Source: Eledone cirrhosa (lineage: Eukaryota). Taken from it: a stretch of 64,000 nucleotides of DNA. Position 1 is the first letter of the stretch. Every line of letters starts with the position of its first letter. Under the pieces are notes generated by a model. The model searched no databases. It saw only the letters and a list, made by a program, of their open reading frames with translations, and had not been told where the DNA came from. This document shows positions 1-64,000 of the stretch, piece by piece. The position numbers were made by a program, and so were the translations under genes. The stretch lies in contig OZ024766.1 in assembly GCA_964016885.1 (NCBI GenBank), forward strand, positions 4,154,001-4,218,000. Direction: 5' to 3'.

Positions 1-512
1 TTTGCTCCATGGAGGTTTTAAAGGATGCAGTGTCTCGACAGCTAACAACTGATGCAGGTAGTTTGTTCCATGGAGGTTTTAAAGGATGCAGTGTCTCGAC
101 AGCTAACAACTGATGCAGGTAGTTTGTTCCATGGAGGTTTTAAAGGATGCAGTGTCTCGACAGCTAACAACTGATGCAGGTAGTTTGTTCCATGGAGGTT
201 TTAAAGGATGCAGTGTCTCGACAGCTAACAACTGATGTAGGTAGTTTGTTCCATGGAGGTTTTAAAGGATGCAGTGTCTCGACAGCTAACAACTGATGCA
301 GGGAGTTTGTTCCATGGAGGTTTTAAAGGATGCAGTGTCTCGACAGCTAACAACTGATGCAGGTAGTTTGTTCCATGGAGGTTTTAAAGGATGCAGTGTC
401 TCGACAGCTAACAACTGATGCAGGTAGTTTGTTCCATGGAGGTTTTAAAGGATGCAGTGTCTCGACAGCTAACAACTGATGCAGGTAGTTTGTTCCATGC
501 TTCAGCAACTCT
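1..512 (-). repeat. 61-bp tandem array (about 8 units, runs off window) derived from a CR1/L2-type LINE 3' segment
   Basis: Unit gttccatggaggttttaaaggatgcagtgtctcgacagctaacaactgatgcaggtagttt. Its reverse complement matches the LINE tail at about 7750-7815. Confidence 0.85.
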
Positions 513-667
513 GTCCTAGCTTTCCAGGCTTACATGAATAGGTAAACCAAGCCAGAAACAGTTCTGCATGAGCAAAAGATCGTCATCTGATCTGACTTGT
601 CTCACAACGGGGCAACTCGTCAAACCCATGCTAGCGTGGAAAAATGGACATCAAACTATGATTATGT

Positions 668-913
668 AAGTGTGTGTGTGTGTATATATATATATTTCTT
701 TATTTTAGGTAGATATATTTCTTTATATACGTATATATATGTGTGTGTGTATATATATATATATACGTATATATGTGTGTGTGTGTATATATATATACGT
801 ATATATGTGTGTGTGTGTGTATATATATATATACGTATGTGTGTGTATATAAATATATATACGTATATATATGTGTGTGTATATATATATACGTGTGTGT
901 ATATACGTATATA

Positions 914-945
<32 letters not shown>

Positions 946-955
946 CACGTATATA

Positions 956-989
<34 letters not shown>

Positions 990-997
990 CGTATATA

Positions 998-1031
<34 letters not shown>

Positions 1032-1182
1032 CGTATATATGTGTGTGTATATATATATATATATATATACGTATATATGTGTGTGTGTATGTCGTTCTAT
1101 TCCTATTACAGCTTGATATAAGGGAGGTAACTCTCTATATACTATTTTACTGTGTCACTGCTTAGCTGAAATTTTCATAGTT

Positions 1183-1239
<57 letters not shown>

Positions 1240-1310
1240 GAAACGTTACGTTTCACTTTATTAACCTGTCGAAATGCGATTCCCACTGAATTTATATATA
1301 TATATATATA
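668..1310. repeat. (TA)n/(TG)n compound microsatellite
   Basis: Direct reading; the YIYI/VCVC ORFs here are artefacts. Confidence 0.95.
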
Positions 1311-1660
1311 TCATCATCATCTCATCATCATTTCATTTTACGTCCCCCTTTTTCCCTGCTTGCAAGGGTGGGACGGGAACTGATCCTGGCTTGATTTCTA
1401 CAGCTGGATGCCCTTCCTAACACCAACCTCATTTACAGTGAGTGCTGGGTGCTTTTTTGCCGTGGCACCCCCACGACCACTTTGCAGTGGAATGATAGGG
1501 ACCCCAGTCCCTATCATCTCATTTCTACAGCTGAGTAAACTGGAGCAATGTGAAATAAAGTGTCTTGCTCAAGGAAACAACACATTACCCGGTCTGAGAA
1601 TTGAACTCACAACCTTTCGATTGCAAGGCCAATGCTCTAACCACTAAGCCATGTGCGTCC
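1311..1660 (-). mobile_element. tRNA-derived SINE, family 1 (head TGGCTTAGTGGTTAGAGC..GTTCAATTC, TCCTTGAGCAAG core, (GAT)n tail)
   Basis: A/B-box-like head on the minus strand; many near-identical copies in the window. Confidence 0.85.
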
Positions 1661-1739
1661 ATATATATATATATATATACTATCCAGGAAGCTCCAACCA
1701 TTAAGGTTGTTTTGTTTTTTTCCGGGTATGTCAATATTT

Positions 1740-1840
1740 ATTTATAAAACAAATCTGTATTTTATCTGATGAAAGCGCACCATAATTTGCCTTGGTGGCC
1801 CTTGAAATATGTATAATAAAATAAATATGGTTTTATAAAT
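1740..1840 (+). ncRNA. Type I hammerhead ribozyme candidate, family A
   Basis: CUGAUGA 1766-1772, GAAA 1804-1807, AUA triplet 1813-1815. Stem I UAUUUUAU/AUAAAAUA plus an 11-bp distal stem; stem II AAG..CACCA/UGGUG..CUU. Confidence 0.75.
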
Positions 1841-1919
1841 ATAGTTTCCATTTATTAATATATTGTATATAATTCTATATATTTTTAATTGTGAAGCCTG
1901 CACAGTGTACTCTACATGT

Positions 1920-2110
1920 AAATAATTGTTTCTATTTTAGGCACAAGGCCAGCAATTACCCCAGTACATTACTGGTACTTTATTTTATCGACCCCCGTTA
2001 GGATGAAAGGCAAAGTTAACCTCGTCGGGATTTGAACTCAGATCATAAAGGGACGTAAATCTATGCTTCAAAGCATGGCGTCCGACCCTCTACCGATACT
2101 GCCACTCCAC
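1920..2110 (-). mobile_element. tRNA-derived SINE, family 2 (core GCCTTTCATCCT..GGGGTCGATAAAATAAAGTACCAG, Meta-SINE-like)
   Basis: Reverse complement of the copies at 25305, 34935 and 51790. Confidence 0.8.
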
Positions 2111-2199
2111 TCTACATGTAAATAATTTCACTGAAACAGGTGGAGAATTTCAAATGATGGAAGGCAGGGGGCTGAATCAAGTGTAAGAATTGCAGGAGT

Positions 2200-3560
2200 T
2201 TGTGCAGTAATATACCAGAGTCAGCATTCAGTAATCAGTAGGGAGGTAGGTGTGAAAACTGAACTCGCTATCTTCAATTCGGTATTGATAGCAACCCTTA
2301 CCTATGGTCATGAATCTTGTGTAATGGCTGAAAGAATACGATCGCGAATACTAGCAGCCAAAATCGGGTTCCTCCGAAGGGTCTTTGGAGTAACGTTACT
2401 CAATAAAGTGCATAGCTCGGAGATCAGAGAGTCACTCCAGGTAGAGCTGCTACTTCTCCGAATTGAGAGATCACAGCTCTGGTACTACAGACATGTGGTT
2501 AGAATGTCTCAGGAAAGAATCTCTGAATTGAGAGATCACAGCTCTGATACTACAGACATGTGGTTAGAATGTCTCAGGAAAGAATCTCTGGATTGAGAGA
2601 CCACAGCTCTGATACTACAGACATGTGGTTAGAATGTCTCAGGAAAGAATCTCTGGATTGAGAGATCACAGCTCTGATACTACAGACATGTGGTTAGAAT
2701 GTCTCAGGAAAGAATCTCTGAATTGAGAGATCACAGCTCTGATACTACAGACATGTGGTTAGAATGTCTCAGGAAAGAATCTCTGAATAGAGAGATCACA
2801 GCTTTGATACTACAGACATGTGGTTAGAATGTCTCGGGAAAGAATCACTGAATTGAGAGATCACAGCTCTGGTACTACAGACATGTGGTTAGAATGTCTC
2901 AGGAAAGAATCTCTGAATAGAGAGATCACAGCTCTGATACTACAGACATGTGGTTAGAATGTCTCAAGAAAGAATCACTGAATTGAGAGATCACAGCTCT
3001 GGTACTACAGACATGTGGTTAGAATGTCTCAAGAAAGAATCACTGAATTGAGAGATCACAGCTCTGATACTACAGACATGTGGTTAGAATGTCTCAGGAA
3101 AGAATCTCTGGACAGATTTTATGGGCAAAACCAACCAGCAGGAGACCTAGGGGTAGACCCTGAGCAAGATGGTTGGACAACATCCATGAGCTTGGTTGCT
3201 CTCTCTTAGAGATCCAGCCATATCGGTTGGAGATGGTTGCTTCTGAAAGATGGTTGCCCACTGAAAGGAGTGTTTTATTAGGACTCTGCCAGGAATAAAT
3301 GGGTGAAGAAGTGTATATAGCGATGACACAGATGTCAAGCTGTATCAGCCTTTCCCTTGGATAACTTGATAAACCGACCGGCAGGAGACCCAGGGGTAGA
3401 CCTGGCCCCAAGCAAGATGGTTGGATAACATCCATGAGGCTTGGCTGGTCTCGCTTGGGGAATCCAGCTGGATCAGTTAGAGACGGTTGCACCTGACAGG
3501 ACCTGCTGTTAAGAGTCCCCCACGACCCTCTTTCTGGAATGAGTGGGTGAAGAAAAAGAA
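2200..3560 (+). mobile_element. RTE-clade LINE 3' fragment containing a 65-bp tandem expansion (2460-3110)
   Basis: Translation ATLTYGHES..GFLRRVFGVT..IERSQLWYYRHVVRM is typical of the RTE C-terminus; unit period 65 bp. Confidence 0.8.
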
Positions 3561-3581
3561 GAAGAAGAAGATAATAATAAC

Positions 3582-3719
3582 CTTCACATCCAAAGAACAG
3601 GAAGGAATCCAATGCAAAATCTGCAGACTTTGCCTCTGTGTCTTGAAGAAGTGTGTAACAGCCATGGGACCATTGTCGGACTTCCTGGCTACAGCTGGGT
3701 ACACTGGTTGCTGGGGTAC
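3582..3719 (-). CDS. OGFOD1: OGFOD1 exon 11 (last exon in window)
   Basis: TPATSVPSCSQEVRQWSHGCYTLLQD..FALDSFLFFGCEG aligns with human [37 protein letters not shown]/GT ends with consistent phase. Confidence 0.9.
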
Positions 3720-3721
3720 CT

Positions 3722-3970
3722 GATATATATAATATATATAGAAGACAGAAGATTTAAGAAAGAGACGGAAGACAGAAGAGAGAAAGTCTAAGGGAGATAT
3801 ATAATATATATATAATATATATAGAAGACAGAAGATTTAAGAAAGAGACGGAAGACAGAAGAGAGAAAGTCTAAGGGAGATATATAATATATATAATATA
3901 TATATAGAAGACAGAAGATTTAAGAAAGAGACGGAAGACAGAAGAGAGAAAGTCTAAGGGAGATATATAA
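3722..3970. repeat. About 83-bp tandem repeat x3 filling OGFOD1 intron 10
   Basis: agaagacagaagatttaagaaagagacgg recurs at about 3740, 3822 and 3906. Confidence 0.9.
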
Positions 3971-3983
3971 TAAAAAGACTTAC

Positions 3984-4924
3984 ATTTTTGTGAATGATTT
4001 TTGCCATCTGTGGCCCCAGGAGGGGTGAGTTTACTGGATTCAGCTGGGGTCACCTTACTTGACTGGCGGTGTCCTACTGGCTCTGTGGACAGGGTGGGTG
4101 AACAGCAACCATCGGGCTTGCTCACAGCCAGGGGAACTTCTCCACCGCTTCGATTGGAACTTCTGTCGGCTTTCTGAGTCTTCTGAGAGGAGGCTGATGA
4201 CGGGGGTGGGGCTGTCGTTGACGAGGGCGGGGCCCTGTGGTTCTGTGCGGCGACGGTCTTCCGAACATTTCTCTTGCCATCGTTGCTGTCCTTGTCATTT
4301 TTCTTTATACCACCGCCACCACCACCACTGCCACCTCCAACTCTACTACCACCACCACCATCACCATCACCACTGCCACCACCACCTCCTCCAACTCTAC
4401 TACCACCACCACCATCACCATCACCACTGCCACCACCACCACCTCCAACTCTACTACCAACACCACCACCACCACCACCTCCAACTCTACTATCACCACC
4501 ACCATCACCATCACCACTGCCACCACCACCTCCTCCACCACCACTATCACCAACACCTCCACTATCACCACTGCCACCACCACCACCACTACCACCACTA
4601 CCACCACCACCACAACCACCACCTCCAACTCTACTACCACCACCACCATTATCAACTTTACTGCCACCACCACCACCTCCACCACCACTATCACCAACAC
4701 CTCCACTATCACCACCACCACCATCACTATCACTATCACCACCACCACCACCACCACCATCACCACCATCATCATCATCGTCATCATCACTAAGTGTGGC
4801 GTCCCTGTGCAACTTCAGTCCAGTGAGGTTGGAGAGGAAGAGGAACATAATGTCGGACTGGAGGAATCGGAGACAACCCTGGATAATCGCTGGTAAAGTT
4901 TCCTTGGTAGCCACCTGGTAGTTC
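3984..4924 (-). CDS. OGFOD1: OGFOD1 exon 10 (941 nt, includes a long Gly/Asp/Ser low-complexity insert)
   Basis: NYQVATKETLPAIIQGCLRFLQSDIMFLFLSNLTGLKLH matches human [30 protein letters not shown]. Acceptor gttgtag, donor GTAAGT; phases fit exons 9 and 11. Confidence 0.8.
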
Positions 4925-4926
4925 CT

Positions 4927-5480
4927 ACAACAACAACAACAGCATTATCACCACCACCATCATCACCACCACCACCACCACCACCACCACCATCATCAAC
5001 ACCATCACCACCATCACCACCACCACCACCACAACCACCACCACCATCATCATCACCACCACGATCATCAACATCACCACCATCACCACCACCATCATCA
5101 ACATCACCACCACCACAACCATCACCACCACCACCACCACCACAACCATCATCACCACCACCACCATCATCAACATCACCATCATCACCACCACCACCAC
5201 CACCATCAACATCACCACCACCACCATCATCAACATCACTACCACCACCACCACCACCATCAACATCACCACCACCACCATCATCAACATCACTACCACC
5301 ACCACCACCACCATCATCACCACCACCACCACCACCACCACCATCAACATAACTACCACCATCAACATCAACACCACCACCATCATCAACATCACTACCA
5401 CCACCACCACCACCATCATCAACATCACCACCACCACCACCACCATCAACATAACTACCACCATCAACATCATCGCCATC

Positions 5481-5482
<2 letters not shown>
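4927..5482. repeat. (ACC/ATC)n trinucleotide tract in OGFOD1 intron 9
   Basis: Direct reading. Confidence 0.95.
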
Positions 5483-5512
<30 letters not shown>

Positions 5513-5716
5513 GTTAAGTATTTCCACGACCACTTTACAGAGTGGACTGGGTGCTTATTGTTGTGACACCTCCATGACCTCTTTACAGTGGGAGGGGTGG
5601 GGGAATATTATCTATATGGTTCGGCTTGAAATATTATATAGAGAGGAAGAGATTATAATCACCACCACCCAAGAGAGAGGGCGTAAAGAGGGGTAGTAGA
5701 TAGTATAAATAAATAC

Positions 5717-5796
5717 CTTTGGTTTGCAGGTCCTCGATGGTGCCAAGCAATGCCGCTCTGCATAAATGCATCATTTACTGCAGAATACTTCTCAGG
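5717..5796 (-). CDS. OGFOD1: OGFOD1 exon 9
   Basis: PEKYSAVNDAFMQSGIAWHHRGPANQR vs human [27 protein letters not shown]; ttttcag / GTATTT. Confidence 0.9.
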
Positions 5797-5806
5797 CTGA
5801 AAAGAT

Positions 5807-7424
5807 TTAACCCTTTAGCATTTACATTACTCTATATATACTATTGTATTTTCACAGTAAAGGCTTTACCTCACATAATATCTCACATAACATTTACATT
5901 ACTCTATATATATTATTGTATTTTCACAGTAAAAGCTTTACCTCACATAATATCTCACATAACATTTACATTACTCTATATATACTATTGTATTGTCACA
6001 GTAAAGGCTTTACCTCACATAATATCTCACATAACATTTACATTACTCTATATATACTATTGTATTGTCACAGTAAAAGCTTTACCTCACATAATATCTC
6101 ACATAACATTTACATTACTCTATATATACTATTGTATTGTCACAGTAAAGGCTTTACCTCACATAATATCTCACATAACATTTACATTACTCTATATATA
6201 CTATTGTATTGTCACAGTAAAGGCTTTACCTCACATAATATCTCACATAACATTTACATTACTCTATATATACTATTGTATTGTCACAGTAAAGGCTTTA
6301 CCTCACATAATACCTCACATAACATTTACATTACTCTATATATACTATTGTATTGTCACAGTAAAGGCTTTACCTCACATAACATTTACATTACTCTATA
6401 TATACTATTGTATTTTCACAGTAAAGGCTTTACCTCACATAATATCTCACATAACATTTACATTACTCTATATATACTATTGTATTGTCACAGTAAAGGC
6501 TTTACCTCACATAATATCTCACATAACATTTACATTACTCTATATATACTATTGTATTGTCACAGTAAAGGCTTTACCTCACATAATACCTCACATAACA
6601 TTTACATTACTCTATATATACTATTGTATTGTCACAGTAAAGGCTTTACCTCACATAACATTTACATTACTCTATATATACTATTGTATTGTCACAGTAA
6701 AGGCTTTACCTCACATAACATTTACATTACTCTATATATACTATTGTATTTTCACAGTAAAGGCTTTACCTCACATAATATCTCACATAACATTTACATT
6801 ACTCTATATATACTATTGTATTGTCACAGTAAAGGCTTTACCTCACATAATATCTCACATAACATTTACATTACTCTATATATACTATTGTATTGTCACA
6901 GTAAAGGCTTTACCTCACATAATATCTCATAACATTTACATTACTCTATATATACTATTGTATTTTCACAGTAAAGGCTTTACCTCACATAATATGTCAC
7001 ATAACATTTACATTACTCTATATATACTATTGTATTGTCACAGTAAAGGCTTTACCTCACATAATATCTCATAACATTTACATTACTCTATATATACTAT
7101 TGTATTGTCACAGTAAAGGCTTTACCTCACATAATATCTCGCATAACATTTACATTACTCTATATATACTATTGTATTTTCACAGTAAAGGCTTTACCTC
7201 ACATAATACCTCACATAACATTTACATTACTCTATATATACTATTGTATTTTCACACTAAAGGCTTTACCTAAAGGCTTTATCTCACATAATATCGAATC
7301 TATGAGATTTTGAAAGTATTTATTTTGAGAACAATACCTTAACATCAGTTTGAGCGACCAGTTACAGCCAGTTTCAACAGAAAGAAGTAGAGAATTCTGG
7401 CCGGTTTGAACATTAAAGGGTTAA
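5807..7424 (+). mobile_element. piggyBac-type MITE with internal 72-bp tandem array
   Basis: TTAA|CCCTTTAGCATTT ... CATTAAAGGG|TTAA ends; 72-bp units inside. Confidence 0.8.
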
Positions 7425-7659
7425 AGAAACACAAGATACCTCTACCATCACAAAACCAGAAACAGTTGCTCCAGGGTGCTCTTTCTTGATTGCTAAGGTA
7501 GAGCTGAATAAATCACTAATTATGTACGGTCTGTATATCCAAAATTAAATTAAATTAAGGGAGTCATGTCCAAGACATGCGCCATATCCACCGTAGAATA
7601 AGCTCAAAGATTCCAATGAATAGATCCAAGCATTTTATATCAACTAGAAATTGATTAAC

Positions 7660-8145
7660 ATATATATGTGTCTAACACACGTGGACATGCCTACAAGATA
7701 AGAAAACAGCACAGCTCCCATGACTTTCGCAGACATTTTTTCACGCTCAGAGTTGCTGAAACATGGAACAAACTGCCTGCGTCAATTGTTAGCTGCCGAG
7801 ACACTGCATCCTTTAAGACACTCATGCTTCCCGAAATACGCCAAAACTACACCTGATGTACCCCTTCCATACACATGCACACGTGTGTATCATGACTCGT
7901 GCACTGTTCATTTTACTGATGTTTGTGCATTGCCCTATGTACTGTACATGCACTTTTTTGATGGGTTGTGGTGCACCTGGGCACTGTGCACAATATTTCA
8001 TTATTGTTATTGTTATTATATCATGACTCATACACTGTTTATTTTCCTGACATTTGTACATTATTCTATGTACTATACATGCACCTTTGATGAGTTGTAG
8101 TGCACCTGAGCACTGTACACAATAATTTCATTATTATTATTATTA
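7660..8145 (+). mobile_element. CR1/L2-type LINE 3' end with (ATT)n tail
   Basis: TRGHAYKIRKQH..RRHFFTLRVAETWNKLP is the classic CR1-group ORF2 C-terminus; a related copy lies at 51345-51790. Confidence 0.8.
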
Positions 8146-8165
8146 TATATCTAAAATAAACACAG

Positions 8166-8377
8166 GAAACAATCACAGGGGATAATTTGTAAAGTGTGTA
8201 AGCACACATACCTAGGTAGGTAACTAATTAAAGTTTAACTAGAACTTCAAATATTACCTTTTAAAAATGATTAATCATTTAAAAGGTAATATTTGAAGTT
8301 CTAGTTAAACTTTAATTAGTTACCTACCTAGCTATGTGTGCTTACACACTTTACAAATTATCCCCTGTGATTGTTTC
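8166..8377. repeat. Near-perfect 212-bp palindrome
   Basis: Arms of 107 and 105 bp centred on TTAA at 8271-8274; 1 mismatch and a 2-nt indel. Confidence 0.95.
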
Positions 8378-8459
8378 ATGTAATTATGTATGGTCTTAAG
8401 TTCTAGAGAGTGCACAGGGGAGGTTATTATGTCTGACACGAACTGAAGAATCCTACCAT

Positions 8460-9105
8460 CATTTGTTTGGCAGGCTTTCTACAGCTGGATGCCCTTTCCT
8501 AACATCAACCACCTTACAGAGTGTACTGGGTGTATTTTACCATGACACCAACACTACCACCTTACAGAGTGTACTAGGTGTATTTTATCATGACATGACA
8601 CCAACACTACCACTTTACACAGTGTACTGGGTGTATTTTATCATGACAAAAAAGCACCCGGCACTCACTGTAAATGAGGTTGGTGTTAGGAAGGGCATCC
8701 AGCTGTAGAAATCAAGCCAGAATCAGTTCCTGTCCCACCCTTGCAAGCAGGGAAAAAGCGGACGTAAAATGAAATGAATAACACTACCACTTTACAGAGT
8801 GTACTGGGTGTATTATATCATGACACCAACACTACCACTTTACAGAGTGTACTGGGTATATTTTATCATGACACCAACACTACCACTTTACAGAGTGTAC
8901 TGGGTGTACGTTATCATGACACCAACACTACCACTTTACAGAGTGTACTGGGTGTATTTTATCATGACAATAACACTACCACTTTACAGAGTGTACTGGG
9001 TGTATTTTATCATGACAATAACACTACCACTTTACAGAGTGTACTGGGTGTATTTTATCATGACACCAACACTACCACTTTACAGAGTGTATTGGGTGTA
9101 TTTTA
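8460..9105. repeat. SINE fragments plus 48-bp SINE-derived tandem array
   Basis: Unit acactaccactttacagagtgtactgggtgtattttatcatgacacca. Confidence 0.85.
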
Positions 9106-9132
9106 TACAGTCAGTATGTGGAAGGTACTAAC

Positions 9133-9246
9133 CTTGAGGAAATCTTGCAACTGTATTTCTGATTCCAATTCAAATTTCTCTCTCACTTCTGACTGGACTT
9201 CGAGATCAAGATATGATGGGTTGACCCACTCAAACAGGAGATCTGT
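9133..9246 (-). CDS. OGFOD1: OGFOD1 exon 8
   Basis: TDLLFEWVNPSYLDLEVQSEVREKFELESEIQLQDFLK vs human [35 protein letters not shown]. Confidence 0.9.
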
Positions 9247-9303
9247 CTTAAAGAGGGTACATATACCAAATAAGAAGAGTTGACCCACTGAAATAGATCT
9301 TTC

Positions 9304-11018
9304 TTAACCATTTACATTACTCTATATATACTATTATATTTTCATGGTAAACACTTTACCTCACATAATATCTCACATAACATTTACATTACTCTATATA
9401 TACTATTGTATTTTCACAGTAAAGGCTTTACCTCACATAATACCTCACATAACATTTACATTACTCTATATATACTATTGTATTGTCACAGTAAAGGCTT
9501 TACCTCACATAATATCTCACATAACATTTACATTACTCTATATATACTATTGTATTGTCACAGTAAAGGCTTTACCTCACATAATATCTCACATAACATT
9601 TACATTACTCTATATATACTATTGTATTGTCACAGTAAAGGCTTTACCTCACATAATATCTCACATAACATTTACATTACTCTATATATACTATTGTATT
9701 TTCACAGTAAAGGCTTTACCTCACATAATATCTCACATAACATTTACATTACTCTATATATACTATTGTATTGTCACAGTAAAGGCTTTACCTCACATAA
9801 TATCTCACATAACATTTACATTACTCTATATATACTATTGTATTTTCACAGTAAAGGCTTTACCTCACATAATATCTCACATAACATTTACATTACTCTA
9901 TATATACTATTGTATTGTCACAGTAAAGGCTTTACCTCACATAATATCTCACATAACATTTACATTACTCTATATATACTATTGTATTTTCACAGTAAAG
10001 GCTTTACCTCACATAATATCTCACATAACATTTACATTACTCTATATATACTATTGTATTGTCACAGTAAAGGCTTTACCTCACATAATATCTCACATAA
10101 CATTTACATTACTCTATATATACTATTGTATTGTCACAGTAAAGGCTTTACCTCACATAATATCTCACATAACATTTACATTACTCTATATATACTATTG
10201 TATTTTCACAGTAAAGACTTTACCTCACATAATATCTCACATAACATTTACATTACTCTATATATACTATTGTATTTTCACAGTAAAGGCTTTACCTCAC
10301 ATAATATCTCACATAACATTTACATTACTCTATATATACTATTGTATTGTCACAGTAAAGACTTTACCTCACATAATATCTCACATAACATTTACATTAC
10401 TCTATATATACTATTGTATTTTCACAGAAAAAGCTTTACCTCACATAATATCTCACATAACATTTACATTACTCTATATATACTATTGTATTGTCACAGT
10501 AAAGGCTTTACCTCACATAATATCTCACATAACATTTACATTACTCTATATATACTATTGTATTTTCACAGAAAAGGCTTTACCTCACATAATATCTCAC
10601 ATAACATTTACATTACTCTATATATACTATTGTATTGTCACAGTAAAGGCTTTACCTCACATAATATCTCACATAACATTTACATTACTCTATATATACT
10701 ATTGTATTTTCACAGTAAAGACTTTACCTCACATAATATCTCACATAACATTTACATTACTCTATATATACTATTGTATTTTCACAGTAAAGGCTTTACC
10801 TCACATAATACCTCACATAACATTTACATTACTCTATATATACTATTGTATTTTCACAGTAAAGGCTTTACCTGACATACTATTGAATCTGAGATTTGGA
10901 TATTATTTATTTTGAGAACAATACCTTAACATTAGTATGAGTAGCTGGCTACAGCCAGTTTGAACTGAGGTGAGAAAATTCTGGTCAGATATGGCCGGTT
11001 TAAATGCTAAAGGGTTAA
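9304..11018 (+). mobile_element. piggyBac-type MITE with expanded 72-bp array
   Basis: Same internal sequence as 5807; right end AAATGCTAAAGGG|TTAA; left TIR partly deleted. Confidence 0.8.
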
Positions 11019-11067
11019 ACCCTTTTGCTGTCATATAAAACCCCTATCTTTGTGTATTTTCAATGTG

Positions 11068-11273
11068 TTAACCCTTTAACATTTACATTACTCTATATTT
11101 ACTATATTTTCACAGTAAACATTTTATCTCACTTAATATCAAATCTATGATATTTTGATATTATTTATTTTGAGAACAATATCTTAACATCAGTATGAAT
11201 GGCCAGTTACAGCCAGTTTGAACAGAAAGAGGTGAGAGAATTCAGGCCGGATATGGCCGGTTTAAATTCTAAT
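11068..11273 (+). mobile_element. Unexpanded (single-unit) copy of the piggyBac-type MITE, about 205 bp
   Basis: TTAACCCTTTAACATTT start, one diverged unit, same 3' body as the expanded copies. Confidence 0.75.
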
Positions 11274-11422
11274 GAAGAAGAGATCTATCTTGAGAGACAA
11301 TACAGTAGTGTGTGAATCTCCCTGAGAATTATGTCAAATGTACAGCCACATGGAGACCCAACACACACACACACACACATTCCTTTCTACAAGGACCCAC
11401 CATAGCAATGAAGCAATCTTAC

Positions 11423-11554
11423 CTCTGATTCAAGAGATGGACACAAGGGAAGCTTACTGGTCTGCCCCACAAGCTTGGGCCGAGGTAGCTTGGGTCCATG
11501 GAACCATCCAGTCACAGACAGACGAGTTTTTTCCTTGGAGAGAACCTCAGACAC
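11423..11554 (-). CDS. OGFOD1: OGFOD1 exon 7
   Basis: [21 protein letters not shown] (2OG-binding RxS) vs human [21 protein letters not shown]. Confidence 0.93.
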
Positions 11555-11607
11555 CTGAAAAGTAGAAAAACATTTTTATATGAGCTGGGGCCGAGGCAGC
11601 CTGGGTT

Positions 11608-14600
11608 CATTTACATTACTCTATATATACTATTGTATTTTCACAGTAAAGGCTTTACCTCACATAATATCTCACATAACATTTACATTACTCTATATAT
11701 ACTATTGTATTGTCACAGTAAAGGCTTTACCTCACATAATATCTCACATAACATTTACATTACTCTATATATACTATTGTATTGTCACAGTAAAGGCTTT
11801 ACCTCACATAATATCTCACATAACATTTACATTACTCTATATATACTATTGTATTGTCACAGTAAAGGCTTTACCTCACATAATATCTCACATAACATTT
11901 ACATTACTCTATATATACTATTGTATTGTCACAGTAAAGGCTTTACCTCACATAATATCTCACATAACATTTACATTACTCTATATATACTATTGTATTA
12001 TCACAGTAAAGGCTTTACCTCACATAATATCTCACATAACATTTACATTACTCTATATATACTATTGTATTATCACAGTAAAGGCTTTACCTCACATAAT
12101 ATCTCACATAACATTTACATTACTCTATATATACTATTGTATTGTCACAGTAAAGGCTTTACCTCACATAATATCTCACATAACATTTACATTACTCTAT
12201 ATATACTATTGTATTATCACAGTAAAGGCTTTACCTCACATAATATCTCACATAACATTTACATTACTCTATATATACTATTGTATTATCACAGTAAAGG
12301 CTTTACCTCACATAATATCTCACATAACATTTACATTACTCTATATATACTATTGTATTGTCACAGGACAGGCTTTACCTCACATAATATCTCACGTAAC
12401 ATTTACATTACTCTATATATACTATTGTATTGTCACAGTAAAGGCTTTACCTCACATAATATCTCACATAACATTTACATTACTCTATATATACTATTGT
12501 ATTTCACAGTAAAGGCTTTACCTCACATAATATCTCACATAACATTTACATTACTCTATATATACTATTGTATTTTCACAGTAAAGGCTTTACCTCACAT
12601 AATATCTCACATAACATTTACATTACTCTATATATACTATTGTATTTTCACAGTAAAGGCTTTACCTCACATAACATTTACATTACTCTATATATACTAT
12701 TGTATTTTCACAGTAAAGGCTTTACCTCACATAATATCACACACAACATTTACATTACTCTATATATACTATTGTATTTTCACAGTGAAGGCTTTACCTC
12801 ACATAATATCTCACAACATTTACATTACTCTATATATACTATTGTATTTTCACAGTAAAGGCTTTACCTCACATAATATCTCACATAACATTTACATTAC
12901 TCTATATATACTATTGTATTGTCACAGTAAAGGCTTTACCTCACATAATATCTCACATAACATTTACATTACTCTATATATACTATTGTATTGTCACAGT
13001 AAAGGCTTTACCTCACATAATATCTCACATAACATTTACATTACTCTATATATACTATTGTATTGTCACAGTAAAGGCTTTACCTCACATAATATCTCAC
13101 ATAACATTTACATTACTCTATATATACTATTGTATTGTCACAGTAAAGGCTTTACCTCACATAATATCTCACATAACATTTACATTACTCTATATATACT
13201 ATTGTATTATCACAGTAAAGGCTTTACCTCACATAATATCTCACATAACATTTACATTACTCTATATATACTATTGTATTATCACAGTAAAGGCTTTACC
13301 TCACATAATATCTCACATAACATTTACATTACTCTATATATACTATTGTATTGTCACAGTAAAGGCTTTACCTCACATAATATCTCACATAACATTTACA
13401 TTACTCTATATATACTATTGTATTATCACAGTAAAGGCTTTACCTCACATAATATCTCACATAACATTTACATTACTCTATATATACTATTGTATTATCA
13501 CAGTAAAGGCTTTACCTCACATAATATCTCACATAACATTTACATTACTCTATATATACTATTGTATTGTCACAGGACAGGCTTTACCTCACATAATATC
13601 TCACGTAACATTTACATTACTCTATATATACTATTGTATTGTCACAGTAAAGGCTTTACCTCACATAATATCTCACATAACATTTACATTACTCTATATA
13701 TACTATTGTATTTCACAGTAAAGGCTTTACCTCACATAATATCTCACATAACATTTACATTACTCTATATATACTATTGTATTTTCACAGTAAAGGCTTT
13801 ACCTCACATAATATCTCACATAACATTTACATTACTCTATATATACTATTGTATTTTCACAGTAAAGGCTTTACCTCACATAACATTTACATTACTCTAT
13901 ATATACTATTGTATTTTCACAGTAAAGGCTTTACCTCACATAATATCACACACAACATTTACATTACTCTATATATACTATTGTATTTTCACAGTGAAGG
14001 CTTTACCTCACATAATATCTCACAACATTTACATTACTCTATATATACTATTGTATTTTCACAGTAAAGGCTTTACCTCACATAATATCTCACATAACAT
14101 TTACATTACTCTATATATACTATTGTATTGTCACAGTAAAGGCTTTACCTCACATAATATCTCACATAACATTTACATTACTCTATATATACTATTGTAT
14201 TTTCACAGTAAAGGCTTTACCTCACATAACATTTACATTACTCTATATATACTATTGTATTTTCACAGTAAAGGCTTTACCTCACATAACATTTACATTA
14301 CTCTATATATACTATTGTATTTTCACAGTAAAGGCTTTACCTCACATAATATCTCACATAACATTTACATTACTCTATATATACTATTGTATTGTCACAG
14401 TAAAGGCTTTACCTCACATAATATCTCACATAACATTTACATTACTCTATATATACTATTGTATTTTCACAGTAAAGGCTTTACCTCACATAATATCTCA
14501 CATAACATTTACATTACTCTATATATACTATTGTATTTTCACAGTAAAGGCTTTACCTCACATAATATCTCACATAACATTTACATTACTCTATATATAC

Positions 14601-15063
14601 TATTGTATTTTCACAGTAAAGGCTTTACCTCACATAATACCTCACATAACATTTACATTACTCTATATATACTATTGTATTTTCACAGTAAAGGCTTTAC
14701 CTCACATAATATCTCACATAACATTTACATTACTCTATATATACTATTGTATTGTCACAGTAAAGGCTTTACCTCACATAATACCTCACATAACATTTAC
14801 ATTACTCTATATATACTATTGTATTTTCACAGTAAAGGCTTTACCTCACATAATATCTCACATAACATTTACATTACTCTATATATACTATTGTATTTTC
14901 ACAGTAAAGGCTTTACCTCACATAATATCGAATCTATGAGATTTTGATGTTATTTATTTTGAGAACAATACCTTAACATAAGTATGAGGGGACAGTTACA
15001 GGCAATTTGAATAGAAATAGGTGAGAGAATTCTGGAGAAAATCTTAAAATGCTAAAGGATTAA
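11608..15063 (+). repeat. 3.3-kb 72-bp satellite array ending in the MITE 3' body
   Basis: Direct reading; contains a 1209-bp higher-order duplication. Confidence 0.9.
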
Positions 15064-15098
15064 AAAGGTGTGAAAGAAGATGGTTGAGTATGTGTTAC

Positions 15099-15190
15099 CT
15101 GGTGGAAAGATTCTGCCGACACCTCGAAGAAGGTAAACTGGTTCCAGGCCGGGGTAACTGACTTGACAACTTTCATTGGTTGATAAACAT
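15099..15190 (-). CDS. OGFOD1: OGFOD1 exon 6
   Basis: DVYQPMKVVKSVTPAWNQFTFFEVSAESFHQ, containing the distal Fe-binding His. Confidence 0.93.
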
Positions 15191-15349
15191 CTAGTGAGAG
15201 AGAGAGAGAGAGAGAGATAGAGAGATAGACATATACTGTGATAGAGAGAGAGAGAGATGTATAGTGACAGAGAGATATAGAGAGCTAGATATATATTGTA
15301 ACAGACAGAAAGAGAAAGAGATAGAGATCGAGATATATTGTGACAGAGA

Positions 15350-15727
15350 TATCATCATCATCATTTTACATCTGCTTTTCCCTGTTTGCAAGGGTGGGAC
15401 GGGTCCTATTCAGCGCAGAATCTCTCCATTCGTCACAGTCCTTCGTCATCTCCTCGGTGAGCTTCAGCGATCTGAGGTCAGCTCTCACCACTTCCGCCCA
15501 TGATTTTCGTGGTCTTTCTCTACTGCGTCTTCCTTCTACTGGGATTTCTTGGGACTTCTTTACCCAGCGGTCATCCTCCATGCACATCACATGTCCATAC
15601 CACCTCAGTCTTCTCTCCCGCACACTACAACTTATCCCTCTTATACCCAGTTTCTCCCTCAACACATCCATGCTTGGTCGTTCACGCACATTGACATTGC
15701 ACATCCAACGGAGCATGCTTGCTTCAT
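15350..15727 (-). mobile_element. RTE LINE 3' end
   Basis: [31 protein letters not shown]; (GAT)n tail. Confidence 0.85.
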
Positions 15728-15735
15728 GGACTTAC

Positions 15736-15852
15736 CATTGATGGAGAACAGATCCAATGTGCCCCCGTCTGCAGGAGTCCAGGGTGGCACAAGATAAAGG
15801 ATGAAGGCAATACGTCTCCCTTCCAGTTCATCATCGTGGCACAGTAGAACGT
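15736..15852 (-). CDS. OGFOD1: OGFOD1 exon 5 (HxD motif)
   Basis: [39 protein letters not shown], near-identical to OGFOD1/Tpa1. Confidence 0.97.
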
Positions 15853-15994
15853 CTGTAAAACATAGAGAGGAGGGCGGGATGAGATTTAAGGGTCGGTAAA
15901 AGACAGAGAGAGACAGATAAAGGGCTGGGTCTGGTCTGTGTAAGGTAGAGAGTGAAGGGAGAGGTGGGAGGAGATGAGTAAAGGGGGGGGGGGT

Positions 15995-16850
15995 CATCAT
16001 CATCATCACCGTTTTACGCCCGTTCTTCCACGCTAGCATGGGTTAGATGGGTTGTCCTGTTGTGGGCAGTGTCCGGTCGGCTGACCTTGTCTTGCTCATA
16101 CAGGAACTGATTTGGCTTGATTTCTACAGCTGGATGCCCTTCCTAACACCAACCTCATTTACAGTGAGTGCTGGGTGCTTTTTCGTGGCGCCTACACCTC
16201 CACTTTACAGTGTGGGCTGGGTGCTTTTTTGTCATGGCACCTCCATGTCCACTTTACAGTGGGAGGGTGTGGGGGCATATTGTCTATATGCTTCAGGTTC
16301 GGCTTGGTCCCGTGGGGAGTCGGGTCTTCTGTATTACTGCGTGACACCAGAGGTCACTGTCGTGTGTCATCGCCTTTGAGAGGTGTAATTGAGTAAGGTC
16401 GGCTTTTATCACCTTATCCCAGGTCATCTTGGGTCTCCTCACTCCGCGGTTTCCATCGACTTCTAGTGCTCTGCACCTTTTTATGCAGCTGTCATCCTTC
16501 ATACGCATCACATGTCCATACCAGCGCAACCGCCTCTCCTGCACACAGCCTTTGATTCCTCTTACGCTCAGTCTCTCTCTCTCAATTCATTTATACTTTG
16601 CCATTCGCATATATTACTGTTACACATCCATCGGAGCATGCAGGCTTCGTTTCTTTCTAATCTACGCAAGTCTTCCACCTTCAGCGCCCAGGTCTCACTA
16701 CCATGCAACATCGCTGTTCGGATACACGCATCATACAGTCTGCCTTTCATTTTGAGGGAGAAGCCTTTTGCAGCTAGCAGTGGCAGTAGCTCCCTGAACT
16801 TCTTCCATCCCGTTCTTACCCTGGTTACTATTACTGTTACGGTCATCCCT
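15995..16850 (-). mobile_element. RTE LINE fragment followed by SINE-type 3' tail
   Basis: WKKFRELLPLL..KGRLYDACIRTAMLHGSETW..MLRWMC..RRLRWYGHVMRM. Confidence 0.85.
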
Positions 16851-17104
16851 TAAAAAATAGTGTGAATGGGTGGGTCTGGGGGGTGGGGGGCTAAGCAGAG
16901 GGGAAGGGGAGGGAGAGGAGTAAGTAAAGGGGAGAGATGTACAGCGAGGAGGAGAGGAGGGGATGTCTGTGTAAGGTAGAGAGTGAGAAGGGGGTGGGAG
17001 TTGGAGGTGAGCGAGAGAGAGAGCGAGGGTGGTTGAGTGGGTGGTAGTGGATGGTTCTGAGGGTGGTAGTGGATGGTTGTGAGGGTGGTTGAGAGGCTGG
17101 GTAC

Positions 17105-17205
17105 CTGTGTATTCGTAGATGGAGCAGAAGAGATCCACAACGCTGGTTAATTCAATGTTTGTCACTTTTTTCATCCATTCCAGAACATCTGTGTAGAATA
17201 ACTGC
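17105..17205 (-). CDS. OGFOD1: OGFOD1 exon 4
   Basis: QLFYTDVLEWMKKVTNIELTSVVDLFCSIYEYT vs human [32 protein letters not shown]. Confidence 0.9.
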
Positions 17206-17419
17206 CTGAGAAATAGAATATAGACACTTGTTATATATATATATATAGACTTGTTATATATATATATATAGAGAGACTTGTTATATATATATATATAGAG
17301 ACACTTGTTATATATATATATATATATAGACTTGTTATATATATATAGACTTGTTATATATATATATAGAGACACTTGTTATATATATACACTTGTTATA
17401 TATATATAATGGAAACCGC

Positions 17420-17872
17420 TGAGTGGGGAGACCCAAGATGACCTGGGATGAGGTGATAAAAGCCGACCTTACCCAATTACACCTCTCAAAGGCGATGACA
17501 CACGACCGTGACCTCTGGTGTCACGCAGTAATACAGAGTACCCGACCTCCCATGGGTACAAGCTGAAGCATATAGACAATATGCCCCCACACCCTCCCAC
17601 TGCAAGGTGGTCGTGGAGGTGCCACGGCAAAAAAGCACCCAGCCCACACTGTAAAGTGGAGGTGTAGGCGCCACGAAAAAGCACCCAGCACTCACTGTAA
17701 ATGAGGTTGGTGTTAGGAAGGGCATCCAGCTGTAGAAATCAAGCCAGAATCAGTTCCCGTATGAGCAAGGCATGGTCAGCCGACCAGACACTGCCCACAA
17801 CAGGACAACCTGTCTAATCCATGCTAGCGTGGAAGAACTGACATAAAACGGTGATGATGATGATGATGATGA
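17420..17872 (+). mobile_element. RTE/SINE 3' composite; inverted copy of 15995-16437
   Basis: Near-identical ORF-track peptides on opposite strands (16175+ and 17469-). Confidence 0.85.
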
Positions 17873-17884
17873 TATATATAGTCT

Positions 17885-17926
17885 ATCAAAATTCTTTCAT
17901 CACATACCTGTGACATCATCAGTGAT
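17885..17926 (-). ncRNA. Minimal type I hammerhead-like motif
   Basis: AUCA CUGAUGA U GUCAC-AGGUAU-GUGAU GAAA GAAUUU UGAU. Confidence 0.45.
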
Positions 17927-18004
17927 GTTGTTATGTTTCCTCCCGTTGTATTGCTGTAATGTTTTATTTAAATACTATTTGGGACCCAAGAGTATTTACA
18001 TGTT

Positions 18005-18398
18005 CATCATCATCATCATTTTATGTCCGCTTTTCCCTGCTTGCAAGGGTGGGACAGGAACTGATTCTGGCTTGATTTCTACAGCTGGATGCCCTTCCTA
18101 ACACCAACCTCATTTACAGTGAGTGCTGGGTGCTTTTTTGCTGTGGCACCTGCATGACCACTTTACAGTGAGTGCTGGGTGCTGGGTGCTTTTTTACTGT
18201 GGCACCTCCACGACCACTTTACAGTGGAATGATATGGACCCCAGTCCCTATCATCTCATTTCTACAGCTGAGTAAACTGGAGCAATGTGAAATAAAGTGT
18301 CTTGCTCAAGGAAACAACACATCACCTGGTCTTGAATTGAACTCACAACCTTTCGATTGCAAGGCCAATGCTCTAACCACTAAGCCATGTGCCTCCAT
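18005..18398 (-). mobile_element. SINE family 1
   Basis: Full head-to-tail match to 1311-1660. Confidence 0.85.
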
Positions 18399-18488
18399 GT
18401 TATCTATGTAAATAATAGAGAAGAGATGATAGAAGACAGGTGAGACAGTATTTAGTACAAAAGAAGTAGATTAAAGTCTGCAACTCAC

Positions 18489-18535
18489 CTGAAAGCAGTG
18501 ATCTGAGGGCTAGCATGCTGTGCCAGGTCAAAACT
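18489..18535 (-). CDS. OGFOD1: OGFOD1 exon 3 (47 nt)
   Basis: SFDLAQHASPQITAFR vs human SDDLKKRREPHISTLR; tatcag/GTGAGT; phases bridge exons 2 and 4. Confidence 0.85.
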
Positions 18536-18771
18536 CTGATAGAAAGAGAGAGAGAGAAGGTAATGTAGAAAGGTAAAAATGAAACCTGATTAGTTTAGAG
18601 GTGTGATTTCATCATCTGGTGTATCATGACTGACCTAGGGTTAAACGACAACAATTGCAGCAATGATCTACATGGCCACAACAGACCCAGGGTTAAACAA
18701 CAGCATACGCACATACACTCTCAAAAAAAAAAATGAAAAAAAAAAATATATATATATATATACATATATAT

Positions 18772-21002
18772 ATCATCATCATCATCACCATTTTATGTCA
18801 GTTCTTCCACGCTAGCATGGGTTAGACGGGTTGTCCTGTTGTGGGCAGTGTCCGGTCGGCTCACCTTGTCTTGCTCATACAGGAACTGATTCTGGCTTGA
18901 TTTCTACAGCTGGATGCCCTTCTTAACACCAACCTCATTTACAGTGAGTGCTGGGTGCTTTTTCTTTTTCCGTGACGCCTACAAAAAGCACCCAGTCCAC
19001 ACTGTAAAGTGGTCAGGTAGGTGTCACAACAGAAATCTCCCAGTCTACACTGTAAAGTGGTCATGTAGGTGTCATAACAGAAAGCTCCCAGTCTACACTG
19101 TAAAGTTGTCATGTAGGTGTCACGATAGAAAGCTCCCAGTCTACACTGTAAAGTGGTCGTGTAGGTGTCACAACAAAAAGTGCCCAGTCCACACTGTAAA
19201 GTGGTCATGTAGATGTCACGACAGAAATCTCCCAGTCTACACTGTAAAGTGGTCGTGTAGGTGTCACAACAAAAAGTACCCAGTCCACACTGTAAAGTGG
19301 TCATGTAGGTGTCACAACAAAAAGCTCCCAGTCCACACTGTAAAGTGGTCATGTAGGTCTCACAACAGAAATCTCCCAGTCTACACTGTAAAGTGGTCAT
19401 GTAGGTGTCACAACAGAAATCTCCCAGTCCACACTGTAAAGTGGTCATGTAGGTGTCACAACAGAAATCTCCCAGTCTACAATGTAAAGTTGTCATGTAG
19501 GTGTCACGATAGAAAGCTCCCAGTCTACACTGTAAAGTGGTCATGTAGGTGTCATGACAGAAAGCTCCCAGTCCACACTGTAAAGTGGTCAGGTAGGTGT
19601 CACGACAGAAAGCTCCCAGTCCACACTGTAAAGTGGTCATGTAGGTGTCACAACAAAAAGCTCCCAGTCTACACTGTAAAGTGGTCATGTAGGTGTCACA
19701 ACAGAAATCTCCCAGTCTACAATGTAAAGTTGTCATGTAGGTGTCACGATAGAAAGCTCCCAGTCTACACTGTAAAGTGGTCATGTAGGTGTCATGACAG
19801 AAAGCTCCCAGTCCACACTGTAAAGTGGTCAGGTAGGTGTCACGACAGAAAGCTCCCAGTCCACACTGTAAAGTGGTCATGTAGGTGTCACAACAAAAAG
19901 CTCCCAGTCTACACTGTAAAGTGGTCATGTAGGTGTCACAACAGAAAGCTCCCAGTCTTCACTGTAAAGTGGTCATGTAGGTGTCACAACAAAAAGTACC
20001 CAGTCCACACTGTAAATGTGGTCAGGTAGGTGTCACAACAAAAAGCACCCAGTCCACACTGTAAAGTGGTCATGTAGGTGTCACAACAAAAAGCTCCCAG
20101 TCTACACTGTAAAGTGGTCATGTAGGTGTCACAACAAAAAGCACCCAGTCCACACTGTAAAGTGTTCATGTAGGTGTCACAACAAAATACACCCAGTCCA
20201 CACTGTAAAGTGGTCATGTAGGTGTCACAACAAAATACACCCAGTCCACACTGTAAAGTGGTCATGTAGGTGTCACAACAAAAAGCACCCAGTCCACACT
20301 GTAAAGTGGTCATGTAGGTGTCACAACAAAATACACCCAGTCCACACTGTAAAGTGGTCATGTAGGTGTCACAACAAAAAGTACCCAGCCCACACTGTAA
20401 AGTGGTCATGTAGGTGTCACGACAGAAAGCTCCCAGTCCACACTGTAAAGTGGTCATCTAGGTGTCACAACAAAAAGCTCCCAGTCCACACTGTAAAGTG
20501 GTCATGTAGGTGTCACAACAAAAAGTACCCAGTCCACACTGTAAAGTGGTCATGTAGGTGTCACAACAGAAAGCTCCCAGTCTACACTGTAAAGTGGTCA
20601 TGTAGGTGTCATGACAAAAAGCTCCCAGTCCACACTGTAAAGTGGTCATGTAGGTGTCACAACAGAAAGCTCCCAGTCTACACTGTAAAGTGGTCATGTA
20701 GGTGTCATGACAAAAAGCTCCCAGTCCACACTGTAAAGTGGTCATGTAGGTGTCACAACAGAAAGCTCCCAGTCTACACTGTAAAGTGGTCATGTAGGTG
20801 TCACAACAAAAAGCTCCCAGTCCACACTGTAAATGTGGTTGGTGTTAGGAAGGGCATCCAGCCGTAGAAAGCCTGCCAGACAGACCTATACAAGCGAGAC
20901 ACAGTCACCCGACCAATCTTGCCTCAAGTGGGACAAAACCGTCTAACCCATGCTAGCGTGGAAGATAGACGTTAAACGATGATGATGATGATGATGATGA
21001 TG
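18772..21002. repeat. 48-bp SINE-derived tandem array (about 18985-20830) between opposed SINE 3' parts
   Basis: Unit cccagtc(c/t)acactgtaaagtggtcatgtaggtgtcacaacaaaaagct. Confidence 0.9.
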
Positions 21003-21016
21003 TGTCACTAGATTAC

Positions 21017-21180
21017 CTGATGAAAGTTGTACAGATCATTGTTTTTCTCATTGAAAGTAACTTCCTGCAGCTCCCCCTGGAGGGTGTCCAGGCAGTGATC
21101 TTCTGTAATAAAGTCTGGTAACACACAGTGAACGAATGGACTGGGGCTGACAAGGTTATCACATGGAGACGGACGGCTGA
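21017..21180 (-). CDS. OGFOD1: OGFOD1 exon 2
   Basis: SPFVHCVLPDFI..LQEVTFNEKNNDLYNFHQ, the OGFOD1 N-terminal motif; ttccag/GTAATC. Confidence 0.93.
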
Positions 21181-21244
21181 CTGGAAATAGAGAGAAGACT
21201 GAGCTGGTATGGACATGTGATGTGTGTGGAGGGTGGAGGAGAGG

Positions 21245-21515
21245 CTTCCCTGCAGGGTTTACCGGCTGCATAGACAGATACAGACAGCAGAAGGGGCTGG
21301 TGAAACGCTGTAGCGATGTGTGTGGCGTCCCTGCAGGGTTTACCGGCTATATAGACAGATACAGACAGCAGAAGGGGCTGGTGAAACGCTATAGCGATGT
21401 GTGTGGCTTCCCTGCAGGGTTTACCGGCTACATAGACAAATACAGACAGCAGAAGGGGCTGGTGAAACGCTACAGCGATGTGTGTGGCGTCCCTTTAGGG
21501 TTTACCGGCTACATA
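21245..21515. repeat. 81-bp tandem repeat x3.3 in OGFOD1 intron 1
   Basis: ctgcagggtttaccggct recurs at 21250, 21331 and 21412. Confidence 0.9.
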
Positions 21516-21579
21516 GCCTATTCGTATATATATATATATATATAAACTTAGACAAATAAAATCAAATAAATATACTAAC

Positions 21580-21886
21580 CGGAATGTTTCGTGGATCTGT
21601 TGGTGTTGGTGATTCGAGGATCTTGTTGTAGTGTAGGACCTGTTGGGGTACTGGCTCCATTAAATTCACGTCCGACACGCTCGATCATGTCTTCCTGCGT
21701 GTAACGAGGGTTGATGGAGAGGCGATGGCTGCCATCAACGCCACCACATCCCTTCTTCCTCTTCTTATTGCTGCTGGTGCTGTTGTTGTTGTTGTTGTTG
21801 TTGTTACTGTTGTTGCTACATTCTTTCGTCTGATCGTCAGAGAAATCTGCCAAGTTCCGTTTGGGCCTCGCCTCTTCTGAAGACAT
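21580..21886 (-). CDS. OGFOD1: OGFOD1 exon 1 (start codon, poly-Asn, KKRKK NLS-like motif)
   Basis: MSSEEARPKR...; donor GTTAGT; phase 1 joins exon 2 in frame. N-terminus poorly conserved, so the start is less certain. Confidence 0.75.
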
Positions 21887-21891
21887 GATCG

Positions 21892-21952
<61 letters not shown>

Positions 21953-21955
21953 TCG

Positions 21956-21990
<35 letters not shown>

Positions 21991-22465
21991 TGGTACTTAA
22001 ACGATAGTTATAGCTCTGGTTTATCCAAACTATTGAGCCCTTTGCCACACATTTCGAAGATTGTGTTTCGTTATTTCGTGGGCCGAAATTCCGATTCTCG
22101 ATAATTTATTTGTATATATTTGTAAATATTTGTATATATTTGTATATATTTGAATATATTTGTATATATATATATACTTGGGGAGGGTCATGTATATATA
22201 TATATATATATAAAGTTAAAATAATGAAATAAAAAATCAAGTCATTAGAGATATACTTCACTGCTTTACGATCGTTTCTTCATACAGAATAGACCCCACA
22301 ACTTACAGTGGGTACCTCTGTGTGTATAAATAAATATATATATATATATATATTTATATATACACGTGTACTATGGTTCGGTAATTTGTTGTGGAACTAA
22401 CTCATATGTATATATACAGCATATCTTCCAGTCCGGCCTTCTGTTGCCTTTTTATAAATATATAT

Positions 22466-22502
<37 letters not shown>

Positions 22503-22675
22503 AATATATATATATATTTAATATAGAAATGGCTTCTACAGGACTAGAACTGTTTCATTCGGGCGAAATCATTGGTTACCCCCGATTGAACCCGGGATAA
22601 ACTTATATATATATATATACATTAGTGTGTGTGTGTTAGTGTAACTAGTTAGCGAAAGAGACAAGGCGATACGAT

Positions 22676-22677
22676 AG

Positions 22678-22714
<37 letters not shown>

Positions 22715-22789
22715 ATATATATGTGTGTATAAATATGTGTGTGTGTGTATATATATATGCGTGTGTGTATATATATATATGTGCGTGTC

Positions 22790-22856
<67 letters not shown>

Positions 22857-22932
22857 ATATATATGTGTGTGTGTGTATATATATATATGTGTGTGCGTGT
22901 GTGTATATATATGTGTATATATATATATGTGC

Positions 22933-23002
<70 letters not shown>

Positions 23003-23158
23003 GTGCGTGTATATATATATGTGTGTGTGTATATATATATGTGTGTGCGTGTGTGTGTATATATATATGTGCGTGTATATATATATATGTGTGTGCGTGT
23101 GTGTATATATATGTGTATATATATATATGTGTGTGTTTCTATATATGTGTATATATAG
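22676..23158. repeat. (TA)n/(TG)n microsatellite
   Basis: Direct reading. Confidence 0.95.
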
Positions 23159-23469
23159 GTCTAAGGTGTGTTGGGTTAAGACAGGGATAGGCCCCACATG
23201 TTCTCAACTTTATGAATGGAAATATAGACACCTCCGTAGTTTCGTACACAAACTACGCCTCACCTGGGACTAAAGAAAAGTTATTTATTTTATATATATT
23301 ACTATTATTTATCATCTTAAAATAGATTTATCATCTTAAAATAGATTTATCATCTTAAAATAGATTTATTAGCTTAAACAATGTAATTCTGTATATATTA
23401 TGGCTGAAAATAGGGAGAAAATAATCGGGTGAACACGAAAAAAACACCGACATTTATTTTTGTTTACAT

Positions 23470-24026
23470 CTTTAGTTGTCACGTCAGCCACCAGAGGTCA
23501 CTACATGTATTTTAGTGTAAGTTGTCCTATAACAGGTTATCATCGATGCTAGAAATAACAACCAAATCGTATGAAATGATGGTTTATGATAGAGTTACCT
23601 TCCTTGAATATATGTTTAGGTGTCAAGTCAGCCACCAGAGGGCACTACATGTATTTTATTATAAGTTGTCCTATAACAGGTTATTATCGATGCTAGAAAT
23701 AAGAACTATATCGTATGAAATGATGGTTTATGATAGAGTTACCTTCCTTGAATATATGTTTAGGTGTCAAGTCAGCCACCAGAGGTTACTACATGTATTT
23801 TATTGTCAGTTGTCCTATAACAGGTTATAATCGATGCTAGAAATAACAACAAAATCGTATGAAATGACGGTTTATGATAGAGTTACCTTCCTTGAATATA
23901 TGTTTAGGTGTCAAGTCAGCCACCAGAGGGCACTACATGTATTTTATTGTCAGTTGTCCTATAACAGGTTACTATCGATGCTAGAAATAATAACCGAATC
24001 GTATGAAATGATGGTTTATGATAGAG
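23470..24026. repeat. 144-bp tandem repeat, about 3.8 copies
   Basis: cagccaccagag at 23485, 23629 and onward at 144-bp spacing. Confidence 0.9.
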
Positions 24027-24570
24027 TACTCGATACTTAAGGTAGTAGAGTGGATAATAGGAAAAGAGTCAGGACCCCGACGGCTGAGCTCCGGCCGTTT
24101 CGACATCTAGATCCAAACGTTCGGTCGGAGCTCAGCCGTCGGGGTCCTGATTCTTTTCCTATATATATAAACCTTATGAATTATGGAAAGTACTGTTTGG
24201 AAGAGTGATTGAAATTTGGAAATGTGTGAGTCCTAATGGCTAAAAATAATTGTAAAAGAATCGATCACTTTATATAATTGATCACTTTATTTAATCGATC
24301 ACTTTATATAAAAAAAATTGATAGAGCGACTTTTTTCCGTCTCTGAAGGAAAATTTACCTAATTTTCTAAAATTTACTATGTTCAGGGGTAAGGGTTAGG
24401 ACGAAATAGATAAAAAAAAATTCAGAAAGACGAGGAAAAATCCTAAAATTAAGTGAAAAGACAAAAAACGTGAAGGAACGGCTACGAAAATTCTGCTGTG
24501 AAATAAAACTCATTTCAGCTTGATTGATTGTTATGGCTGCTTGAATGATATTATATCGTTAATTGAAATC

Positions 24571-24573
24571 ATG
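24571..24573 (+). CDS. LSM4: LSM4 coding exon 1 (ATG only)
   Basis: aaatcATG|GTGAGT; supplies the Met missing before exon 2 (LPLSLL). Confidence 0.75.
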
Positions 24574-24598
24574 GTGAGTGTTTTCCGGCTCCTCATCA

Positions 24599-24666
<68 letters not shown>

Positions 24667-24788
24667 GCTGAGATATATATTCAGTATATTTATCTACATA
24701 TATACACATGCATATATAACACACGCACATATCATACCCATATATATATACGCACATTTACACATGTGTATAGTATATATATATAGTA

Positions 24789-24821
<33 letters not shown>

Positions 24822-24879
24822 GTATATATAGTATATATATATATATATATATATAGTATATATGTATATATAGTATGTG

Positions 24880-24932
<53 letters not shown>

Positions 24933-24961
24933 TGTATATATTATGTATATATATATATATA

Positions 24962-25010
<49 letters not shown>

Positions 25011-25304
25011 TCTTGTCTCATTATTTTCTTCAGTCTGTATATACATCTGTCTACGTTATACAACAAATCCTTCCGCAAACAGAGAAATTGGCGGTGAATT
25101 TGAGGAGATTTAGCTATTATTTCTAGCACAGAGAAAAATGCTTGCAGCATTTTATCTGACTCTCTCAGCCCTGAGTTCAAATTGTACCAAAGTCAGCTTC
25201 TTTACCTTTCAAACATCTCATTAAGGACGAGTATACCTTGGCTAACGTCGTTTAGACTTTCATGATTCTTGAAGTTATGGCGGGGTTTTTTTCTTAATAT
25301 TATT

Positions 25305-26290
25305 TGGGCGGTGGATTGGCAGTATCGGTAGAGGGTCGGACGCAATGTTTTGCAGCATAGAGTTACGGCCCTTTACGATCTGAGCTCAAATCCCGCCGAG
25401 GTTAACTTTGCCTTTCATCCTTACGGGGTCGATAAAATAAAGTACCAGTAATACACTGGGGTAAATGCTGGCCTTGTGCCTAAAGTAGAAACAATTATTA
25501 TTTGGTAGAAATAAAGGCGGGAGATTGGCAGAATCGGTAGAGCGTTGGGCAGCATGCTTTGTGACACAGAGTTACGGCCCTTTACGTTTTTGAGTTCAAA
25601 TCCCTCCGACGTTGGTTTTCCTTTTCGTCATTACAGAATCGATAACATGAAGTACCAGTAATACACTGGGTTCGATTTAATTGAGGTTCCCCTCCCCCCA
25701 AAATTGTTGGTGGCCTTGTGCCTGAACCAGAAACCATTATTTGACAAAATGGCAGAATCGGTAGAGCGTCGGACAATATGCTTTTGCGGTATATAGTTAC
25801 GGCCCTTTACGTTCTGAGTTCAAATCCCGTCGAGGTTAGCTTTGCCTTTCGTCATCACGGGGGTTGATAAAATATAGTACCAGTGATACACTGAGGTTGA
25901 TTTAATTGACTAGCCCCTCTCTCCCAAAATTGTCGACGGCCTTGTCCCTTTTACGACACAGAGTTACGGCCCTTTACGTTCTGATTTCAAATCCCGTCGA
26001 GGTTAGTTTTGCCTTTCGTCCTTACGGGGTTCATTACTGGTACTTTATTTTAAGGATGAAAGGCAAAGCTAGCCTCGCCGGGATTTGACCTCAGAACGTA
26101 AAGGGCCGTAACTCTATGCCACAAAGCATAGTGTCCGACGCTCTACTGATTACTGACATTATACTGTCCTTATTTTTGCCAAATAGTTGTTTCTTATAGA
26201 AGCACAAGGCCAGAAATTTTGGGGGGAGGGGAAAGTTGCTTAAATCAACCCCAGTGTATAACTGGTATTTTATTTATCAACCCCTGAAAT
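25305..26290. mobile_element. Cluster of family-2 SINE copies (several on +, last ones on -)
   Basis: Repeated GGCAG(T/A)ATCGGTAGAG heads and ..GATAAAATAAAGTACCAG cores. Confidence 0.8.
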
Positions 26291-26367
26291 GTACTGTATA
26301 CTGGTATGTAAGTTGGAGTACAGCATGGGGGAATGCCTAATCCAGGGTCTACTGTTGGAGGACCCCC

Positions 26368-26597
26368 TGTGGTGTGGTCAAGTATGGTGTGTAGTGTGGT
26401 CTGGTGTGGTGTGGTGTAGTGTAGTATGGTGTGGTGTGATGTAATGTGGTCTGGTGTAGTGTAGTGTGGTATGGTGTAGTGTGGTCTGGCGTGGTGTAGT
26501 GTAGTGTGGTCTGGTGTAGTGTAGTGTAGTGTGGTATGGTGTAGTGTAGTGTGGTCTGGTGTAGTGTAGTATGGTCTGGTGTAGTGTGTTGTAGTGG
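26368..26597. repeat. (GTGTA/GTGTG/GTCTG)n pentamer repeat
   Basis: Direct reading. Confidence 0.9.
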
Positions 26598-26623
26598 ACC
26601 AACTCTGTCATGACAGTCTGTCT

Positions 26624-27059
26624 CAGCATCTAACTCTCTAACTCAGCATCTCACTCTCTAACACAGCATCTAACTCTCTAACTCAGCATCTAACTCTCTA
26701 ACTCAGCATCTAACTCTCTAACACAGCATCTAACTCTCTAACACAGCATCTAACTCTCTAACACAGCATCTAACTCTCTAACACAGCATCTAACTCTCTA
26801 ACACAGCATCTAACTCTCTAACTCAGCATCTAACTCTCTAACTCAGCATCTAACTCTCTAACACAGCATCTAACTCTCTAACACAGCATCTAACTCTCTA
26901 ACACAGCATCTAACTCTCTAACTCAGCATCTAACTCTCTAACACAGCATCTAACTCTCTAACTCAGCATCTAACTCTCTAACTCAGCATCTAACTCTCTA
27001 ACTCAGCATCTAACTCTCTAACACAGCATCTAACTCTCTAACTCAGCATCTAACTCTCT
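26624..27059 (+). repeat. 20-bp minisatellite, about 22 copies, abutting the LSM4 exon 2 acceptor
   Basis: Unit cagcatctaactctctaac(t/a). Confidence 0.95.
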
Positions 27060-27066
27060 GTTGCAG

Positions 27067-27108
27067 CTACCATTATCGTTGCTCAGAACAGCTGTTAACC
27101 ATCCGATG
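27067..27108 (+). CDS. LSM4: LSM4 exon 2
   Basis: LPLSLLRTAVNHPM (human LPLSLLKTAQNHPM); ttgcag/GTAAGT. Confidence 0.95.
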
Positions 27109-27391
27109 GTAAGTAAAAATTTCTTTATTTTTCACAAATATTTCAGCAAACAGCTGAGAAATATCACTCAGACATTTGCCAGATTTATAGCAAGGTGGAT
27201 AGGGTATTTACCTTGAACACTTCTATCAGTTGGGGCCTTGTAACATAGATGTGCCCCTTGATGTACGTTTGTGTTTTAACTTTTCAACACATAACATTTT
27301 GGTACCCTTGAAATATATATAATAAAATAAATATGGTTTCATAAATATAGTTTCCATTTATTTAATATCATTGTATACATATATATATATA

Positions 27392-27802
<411 letters not shown>

Positions 27803-27914
27803 AAAAAGTTTTATTTAAATTGTTGGGATACAACAAGCAAATATTTTTATAACTGATATAAAGCACTCAACAAATATTTGGAGTAAAAATACGATATTAA
27901 CAAATGGAAACTAT

Positions 27915-28019
27915 ATTTATAAAACCATATTTATTTCATTATACATATTTCAAGGACACCAAGTTAAATTATGGTGTGCTTTCATCAGATAAAATATAAT
28001 ATAGATCAGTTTTATAAAT
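27915..28019 (-). ncRNA. Type I hammerhead ribozyme candidate, family A
   Basis: Minus strand: UAUUUUAU CUGAUGA AAGCACACCA..UGGUGUCCUU GAAA UAUGUAUA AUGAAAUA, with the distal AUUUAUAAAAC/GUUUUAUAAAU stem. Confidence 0.75.
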
Positions 28020-28135
28020 AAATATTGACTACCCTTAAAAAATGCAACCATTACGGTTGGAAGCTCCCGGGTAGTAAATATATATATATATATGCGTGTG
28101 TGTCTGTAATGTGTCATTATCTCTCTGTGTTTCAG

Positions 28136-28234
28136 TTGGTTGAGTTGAAGAATGGTGAAACATACAATGGACATTTGGTCAGTTGTGACAACTGGATGAA
28201 TATTAATTTAAGAGAGGTTATCTGCACATCCCGG
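28136..28234 (+). CDS. LSM4: LSM4 exon 3 (Sm1 motif)
   Basis: [33 protein letters not shown], identical to vertebrate LSm4. Confidence 0.98.
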
Positions 28235-28364
28235 GTGAGTTCATTTCTGCTTCCTGGTTGGGTAGTGAATTATCATCATCATCATCATCATCACATTTTA
28301 CTGTCTATTTTCTCTGCTAGCAAGGGCTGGACATGTCCTCAGAGTCAACCCCCTCCTCATTTTC

Positions 28365-29034
28365 CTACTGTGAAAATACAATAGTATATATAGAGTAATG
28401 TAAATGTTATGTGAGATATTATGTGAGGTAAAGCCTTTACTGTGACAATACAGTAGTATATATAGAGTAATGTAAATGTTATGTGAGATATTATGTGAGG
28501 TAAAGCCTTTACTGTGACAATACAGTAGTATATATAGAGTAATGTAAATGTTATGTGAGATATTATGTGAGGTAAAGCCTTTACTGTGACAATACAGTAG
28601 TATATATAGAGTAATGTAAATGTTATGTGAGATATTATGTGAGGTAAAGCCTTTACTGTGACAATACAATAGTATATATAGAGTAATGTAAATGTTATGT
28701 GAGATATTATGTGAGGTAAAGCCTTTACTGTGACAATACAATAGTATATATAGAGTAATGTAAATGTTATGTGAGATATTATGTGAGGTAAAGCCTTTAC
28801 TGTGACAATACAGTAGTATATATAGAGTAATGTAAATGTTATGTGAGATATTATGTGAGGTAAAGCCTTTACTGTGACAATACAATAGTATATATAGAGT
28901 AATGTAAATGTTATGTGAGATATTATGTGAGGTAAAGCCTTTACTGTGACAATACAATAGTATATATAGAGTAATGTAAATGTTATGTGAGATATTATGT
29001 GAGGTAAAGACTTTACTGTGAAAATACAATAGTA
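28365..29034 (-). repeat. 72-bp satellite array (MITE-derived, no ends)
   Basis: Reverse complement of the 72-bp unit. Confidence 0.9.
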
Positions 29035-29518
29035 TCATCATCATCACCGTTTTATGTTCGTTCTTCCACGCTAGCATGGGTTAGATGGGTTGTCCTGTTG
29101 TGGGCAGTGTCCGGTTGGCTGACCTTGTCTTGCTCATACAGGAACTGATTCTGGCTTGATTTCTACAGCTGGATGCCCTTCCTAACACCAACCTCATTTA
29201 CAGTGAGTGCTGGGTGCCTTTTTTCCGTGGCGCCTACACGTCCACTTTTACAGTGAGTGCTGGGTGCTTTTTTTCCGTGACACCTCCACGACCACTTTAC
29301 AGTGAGTGCTGGGTGCTTTTTTTCCGTGGCACCTCCACGACCACTTTACAGTGAGTGCTGGGTGCTTTTTTTGCCGTGGCACCTACACGACCACTTTGTA
29401 GTGGAATGATAGGAACCCCAGTCCCTATCATCTCATTTCTACAGCTGAGTAAACTGGAGCAATGTGAAATAAAGTGTCTTGCTCAAGGACACAACACATC
29501 ACCCGGTCCGAGAATTGA
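29035..29518 (-). mobile_element. SINE family 1 (5'-truncated) with internal 43-bp repeats
   Basis: Match to other copies. Confidence 0.8.
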
Positions 29519-29519
29519 T

Positions 29520-29770
29520 GGACATTAAATGATGATGATGTTAATAATGCTTTATTTATTTATTTATTTATTATTTATGGACATTAAATGATGATGATGA
29601 TGGATGTTATGATGATAATGCTTTCTTTCTTTATTTATTTATTTATTTATTTATTTATTTCTTTATTTATTATTTATTTATTTATTATTTATTTATTTAT
29701 TTATTTATTTATTATTTATTTATTTATTTATTAGTTATTTATTATTTATTTATTTATTTATTAGTTATTT

Positions 29771-29802
<32 letters not shown>

Positions 29803-29924
29803 TTATGGACATTAAATGATGATGATGATGGATGTTATGATGATAATGCTTTCTTTCTTTATTTATTATTTATTTATTTATTTATTTATTTATTATTTAT
29901 TTATTATTTATTTATTATTTATTT

Positions 29925-29976
<52 letters not shown>

Positions 29977-30019
29977 TTATTTATTTATTATTTATTTATT
30001 ATTTATTTATTATTTATTT

Positions 30020-30055
<36 letters not shown>

Positions 30056-30336
30056 TTATTTATTTATTATTTATTTATTTATTTATTATTTATTTATTAT
30101 TTATTTATTATTTATTTATTATTTATTTTTTTATTTATTTATTTATTTATTTATTATTTATTTATTTATTATTTATTTATTTATTATTTATTTATTATTT
30201 ATTTATTTATTTATTATTTATTTATTATTTATTTATTTATTATTTATTTATTATTTATTTATTATTTATTTATTTATTATTTATTTTTTTATTTATTTAT
30301 TTATTTATTATTTATTTATTATTTATTTTTTTATTT

Positions 30337-30384
<48 letters not shown>

Positions 30385-30480
30385 TTATTTATTATTTATT
30401 TATTTATTATTTATTTATTATTTATTATTTATTTATTTATTATTTATTTATTATTTATGGACATTAAACGATGATGATGA
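29520..30480. repeat. (TTTA/TTA)n tract with repeated ggacattaaatgatgatg spacers
   Basis: Direct reading. Confidence 0.9.
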
Positions 30481-30499
30481 TGGTGTTTGTATATTGCAG

Positions 30500-30674
30500 G
30501 ATGGGGACCGCTTCTGGCGTATGCCTGAGTGTTATATCCGAGGGAGTACGATAAAATATCTGCGGATCCCTGACGAAGTCATCGACATGGTCAAAGAGGA
30601 GGTAATCCTGAAAAACAAAGGTCGCGGTGACATGAAGGGTCGCGGGGGACCGCAGAGAGGTCGCGGGGGTCGAG
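30500..30674 (+). CDS. LSM4: LSM4 exon 4 (Sm2 motif and start of RG tail)
   Basis: [40 protein letters not shown]; ttgcag/GTAGGT. Confidence 0.96.
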
Positions 30675-30744
30675 GTAGGTGTCGTTACGCAGTCTTTTGT
30701 CTTGTTGTTGTTGTTGTTGTTGTGTGAATGCGTGAACATGCCTC

Positions 30745-31132
30745 CATCGCCACCGTCACTACCACAAGTCCACCACTACCACAACACCACCACCACTACT
30801 ACCAACACAACCATGCCGTCACCACGACTACTACAACTAACCACCCCCATTGCCACCGTCACTACCACAACTCCACCACCACAACACTACCACCAACACA
30901 ACCACCATCACCATCATCACCACCAACACAACCACTTCTACTACAACTAACAACCACCACCACCAACAACACAACCACCACCCCACCACTACTACCAATA
31001 CAACCACCACCACCATCACCACAACACAACCACCACCACTACCAACACAACCACCATCACCACCGCAACTCCACCACCATCACCACCGCAACTCCACCAC
31101 CATCATCTCCACCACCACCACTTCCACCCCAC
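30745..31132. repeat. (ACC/ACA)n low-complexity tract
   Basis: Direct reading. Confidence 0.9.
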
Positions 31133-31233
31133 ATATGCTGTAACCCATGTATTTATAATGTTTACTGTACTATATATAACACTGTCTGTCCAGTCCTACA
31201 TGTAATGTAACCCCTATATCTATCTATCTATCT

Positions 31234-32000
31234 ATGGACACCTTCCAAAAGTCCCTGGCCTGGCAGTGCTACCGAGGAGCTCTACCAGTTCGAGACAAGC
31301 TCTACAGACATGGGCGCCCGGGCAGGGACCCTGCAAAAAAGATCTGTCCGAGGTGCGTGCGTGACGAAGAAACCGTTGCGCACGCATTCATACACTGCCC
31401 GGGCGTCACCGACCTGTGGGTCTATGTAGAACGACTATTGTCGCGGGTGGGACCAATCCGGTTGACCACCGAGTCCATTGTCATGATCAAACCTCCCACC
31501 CTTCTTCAAAAATGAAGGAGAGGCGGTTTTTCTTTGTGTGATAGCTATGGCGAAAGAGGTTGTATGGTGGACAAGGTTGAAAGGGCTGAGGTCAGACACC
31601 TTTCTCTCCAGCCAACAACTGATTCTTTTTTTTCAAATACCACTTTGGAAGAAGAGTCAGGATGGAGAGAGAGGTGCTGTACCCCAGCAAGTTTTATGAA
31701 AAGTGGGAGAAAGTGGCGAGAATGGCCCGAGTGAATGGGCCTTCTCTCTATATCAGCCTGTAGGTTGAGGAAAAGGAGGAGAGGAAAGGAGTACAAACTC
31801 TTCGTACTCCTGGAGATGAGGGTTGCACATTTTTTCGGGGGTATGTGTTACCCATATGAACTGTCTCCCCCTATTGGGGGAAATCGACTAATTTTTAAAA
31901 TTGCATTTGTGATAATATTTTACACGTTTTTATTGTATGTAAACTTCTCCCTTTGTATTTGTCCCCTTCTTTTGTGCCCCTGTGGCTAATAAAGAAACAT
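31234..32000 (+). mobile_element. L1/Tx1-type LINE 3' fragment (zf-RVT-like CxxC..HxxxxC), disrupted, (CTAT)n on both sides
   Basis: SLAWQCYRGALPVRDKL..CPRC..ETVAHAFIHC..LW; AATAAA near 31988. Confidence 0.7.
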
Positions 32001-32089
32001 ATCTATCTATCTATCTCTCTATCTCTCTATCTATCTATCTATCTATCTCTCTCTATCTCTCTATCTATCCATGTAATCAGTAACGTAAT

Positions 32090-32262
32090 CCACTGCAAAG
32101 TGGTCGTGGAGGTACCACGGCAAAGAAAGCACCCAGCACTCACTGTAAATGAGGTTGGTGTTAGGAAGGGCATCCAGCTGTAGAAATCAAGCCAGAATCA
32201 GTTCCCGTCCCACCCTTGCAAGCAGGGAAAAGCGGACGTAAAATGAAATGAAAATGAAATGA
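32090..32262 (+). mobile_element. SINE family 1 3' half
   Basis: Match to other copies. Confidence 0.75.
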
Positions 32263-32534
32263 TGAATGAATCCTTGATACATTTAAAAGAGATAATTATT
32301 ATATATAAACTGCATTAGGAGAAAATTAGTAACGGAAATATAAAGCCTATATAACGATGCAAATATATGAACTTTTATTTAAGCGATGTGATAAGTGTTA
32401 TAATATAACGGACGCTAACCAGAAGTGTTGACATTTGAAAATTTTAAAGAAGTGAATCTTAAAATAAGCAATAAAATTATTTATATTTAATCAACAGTTA
32501 CAAAATTTAGTAGATAAATTATGTAATATTCATT

Positions 32535-32975
32535 CAGTACTGGGTAATTGCTGGCCTTGTGCCTAAAGTAGAAACAATTATTACAGGGTCGATAAAATAA
32601 AGTACCAGTAATACACTGGGGTAATTGCTGGCCTTGTGCCCCCAAAAGTAGAAACAATTATTACGGGGTCGATAAAATAAAGTACCAGTAATACACTGGG
32701 GTAATTGCTGGCCTTGTGCCCCCAAAAGTAGAAACAATTATTACAGGGTCGATAAAATAAAGTACCAGTAATGCACTGGGGTAATTGCTGGCCTTGTGCC
32801 TAAAGTAGAAACAATTATTACAGGGTCGATAAAATAAAGTACCAGTAATACACTGGGGTAATTGCTGGCCTTGTGCCAAAAGTAGAAACAATTATTATTA
32901 TATTTTATAAAATAAAGTACCAGTAATGCACTGGGGTAATTGCTGGCCTTGTGCCTAAAGTAGAAACAATTATTT
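32535..32975 (+). repeat. About 80-bp tandem array of the family-2 SINE 3' end
   Basis: gggtcgataaaataaagtaccagtaatacactggggtaattgctggccttgtgcc repeated about 5 times. Confidence 0.9.
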
Positions 32976-33090
32976 ATTCAAAGTAATCCAACTTATTTTA
33001 CAAACGGGATAAAAAAAAAAACTATATTCAGGATGCAGTCCAGCACTCCTTAGTTTATTGTAGTTTTGATTGTTATTATTATCATTGCAG

Positions 33091-33188
33091 GTACATTTGG
33101 TGGTAGAGGAGGTCGTGGTGGTAACGTTGGTGGTCGTGGTGGAGGTGGAGGTGGAGGACCAAGGCCGGGGAAGCCACGGGGAGACTAA
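33091..33188 (+). CDS. LSM4: LSM4 exon 5 (RGG tail and stop); full protein 138 aa
   Basis: GTFGGRGGRGGNVGGRGGGGGGGPRPGKPRGD*; ttgcag acceptor, phase 1. Confidence 0.9.
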
Positions 33189-33604
33189 ACGGAGTAGCTA
33201 CAACAGTAACAACAACAACAACAACAGTAACAATAATAACAACAACAACAACTACTACAACAGCAGCAACAACAGTCATTTCCACCTTGAACTGTTTCTA
33301 ACCCTTCGCCACCCCGCCCCAGTGTTGTTGTGGTGGTGGTGGTGGTGGTGGGGGTTAGAGAATACATAAAAGACTATGGCCCCTGGGGAAGGGGAAAATA
33401 AGACACCCCTTATCCAAGATGGCAGAAACCAGGTGAGGATGGGGCTGGGGGGGGGGGGGTCCTAAGTTTCAATATAAATTTACTTTTTTTTATAATTGTC
33501 TTAGTGTTTATTTTTCATTGTTTTTTTTTTTTTGTATTTTTTTTCCTTTTGTTCCCTCTCAGCTGTGTAGTTGGGGTGGGGGCACGGCTAAGGAGATGGA
33601 ATGT

Positions 33605-34365
33605 GATGATGATCATCATCATTTTACGTCCACTTTTCCCTGCTTGCAAGGGTGGGACGGGTCCTATTCAACACAGCATCTCTTCCACTTGTCACGGTCC
33701 TTTGTCATCTCCTCCGTGAGCTTCAGCGATCTGAGGTCTGCTCTCACCACCTCCACCTAGGATTGTGGTAATTTCTCTCTCCCATTCGTTCTCCACATTC
33801 AACAGTCTCTCATAATGACATTTCCAGACCTCCTTTTTCTGATCATTCGTGACACTAAGTACACCGGCATCATTCCAGACACATTTATCTCCAACAACAT
33901 CCTGATTTACACCGACACACTTCTTTGCAATGTGGAACACCGCACGCCTCTTATCTTCCCATTGCAGAACATTGGCAAACCTCCTACTCTCAGCCTCCCT
34001 GCGTGCTAAGTACACCTGACGTCTAGCTTCTCTCTTAGCGGCTGTATATCCTTCTCTACTCCCACCATTTTTCCAAGTGTTCCATGCTAGTCTTTTATCT
34101 CTAATGGCCCTATCTACTGTGCTGTTCCACCACCAGGTCACTCTCTGTCTGGTTGAAGCTCTGCTCCAGCCACAAGTTTCTTCAGTGGCCTGAAGTAAGT
34201 TGTCGCGTAAGAAATTCCAGTTATTATCTATGTCATACGTCTCCAAATCGTCTCCTTTTTCGTCATACACATCTTGAAGGGCTTTCCTAAATTTGTATTT
34301 TAGTGAAAGGTCTTTTAGCTTCCAGACCTTTCTTCTCCACACCTTCCTGTGTCTCATTCCATCTC
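33605..34365 (-). mobile_element. RTE LINE fragment (EN-RT linker joined to 3' end by internal deletion)
   Basis: KVWKLK..TWWWNSTVDRAIRDKR..WKCHYERLLNVENEW, then the same 3' tail as 15350. Confidence 0.85.
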
Positions 34366-34609
34366 TTGCTTACTATACATTTATTTATATATATATATAT
34401 ATTTATTGAAGTTTAGTGGTTCACCACTGGATAGAACTGGTCATTCCATATAGTTAACCATGATGTAATAGTTGGAAAAGCACTCAATGTTAAACAACCC
34501 CATCCATTACGATGTTGAGCCCTGTTGGTGGTGCGGGAACGGTGTTAATTATTATTGAATAAAATGACAGGAAGCTGGACTGGCTGAAATTCCTTCAAAG
34601 TTTTATTGC

Positions 34610-34680
34610 TGCAAACACTATGTACATTTCAGTGGCCAGGTTTTGTAGAATCCCGGTGACATCATCAGGTGTATATTGCA
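34610..34680 (-). ncRNA. Minimal type I hammerhead candidate, family B
   Basis: ACAC CUGAUGA UGUCACCGGG..CCUGGCCACU GAAA UGUACAUA GUGU; palindromic stem III AUGUACAU; AAUAAA follows. Confidence 0.65.
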
Positions 34681-34704
34681 TAACAGTTATATGAACTTTA
34701 TTAT

Positions 34705-34799
34705 AAATTATAAATATTGTTCTTCTCATTGAAAGTGACTTCCTGGAGGGTGTCCAGGCAGTGATCTTCCGTAATAAATTCTGGTAACACAATGAACAA
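34705..34799 (-). pseudogene. Displaced degenerate copy of part of OGFOD1 exon 2
   Basis: VLPEFITEDHCLDTLQ----EVTFNEKNN vs exon 2 VLPDFITEDHCLDTLQGELQEVTFNEKNN. Confidence 0.9.
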
Positions 34800-34934
34800 A
34801 AGAAATAATGGTAAACAATCCAAGATGGTACAAGGAAAGAAAAAAATTATTTTTAATTTTTCTTTATATAGACTGTACCAAATATATTTCCTCAAACTCA
34901 TCTGCGTCCATTATATTTTTATAGACGTTGGATA

Positions 34935-35130
34935 GGGGCAGTGGATTGGCAGTATCGGTAGAGAGTCAGACGCCATGCTTTCCAGCATAGAGTTACGTCC
35001 CTTTACGGTCTGAGTTCAAATCCCGCCGAGGTTCACTTTGCCCTTCATCCTTACGAGGGTCGATAAAATAAAGTACCAGTAATGCACTGAGGTAATTGCT
35101 GGCCTTGTGCCAAAAAAGTAGAAACAATTA
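34935..35130 (+). mobile_element. SINE family 2
   Basis: Head and core intact. Confidence 0.8.
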
Positions 35131-35187
35131 TATTTTTATAGGCGTTTTAAACTTGATTTCAATAGAACATATTTTTCTGTAACCTGA

Positions 35188-35400
35188 TACAGTTGTCTCC
35201 CTTGGTATTTGCGGGGTTATGTTCCTAAAACACTCGTGAAGAGTGAAAAGCCCTGAATATTGGACGTGGTCCATAAAAATGCCTATAAACGTGAAAACAC
35301 AACGTAAAATATAGGCCAGCAAATACGGTAAATTGTTAGTAATAATTTTAAAAAATAATTTAGCTTGAAAAAAATATATATTGCCACGAAAAAAATAATT
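35188..35400 (+). mobile_element. Tc1/pogo-like MITE fragment (related copy at 57120-57390)
   Basis: TA|CAGTTGTCTCCC..GGTATTTGCGGGG start shared by both copies. Confidence 0.5.
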
Positions 35401-35423
35401 TAGTAAATATTTAAAAATATATA

Positions 35424-35900
35424 TGGCTTAGTGGTTAGAGCATTGGCCTTGCAATTGAAAGGTTGTGAGTTCAATTCTCAGACCGGGTGATGTGTTGTTT
35501 CCTTGAGCAAGACACTTTATTTCACATTGCTCCAGTTTACTCAGCTGTAGAAATGAGATGATAGGGACTGGGGTCCCTATCATTCCACTGTAAAGTGGTC
35601 GTGGAGGTGCTACGGCAAGAAAGCACCCAGCACTCACTGTAAAGTGGTCATGTAGGTGTCACAACAAAAAGCACCCAGCACTCACTGTAAAGTGGTCGTG
35701 GAGGTGCCATGGCAAAAAAGCACCCAGCACTCACTGTAAAGTGGTCGTGGAGGTGCCATGGCAAAAAAGCACCCAGCACTCACTGTAAATGAGGTTGGTG
35801 TTAGGAAGGGCATCCAGCTGTAGAAATCAAGCCAGGATCAGTTCCCGTCCCACCCTTGCAAGCAGGGAAAAGTGGACGTAAAATGATGATGATGATGATA
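35424..35900 (+). mobile_element. SINE family 1 with 4-5 internal repeats
   Basis: Full head to (GAT)n tail. Confidence 0.85.
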
Positions 35901-35994
35901 TAACAAATAAAATCATTAATTGATAAATGATATAATACATACTATGTATAAATAAATATTTATATATAGTATATTATTTTACTATATTTATATA

Positions 35995-36188
35995 AAATTG
36001 TTTCTAGTTTAGGCACAAGGCCAGCAATTACACAGTACATTACTGGTACTTTATTTTATCGACCCCCCCCCCCGTAAGGATGAAAGGCAAAGTTAACCTC
36101 GGCGGGATTTGAACTCAGATCATAAAGGGCCGTAACTCTATGCTTCAAAGCATGGTGTCCGACTCTCTACCGATACTGCCAATCCACA
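35995..36188 (-). mobile_element. SINE family 2
   Basis: Match to 1920-2110. Confidence 0.8.
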
Positions 36189-36635
36189 TTATATATATAT
36201 ATAATGTGTATCATTTGATATTTAATATATACTATTATATCATCTCTCTCCTCACCACCACCCCCCCGTGAGGCCTCACCACCCTCCTGGACCTTCTCAA
36301 CGGCCCCCCGCTGGGAGCAGCAGCACCTACTTTGAGAACCCCTGGCTTACATTAACAAGCATATTTATTCGGAAGTGGCCAGTCCAACTGATAGCACCTA
36401 GACAGCTTCCATATCAAATATCTTCTATTCTTTTCTCTGGGTTTTTATGACCCTAGCCCTAACCCTAACCATAACCCCGACTCTGACCCTGACCCATCTC
36501 CAAACACTCTGCCTGAAATGTGATATTTAGTATATCACATGTTCAGCCCAGTGATGGTCGCTCTCCTATATGACTACACTTAAGTATAGTGACTTGTTGA
36601 AGATAATACTATACCTCAGATATCACGATGTGAGG

Positions 36636-36772
36636 CTAACAGTTCCTCCTCCCCTCTCTAACAGTTCCTCTTACCCCTCTCTAACAGTTCTTCCTCCCCC
36701 TCTCTAACAGTTCTTCTTACCCCTCTCTAACAGTTCCTCCTCCCCTCTCTAACAGTTTATCCCCCTCCTCTC
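36636..36772. repeat. 22-bp minisatellite
   Basis: Unit ctaacagttcctcctcccctct. Confidence 0.85.
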
Positions 36773-36858
36773 TCCTGTATAAATATTATACATTTATGAT
36801 TTGTTAGGTTACCTAACTGAGAGAATGATTTACCACAGATATCACAGGGGTTTGGCTT

Positions 36859-38640
36859 CTATCCAGTGTGAACATGTTTGTGAGTAGTGAGGTTACTCTT
36901 TCCAGTGAATGATTTACCACAGATATCACAGTGATATGGCTTCTCTCCAGTATGAATATGTATGTGTCTAGTTAGACTGCCAGATCCAGTGAATGATTTA
37001 CCACAGATATCACATTGATACGGCTTCTCTCCAGTGTGAACACGTTTGTGTACAGTTAGGTTTCTATTAAGAGTAAATGATTTACCACAGATATCACAGT
37101 GATATGGTCTTTCTCCTGTGTGAACACGTTTGTGTACAGTTAGGTTACTAATATCAGTAAATGATTTACCACAGATACCACATTGAAACGGCTTTTCTCC
37201 AGTATGGACACGTTTGTGTACAGTTAGGTTACTAATATCGGTAAATGATTTACCACAGATATCACAATGATATGGTTTCTCTCCAGTGTGAATGCATGTG
37301 TGTCTAGTTAAGCTACCATTTTTTGAGAATGATTTATCACAGATATTACAGTGGTATGGCTTTTCTCCTGTGTGAATATGTTTGTGTACAGTTAGGTTAT
37401 CATTCCCAGAGAATGATTTACCACAGATATCACAGTGGTATGGCTTCTCTCCTGTATGAACACGTTTGTGGGTAATGAGGTTACTCTTTACAGAGAATGA
37501 TTTACCACAGATATCACAGTGATATGGCCGCTCCCCTGTGTGGGTACGTTTGTGAATAGTTAATCTAGAACGCCCAGAAAATGATTTACCACATATTTCA
37601 CAGTGATATGGCTTCTCTCCTGTGTGAATACGTCTGTGTGTAATTAGTGTATCATTAGTAGAAAAGGATTTACAACAGATATCACATTGGTATGGCTTCT
37701 CTCCAGTGTGTACACGTTTGTGAGTTTTTAACATACCAGTCCGAGAGAATGATTTACCACAGATATCACAGTGATATGGCTTCTCTCCAGTATGAATAAG
37801 TATGTGTGTAGTTAGACTGCCAGATTCAGTGAATGATTTACCACAGATATCACAGTGATATGGCTTCTCTCCAGTATGAACATGTTTATGTGTAGTTAGA
37901 CTGCCAGATCCAGTGAATGATTTACCACAGATACCACATTGAAACGGCTTTTCTCCAGTATGGACACGTTTGTGTACAGTTAGGTTACTAATATCGGTAA
38001 ATGATTTACCACAGATATCACAGTGATATGGTTTCTCTCCAGTGTGAATGTGTTTGTGTCTAGTCAGGTTATCATTTTTTGAGAATGATTTACCACAGAT
38101 ATCACAGTGGTATGGCTTTTCTCCTGTGTGAACACGTTTGTGTACACTTAGGTTAACATTTTCAGAGAATGATTTACCACAGATATCACAGTGGTATGGC
38201 TTCTCTCCAGTGTGAACACGTTTGTGAATAGTTAGCTTATCATTAGCAAAGAATGATTTACCACAGATATCACAGTGATATGGCTTTTCCCTTGTGTGAA
38301 TATATTTGTGAATAGTTAATCTAGAACGCCCAGAATATGATTTACCACATATTTCACAGTGATATGGTTTCTCTCCTGTGTGAATACGTTTGTGTATAAT
38401 TAGTGTATCATTAGTAGAAAAGGATTTACAACAGATATCACATTGGTATGGTTTCTCTCCAGTGTGTACACGTTTGTGAGTTTTTAACATACCAGTCCGA
38501 GAGAATGATTTACCACAGATATCACAGTGATATGGCTTCTCTCCAGTATGAATATGCTTGTGAGTAGTGAGGTTACTCTTTACAGAGAATGACTCACCAC
38601 AGATGTTACAATGGTATGAGCATTTTCTTGTATTTGACAT
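36859..38640 (-). CDS. C2H2 zinc-finger protein, 593 aa, 21 tandem fingers, no effector domain
   Basis: Uninterrupted ORF of YHCDICGKSF..H..HTGEKP repeats. Confidence 0.93.
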   Translation of the reverse strand: MSNTRKCSYHCNICGESFSVKSNLTTHKHIHTGEKPYHCDICGKSFSRTGMLKTHKRVHTGEKPYQCDICCKSFSTNDTLIIHKRIHTGEKPYHCEICGKSYSGRSRLTIHKYIHTREKPYHCDICGKSFFANDKLTIHKRVHTGEKPYHCDICGKSFSENVNLSVHKRVHTGEKPYHCDICGKSFSKNDNLTRHKHIHTGEKPYHCDICGKSFTDISNLTVHKRVHTGEKPFQCGICGKSFTGSGSLTTHKHVHTGEKPYHCDICGKSFTESGSLTTHILIHTGEKPYHCDICGKSFSRTGMLKTHKRVHTGEKPYQCDICCKSFSTNDTLITHRRIHTGEKPYHCEICGKSFSGRSRLTIHKRTHTGERPYHCDICGKSFSVKSNLITHKRVHTGEKPYHCDICGKSFSGNDNLTVHKHIHTGEKPYHCNICDKSFSKNGSLTRHTCIHTGEKPYHCDICGKSFTDISNLTVHKRVHTGEKPFQCGICGKSFTDISNLTVHKRVHTGERPYHCDICGKSFTLNRNLTVHKRVHTGEKPYQCDICGKSFTGSGSLTRHIHIHTGEKPYHCDICGKSFTGKSNLTTHKHVHTG

Positions 38641-38665
38641 TTTCTCGAGACAAAAAAAGCCCAGC

Positions 38666-39161
38666 TTAACCCTTTAGCATTTAAACTGAACGTATCCGGT
38701 CAGAATTCTCTTATCTCTTTCTGTTCAAACCGGCCATAACTGGCTGCTCATACTTATGTTAAGTTATTGTTTTCAAAATAAATAATATCAAAATCTCATA
38801 GATTTGATATTATGTAAGATAAAGCCTTTACCATGAAAATACAATAGTATATATGTAAATGTTATGTGAGGTATTATGTGAGGTAAAGCCTTTACTGTGA
38901 AAATACAATAGTATATATAGAGTAATGTAAATGTTATGTGAGATATGATGTGAGGTAAAGCCTTTACTGTGAAAATACAATAGTATATATAGAGTAATGT
39001 AAATGTTATGTGAGATATTATGTGAGGTAAAGCCTCTACTGTGAAAATACAATAGTATATATAGAGTAATGTAAATGTTATGTGAGATATTATGTGAGGT
39101 AAAGCCTTTACCGTGAAAATACAATAGTAAATATACAGTAATGTAAATGCTAAAGGGTTAA
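38666..39161 (-). mobile_element. Complete piggyBac-type MITE with 72-bp units
   Basis: TTAA|CCCTTTAGCATTTA ... TAAATGCTAAAGGG|TTAA; perfect 14-bp TIRs. Confidence 0.88.
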
Positions 39162-40039
39162 ATAGAATGTTTTTTCCACTGTGTCTAACAACACAGTATT
39201 TTCTTGTGTATAATATAAGAAATATTGAAAGAAAAGGGGAATGGAAAGGTTGTCTTATACACGAGTACACCTTTTCAGGAATTTTTTCCGAGCTTGAAAA
39301 TCAACCAATCAATGAAGTTCTTCTGTGACACTAGATGTTTGATTGCGTGTCCAATTTAGTTAAGAATTAACCAGCATACAGAACAATCTTGAAGACATTC
39401 ATTTAACCTCTTCAGTGCCGTAGACGAGATAACGCTTCAAAACATGTTTGAACTATTTTCCAACAGGTCATAACTTCAAAGCTAGATGGGGTTACTAGTT
39501 TATTGATGTGATGTTTGTCGATCATTCAGATATCTGTTGTTAATAAATGTTTGTTTAAAAAACACGGCACAGCAACTGTAGCTGTGTAAAATATATGCAG
39601 CAGTCAACAGGTTAAGTGAAGTAGAGAAACGTTATTAATCTCAGTTCGGATGAAATATAGATTTATATAAACAGGTTTATATCTGTTCTGAAAAGTATCT
39701 TCCTTTAGTGTTTAAAAGATGCCAAATATTGATGATATCTCTCCACTCAAAACTATTAAGTTCTGCCAATGTCTTGTGATATTCTGAAATAATAAAGAAA
39801 CAGCATGAGATACGGAGCAGACTTAACCTTTATCTCGCTGAATTTTTTGAATTGCTTCCCTTGACATGCATTATGTATCAAGGAGAGATTATTCTATTGG
39901 TGACATAATGTGCCTAGAGTGTGATGAAGGTTAAAATATAGAGATTCCACAATAGAAAGTTTATTATATTTTTATAATGATAATATATGTACTTATAATG
40001 TGAAAATATGTTAACATATACACAATATTATACACCCAT

Positions 40040-40735
40040 ACTGGTAGTGTTGGTGTCATGATAAAATACACCTAGTACACTCTGTAAAGTGGTAGTGTTG
40101 GTGTCATGATAAAATACACCCAGTAGACTCTGTAAAGTGGTAGTGTTGGTGCCATGATAAAATACACCCAGTACACTGTGTAAAGTGGTAGTGTTGGTGT
40201 CATGATAAAATACACCCAGTACACTCTGTAAAGTGGTAGTGTTGGTGTCATGATAAAATACACCCAGTACACTCTGTAAAGTGGTAGTGTTGGTGTCATG
40301 ATAAAATACACCCAGTACACTGTGTAAAGTGGTAGTGTTGGTGTCATGATAAAATACACCCAGTACACTCTGTAAAGTGGTAGTGTTGGTGTCATGATAA
40401 AATACACCCAGTACACTCTGTAAAGTGGTAGTGTTGGTGTCATGATAAAATACACCCAGTACACTCTGTAAAGTGGTAGTGTTGGTGCCAAGATATAATA
40501 CACCCAGTACACTCTGTAAAGTGGTAGTGTTGGTGCCATGATAAAATACACCCAGTAGACTCTGTAAAGTGGTAGTGTTGGTGTCAGATAAAATACATCC
40601 AGTACACTCTGTAAAGTGGTAGTATTGGTGTCATGATAAAATACACACCAGTACACTCTGTAAAGTGGTAGTGTTGGTGTCATGATAAAATACACCCAGT
40701 ACACTCTGTAAAGTGGCAGTGTTGGTGTCATGAAA
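40040..40735 (-). repeat. 48-bp SINE-derived tandem array
   Basis: Reverse complement of the 8775-9105 unit. Confidence 0.9.
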
Positions 40736-41159
40736 CTAAGGGTATCTAGCATCATATATATAGAGAGAGAGAGCGGGAGAGAGGTTTGATTACACAACCA
40801 GGCCATTGAAATATATAGTGTTTTTGCAACAATAAAACTTTAAAGGACATCACCAGTCCAGCCTCCAGTTGTTTTAATCATACCATTATTTAACTCTGTT
40901 CCTGCACACCAACCACAGGATTCAACATCAATGTTAGGTGATTTGCGGAAGGTTGAATGCTTTTCCTATTACATCATGATTAACTAAACATAAATGAATA
41001 TATATATGTATATAATTGAATAAACAAGGGAGATGAACACTAATATAAACATACATGTGTTCGAATCGTAAGGACTAGGTTTGCTAGGGTGAAAAAATAC
41101 TAACTACAGCAATATGGTTTGTCAGACTTAATTTTAAGTAGTAAATTAAGAAAAATAAC

Positions 41160-42445
41160 AGATCTGAGAGTTACAAGAGGTAGAGCTGCTATTTCTCTGG
41201 AAAGAATCTCTGAATTGAGAGATCACAGCTCTGATACTATGGACATGTGGTTAGAATGTCTCAGGAAATAATCTCTGCATTGAGAGATCACAGCTCTGAT
41301 ACTACAGACATGTGGTTAGAATGTCTCAGGAAATAATCTCCGAATTGAGAGATCACAGCTCTGATACTACAGACATGTGGTTAGAATGTCTCAGGAAAGA
41401 ATCTCTGAATTGAGAGATCACAGCTCTGATACTACAGACATGTGGTTAGAATGTCTCAGGAAAGAATCTCTGAATTGAGAGACCACAGCTCTGATACTAC
41501 AGACATGTGGTTAGAATGTCTCAGGAAAGAATCTCTGGATTGAGAGACCACAGCTCTGATACTACAGACATGTGGTTAGAATGTCTCAGGAAATAATCTC
41601 CGAATTGAGAGATCACAGCTCTGATACTACAGACATGTGGTTAGAATGTCTCAGGAAAGAATCTCTGGATTGAGAGATCACAGCTTTGATACTACAGACA
41701 TGTGGTTAGAATGTCTCAGGAAAGAATCTCTGAATTGAGAGATCACAGCTCTGATACTACAGACATGTGGTTAGAATGTCTCAGGAAAGAATCTCTGAAT
41801 TGAGAGACCACAGCTCTGATACTACAGACATGTGGTTAGAATGTCTGAGGAAAGAATCTCTGAATTGAGAGATCACAGCTCTGATACTACAGACATGTGG
41901 TTAGAATGTCTCAGGAAAGAATCTCTGAATTGAGAGACCACAGCTCTGATACTACAGACATGTGGTTAGAATGTCTCAGGAAAGAATCTCTGAATTGAGA
42001 GACCACAGCTCTGATACTACAGACATGTAGTAGGAATGTATAAGGAAAGAATCTCTGGACATATTTGTAGCTCAGAGATCAGAGAGTTACTCGAGGTAGA
42101 GCTGCTATTTCTCTGAATTGAGAGACCACAGCTCCGATACGACGGACATGTCGTTAGAATGTCTCATGAAAGAATCGCAAGACAGATATTACAGGCAAAA
42201 CCAACTGGCAGGACACTGAGGGATAAAACACGAGAAAGATGGTTGGATAACACCCATGAGCTCGACTGTTCTCACTTGGGGATAAAGCCGGATCAGTTGG
42301 AGAAGGTTACATCTGACAGGGTCCGCTGGAAGGAAAGTTTGAGGACTCTGTCCCCACGACCCTTTCAGGAAGAAGAAGCGATTCTCTGATCTCCGAGCTA
42401 GGCACTCTACCGAGTAAGGTTACTCCACAGACCCCGGAGTCTAAT
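41160..42445 (+). mobile_element. RTE LINE fragments with 65-bp tandem array (about 41200-42060)
   Basis: Same unit as 2460-3110; MSHERIARQILQAKPTG..RWLD RTE C-terminus. Confidence 0.8.
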
Positions 42446-42622
42446 AACGGAAACTAGTAAATATTAAAAGTATATATAACCAATAATTACCTCGTCTATA
42501 CCACGTGTTGATATATATTATATACACAGTACATATATATTTATACCGGAGTGTGTGTGTGTATATTTATATATCCAGCGAACCCCCAACCGTCAAGGTT
42601 GTTCTTCGGCGGGTATGTCAAC

Positions 42623-42721
42623 ATTTATAAAACAAATTTTGTATTTTATCTGATGAAAGCGCACCAAAATTTGCCTTGGTTGCCCATGAAATATATATAA
42701 AATAATTATGGCTTTATAAAT
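42623..42721 (+). ncRNA. Family A hammerhead copy, probably defective (3-nt deletion in stem III)
   Basis: CUGAUGA 42650-42656 and GAAA 42688-42691; only 5 nt between GAAA and stem I versus 8 in the intact copies. Confidence 0.55.
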
Positions 42722-42859
42722 ATAGTTTCCATTTATTAATATATTGAATACATATATATATATATATATGTTTATGTTATATATATGAGTGTGTCTGTGT
42801 GTATATATATTCTATATGTGTGTGAGTGTATTTATATTTATATATGAAATAAACTTCGT

Positions 42860-42915
42860 TGTCACTTTCCGGGGGGGTAGACGTAAAATCCGGTCGAGCA
42901 TGCGCAATACTATTA
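42860..42915. promoter_or_regulatory. Candidate ZNF promoter (ETS-like TTCCGG, NRF1-like CATGCGCA), conserved at 52668-52742
   Basis: CpG-containing patch in AT-rich DNA, preserved upstream of both paralogs. Confidence 0.45.
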
Positions 42916-43646
42916 CATTAATTTGTGGAGTAGAACACCAGAAATAGTTTTCAGCACAGACACGTGTATCACTCGAGAGAATTAACTACATGTATGTAGG
43001 AACCTACACACACATTTATATATAAAATTAAAACAGTGAATTGATATAACTGAAGGTGTTTCTGAATGTATTAAATTATGTCAGGGACTTTTAATGTACG
43101 ACACCGGTGTCGTGTAGGGGGAGGAACATTGTCAACAACTCCACGTACCTGCTATCTTAATTATATTTTTTAATTAATCTAATTATATTTTATGTAGTAA
43201 TTATCTCATGTTAAGGTGAAAGTTAATATTCTGTAGATAACATAGAGTGAGCTACATGTTCCAGGGTAGGTGTTCCATCTCCTACATGATTAAATATTTC
43301 ATTTCATAAGAAACTACGCTACATCGTGAATTGGTTGCTCCACATTTTACAGGACAGTGAGAAATAGGTTTAAATCACCAACATCTGAACAATTAGCTTT
43401 CCTGGTCTTTCTTGACTTTACATTTGGACTTGAAATATAAAGTACGTATTATTTGTATTGTTAACACAGCAGATATTGTGTACTTTTCTACACTCCGTTG
43501 TAAACAATCCCGATTTATCAGGACACATATATATATATATACATAGACACAGCACAGCCAAATACACACAGCCATTTTCTTACCCTAATATCAGTCTTAA
43601 ACTGTTATATCTTTCCTGAACTATTAAGAATTATTCAAGACTTACT

Positions 43647-45404
43647 ATGGAGGACGTTAAACCCTTGGACATTTCTACCACACCTCTTTCTACCAATATA
43701 GATACAGTTACACACACATACAGTGGTGAGAAACCTTTACCTAGTGAAACATGTACTGAACAAGGATCATTACAGGCAAATATTCCTGAATATAGCTGTG
43801 AGATTTGTAGAAAAACTTTCTCATCAGAAGATGAATTATCCACACACAAGCACAAACATATTAAAGATAAACCGTTCCACTGTGAAATATGTGGGAAATC
43901 TTTTGATAAAAATTCTCAAATTGTGATCCATATACGTACTCACACTGGAGAGAAACCCTTCCACTGTGAAACATGTGGGAAATCTTTCGTTTGTAATAGC
44001 CATTTAACAAAACACAAAAGTACACACTCTAGAGTAAGACCATATACGTGTGAAGTATGTGGAAAAACTTTCGCCAATAAATCACATCTTGTTTCCCACT
44101 TACGTGTTCATACTGGAGAAAAACCATATCCCTGTGAAATATGTGGGAAGTCTTTTTTTACCAACGGAGATTTAAATAGACACAAAAGAACACACACTGG
44201 TGAGAAACCATATCCCTGTGAAATATGTGGGAAATCCTTTGTGGTTAACAGTGACTTAACAAAACACAAAAAAACACACACGAGAGAGAAAACATTCCAC
44301 TGTGAGATATGTGGGAAGTCTTTTGTTTCTAAGAGTCATCTCACAAACCATACTAGAAGTCACACTGGAGAAAAACCATTTCACTGTGAAATATGTGACA
44401 AATGTTTCGTATATAATAGCGACTTAGCCAAACACAAACGGATACACACAGGGGAGCGTCCTTTCCACTGTGAAATATGTGGGAGGTCGTTTGGTTCAAA
44501 TGGTGTTTTAACAATGCATAAACACAGGCACACGGGTGAGAAACCTTTCCATTGTCAGATTTGTGGCAAATCCTTTGTCTGTAATGGCGATTTAACTACC
44601 CACAAAAGAATACACACAGGGGAGAAACCATTTCATTGTGAAGTATGTGGGAAATCTTTTATTTCGAAGAGCGTTTTAACGACACATACAAGAATACATA
44701 CAGGAGAGAAACCTTTCCATTGCGAAATTTGCGGGAAATCTTTTGTTGCTAACTGTGATCTCACGAAACACATACGTAGACACACTGGAGAGAAACGCTA
44801 CCATTGCGAAACATGTGGGAAAGCATTTATTACTAACTCCCAGCTTGTCATACACAACCGCAGTCATACAGGAGAAAAACCTTTTCATTGTGAAATATGT
44901 GGGAAAGCTTTTATGCATAGAAGTGTCTTAACTGTGCATAAAAGAACACACACTGGAGAGAAGCCTTTTCTCTGCGAAATCTGTGATAAACCTTTCATCT
45001 GTAATAGCGATTTAAATCGTCATATGAGGACACACACTGGAGAGAAGCCATATCATTGTGAAATCTGCGGCAAGGCATTCTCTGATTATTCCAATCTCGT
45101 AGGGCACAGGCGTACACACACTGGAGAGAAACCATATCCTTGTGACATCTGTGGTAAAGCTTTCATGAACAATTCTCATCTTGTCGTCCACAAACGCAGC
45201 CACACTGGGGAGAAGCCCTATGACTGTACTGTCTGTGGGAAATCTTTTTTCGTCAACTCTAACCTTGTCGTGCACAATAGGATACATACAGGAGAAAAAC
45301 CTTTTGACTGTGATGTATGTGGGAAATCTTTTTACACTAACACCCTGTTGAATAGACACCAGCGGACACATGCTATAACCAAGCCCTCGAATTCTGGAAC
45401 ATAA
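43647..45404 (+). CDS. C2H2 zinc-finger protein A, 585 aa, 19 fingers
   Basis: Intact ORF; short N-terminus MEDVKPLDIS.., TGEKP linkers. Confidence 0.94.
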   Translation: MEDVKPLDISTTPLSTNIDTVTHTYSGEKPLPSETCTEQGSLQANIPEYSCEICRKTFSSEDELSTHKHKHIKDKPFHCEICGKSFDKNSQIVIHIRTHTGEKPFHCETCGKSFVCNSHLTKHKSTHSRVRPYTCEVCGKTFANKSHLVSHLRVHTGEKPYPCEICGKSFFTNGDLNRHKRTHTGEKPYPCEICGKSFVVNSDLTKHKKTHTREKTFHCEICGKSFVSKSHLTNHTRSHTGEKPFHCEICDKCFVYNSDLAKHKRIHTGERPFHCEICGRSFGSNGVLTMHKHRHTGEKPFHCQICGKSFVCNGDLTTHKRIHTGEKPFHCEVCGKSFISKSVLTTHTRIHTGEKPFHCEICGKSFVANCDLTKHIRRHTGEKRYHCETCGKAFITNSQLVIHNRSHTGEKPFHCEICGKAFMHRSVLTVHKRTHTGEKPFLCEICDKPFICNSDLNRHMRTHTGEKPYHCEICGKAFSDYSNLVGHRRTHTGEKPYPCDICGKAFMNNSHLVVHKRSHTGEKPYDCTVCGKSFFVNSNLVVHNRIHTGEKPFDCDVCGKSFYTNTLLNRHQRTHAITKPSNSGT

Positions 45405-45589
45405 AATACCCCTTTTCTTACAAATCTAAATCATATTGACCTTGAATACTGGCTGGTTGTTTCTAGTTTTCCTAACATCCAATGTCCATGGCTTGACACT
45501 GAAATATATATAACAGTGACAATGAATAAACAAAGTTAATCTTAACCTGTTGACTTATACTTCCTGTTTATATATATATATATATAGAC

Positions 45590-45705
45590 GTGTGGCCGAT
45601 TGGTTATAGAACTGGATTCGCAATGATGAGGTTGTCAGTTCGATTCCTGGACCGGGTGATGCATTATGTCCTTCCTTGAGCAAGACACTTTATTTCATGT
45701 TGCCC
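45590..45705 (+). mobile_element. Diverged tRNA-derived SINE head
   Basis: TGGCCGATTGGTTATA..GTTCGATTCC..CCTTGAGCAAGACACTTTATTTCA. Confidence 0.65.
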
Positions 45706-45799
45706 CTTCTACCTGGAGTTGCGACTGATAGATAGTATTAGCAATTGGAAAGACCAACGGAAACATTGTTTCCTTGGTCCGATTTGACGAAAGTCAATC

Positions 45800-46890
45800 G
45801 ACTCATCATCATCATCGTTTAACGTCCATATTCCACGCTAGCATGGGTTTGGACGGGAGTTTTCCCACTTGAGGCAAGAGTGGTTGTCCTGCTCGCATAG
45901 GACTGTCTGGCGGGTTTTCTATAGCTGGATGCCCTTCCTAACACCAACCACATTTACAGTGTGGGGCTGGGAGGTTTTTACCGTGTTGCCTACACGGCCA
46001 CATTACAGCGTGGACTGTCTGGCAGGTTTTCTACAGCTGGATGCCCTTCCTAACACCAACCACATTTACAGTGTGGGGCTGGGAGGTTTTTACCGTGTTG
46101 CCTACACGGCCACATTACAGCGTGGACTGTCTGGCGTGTTTTCTACGGCTGGATGCCCTTCCTAACACCAACCACATTTACAGTGTGGGACTGGGAGGTT
46201 TTTACCGTGTTGCCTACACGGCCACATTACAGCATGGACTGTCTGGCGGGTTTTCTACGGCTGGATGCCCTTCCTAACACCAACCACGTTTACAGTGTGG
46301 GGCTGGGAGGTTTTTACCGTGTTACCTACACGGCCACATTACAGCGTGGACTGTCTGGCGGGTTTTCTACGGCTGGATGCCCTTCCTAACACCAACCACA
46401 TTTACAGTGTGGGGCTGGGAGGTTTTTACCGTGTTGCCTACACGGCCACATTACAGCGTGGACTGTCTGGCAGGTTTTCTACAGCTGGATGCCCTTCCTA
46501 ACACCAACCACATTTACAGTGTGGGGCTGGGAGGTTTTTACCGTGTTGCCTACACGGCCACATTACAGCGTGGACTGTCTGGCGTGTTTTCTACGGCTGG
46601 ATGCCCTTCCTAACACCAACCACATTTACAGTGTGGGACTGGGAGGTTTTTACCGTGTTGCCTACACGGCCACATTACAGCATGGACTGTCTGGCGGGTT
46701 TTCTACGGCTGGATGCCCTTCCTAACACGAACCACGTTTACAGTGTGGGGCTGGGAGGTTTTTACCGTGTTACCTACACGGCCACATTACAGCGTGGACT
46801 GTCTGGCGGGTTTTCTACAGCTGGATGCCCTTCCTAACACCAACCACATTTACCGTGTTGCCTACACGGCCACATTACAGCGTGGACTGT
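45800..46890 (-). repeat. SINE 3' part with 112-bp tandem array (about 9 units, 448-bp higher-order period)
   Basis: ORF-track peptides recur every 112 bp; identical variants lie 448 bp apart. Confidence 0.9.
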
Positions 46891-47213
46891 GTTTTTTTTT
46901 TGTCGTGACACCTACACGACCTCATTTGTTTCGGCCTGGATGTTGTGGCACCAACATAACTTTACATTGAAAGGGGCGGTGTGGATGGGGTGGTGGTAGT
47001 GGGACGGGGTGTATTTGTTAGAGGTGCCTACTGACTGTAGTAGGTTTTACTCCTTTATATATATATACTCCGGAGTAAACAAACCAACTTGTGTACCTCA
47101 CCGAGTGCTCTACCATACATACTGAAGTGTCTGTGATTAACGAACACATACTCAAATTAATATTTTGCTCCATACCTTCTTGAGAGCTTCATACAGTGAC
47201 AGGCTAAAGTCAC

Positions 47214-47525
47214 AAAGGATATCACATTATCACACTAGCATTGCTGAAGGATATCACATTACCACACTAGCATTGCTGAAGGATATCACATTACCACATT
47301 AGTATTACTGAAGGATATCACACTAGCATTGCTGAATGATATCACATTACCACACTCGCATTACTGAAGGATATCACATTACCACACTAGTATTACTGAT
47401 ATCACTTTACCACACTACCATTACTGATATCACTTAACCACACTACCATTACTGATATCACTTTACCACACTACCATTACTGATATCACTTTATCACACT
47501 AGTATTACTGATATCACTTTACCAG
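47214..47525. repeat. 28-32-bp minisatellite
   Basis: Unit atatcacattaccacactagcattgctgaagg. Confidence 0.85.
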
Positions 47526-47653
47526 GCAAATTCGAGTACACTAAGTCACATTAAAAGCACGGACTCAATCATCTGAAAGATACGGTGGAGGGTGTTCCAC
47601 TTCAGCCGGGGCAACATCCAATGTCACCAACCCACACAATTTGGAGTATTTGT

Positions 47654-47797
47654 TTAACCCTTTAGCATTTAAACCGGCCATATCCGGCCAGAATTCTCTC
47701 CTCTCTTTCTGTTCAAACTGGTTGCAATAGGCTGCCTATAACATTGTTAAGGTATTGTTCGCAAAATAAATAACATCAGAATCTCATAGATTCGATA
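47654..47797 (-). mobile_element. piggyBac-type MITE fragment (one TIR)
   Basis: TTAACCCTTTAGCATTTAAACCGGCC.. Confidence 0.75.
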
Positions 47798-47799
47798 GT

Positions 47800-48352
47800 C
47801 ATCATCATCATCATCATTTTATTTTACGTCCGCTTTTCCCCTGCTTGCAAGGGTGGGACAGGAACTGATCCTGGCTTGATTTCTACAGCTTGATGCCCTT
47901 CCTAACACCAACCTAATTTACAGTGAGTGCTGGGTGCTTTTTTGCCGTGGCACCTCCACGACCACTTTACAGTGAGTGCTGGGTGCTTTTTTGCCGTGGC
48001 ACCTCCACGACCACTTTACAGTGAGTGCTGGGTGCTTTTTTGCCGTGGCACCTCCACGTCCACTTTACAGTGAGTGCTGGGTGCTTTTTTGCCGTGGCAC
48101 CTCCACGACCACTTTACAGTGAGTGCTGGGTGCTTTTTTGCCATGGCACCTCCACGTCCACTTTACAGTGAGTGCTGGGTGCTTTTTTGCCGTGGCACCT
48201 CCACGACCACTTTGCAGTGGAATGATACGGACCCCAGTCCCTATCATCTCATTTCTACAGCTGAGTAAACTGGAGCAATGTGAAATAAAGTGTCTTGCTC
48301 AAGGAAACAACACATCACCCAGTCTGAGAATTGAACTCACAACCTTTCGATT
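47800..48352 (-). mobile_element. SINE family 1 with internal 49-bp repeats
   Basis: Match to other copies. Confidence 0.85.
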
Positions 48353-48514
48353 GTATATATATTTTAATTTCTTACCCCTTCTACCTTATCAATTTTCATT
48401 AGTAAAATTTAGCTATACATTACTGCTTATTTATCTCCCTTGGTTATTAATTATCTCCCTTAAGCAATGTTGCTTCTGATCAAATTCAATTTTCTGTAAC
48501 CACTCCTGAATAGA

Positions 48515-50238
48515 TTAACGCGTTAGCATTTACATTACTCTATATATACTATTGTATTGTCACAGTAAAGGCTTTACCTCACATAATATCTCACATAACA
48601 TTTACATTACTCTATATATACTATTGTATTTTCACAGTAAAGGCTTTACCTCACATAATATCTCATAACATTTACATTACTCTATATATACTATTGTATT
48701 GTCACAGTAAAGGCTTTACCTCGCATAATATCTCACATAACATTTACATTACTCTATATATACTATTGTATTTTCACAGTAAAGGCTTTACCTCACATAA
48801 TATCTCACATAACATTTACATTACTCTATATATACTATTGTATTTTCACAGTAAAGGCTTTACCTCACATAATATCTCATAACATTTACATTACTCTATA
48901 TATACTATTGTATTGTCACAGTAAAGGCTTTACCTCGCATAATATCTCACATAACATTTACATTACTCTATATATACTATTGTATTTTCACAGTAAAGGC
49001 TTTACCTCACATAATATCTCACATAACATTTACATTACTCTATATATACTATTGTATTGTCACAGTAAAGGCTTTACCTCACATAATATCTCACATAACA
49101 TTTACCTTACTCTATATATACTATTGTATTTTCACAGTAAAGGCTTTACCTCACATAATATCTCACATAACATTTACATTACTCTATATATACTATTGTA
49201 TTGTCACAGTAAAGGCTTTACCTCACATAATATCTCACATAACATTTACATTACTCTATATATACTATTGTATTTTCACAGTAAAGGCTTTACCTCACAT
49301 AATATCTCACATAACATTTACATTACTCTATATATACTATTGTATTGTCACAGTAAAGGCTTTACCTCACATAATATCTCACATAACATTTACATTACTC
49401 TATATATACTATTGTATTTTCACAGTAAAGGCTTTACCTCACATAATATCTCACATAACATTTACATTACTCTATATATACTATTGTATTGTCACAGTAA
49501 AGGCTTTACCTCACATAATATCTCACATAACATTCACATTACTCTATATATACTATTGTATTTTCACAGTAAAGGCTTTACCTCGCATAATATCTCACAT
49601 AACATTTACATTACTCTATATATACTATTGTATTTTCACAGTAAAGGCTTTACCTCACATAATATCTCACATAACATTTACATTACTCTATATATACTAT
49701 TGTATTTTCACAGTAAAGGCTTTACCTCACATAATATCTCACATAACATTTACATTACTCTATATATACTATTGTATTGTCACAGTAAAGGCTTTACCTC
49801 ACATAATATCTCACATAACATTCACATTACTCTATATATACTATTGTATTTTCACAGTAAAGGCTTTACCTCACATAATATCTCACATAACATTCACATT
49901 ACTCTATATATACTATTGTATTTTCACAGTAAAGGCTTTACCTCGCATAATATCTCACATAAAATTTACATTACTCTATATATACTATTGTATTGTCACA
50001 GTAAAGGCTTTACCTCACATAATATCTCACATAACATTTACATTACTCTATATATACTATTGTATTTTCACAGTAAAGGCTTTATCTTGCATAATTATCT
50101 CATATAATATCAAATCTACGAGATTTTGATATTATTTATTTTGTGAACATTACCTTAACGTCAGTTACAGCTGGTTTGAACAGAAAGAGGTGAGAGAATT
50201 CTTTCCAGATACAGCTGGTTTATACACTAAAGGGTTAA
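48515..50238 (+). mobile_element. piggyBac-type MITE with expanded 72-bp array
   Basis: TTAA|CGCGTTAGCATTT ... CACTAAAGGG|TTAA. Confidence 0.8.
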
Positions 50239-50814
50239 GGTATCTTCGGTTATTGTTGCTGCTGGAAACAACCCCAACTGATTGACTTGATTCCAAGACA
50301 ATGACATCACTCACTAAGAAATTCAATAGACTTGTTGTTGGAATGGTAATGCTAAATCTGACAAATACTGGTGCTGTAAGTTTGTTTATTTTAAATCTTA
50401 TGCTATCAGAGCCTTGAGAAAGCAACACCAAAATCTCAGCCTGGTGCATATCAAGGAATCAGAACAACAGAAGTAAACTCATCCATCGTTATATTTTTCT
50501 TTTTAAATTCTAGCTGTCTGATGAGGTCATAACTGTTGCATAAATATATGTAACAGCAAATATGAATAAACAAAGTTAATTTTTAACATGTTGACTTACA
50601 CTTTTTATTTATAAATATACTCAGGAGTAAACAGACACACCTGCGAACTTCGTTGAATGCTCTACCCAACATACTGACGTGTTGGTAATTAACCAACACA
50701 CACTCGAATTAATATATATATATGTATATAAAAGGTAAACAGAAATAACAACACAATCGGTACAGTATATGGAAGGGATATATTAGGTTAACGCTTGATA
50801 TAGCAGGAAGAGGG

Positions 50815-50850
50815 TCTTAACGTTTCGGACGCTAGTCCTTCCTCAGAAGA
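50815..50850 (-). ncRNA. Minimal hammerhead-like motif
   Basis: UCUU CUGAGGA A GGAC-UAGC-GUCC GAAA CGUU AAGA; palindromic AACGUU in place of stem III. Confidence 0.55.
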
Positions 50851-50974
50851 AAGAATAAGAGATAAGATAGATTGAAGGGACGGGCGGGTTGGAATTGGAA
50901 AAATTGTCTTTAGATAAAAATAACAGGTCCATTCATGTTGACATCCATTGCAAAACTGTTGATGGTGTTATACA

Positions 50975-51316
50975 TCATCATCATCATCATCATTTTACGT
51001 CTGCTTTTCCCTGCTTGCAAGGGTGGGACGGGAACTGATTCTGGCTTGATCTCTACAGCTGGATGCCCTTCCTAACACCAACCTCATTTACAGTGAGTGC
51101 TGGGTGCTTTTTTACCGTGGCACCTCCACGACCACTTTACAGTGGAATGATAGGGACCCCAGTCCCTATCATCTCATTTCTACAGCTGAGTAAACTGGAG
51201 CAATGTGAAATAAAGTGTCTTGCTCAAGGAAACAACACATCACCCGGTCTGAGAATTGAACTCACAACCTTTTGATTGCAAGGCCAATGCTCTAACCACT
51301 AAGCCATGTGCCTCCA
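50975..51316 (-). mobile_element. SINE family 1
   Basis: Full-length match. Confidence 0.85.
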
Positions 51317-51344
51317 TCATTTTTATTATGTAAATTCTCCCCAT

Positions 51345-51975
51345 TCAGAAAACAGCACAGCTCCCATCACTTTCGGAAACAACCTGCATCAGTTGTTAGC
51401 TGTCAGGACACTGCATCCTTTAAAACCTCCATGCTTCCTGAGATTCGCCAACACTACACTTGATATTCCCCCTCCATACACACGCACACATGTATATCAT
51501 GACTCATACACTGTTCATTTTCCTAACGTTTGTACTGGCAGTATTGGTGGAAGGTCGGACACCATGCTTTGCAGCATAGAGTTACGGCCCTTTATGGTCT
51601 GAGTTCAAATCCCGCCGAGGTTAACTTTGCCTTTCGTCCTTACGGGGTCGATAAAATAAAGTACCAGTAATGCACTGGAATAATTACTGGCCTTGTGCCA
51701 AAGTAGAAACAATTATTCTATGTACTATACATGCAACTTTGATGAGTTGTAGTGCACCTGAGCACTGTACACAATAATTTCATTATTATGGATTGGCAGT
51801 ATCGGTAGAGGGTCGGACGCCATGCTTTCCAGCAGAGTTACGTCCCTTTACGATCTGAGTTCAAATCCCGCCGAGGTTGACTTTGCCTTTCACCCTTACG
51901 GGGGTCGATAAAATAAAGTACCAGTAATGCACTGGGGTAATTGCTGGCCTTGTGCCTAAAGTATAAACAATTATT
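51345..51975 (+). mobile_element. CR1/L2 tail interrupted and followed by two family-2 SINEs
   Basis: Matches 7700-8145; SINEs at about 51536-51716 and 51790-51975. Confidence 0.75.
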
Positions 51976-53465
51976 TTATTTCTCCTCGTTTCGGGGCACT
52001 TTTTTTTCATGGTACTCCCTCCCCATTTATATTTTTTAGAGGTTGGCACGTCTGGAGAGATGTGTAGATCTGCGAAACACCGATGGCCTTTTTCTACAAC
52101 TGTAAAACATACAGGACACTGCGGGATAAAACACGAGAAAGATGGTTGGATAACACCCATGAGCTCGACTGTTGTCACTTGCGGATCCAGCCGGATCAGT
52201 TGGAAATCGTTGCATCTGACAGGGTCCGCTGGAAGGAAAGTTTGAGGACTCTGTCCCCACGACCCTCTCAGGAAGAAGAAGCGACTCTCTGATCTTCGAG
52301 CTAGACACTCTACCGAGTAAGGTTACTCCACAGACCCCGGAGTCTAATAACGGAAACTAGTAAAAGATATTTAAAAGTCTATAAAATGTATATAAAACAA
52401 ATAATTACCTCGTCTAATCAGGCGTGTTGATATATATTATATACACAGTAAATATATATATATATATTTATACAGGTGCGTGTGTGTATATTTATATAGT
52501 ATGTGTGTGTATATATATATATATATATTATGTGTGTGTGTGTATATATATTATATATGTGTGTGTGTATGTGTGTATGTTATATTTATATGTGTATGTG
52601 TGTATGTTATATTTATATATATATATGTATGTGTGTGTGTGTGTTTTATATTTATATATAAGAAATATACTTCCGGGTCGTGGAACATCCGTGTCACTTA
52701 CCGGAGGTAGACGTAAAGATCCGGTGGGACATGCGCAATACGAACCAATTAATTTATGGAGTACAACCAGAAGTAGCCTTCATCACAGACACCTGTATCA
52801 TTCTATATAACTAACTACATGGATGTAAGAATCTACACACATATTTACAATTGACACAATGTGTGGAAACAACTGAAGGTCTTTGTGAATGTATTAAATT
52901 ATGTCCAGGGACTTTTAACGTTTGACACCGGTGATCATTCAACTGGAAACATTCTCCACGACACCGTTTACTCGCCATCTTGATTATAACGTTAATTAAT
53001 CTAATTAGATCTTGTATAGCAATTATCTCATGTTAAGGGGAAAGTTAATATTCTGTAGATAACATAGAGTGAGCTACATGTTCCAGAGTAGGTGTTCCAT
53101 CTCCTACATGATTAAATATTTCATTTCATGAGAAACTACGCTACATCGTGAATTGGTTGCTCCACATTTTACAGACAGTGAGAAATAGGTTTAAATCACC
53201 AACATCTGAACAATTAGCTTTCCTGGTCTTTCTTGACTTTACACTTGGACTTGAAATATAAAGTACGTATTATTTGTATTGTTAACACAGCAGATATTGT
53301 GTACTTTTCTACACTCCATGGTGAACAATCCGGGTTTATTAGAAGACAAAGACACATATATGTATATATATATACATAGACACAGCACAGCCATTTTCTT
53401 AACCCAACATCAGTCTTAAACTATAAAATCTATTCTGAACTTTTAATAATTCTTCAAGAATTACT

Positions 53466-55655
53466 ATGGAGGACGTTAAACCCTTGGACATTTCTAACAC
53501 ACCTGTTTCTACCAACATGGATACAGTTACACAGGAATACTGTGATGAGAAACCTTTGGACATTTCTAACACACCTGTTTCTACCAACATGGATACAGTT
53601 ACACAGGAATACTGTGATGAGAAACCTTTGGACATTTCTAACACACCTGTTTCTACCAACATGGATACAGTTACACAGGAATACTGTGATGTGAAACCCT
53701 TGGACATTTTTAACACACCTGTTTCTACCAACATGGATACAGTTACACAGGAATACTGTGATGTGAAACCCTTGGACATTTTTAACACACCTGTTTCTAC
53801 CAACATGGATACAGTTACACAGGAATACTGTGATGTGAAACCCTTGGACATTTTTAACACACCTGTTTCTACCAATATGGATACAGTTACACAGGTATAC
53901 TGTGACGTGAAACCTTTACTTAGTGAAACATGTGCCGAACAAGGATCATTACAGGCAAATATTCCTGAATATAGCTGTGATGTTTGTTGGCAAACTTTCC
54001 CATCAGAAGATGAATTATCCACTCACAAACAAATACATACTAAAGATAAACCCTTTCATTGCCAAATATGTGGGAAATCTTTTGATAAAAATTCTCAAAT
54101 TGTCATCCACATACGTACTCACACTGGAGAGAAACCCTTCAGCTGTGAAATATGTGGGAAATCTTTCGTTTGTAATAGCTATTTAACTGTACACAAAAGA
54201 ACACACACTGGTACGAAGCCATATTCCTGTGAAATTTGTGGGAAATCCTTTGTAGCTAACAGTGACTTAACAAAACACAAAAAAACACACACGAGAGAGA
54301 AAACATTCCACTGTGAGATATGTGGGAAGTCCTTTATTTCTAAGAGCTTATTGACAAGCCATATTAGAAGTCACACCGGTGAAAAGCCATTTCACTGTGA
54401 AATATGTGGCAAATGTTTCCATCATAATTGTGACTTGGCTAAACACAGAAGGATACACACAGGGGAGCGTCCTTACCACTGTGAAATATGTGGGAGGTCG
54501 TTTCGTTTGAAAGGTGTTTTAACAATGCATAAACACAGGCATACAGGTGAGAAACCTTTCCATTGTCAGATATGTGGCAAATCCTTTGTCTGTAATGGCG
54601 ATTTAACTACCCACAAAAGAATACATACAGGGGAGAAACGGTTCCATTGTGAAATATGTGGGAAATCATTTATTTCGAAGGGTGATTTAACGACACATAC
54701 AAGAATACATACAGGAGAGAGACCTTTCCATTGCGAAATTTGCGGGAAATCGTTTGCAGCTAACTGTGATCTCACGAAACACATACGTAGACACACTGGA
54801 GAGAAACGCTACCATTGCGAAATATGTGGGAAAGCTTTTATTACTAACTCCCAGCTTGTCATACACAACCGCAGTCATACAGGAGAAAAACCTTTCCATT
54901 GTGAAACATGTGAGAAAGCTTTTATTACCAACTCTCAGCTTGCCATACACACCCGCAGTCACACAGGAGAAAAACACTTTCACTGTGAAACATGTAGGAA
55001 ATCTTTTATTACTAACTCCCAGCTTCTTATACACAACCGCAGCCATACAGGAGACAAGTCTTATGATTGTGAAACATGTGGCAAATCGTTTATTGCCAAC
55101 TCCCAGCTTGAGATACACAATCGTGGTCATGCAGCAGGAAATTGTTTTGATTGCGATACATGTGGGAAATCTTTTTTAACCAACTCCCAGTTTGTCATAC
55201 ACACTCGAACACACACAGGAGAAAAGTCTTTTCAATGTGAAATCTGTGATAAACCTTTCAAAACTAAAAGTGATTTAAATCGTCATATGAGGATACACAC
55301 AGGAGAAAAGCCATATCATTGTGAAATCTGCGGCAAAGCATTCTCTGACTATTCCAATCTTATAGGGCACAGGCGTACACATACCGGAGAGAAACCATAT
55401 CCTTGTGACATCTGTGGCAAAGCTTTCATGAACAATTCTCATCTTGTGGTCCACAAACGCAGCCACACTGGGGAGAAGCCTTATGACTGTACTGTCTGTG
55501 GGAAATCTTTTTTCGTCAAATCTAACCTTGTCGTTCACAATAGGATACATACAGGAGAAAAACCTTTTGACTGTGATGTATGTGGGAAATCTTTTTACAC
55601 TAACACCCTGGTGAATAAGCACAAGAGGATGCATTACAAATCTAAATCACGTTGA
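53466..55655 (+). CDS. C2H2 zinc-finger protein B, 729 aa, 20 fingers, six 24-aa N-terminal repeats
   Basis: Intact ORF; clear paralog of 43647-45404. Confidence 0.94.
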   Translation: MEDVKPLDISNTPVSTNMDTVTQEYCDEKPLDISNTPVSTNMDTVTQEYCDEKPLDISNTPVSTNMDTVTQEYCDVKPLDIFNTPVSTNMDTVTQEYCDVKPLDIFNTPVSTNMDTVTQEYCDVKPLDIFNTPVSTNMDTVTQVYCDVKPLLSETCAEQGSLQANIPEYSCDVCWQTFPSEDELSTHKQIHTKDKPFHCQICGKSFDKNSQIVIHIRTHTGEKPFSCEICGKSFVCNSYLTVHKRTHTGTKPYSCEICGKSFVANSDLTKHKKTHTREKTFHCEICGKSFISKSLLTSHIRSHTGEKPFHCEICGKCFHHNCDLAKHRRIHTGERPYHCEICGRSFRLKGVLTMHKHRHTGEKPFHCQICGKSFVCNGDLTTHKRIHTGEKRFHCEICGKSFISKGDLTTHTRIHTGERPFHCEICGKSFAANCDLTKHIRRHTGEKRYHCEICGKAFITNSQLVIHNRSHTGEKPFHCETCEKAFITNSQLAIHTRSHTGEKHFHCETCRKSFITNSQLLIHNRSHTGDKSYDCETCGKSFIANSQLEIHNRGHAAGNCFDCDTCGKSFLTNSQFVIHTRTHTGEKSFQCEICDKPFKTKSDLNRHMRIHTGEKPYHCEICGKAFSDYSNLIGHRRTHTGEKPYPCDICGKAFMNNSHLVVHKRSHTGEKPYDCTVCGKSFFVKSNLVVHNRIHTGEKPFDCDVCGKSFYTNTLVNKHKRMHYKSKSR

Positions 55656-55854
55656 TTTTGAATATTTGGTGGTTGGTTCTAGTTTTCCAAACATCCTACG
55701 TGCGAGCTTTGTCCCAAAAGTAAGTGTGCTGATTTTCCTATGTTCGACATGGTAAAGCAGCACCTCGATATATATATATATAGTCGTGTTGGTTATGACC
55801 TCGGCTACAGGTACATACGTTGAGTCAGTTGTTGCTGCTTATGTACTTACGTTT

Positions 55855-56060
55855 GCAATGCAGGAAAATATCAAACAATTCTATGTGATCAAATATTCTG
55901 TGAAACTCGACAAATCTATTACCAAACCATTTAATTCTTTAACACAAGCTGAGGGAGATGCCTCTCTAGCAGGAAGTCAGATTTTTAAGGGCCACAAAGC
56001 TTTCAAAGAGGGCCAAGAAAATGTTGAAGATGAACAAAATGTGAAAGTGGTGAGAGCTCA
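55855..56060 (+). mobile_element. Mariner-type transposase N-terminal relic
   Basis: QFYVIKYSVKLDKS..GDASLAGSQIFKGHKAFKEGQENVEDE resembles the mariner HTH region. Confidence 0.7.
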
Positions 56061-56339
56061 GCTGTTGGTCACTAATTTTTCAATATATATATACACCAAC
56101 ATTCTTATATATCAGTACCATTATATATGTACACACACACACATATATATATATATATATTCACACAGTCTTATTCATAACTAGCTGAGGTACCTGGCTT
56201 CACCCAGGAGGATAGTTGTGAAGATGGATAAAAGAGAAAATGAGTGTATTGGATGTGTTTTCTGGTGTGAGGTGAGACCGTAATGTATGAAGTGTGAGAG
56301 AGACATAAAGAAAACAATCATAAAACTTCCTTATTAGGC

Positions 56340-56480
56340 CGGAGAGTAAACTGCCAATTAAATGGTAGCATTGGCCTTGGATTTTAAATGTGAAATAACC
56401 AGAGTCAGTATGATCTTTTTCAACTCCAAAGGACCTCATCTGAAACACAGTATACTCCATAACATTGCGGTATATAGTAT
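56340..56480 (-). mobile_element. Helitron Rep/Hel relic
   Basis: FQMRSFG..FTFKIQGQCYHLIGSLL resembles the conserved Helitron N-terminal motif. Confidence 0.7.
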
Positions 56481-57494
56481 ATGGATAAAAGCTGAATGGT
56501 AGATTAATTTCAAATAGTATCAGATTTTCTTTCTTCTGTAAAATCAAAGGCTGTATAATGACTTTATGAAAGCTAACACAATATTGTTGAATCAAAGGAT
56601 CTATAGTTTAAGCCATTTCTAGACTTTCGTGGGGGTGTAACTCTCTCTCTCTTTGAATATCTAACACTTTAATTGTATCTCATTCTCTCTCTCTCTCTAG
56701 ATGTGTGTGTGTAGTTTCTATGTGATTCAAGCAATAAACATCTTCCGTTTATATATATAATTTTTAATTTTTTTTTGTTAAAAAATAAATACTTATGTTA
56801 TCTTGACTGTTAACTCCCTCTTCAGCAGATAAACTTTTGCTGATTTGTATTGAGTACTGTTAATATTGAATGTTTAATTGTTTTTTTGTTTTTTTTTCTT
56901 TGATTTTTATATATTATATATCACTGGGCACATAAATAGTAAACTGTTCATATGGAGACCTCAGGGCAACCAGAAACTGTCGATCAATCCCATATTCCTG
57001 CAGGACATTTAACATTAGGTCCTGTGGAATGAGGTCATAAGCGTTTCCGAGGTCTATGGAACAAGCTTACACTTCTTTGCAAATGTTCCCACGATTTCTT
57101 AAAGACCTGCCACTCTGCATACAGTTGTCTCCCAGTATCTGCAGGGGTTTTATTCCAAGAGCACACCGTGAATATTGAATGTGGTCCATAAAAATGCCTA
57201 TAAATGTGAAAGTATAACGTAAAATATAAAGAGGGAGCGGAGCGTCTTATGTGAAGGGGCATCCAATAGGATTGCAAATATGGTGAATTGTTATTAATAA
57301 TTTTGCGTTAAAAAAATATATATTGCCACGAAAAAAGCCATAAAAAAATTGCGGAAGATATTTACTATTCTGCAAATATGTGGAGGTTTCCATGAAGAAT
57401 TTGGGGCAAAAAATCACACTTCGTCAGGTAGCTTGAACTCGACAATTTCCTACATCTCTTTGCCAGATACCTAGCATAAACTTTACCTGGGAAG

Positions 57495-57866
57495 TTTAAT
57501 TCTCAGACCGGGTGATGTGTTGTTTTCTTGAGCAAGACACTTTATTTCACATGGCTCCAGTTTACTCAGCTGTAGAAATGAGATGGTAGGGACTGGGGTC
57601 CATATCATTCCACTGTAAAGTGGTCGTGGAGGTGCGACGGCAAAAAAAGCACCCAGCACTCACTGTAAAGTGGTCGTGGAGGTGCCACGGCTAAAAAGCA
57701 CCCAGCCCTCACTGTAAAGTGGTCGTGGAGGTGCCACGGCAAAAAAGCACCCAGCACTCACTGTAAATGAGGGCATCCAGCTGTAGAAATCAAGCCAGCA
57801 TCAGTTCCCGTCCTACCCTTGCAAGCAGGGAAAAAGCAGACATAAAATGAAATGATGATGATGATA
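57495..57866 (+). mobile_element. SINE family 1 (5'-truncated)
   Basis: Match to other copies. Confidence 0.8.
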
Positions 57867-57906
57867 CCTTTATAATTAGAACAATCTCTCGTGTCTCTTT
57901 TTTTTA

Positions 57907-58115
57907 ACACACTAGAGAAAAACCCTTCCACTGCGAAATATGTGGGAAATCTTTCAATCTTTCTCTGAAAACGCTGGTTACCTAGTTCACAGAGCATACG
58001 CTGGAGAGAAGCTCTTTCATTGTGAAAATCAGTTTTTAAGCTGCACACTAGAAAAACCCCTTCAATTGTGAAATATATGGGAAATCTTTTGCTTACAAAA
58101 TTTATGTAGCCACAC
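57907..58115 (+). pseudogene. Degenerate C2H2 ZNF remnant (about 3 broken fingers)
   Basis: ACTAGAGAAAAACCCTTCCACTGCGAAATATGTGGGAAATCTTTC (TREKPFHCEICGKSF), then frameshifted fingers. Confidence 0.8.
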
Positions 58116-58139
58116 CAACATTGCTTCCGTATAATTGGT

Positions 58140-58682
58140 GGACTGTCTGCCACATGATGTAATGTTGTGTCTTGTCTCAGAAAACTTTATAGGGTAACAC
58201 CCACATTCCCTGTTGTAGGGTGTAATTGAGGGACCCTCTATCACATGTGGTAATGTCGTGTGCATCTTGTCTCAGAAAATTTAGAGGGCAACACCCACAC
58301 ACCCTGTTGCAGGGTGTAAGTGAGGGACCCTCTATCACCTGATGTAATGCTGTCTGTGTCTTGTGCCAGAAATACTATAGGTCAACACCAACATTCCCCG
58401 TTGTCTGTAATTGAGGGACCCTCTATCACATGTGGTAACATTGCTAGTGTCTTGTCTGAGAAACCTTACAGGGTAACACCAACATTCCCTGTTTGTAATT
58501 GAGGGACCCTCTATCACATGTGGTAACGTTGCTAGTGTCTTGTCTGAGAAACGTTACAGGGTAACACCTACATTCCCTGTTAGAGGGTCCCTCAAACACC
58601 CTCTATCACATTGTAATGCAGCTAGTGTCTTGGGGCAGAAACCTTACAGGTCAACACCAACATTCCGTTTGTAATTGAGGGA
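58140..58682. repeat. Diverged about 90-bp tandem repeat
   Basis: gagggaccctctatcac recurs at about 58228, 58322, 58413 and 58501. Confidence 0.85.
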
Positions 58683-58685
58683 GTG

Positions 58686-58717
<32 letters not shown>

Positions 58718-58899
58718 GGACTTCTTTCCACGAATTTGTTTCTTTTATAAGTCATTTATTAGTATTTTTCATAATTAATTAATTAAATTGTATTTATATC
58801 TTAAAATTTCATTCCATATGTTAATAAAAGATTTATATTTTAGATATTTGCCAAGTCAGTCGTTTCAATCGGTTATTTTTCCTACTAAATATATTATCA

Positions 58900-58915
58900 C
58901 CATATATATACATAC

Positions 58916-58946
<31 letters not shown>

Positions 58947-58956
58947 CATATATATG

Positions 58957-59008
<52 letters not shown>

Positions 59009-59394
59009 CATATATATGTATATACATACATATATATATTTTTTAAAAGTTGTAAACAAAAAACAAAAAAACGTAGAAGCCAAGATGCAGTATAAATGTT
59101 ATTAGTTTCATGATTTGGGGGGGGGGGGAATATGCATATATATATATTATATATATATATTTATATATATTATATATATATATATTTATATATATTATAT
59201 ATATATATATTTATATATATTATATATATATATTATATATATATATATCATATATATATACATATATCATATATATATATATACACATATCATATATATA
59301 TACATATATCATATATATATATACATATATCATATATATATATACATATATCATATATATATATACATATATCATATATATATATACATATATC

Positions 59395-59425
<31 letters not shown>

Positions 59426-59468
59426 CATATATCATATATAGATATACACATATATATATATATATATG
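58900..59468. repeat. (TA)n-rich microsatellites
   Basis: Direct reading. Confidence 0.95.
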
Positions 59469-59533
59469 TTTTTCTTTGCTTACTTCCTTAAAGCTTACCA
59501 TCATTCCATTGGTATACATCTATTATGCAATTC

Positions 59534-59591
59534 ACACCTGATGATGTCACCGGGTCCCTACGCCAGCTGGCCCCTGAAATGTGTATAGTGT
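59534..59591 (+). ncRNA. Minimal type I hammerhead candidate, family B
   Basis: ACAC CUGAUGA UGUCACCGG..CUGGCCCCU GAAA UGUGUAUA GUGU, then AAUAAA; homologous to 34610-34680. Confidence 0.55.
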
Positions 59592-59807
59592 TTAGAGTAA
59601 TAAAAAAATCAAGGAAATTCGACATATTTGGCCTCCTGTCATTTCACTTTATAATACATTTACTCCATTCCTGCACCACTAACAGGATTTAACATTGAAG
59701 ATGGATGAGTTGTATAACGCTGAGTGCTTTTCTCCAATTACACCATGGTTAACATTGCAGGATGACCAATTCTACCCTGTGGTAAACCACCAAATTTAAA
59801 CGTATAA

Positions 59808-60485
59808 TGGAGGCACATGGCTTAGTGGTTAGAGCATTGGCCTTGCAATCGAAAGGTTGTGAGTTCAATTCTCAGACCGGGTGATGTGTTGTTTCCTTGA
59901 GCAAGACACTTTATTTCACATTGCTCCAGTTTACTCAGCTGTAGAAATGAGATGATAGGGTCTGGGGTCCCTATCATTAAATCACCCAAGACACCTCCAC
60001 CGAGATATACCTTGGAGGAGGCCAGCTAAACCTGCATAGGTGTGAGCTGTCACACACACACCACCAGTCATTAGACTCTGGCCATGCTGGGGCACCACCA
60101 GTGAAGGCGCATGGCTTAGTGGTTAGAGCATTGGCCTTGCAATCGAAAGGTTGTGAGTTCAATTCTCAGACCGGGTGATGTGTTGTTTCCTTGAGCAAGA
60201 CACTTTATTTCACATTGCTCCAGTTTACTCAGCCATAGAAATGAGATGATAGGACTGGGGTCCCTATCATTAAATCACCCAAGACACCTCCACCGAGATA
60301 TACCTTGGAGGAGGCCAGCTAAACCTGCTTAGGTGTGAGCTGTCACACACACACACACCAGTCATTAGACTCTGGCCATGCTGGGGCACCACCAGTGAAG
60401 GCGCATGGCTTAGTGGTTAGAGCATTGGCCTTGCAATCGAAAGGTTGTGAGTTCAATTCTCAGACCGGGTGATGTGTTGTTTCCA
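59808..60485 (+). mobile_element. About 296-bp tandem repeat of a family-1 SINE head plus unique spacer (2.3 copies)
   Basis: Heads at about 59810, 60105 and 60400. Confidence 0.85.
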
Positions 60486-61000
60486 CAATGAAAATGTTGA
60501 GAGAATTCTAGCCGGATTAAATGCTAAAGGGCTAATTCAGTGCCTGGTCCAAGTTGTGAGGCAGGCTTGTTTATGCCAGACAAAATCCTACTGGTATGTA
60601 ATCAATCCCACGATGGTAAACAACATCCCTCATCAGTGAAAGGACCTCTGTACTCTATTACATCATAAAGCGCTCAACTGGATAAGGAGCTATTCATCAT
60701 TTCATCATCATCATCATCATTTTACGTCCGCTTTTCCCCTGCTTGCAAGAGTGGGACGGGAACTGATTCCAGGATGTATGGTAGATTTTTTGAGACTTAT
60801 TTTAGGAAGAGAGTATCATCTTTGATGCCAGGAAATACGGTATATATATATATATATATAAGGGTTAAAATACTGGAGCGTGTTGGAGTTAAACACTTAT
60901 ATATTTTTACCCATAATCTTGCAATACTTTAGTGTATGTACACTCCATATTCTTCGGAGTTTCCGGCTTGTATCGGCCGATAATACTTCTTGTTGTTTTA

Positions 61001-61046
61001 ATTGCCCTGATGAGTCCTTAATAGGATGAAACATTGTTGGCTAATA
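61001..61046 (+). ncRNA. Minimal type I hammerhead candidate, family C
   Basis: AUUGCC CUGAUGA GUCCU-UAAU-AGGAU GAAA CAUUG UU GGCUAAU, overlapping AAUAAA. Confidence 0.7.
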
Positions 61047-61089
61047 AAGACTTTTGATGTATTGAAGGCTTCTTTGTTTTACTTTCTTA

Positions 61090-61143
<54 letters not shown>

Positions 61144-61520
61144 GTGTGTGTGTGTGTATATATATGTGTGTGTGTATATATATATATGTGTGTGTATATA
61201 TATGTGTGTGTGTGTATATATATATATGTGTGTGTGTGTATATATATGTGTATGTGTATATATATATGTGTATGTGTATATATATATATATATGTGTGTG
61301 TGTATATATATATATATATGTGTGTGTGTATGTATATATATATATGTATATGTGTATGTATATATATATATATGTATATGTGTGTGTATATATATATATA
61401 TATGTGTGTGTATATATATATATATGTGTGTGTATATATATGTGTGTGTGTATGTATATATATATATATATGTATATGTGTGTGTATATATATATATATG
61501 TGTGTGTATATATATATATA

Positions 61521-61553
<33 letters not shown>

Positions 61554-61751
61554 GTGTATATATATATATATGTGTGTGTGTATGTATATATATATATGTA
61601 TATGTGTGTGTATATATATATATATGTGTGTGTATATATATGTGTTCGTAATAATATATATGTGTGTGTGTGCGTGTATATATATGTATATGTGTGTGTG
61701 TGCGTGTATATATATGTATATATGTGTGTGTGTATATATATATATGTGTGC

Positions 61752-61795
<44 letters not shown>
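61090..61795. repeat. (TA)n/(TG)n microsatellite
   Basis: Direct reading. Confidence 0.95.
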
Positions 61796-61796
<1 letters not shown>

Positions 61797-62162
61797 CAAG
61801 GGCATTGTTTCAGTAGGGTACTAGAGGACAAGTCACCGCCACTTTTTAAGAGATGGGGAACATTGTTTATTTGATATAATAAATTCTTTTTTAGCTTATT
61901 TTTTTTTATCTGAACTTCATTTGAATATATAAAATTTAATTAGCGTAAAATTTTCCTTATGTGATAGGGTCCAGAAAAGGTACCATAAGCAATAGTAACA
62001 TGCTCCTTTAAGAATCAACAAATGTTGGTTTGTCCCCCTCACATTTTTAAGGCAAACGAGGCCCCTGTATATATGTACATATGTGTGTGTATGTATATAT
62101 ATATATATATATATATAATTATATATATACCGTATTTCCCGGCGTCTCTCTCTCTCTCTCTC

Positions 62163-62213
<51 letters not shown>

Positions 62214-62216
<3 letters not shown>

Positions 62217-62309
62217 ACGAAGGAAATGTGGTAAGGAACCAGGTGGACCATAACGCACCAAAGTACTCAATACTTAGGGTAGTAGAGTGGGTAATAAGAC
62301 CTACTCGTT

Positions 62310-62353
<44 letters not shown>

Positions 62354-62617
62354 ATAAAAGAGAAAAGAGAAAACACAGGTAAGCATTAAGAGAAGGATTT
62401 TATCCAGGTATTTACGACCTGGATCACAATAAGCTATTTTCTGCGTCCCTAACTATATATATATATATATATATATATTTAGTACAGAATTAGCCGTCGA
62501 AACGGCTTGAGCTCAGCCGTCGGGGTCCTACTCGTTCCTATTACCCACTCTACTACCCTAAGTATTGAGTACTTTGGTGCGTTATGGTCCACCTGGTTCC
62601 TTACCACATTTCCTTCG

Positions 62618-62622
<5 letters not shown>
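62214..62622. mobile_element. About 83-bp perfect inverted repeat pair in (TA)n, related to 24026-24160
   Basis: 62214-62296 is the reverse complement of about 62539-62622. Confidence 0.75.
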
Positions 62623-62676
<54 letters not shown>

Positions 62677-62722
62677 CACACACACATTTGTCAAGTATCA
62701 CAAATTTCATACTTGTCGACCC

Positions 62723-62754
<32 letters not shown>

Positions 62755-63536
62755 TACATAAAACTGCTGAATGTGTTTTTCCCTAATGGAGTAGAGTGGA
62801 ATTTGGCTGCTATTTCTACCAGGTCGAACAACAAGGTAAGAGACTCTCTCGTTGTTACGTAATAATTATTTTACTGGATGATGTTGGTTGTTTTACCAGG
62901 GGCTGGACACAACTGACGGGGTGAGTTGATATAACTGAAGGTCTTTCTGAAGGTATTAAATATGTCAGGGAATTTTAACGTACGACACCGGTGTCATTGA
63001 GGAGCGGTGGATATCATCGGAACCGCGTACCTGTCATCTTAATTATAACATTAATTAATCTAATTATATCTTGTGTAGTAATTATCTCATGTTAAGGTGA
63101 AAGTTAATATTCTGTAGATAACATAGAGTGAGCTACATGTTCCAGGGTAGGTGTTCCATCTCCTACATGATTAAATATTTCATTTCATGAGAAACTACGC
63201 TACATCGTGAATTGGTTGCTCCACATTTTACAGGACAGTGAGAAATAGGTTTAAATCACCAACATCTGAACAATTAGCTTTCCTGGTCTTTCTCGACTTT
63301 ACACTTGGACTTGAAATATAAAGTACGTATTATTTGTATTGTTAACACAGCAGATATTGTGTACTTTTCTACACTCCGTGGTAAACAATCCAGGTTTGTT
63401 AGGACTGCTCCTATATACAGCGATACACACCCGATCATATATATATATAAGTACATAGAGGACCATTTCTTACCCCCAAATCACTCGTACACTGTCATAC
63501 CTCTTCTCGAGTTTTGAGAATTCTTCAAGAATTACC

Positions 63537-64000
63537 ATGGAGGATGTTAAACACTTGGACATTTCTACCACACCTGTTTCTACCAATATAGCTACAGTTA
63601 CACAGTCATACAGTGGGGAGAAACCTTTATCCAGTGAAACATGTACTGAACAAGGATCATTACACAGAAATATTCCTGAATATAGCTGTGAGATTTGTAG
63701 GAAAACATTCTCATCAGAAGATGAATTATCTACACACAAACACAAACACTGTGAAACATGTGGGAAATTATTTGCTTCTAAAAGTCATTTCACTGCACAT
63801 AAAAGAACACACACTGGAGAGAAACCCTATCATTGTGAAATATGTGCGAAATCTTTTGTCAGAAACTGTGACTTGACTAGACACAAGAGAACACACACTG
63901 GGGAGAAACCCTACCATTGTGAAATATGTGGGAAATCTTTTACTCATAACTCGGCTCTGTATATGCACATACGTAGTCACACCGGAGAAAAACCCTTCAG
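63537..64000 (+). CDS. C2H2 zinc-finger protein C (5' part, runs off window)
   Basis: MEDVKHLDISTTPVSTN..YSCEICRKTFSSEDELSTHKHKHCETCGK..; open to the window end and absent from the ORF track. Confidence 0.88.
   Translation, partial: MEDVKHLDISTTPVSTNIATVTQSYSGEKPLSSETCTEQGSLHRNIPEYSCEICRKTFSSEDELSTHKHKHCETCGKLFASKSHFTAHKRTHTGEKPYHCEICAKSFVRNCDLTRHKRTHTGEKPYHCEICGKSFTHNSALYMHIRSHTGEKPF

Follow-up and report, generated by a model that had tools for sequence, protein, structure and literature searches.

A dispersed hammerhead repeat in Eledone cirrhosa and its link to a Hydra-clade Penelope-like element

Described systems and the copies in the window

Hammerhead ribozymes in Penelope-like elements (PLEs), the Hydra clade of PLEs and the presence of this clade in octopus are already in print, and one passage of PMC8967140 notes Penelope expansions in octopus. 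In the relevant passages of Craig et al. (2021, PMC8557442), the Hydra clade is defined by an RWK motif, a change of DKG to DKT, a CxCX5C linker, CxxC and CxH motifs and the lack of CCHH; its members are said there to target (TA)n, to carry hammerheads and to be generally shorter than 3 kb, the length being given as a tendency and not as diagnostic. For PAc, the Poseidon element of Anolis carolinensis (Frangieh et al. 2024), the passages compared in PMC11167929 report that in vitro two internal RT starts define the tail and both strands are cut, and describe the hammerhead as protein-assisted and dispensable for insertion. A third set of relatives, the metazoan non-LTR retrozymes, have a type I hammerhead, low GC, small units and a link to pLTRs in common with the repeat studied here, by the parts of PMC7229834 (Cervera and de la Pena 2020) and the Li et al. 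2026 preprint that describe them.

The window analysed here is a 64-kb stretch of the Eledone cirrhosa genome. The original prediction had placed four copies of a short hammerhead repeat in it, and all four exist, but the minus-strand copy runs from 28075 to 27793 and has a 3' tail of about 94 bp that had been missed. Positions within the repeat are numbered from the A of CC/ACT in the genomic locus L079, where the predicted cut falls after +133 and the AUG at +327. Copy 1 (1679..1870, + strand) is a solo pLTR unit that runs from +1 to a short 3' end, sits in (TA)n and is 93-95% identical to the L079 pLTR. It opens with ACTATCC (1679..1685, +), the preferred 5' end and putative transcription start (template context CC/ACT), which by eye and in folds also forms the 5' strand of a predicted helix with GGTAYGT. 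The 3' strand of this helix lies in a conserved, splice-donor-like motif, GGTAYGTC (1725..1732, +), whose column identity of 0.88 compares with 0.67 in the 5' domain; a pairing of this motif with the 5' strand of stem II, a candidate off-switch, is visible by eye and appears in some folds. The extended type I hammerhead follows at 1740..1840 (+), with a predicted cut after 1815, and consists of a distal stem I, an internal loop, an 8-bp stem I, the core, a bulged stem II and a palindromic stem III. The core proposed for this copy is present in the sequence (CUGAUGA 1766-1772, GAAA 1804-1807, AUA 1813-1815), as are the 8-bp stem I (1758-65/1816-23), the 2-bp stem III and the 11-bp distal stem I (1740-50/1830-40), the last of which can be extended to 12 bp.

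Copy 2 (27300..27384, +) is a 5'-truncated pLTR fragment of another subfamily that begins in the 3' half of stem II and lacks CUGAUGA. Copy 3 (27793..28075, −) is a solo pLTR, also of another subfamily, that reaches from +1 to a long 3' end including the tail, and its core is intact at 27988-27982. Copy 4 (42572..42757, +) is a solo pLTR from +2, and because 3 nt are deleted at the cleavage triplet and stem II contains an A-A mismatch, it is likely defective or inactive. Only copies 1 and 3 among the four thus keep an intact core and triplet. Single-sequence folding gives z scores of −1.64, −3.13 and −1.34 for the three full copies, two of which are unremarkable. Rfam found no hammerhead at E<=1 on any of the four copies, nor a match to the pLTR hammerhead at the gathering score in five genomic loci, and the check by Rfam Hammerhead_1 that had been proposed therefore misses this ribozyme in both settings. 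No piece of the ORF described below was found within the 64-kb window.

The window also holds a tandem C2H2 zinc-finger ORF cluster (36859-38673, −; 43620-45404, +; 53439-55655, +; from about 63750, +) and an open frame ending at 30727 (+) with a short stretch that we take to be Sm/LSm-like. Two abundant SINE-like repeats are present as well: one at 1501-1660 (−) and about ten other places, with a tRNA-like head (Rfam tRNA, 24-31 bits), which flanks copies 1 and 3, and another family at 1920-2100 (+). The zinc-finger cluster and the tRNA-like SINEs are both in keeping with a cephalopod source.

The parent element and its protein

The best genomic matches to the repeat share upstream sequence of varying length, and a walk upstream from genomic copies leads into an AT-rich UTR and then into an ORF ending in a Cys-rich linker and a GIY-YIG domain. 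A protein search of the genome listed 106 matches, many of them in open frames of 743-751 aa. We examined 25 loci, 20 from the protein-match list and five found earlier: the hammerhead family adjoins the ORF in nearly all of them (L095 is without it), and in seven (L079, L087, L094, L097, L098, L100 and L101) pLTRs in direct orientation flank the ORF region on both sides. Locus L079 presents the whole partial tandem, in the order inverted tail, truncated UTR, pLTR, tail, ORF (with breaks), UTR, pLTR and (TA)n. In all five loci tested for each, the unit measures 3856-4367 bp and the paired pLTRs are 97.3-100% alike; the 3' UTR is AT-rich and 1.3-1.8 kb long. The formation of hammerhead-bearing pLTRs by partial tandems is that of PLEs, and the position of the copies in (TA)n is that of Hydra-clade insertions.

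The single ORF encodes a TERT-related RT with a C-terminal GIY-YIG domain carrying R/H/E/N, the arrangement of an EN+ PLE. The protein P0001 bears RWR at 45, DKT at 126, YRDD at 360, CNCRDRSKC at 609, IYNC..YVG at 629-645, CDLC at 707 and CRH at 734; it thus has the CxCX5C linker and the CxxC and CxH motifs around E and N, and lacks CCHH. Among public proteins, 38 homologs show 31-38% identity, and the 26 that were aligned share the P0001 motifs, with RWK or RWR at the first. The predicted model of P0001 has a pLDDT of 84, and the three best PDB fold matches to it are all TERT. Pfam reported no RT or GIY-YIG domain in either of two Hydra ORFs tested, and a sequence search of PDB with the Hydra ORF gave no match. 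Placement in the Hydra clade rests on the motifs, the reference proteins in the supplement of Craig et al. having been compared by eye; the short length of the clade (<3 kb) is not found in any of the five loci measured. Neptune/Nematis, considered on account of the Cys-rich linker, is ruled out by DKT, RWR and the absence of CCHH. A PLE of another clade adjoins a Hydra copy at L091:6768-8423 (−), where a 552-aa ORF has RVT_1 and GIY-YIG Pfam matches.

Between the tail and the AUG, the leader of L079 contains an inverted repeat (ATCAGTTATAA / TTATAACTGAT) with inner hairpins, at about +230 to +325, that is conserved across subfamilies and is a candidate protein-binding or RT-start structure. 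A 5' UTR intron lies in or near the pLTR in Penelope and Chlamys-3. In the Eledone element the donor-like GGTAYGT is conserved, no conserved acceptor was found at +290, and two spliced-junction patterns gave no match; this search is uninformative, because PLE copies retain introns.

These results bear on the kind of family to which the repeat belongs. That the family is mobile and bears a ribozyme, a type I hammerhead, had been claimed correctly, and PLEs were among the relatives that had been named; the further claim that the family is non-coding and retrozyme-like fails, for the repeat runs on without a break into a long AT-rich 3' UTR and an RT-EN ORF, and in full-length loci a copy of it stands at either side of that ORF. 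The type I hammerhead with extended stem I, the low GC and the dispersed copies of about 200-300 bp would suit a stand-alone, non-coding retrozyme making small circular RNAs. However, retrozymes are non-coding units in head-to-tail tandem in the sections of PMC7229834 and 10.64898/2026.07.22.740005 that treat them, and the former defines them as tandem repeats, whereas the Eledone copies are single or inverted and come from a coding element. The continuity with UTR and ORF, together with copy ends that lie off the cut site and the lack of tandem arrays in 30 loci, makes this reading extremely improbable; head-to-tail hammerhead units were not found in those 30 loci, an ORF-bearing form exists, and a non-LTR retrozyme was rejected. 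It is thus almost certain that the short repeat is the hammerhead-bearing pLTR of a Hydra-clade PLE.

With the Hydra clade the Eledone element shares a single ORF of RT plus C-terminal GIY-YIG, the RWK-type, DKT, CxCX5C, CxxC and CxH motifs, the lack of CCHH and insertion at (TA)n, as well as a hammerhead near the 3' end whose stem III is palindromic, in which H17 is frequently A and stem II often lacks a G-C at its base. It differs in several respects: Hydra elements are mostly under 3 kb with a tail of 30-40 bp, whereas the Eledone element is 3.9-4.4 kb with a tail of about 94 nt, an AT-rich 3' UTR of 1.3-1.8 kb, an 8-bp stem I with a distal stem, a long bulged stem II and at least 40,796 intact-core hammerhead copies. 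Hydra-1_Obim of Octopus bimaculoides (2507 bp) has another hammerhead, and its RT and linker are, by eye, visibly different in sequence. As far as the literature searched goes, the Eledone family, its longer unit, the 94-nt tail, the extended hammerhead, the abundance and the junction record of a likely capped start described below are new; no description of the family or of a cap-G peak at a pLTR was found in it, and Repbase, where a prior description is possible, lay outside that search.

The hammerhead across genomic copies

In its own 3.0-Gb genome, an exact pattern for the intact core has 40,796 matches (20,513 on the + strand and 20,283 on the − strand; the reversed control gave none), with 2,109 for the stem II variant of copy 1 alone. 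Up to 120,000 hammerheads are given for axolotl in a passage of PMC7229834. A pattern that leaves the core free has 31,303 matches, of which the first 100 listed were counted by eye: the core is intact in 92, and the eight breaks are scattered. Position N7 is non-T in 33 of these first 100 and is the only core position to vary freely. N7 is the one free position of the hammerhead core. The 3' flank is nearly as conserved as the core. In alignment A3 the invariance of the core is by construction, because its rows were chosen with an intact core.

The elements of a type I hammerhead are all present, namely the core (CUGANGA, GAAA, UH) and three helices; pair 10.1-11.1 is A-U and not the usual G-C. 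Across 20 hand-picked variants, 95.9% of the cells in the stems pair, compared with 42-52% in slid controls. Stem I is fully paired with one-sided changes only, and in stem II three pairs change on both sides, so covariation, which had been put forward as a check, appears at those three pairs; however, two-sided changes occur in only three of 28 pairs, 328 of 500 shuffles reach that count, and the rows are related. RNAalifold on A3 recovers stem II but replaces stem I by another hairpin on the 3' side. The proposed complement between loop II and stem I (CAAAU/AUUUG) is found in only two of the 20 aligned variants and is not established; cognate runs between loop II and stem I average 4.1 against 3.7 for non-cognate ones (permutation p = 0.016, from hand-picked, related rows). 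Stem III and its loop are palindromic in the main variants (ATATATAT, ATATGTAT), a design that a passage of Cervera and de la Pena (PMC4209133) describes as working as a dimer and as having low activity in vitro. The fold itself, that of a type I hammerhead, is real and repeated. Judged from the sequence, the hammerhead is likely kept by selection; we think it more likely than not that the ribozyme is active in vivo.

Several other hammerheads were met. A second minimal one lies in the window at 60835-61085 (+), with its core at 61008 and 24.2 bits to Rfam Hammerhead_1 (gathering score 34); it has a palindromic stem III and stands at the 3' end of a repeat that is young, 5'-truncated and terminated by (TA)n, with 40 scored matches at 98-100% among 1645 candidates. 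This repeat is probably another PLE pLTR. Minimal hammerhead motifs of other repeat families occur in the window at 50846 (−) and 17922 (−), and the 50846 type recurs in L089 and L091. A related hammerhead family with ATGCGCAT as palindromic stem III, a longer stem II and no GGTAYGTC is found at L012:774 (−), L089:1430, L092:7495, L151:2508 (−) and L123:1988 (−). Directly after the Hydra element in L097 (139-2075, −), five units follow one another head to tail, each about 480 bp long and bearing a minimal hammerhead (CTAG palindrome); this unit occurs in single copy in L079 and L083, and the array resembles a true tandem retrozyme more closely than the pLTR family of the window does. In L008 a pLTR copy is joined upstream to what is presumably histone H3 gene 3'-end-like sequence.

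Copy ends, template and meaning

The ends of 30 unbiased loci, taken in genome order by the stem II pattern, were tallied by eye. Their 3' ends cluster at about +190 and +284, which places them some 57 and 151 nt beyond the predicted cut. Because the copies extend past the cut site to these ends, the RNA that was copied was continuous across it. An inverted partner is present in at least 20 of the 29 distinct loci (by eye), and all 12 fully resolved inverted pairs consist of one short and one tail end, eight other pairs being interrupted or off the locus. This combination of 5' truncation, an inverted 5'-truncated partner and a tail at one end is that of PLEs. At the other side, 12 of the 30 copies have 5' ends at 0..+4, at one initiator-like A, and 10 extend more than 20 nt upstream into UTR or ORF; in the window, the three full copies likewise have their start at about +1. 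The flanks of short copies are unrelated to the upstream sequence of the element, and no head-to-tail array of the pLTR unit occurs in the 30 loci.

Genome-wide, (TA)n abuts +1 at 74 junctions, compared with none at an internal control (one position) in the same CC/A context, and a second subfamily has 73 such junctions. The base before +1 in the 74 junctions is T in 43, G in 18, A in 7 and C in 6, the plain T being uninformative. In the TATATATAT+N phase it is G in 13 of 22 (background 5.9%, p = 3e-11); in the second subfamily the excess of G is less marked (9 of 73, including two pairs that look like duplicated loci). Because neither target nor template contains this G, it can be read as the signature of a copied cap, in the way that passages of PMC9341517 and PMC2831318 read an untemplated 5' G in L1. 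One might explain the peak otherwise, as an RT stop at a structure or as microhomology joining to (TA)n with the G added independently of a cap, since ACTAT resembles the target and the conserved helix begins exactly at +1. Microhomology may indeed add to the peak for the first of these reasons. However, RT would first reach the 3' strand of the helix (about +47), the peak persists where junctions are inverted or non-TA, most of the added bases are G and the control position gave nothing, so that this explanation appears very unlikely. Taken as the start of a capped RNA, which these junctions make probable, +1 with its extra G, together with 3' ends past the cut, suggests that the unit of about 190 bp is probably a cDNA of the capped leader read through an uncleaved hammerhead.

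The hammerhead could also look uncut if the template were a unit-length RNA circle that the hammerhead had produced by cleaving and ligating, a model described in the part of PMC4209133 (Cervera and de la Pena 2014) that bears on it. The partial tandems with near-identical pLTRs sharing private changes, as in L079, would agree with such a template. A circle, however, has no 5' end and cannot give a +1 peak with an extra G, and the model would apply to the long copies only; we regard it as quite unlikely.

We consider it likely that the copies of about 190 and 284 bp are cDNAs from two internal RT starts, running through an uncut hammerhead to the capped 5' end, and represent the pLTR of the Hydra PLE. 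Transcription by Pol II would start at the A of CC/ACT inside the pLTR, where a TSS within the pLTR is also placed for Penelope and Chlamys-3 in a passage of PMC8557442, and the RNA would carry, in order, the leader, the hammerhead (cut at +133), the tail (+190 to +284), the AUG (+327), the ORF, the 3' UTR and a second pLTR. The protein may cut both (TA)n strands, one cDNA being primed at about +190 and the other at +284, and these two priming sites would yield head-to-head inverted pairs with the tail at one end only. RT starts in the upstream pLTR would run off the cap and leave solo units such as the window copies, and those in the downstream pLTR would leave 5'-truncated to full-length copies. 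The hammerhead itself, with a stem III of 2 bp whose palindrome would serve dimer pairing, is likely slow when alone and may cut only as a dimer or with the help of protein, its likeliest role being the processing of long read-through or tandem transcripts; the RNA that it cuts would not be the template of the observed copies. By the passages compared in PMC11167929, PAc shares the two internal RT starts that define the tail, the AT-rich targets and the use of uncut RNA as template. It belongs to another clade, its hammerhead overlaps the start codon and its RT starts lie 111-118 nt inside the ORF, whereas both RT sites of the Eledone element would lie in the 5' leader; a cap-G peak does not appear in those passages.

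A further reading would add to this mechanism and is compatible with it: the solo pLTRs may be an active, non-autonomous, SINE-like Pol II hammerhead family with its own internal promoter, copied in trans by the Hydra protein. The unit from 0 to 284 contains the putative start and both RT start sites, the start at about +1 recurs in the three full window copies and in 12 of the 30 unbiased copies, the word depth of the pLTR in public contigs of unknown kind is roughly 10- to 100-fold that of the ORF (which is not a copy number), and retrozymes are argued to derive from pLTRs in a section of 10.64898/2026.07.22.740005. However, stem II variants seen in solo copies are found in ORF-linked ones too (L103, L085), and run-off from full-length RNA accounts for the same ends, which leaves this reading tentative and somewhat doubtful. 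In its strongest form, in which a capped Hydra PLE leader has become a self-propagating Pol II hammerhead SINE whose 190/284-nt units are copied in trans to the cap, we think it unlikely. If it were true, tens of thousands of palindromic-stem hammerheads could cut host transcripts as dimers, a transition from PLE to retrozyme would be in progress, and the ribozyme would act as a switch between copying the leader RNA and destroying it.

For annotation, these results warn that a dispersed 'retrozyme monomer' may turn out to be a solo pLTR, and that the Hydra family of Eledone escapes both Rfam and Pfam. The role of the hammerhead in PLEs is an open question in the passages of PMC8557442 and PMC11167929 that discuss it. 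The Eledone junctions preserve a record of where the RNA presumably starts, of the two sites at which RT begins and of a ribozyme left uncut; they would extend the in vitro model of internal initiation to a second clade, and they supply exact constructs for testing the timing of hammerhead cleavage. The Hydra lineage in the Eledone genome is young and diversified, with open ORFs and more than 40,000 intact cores.
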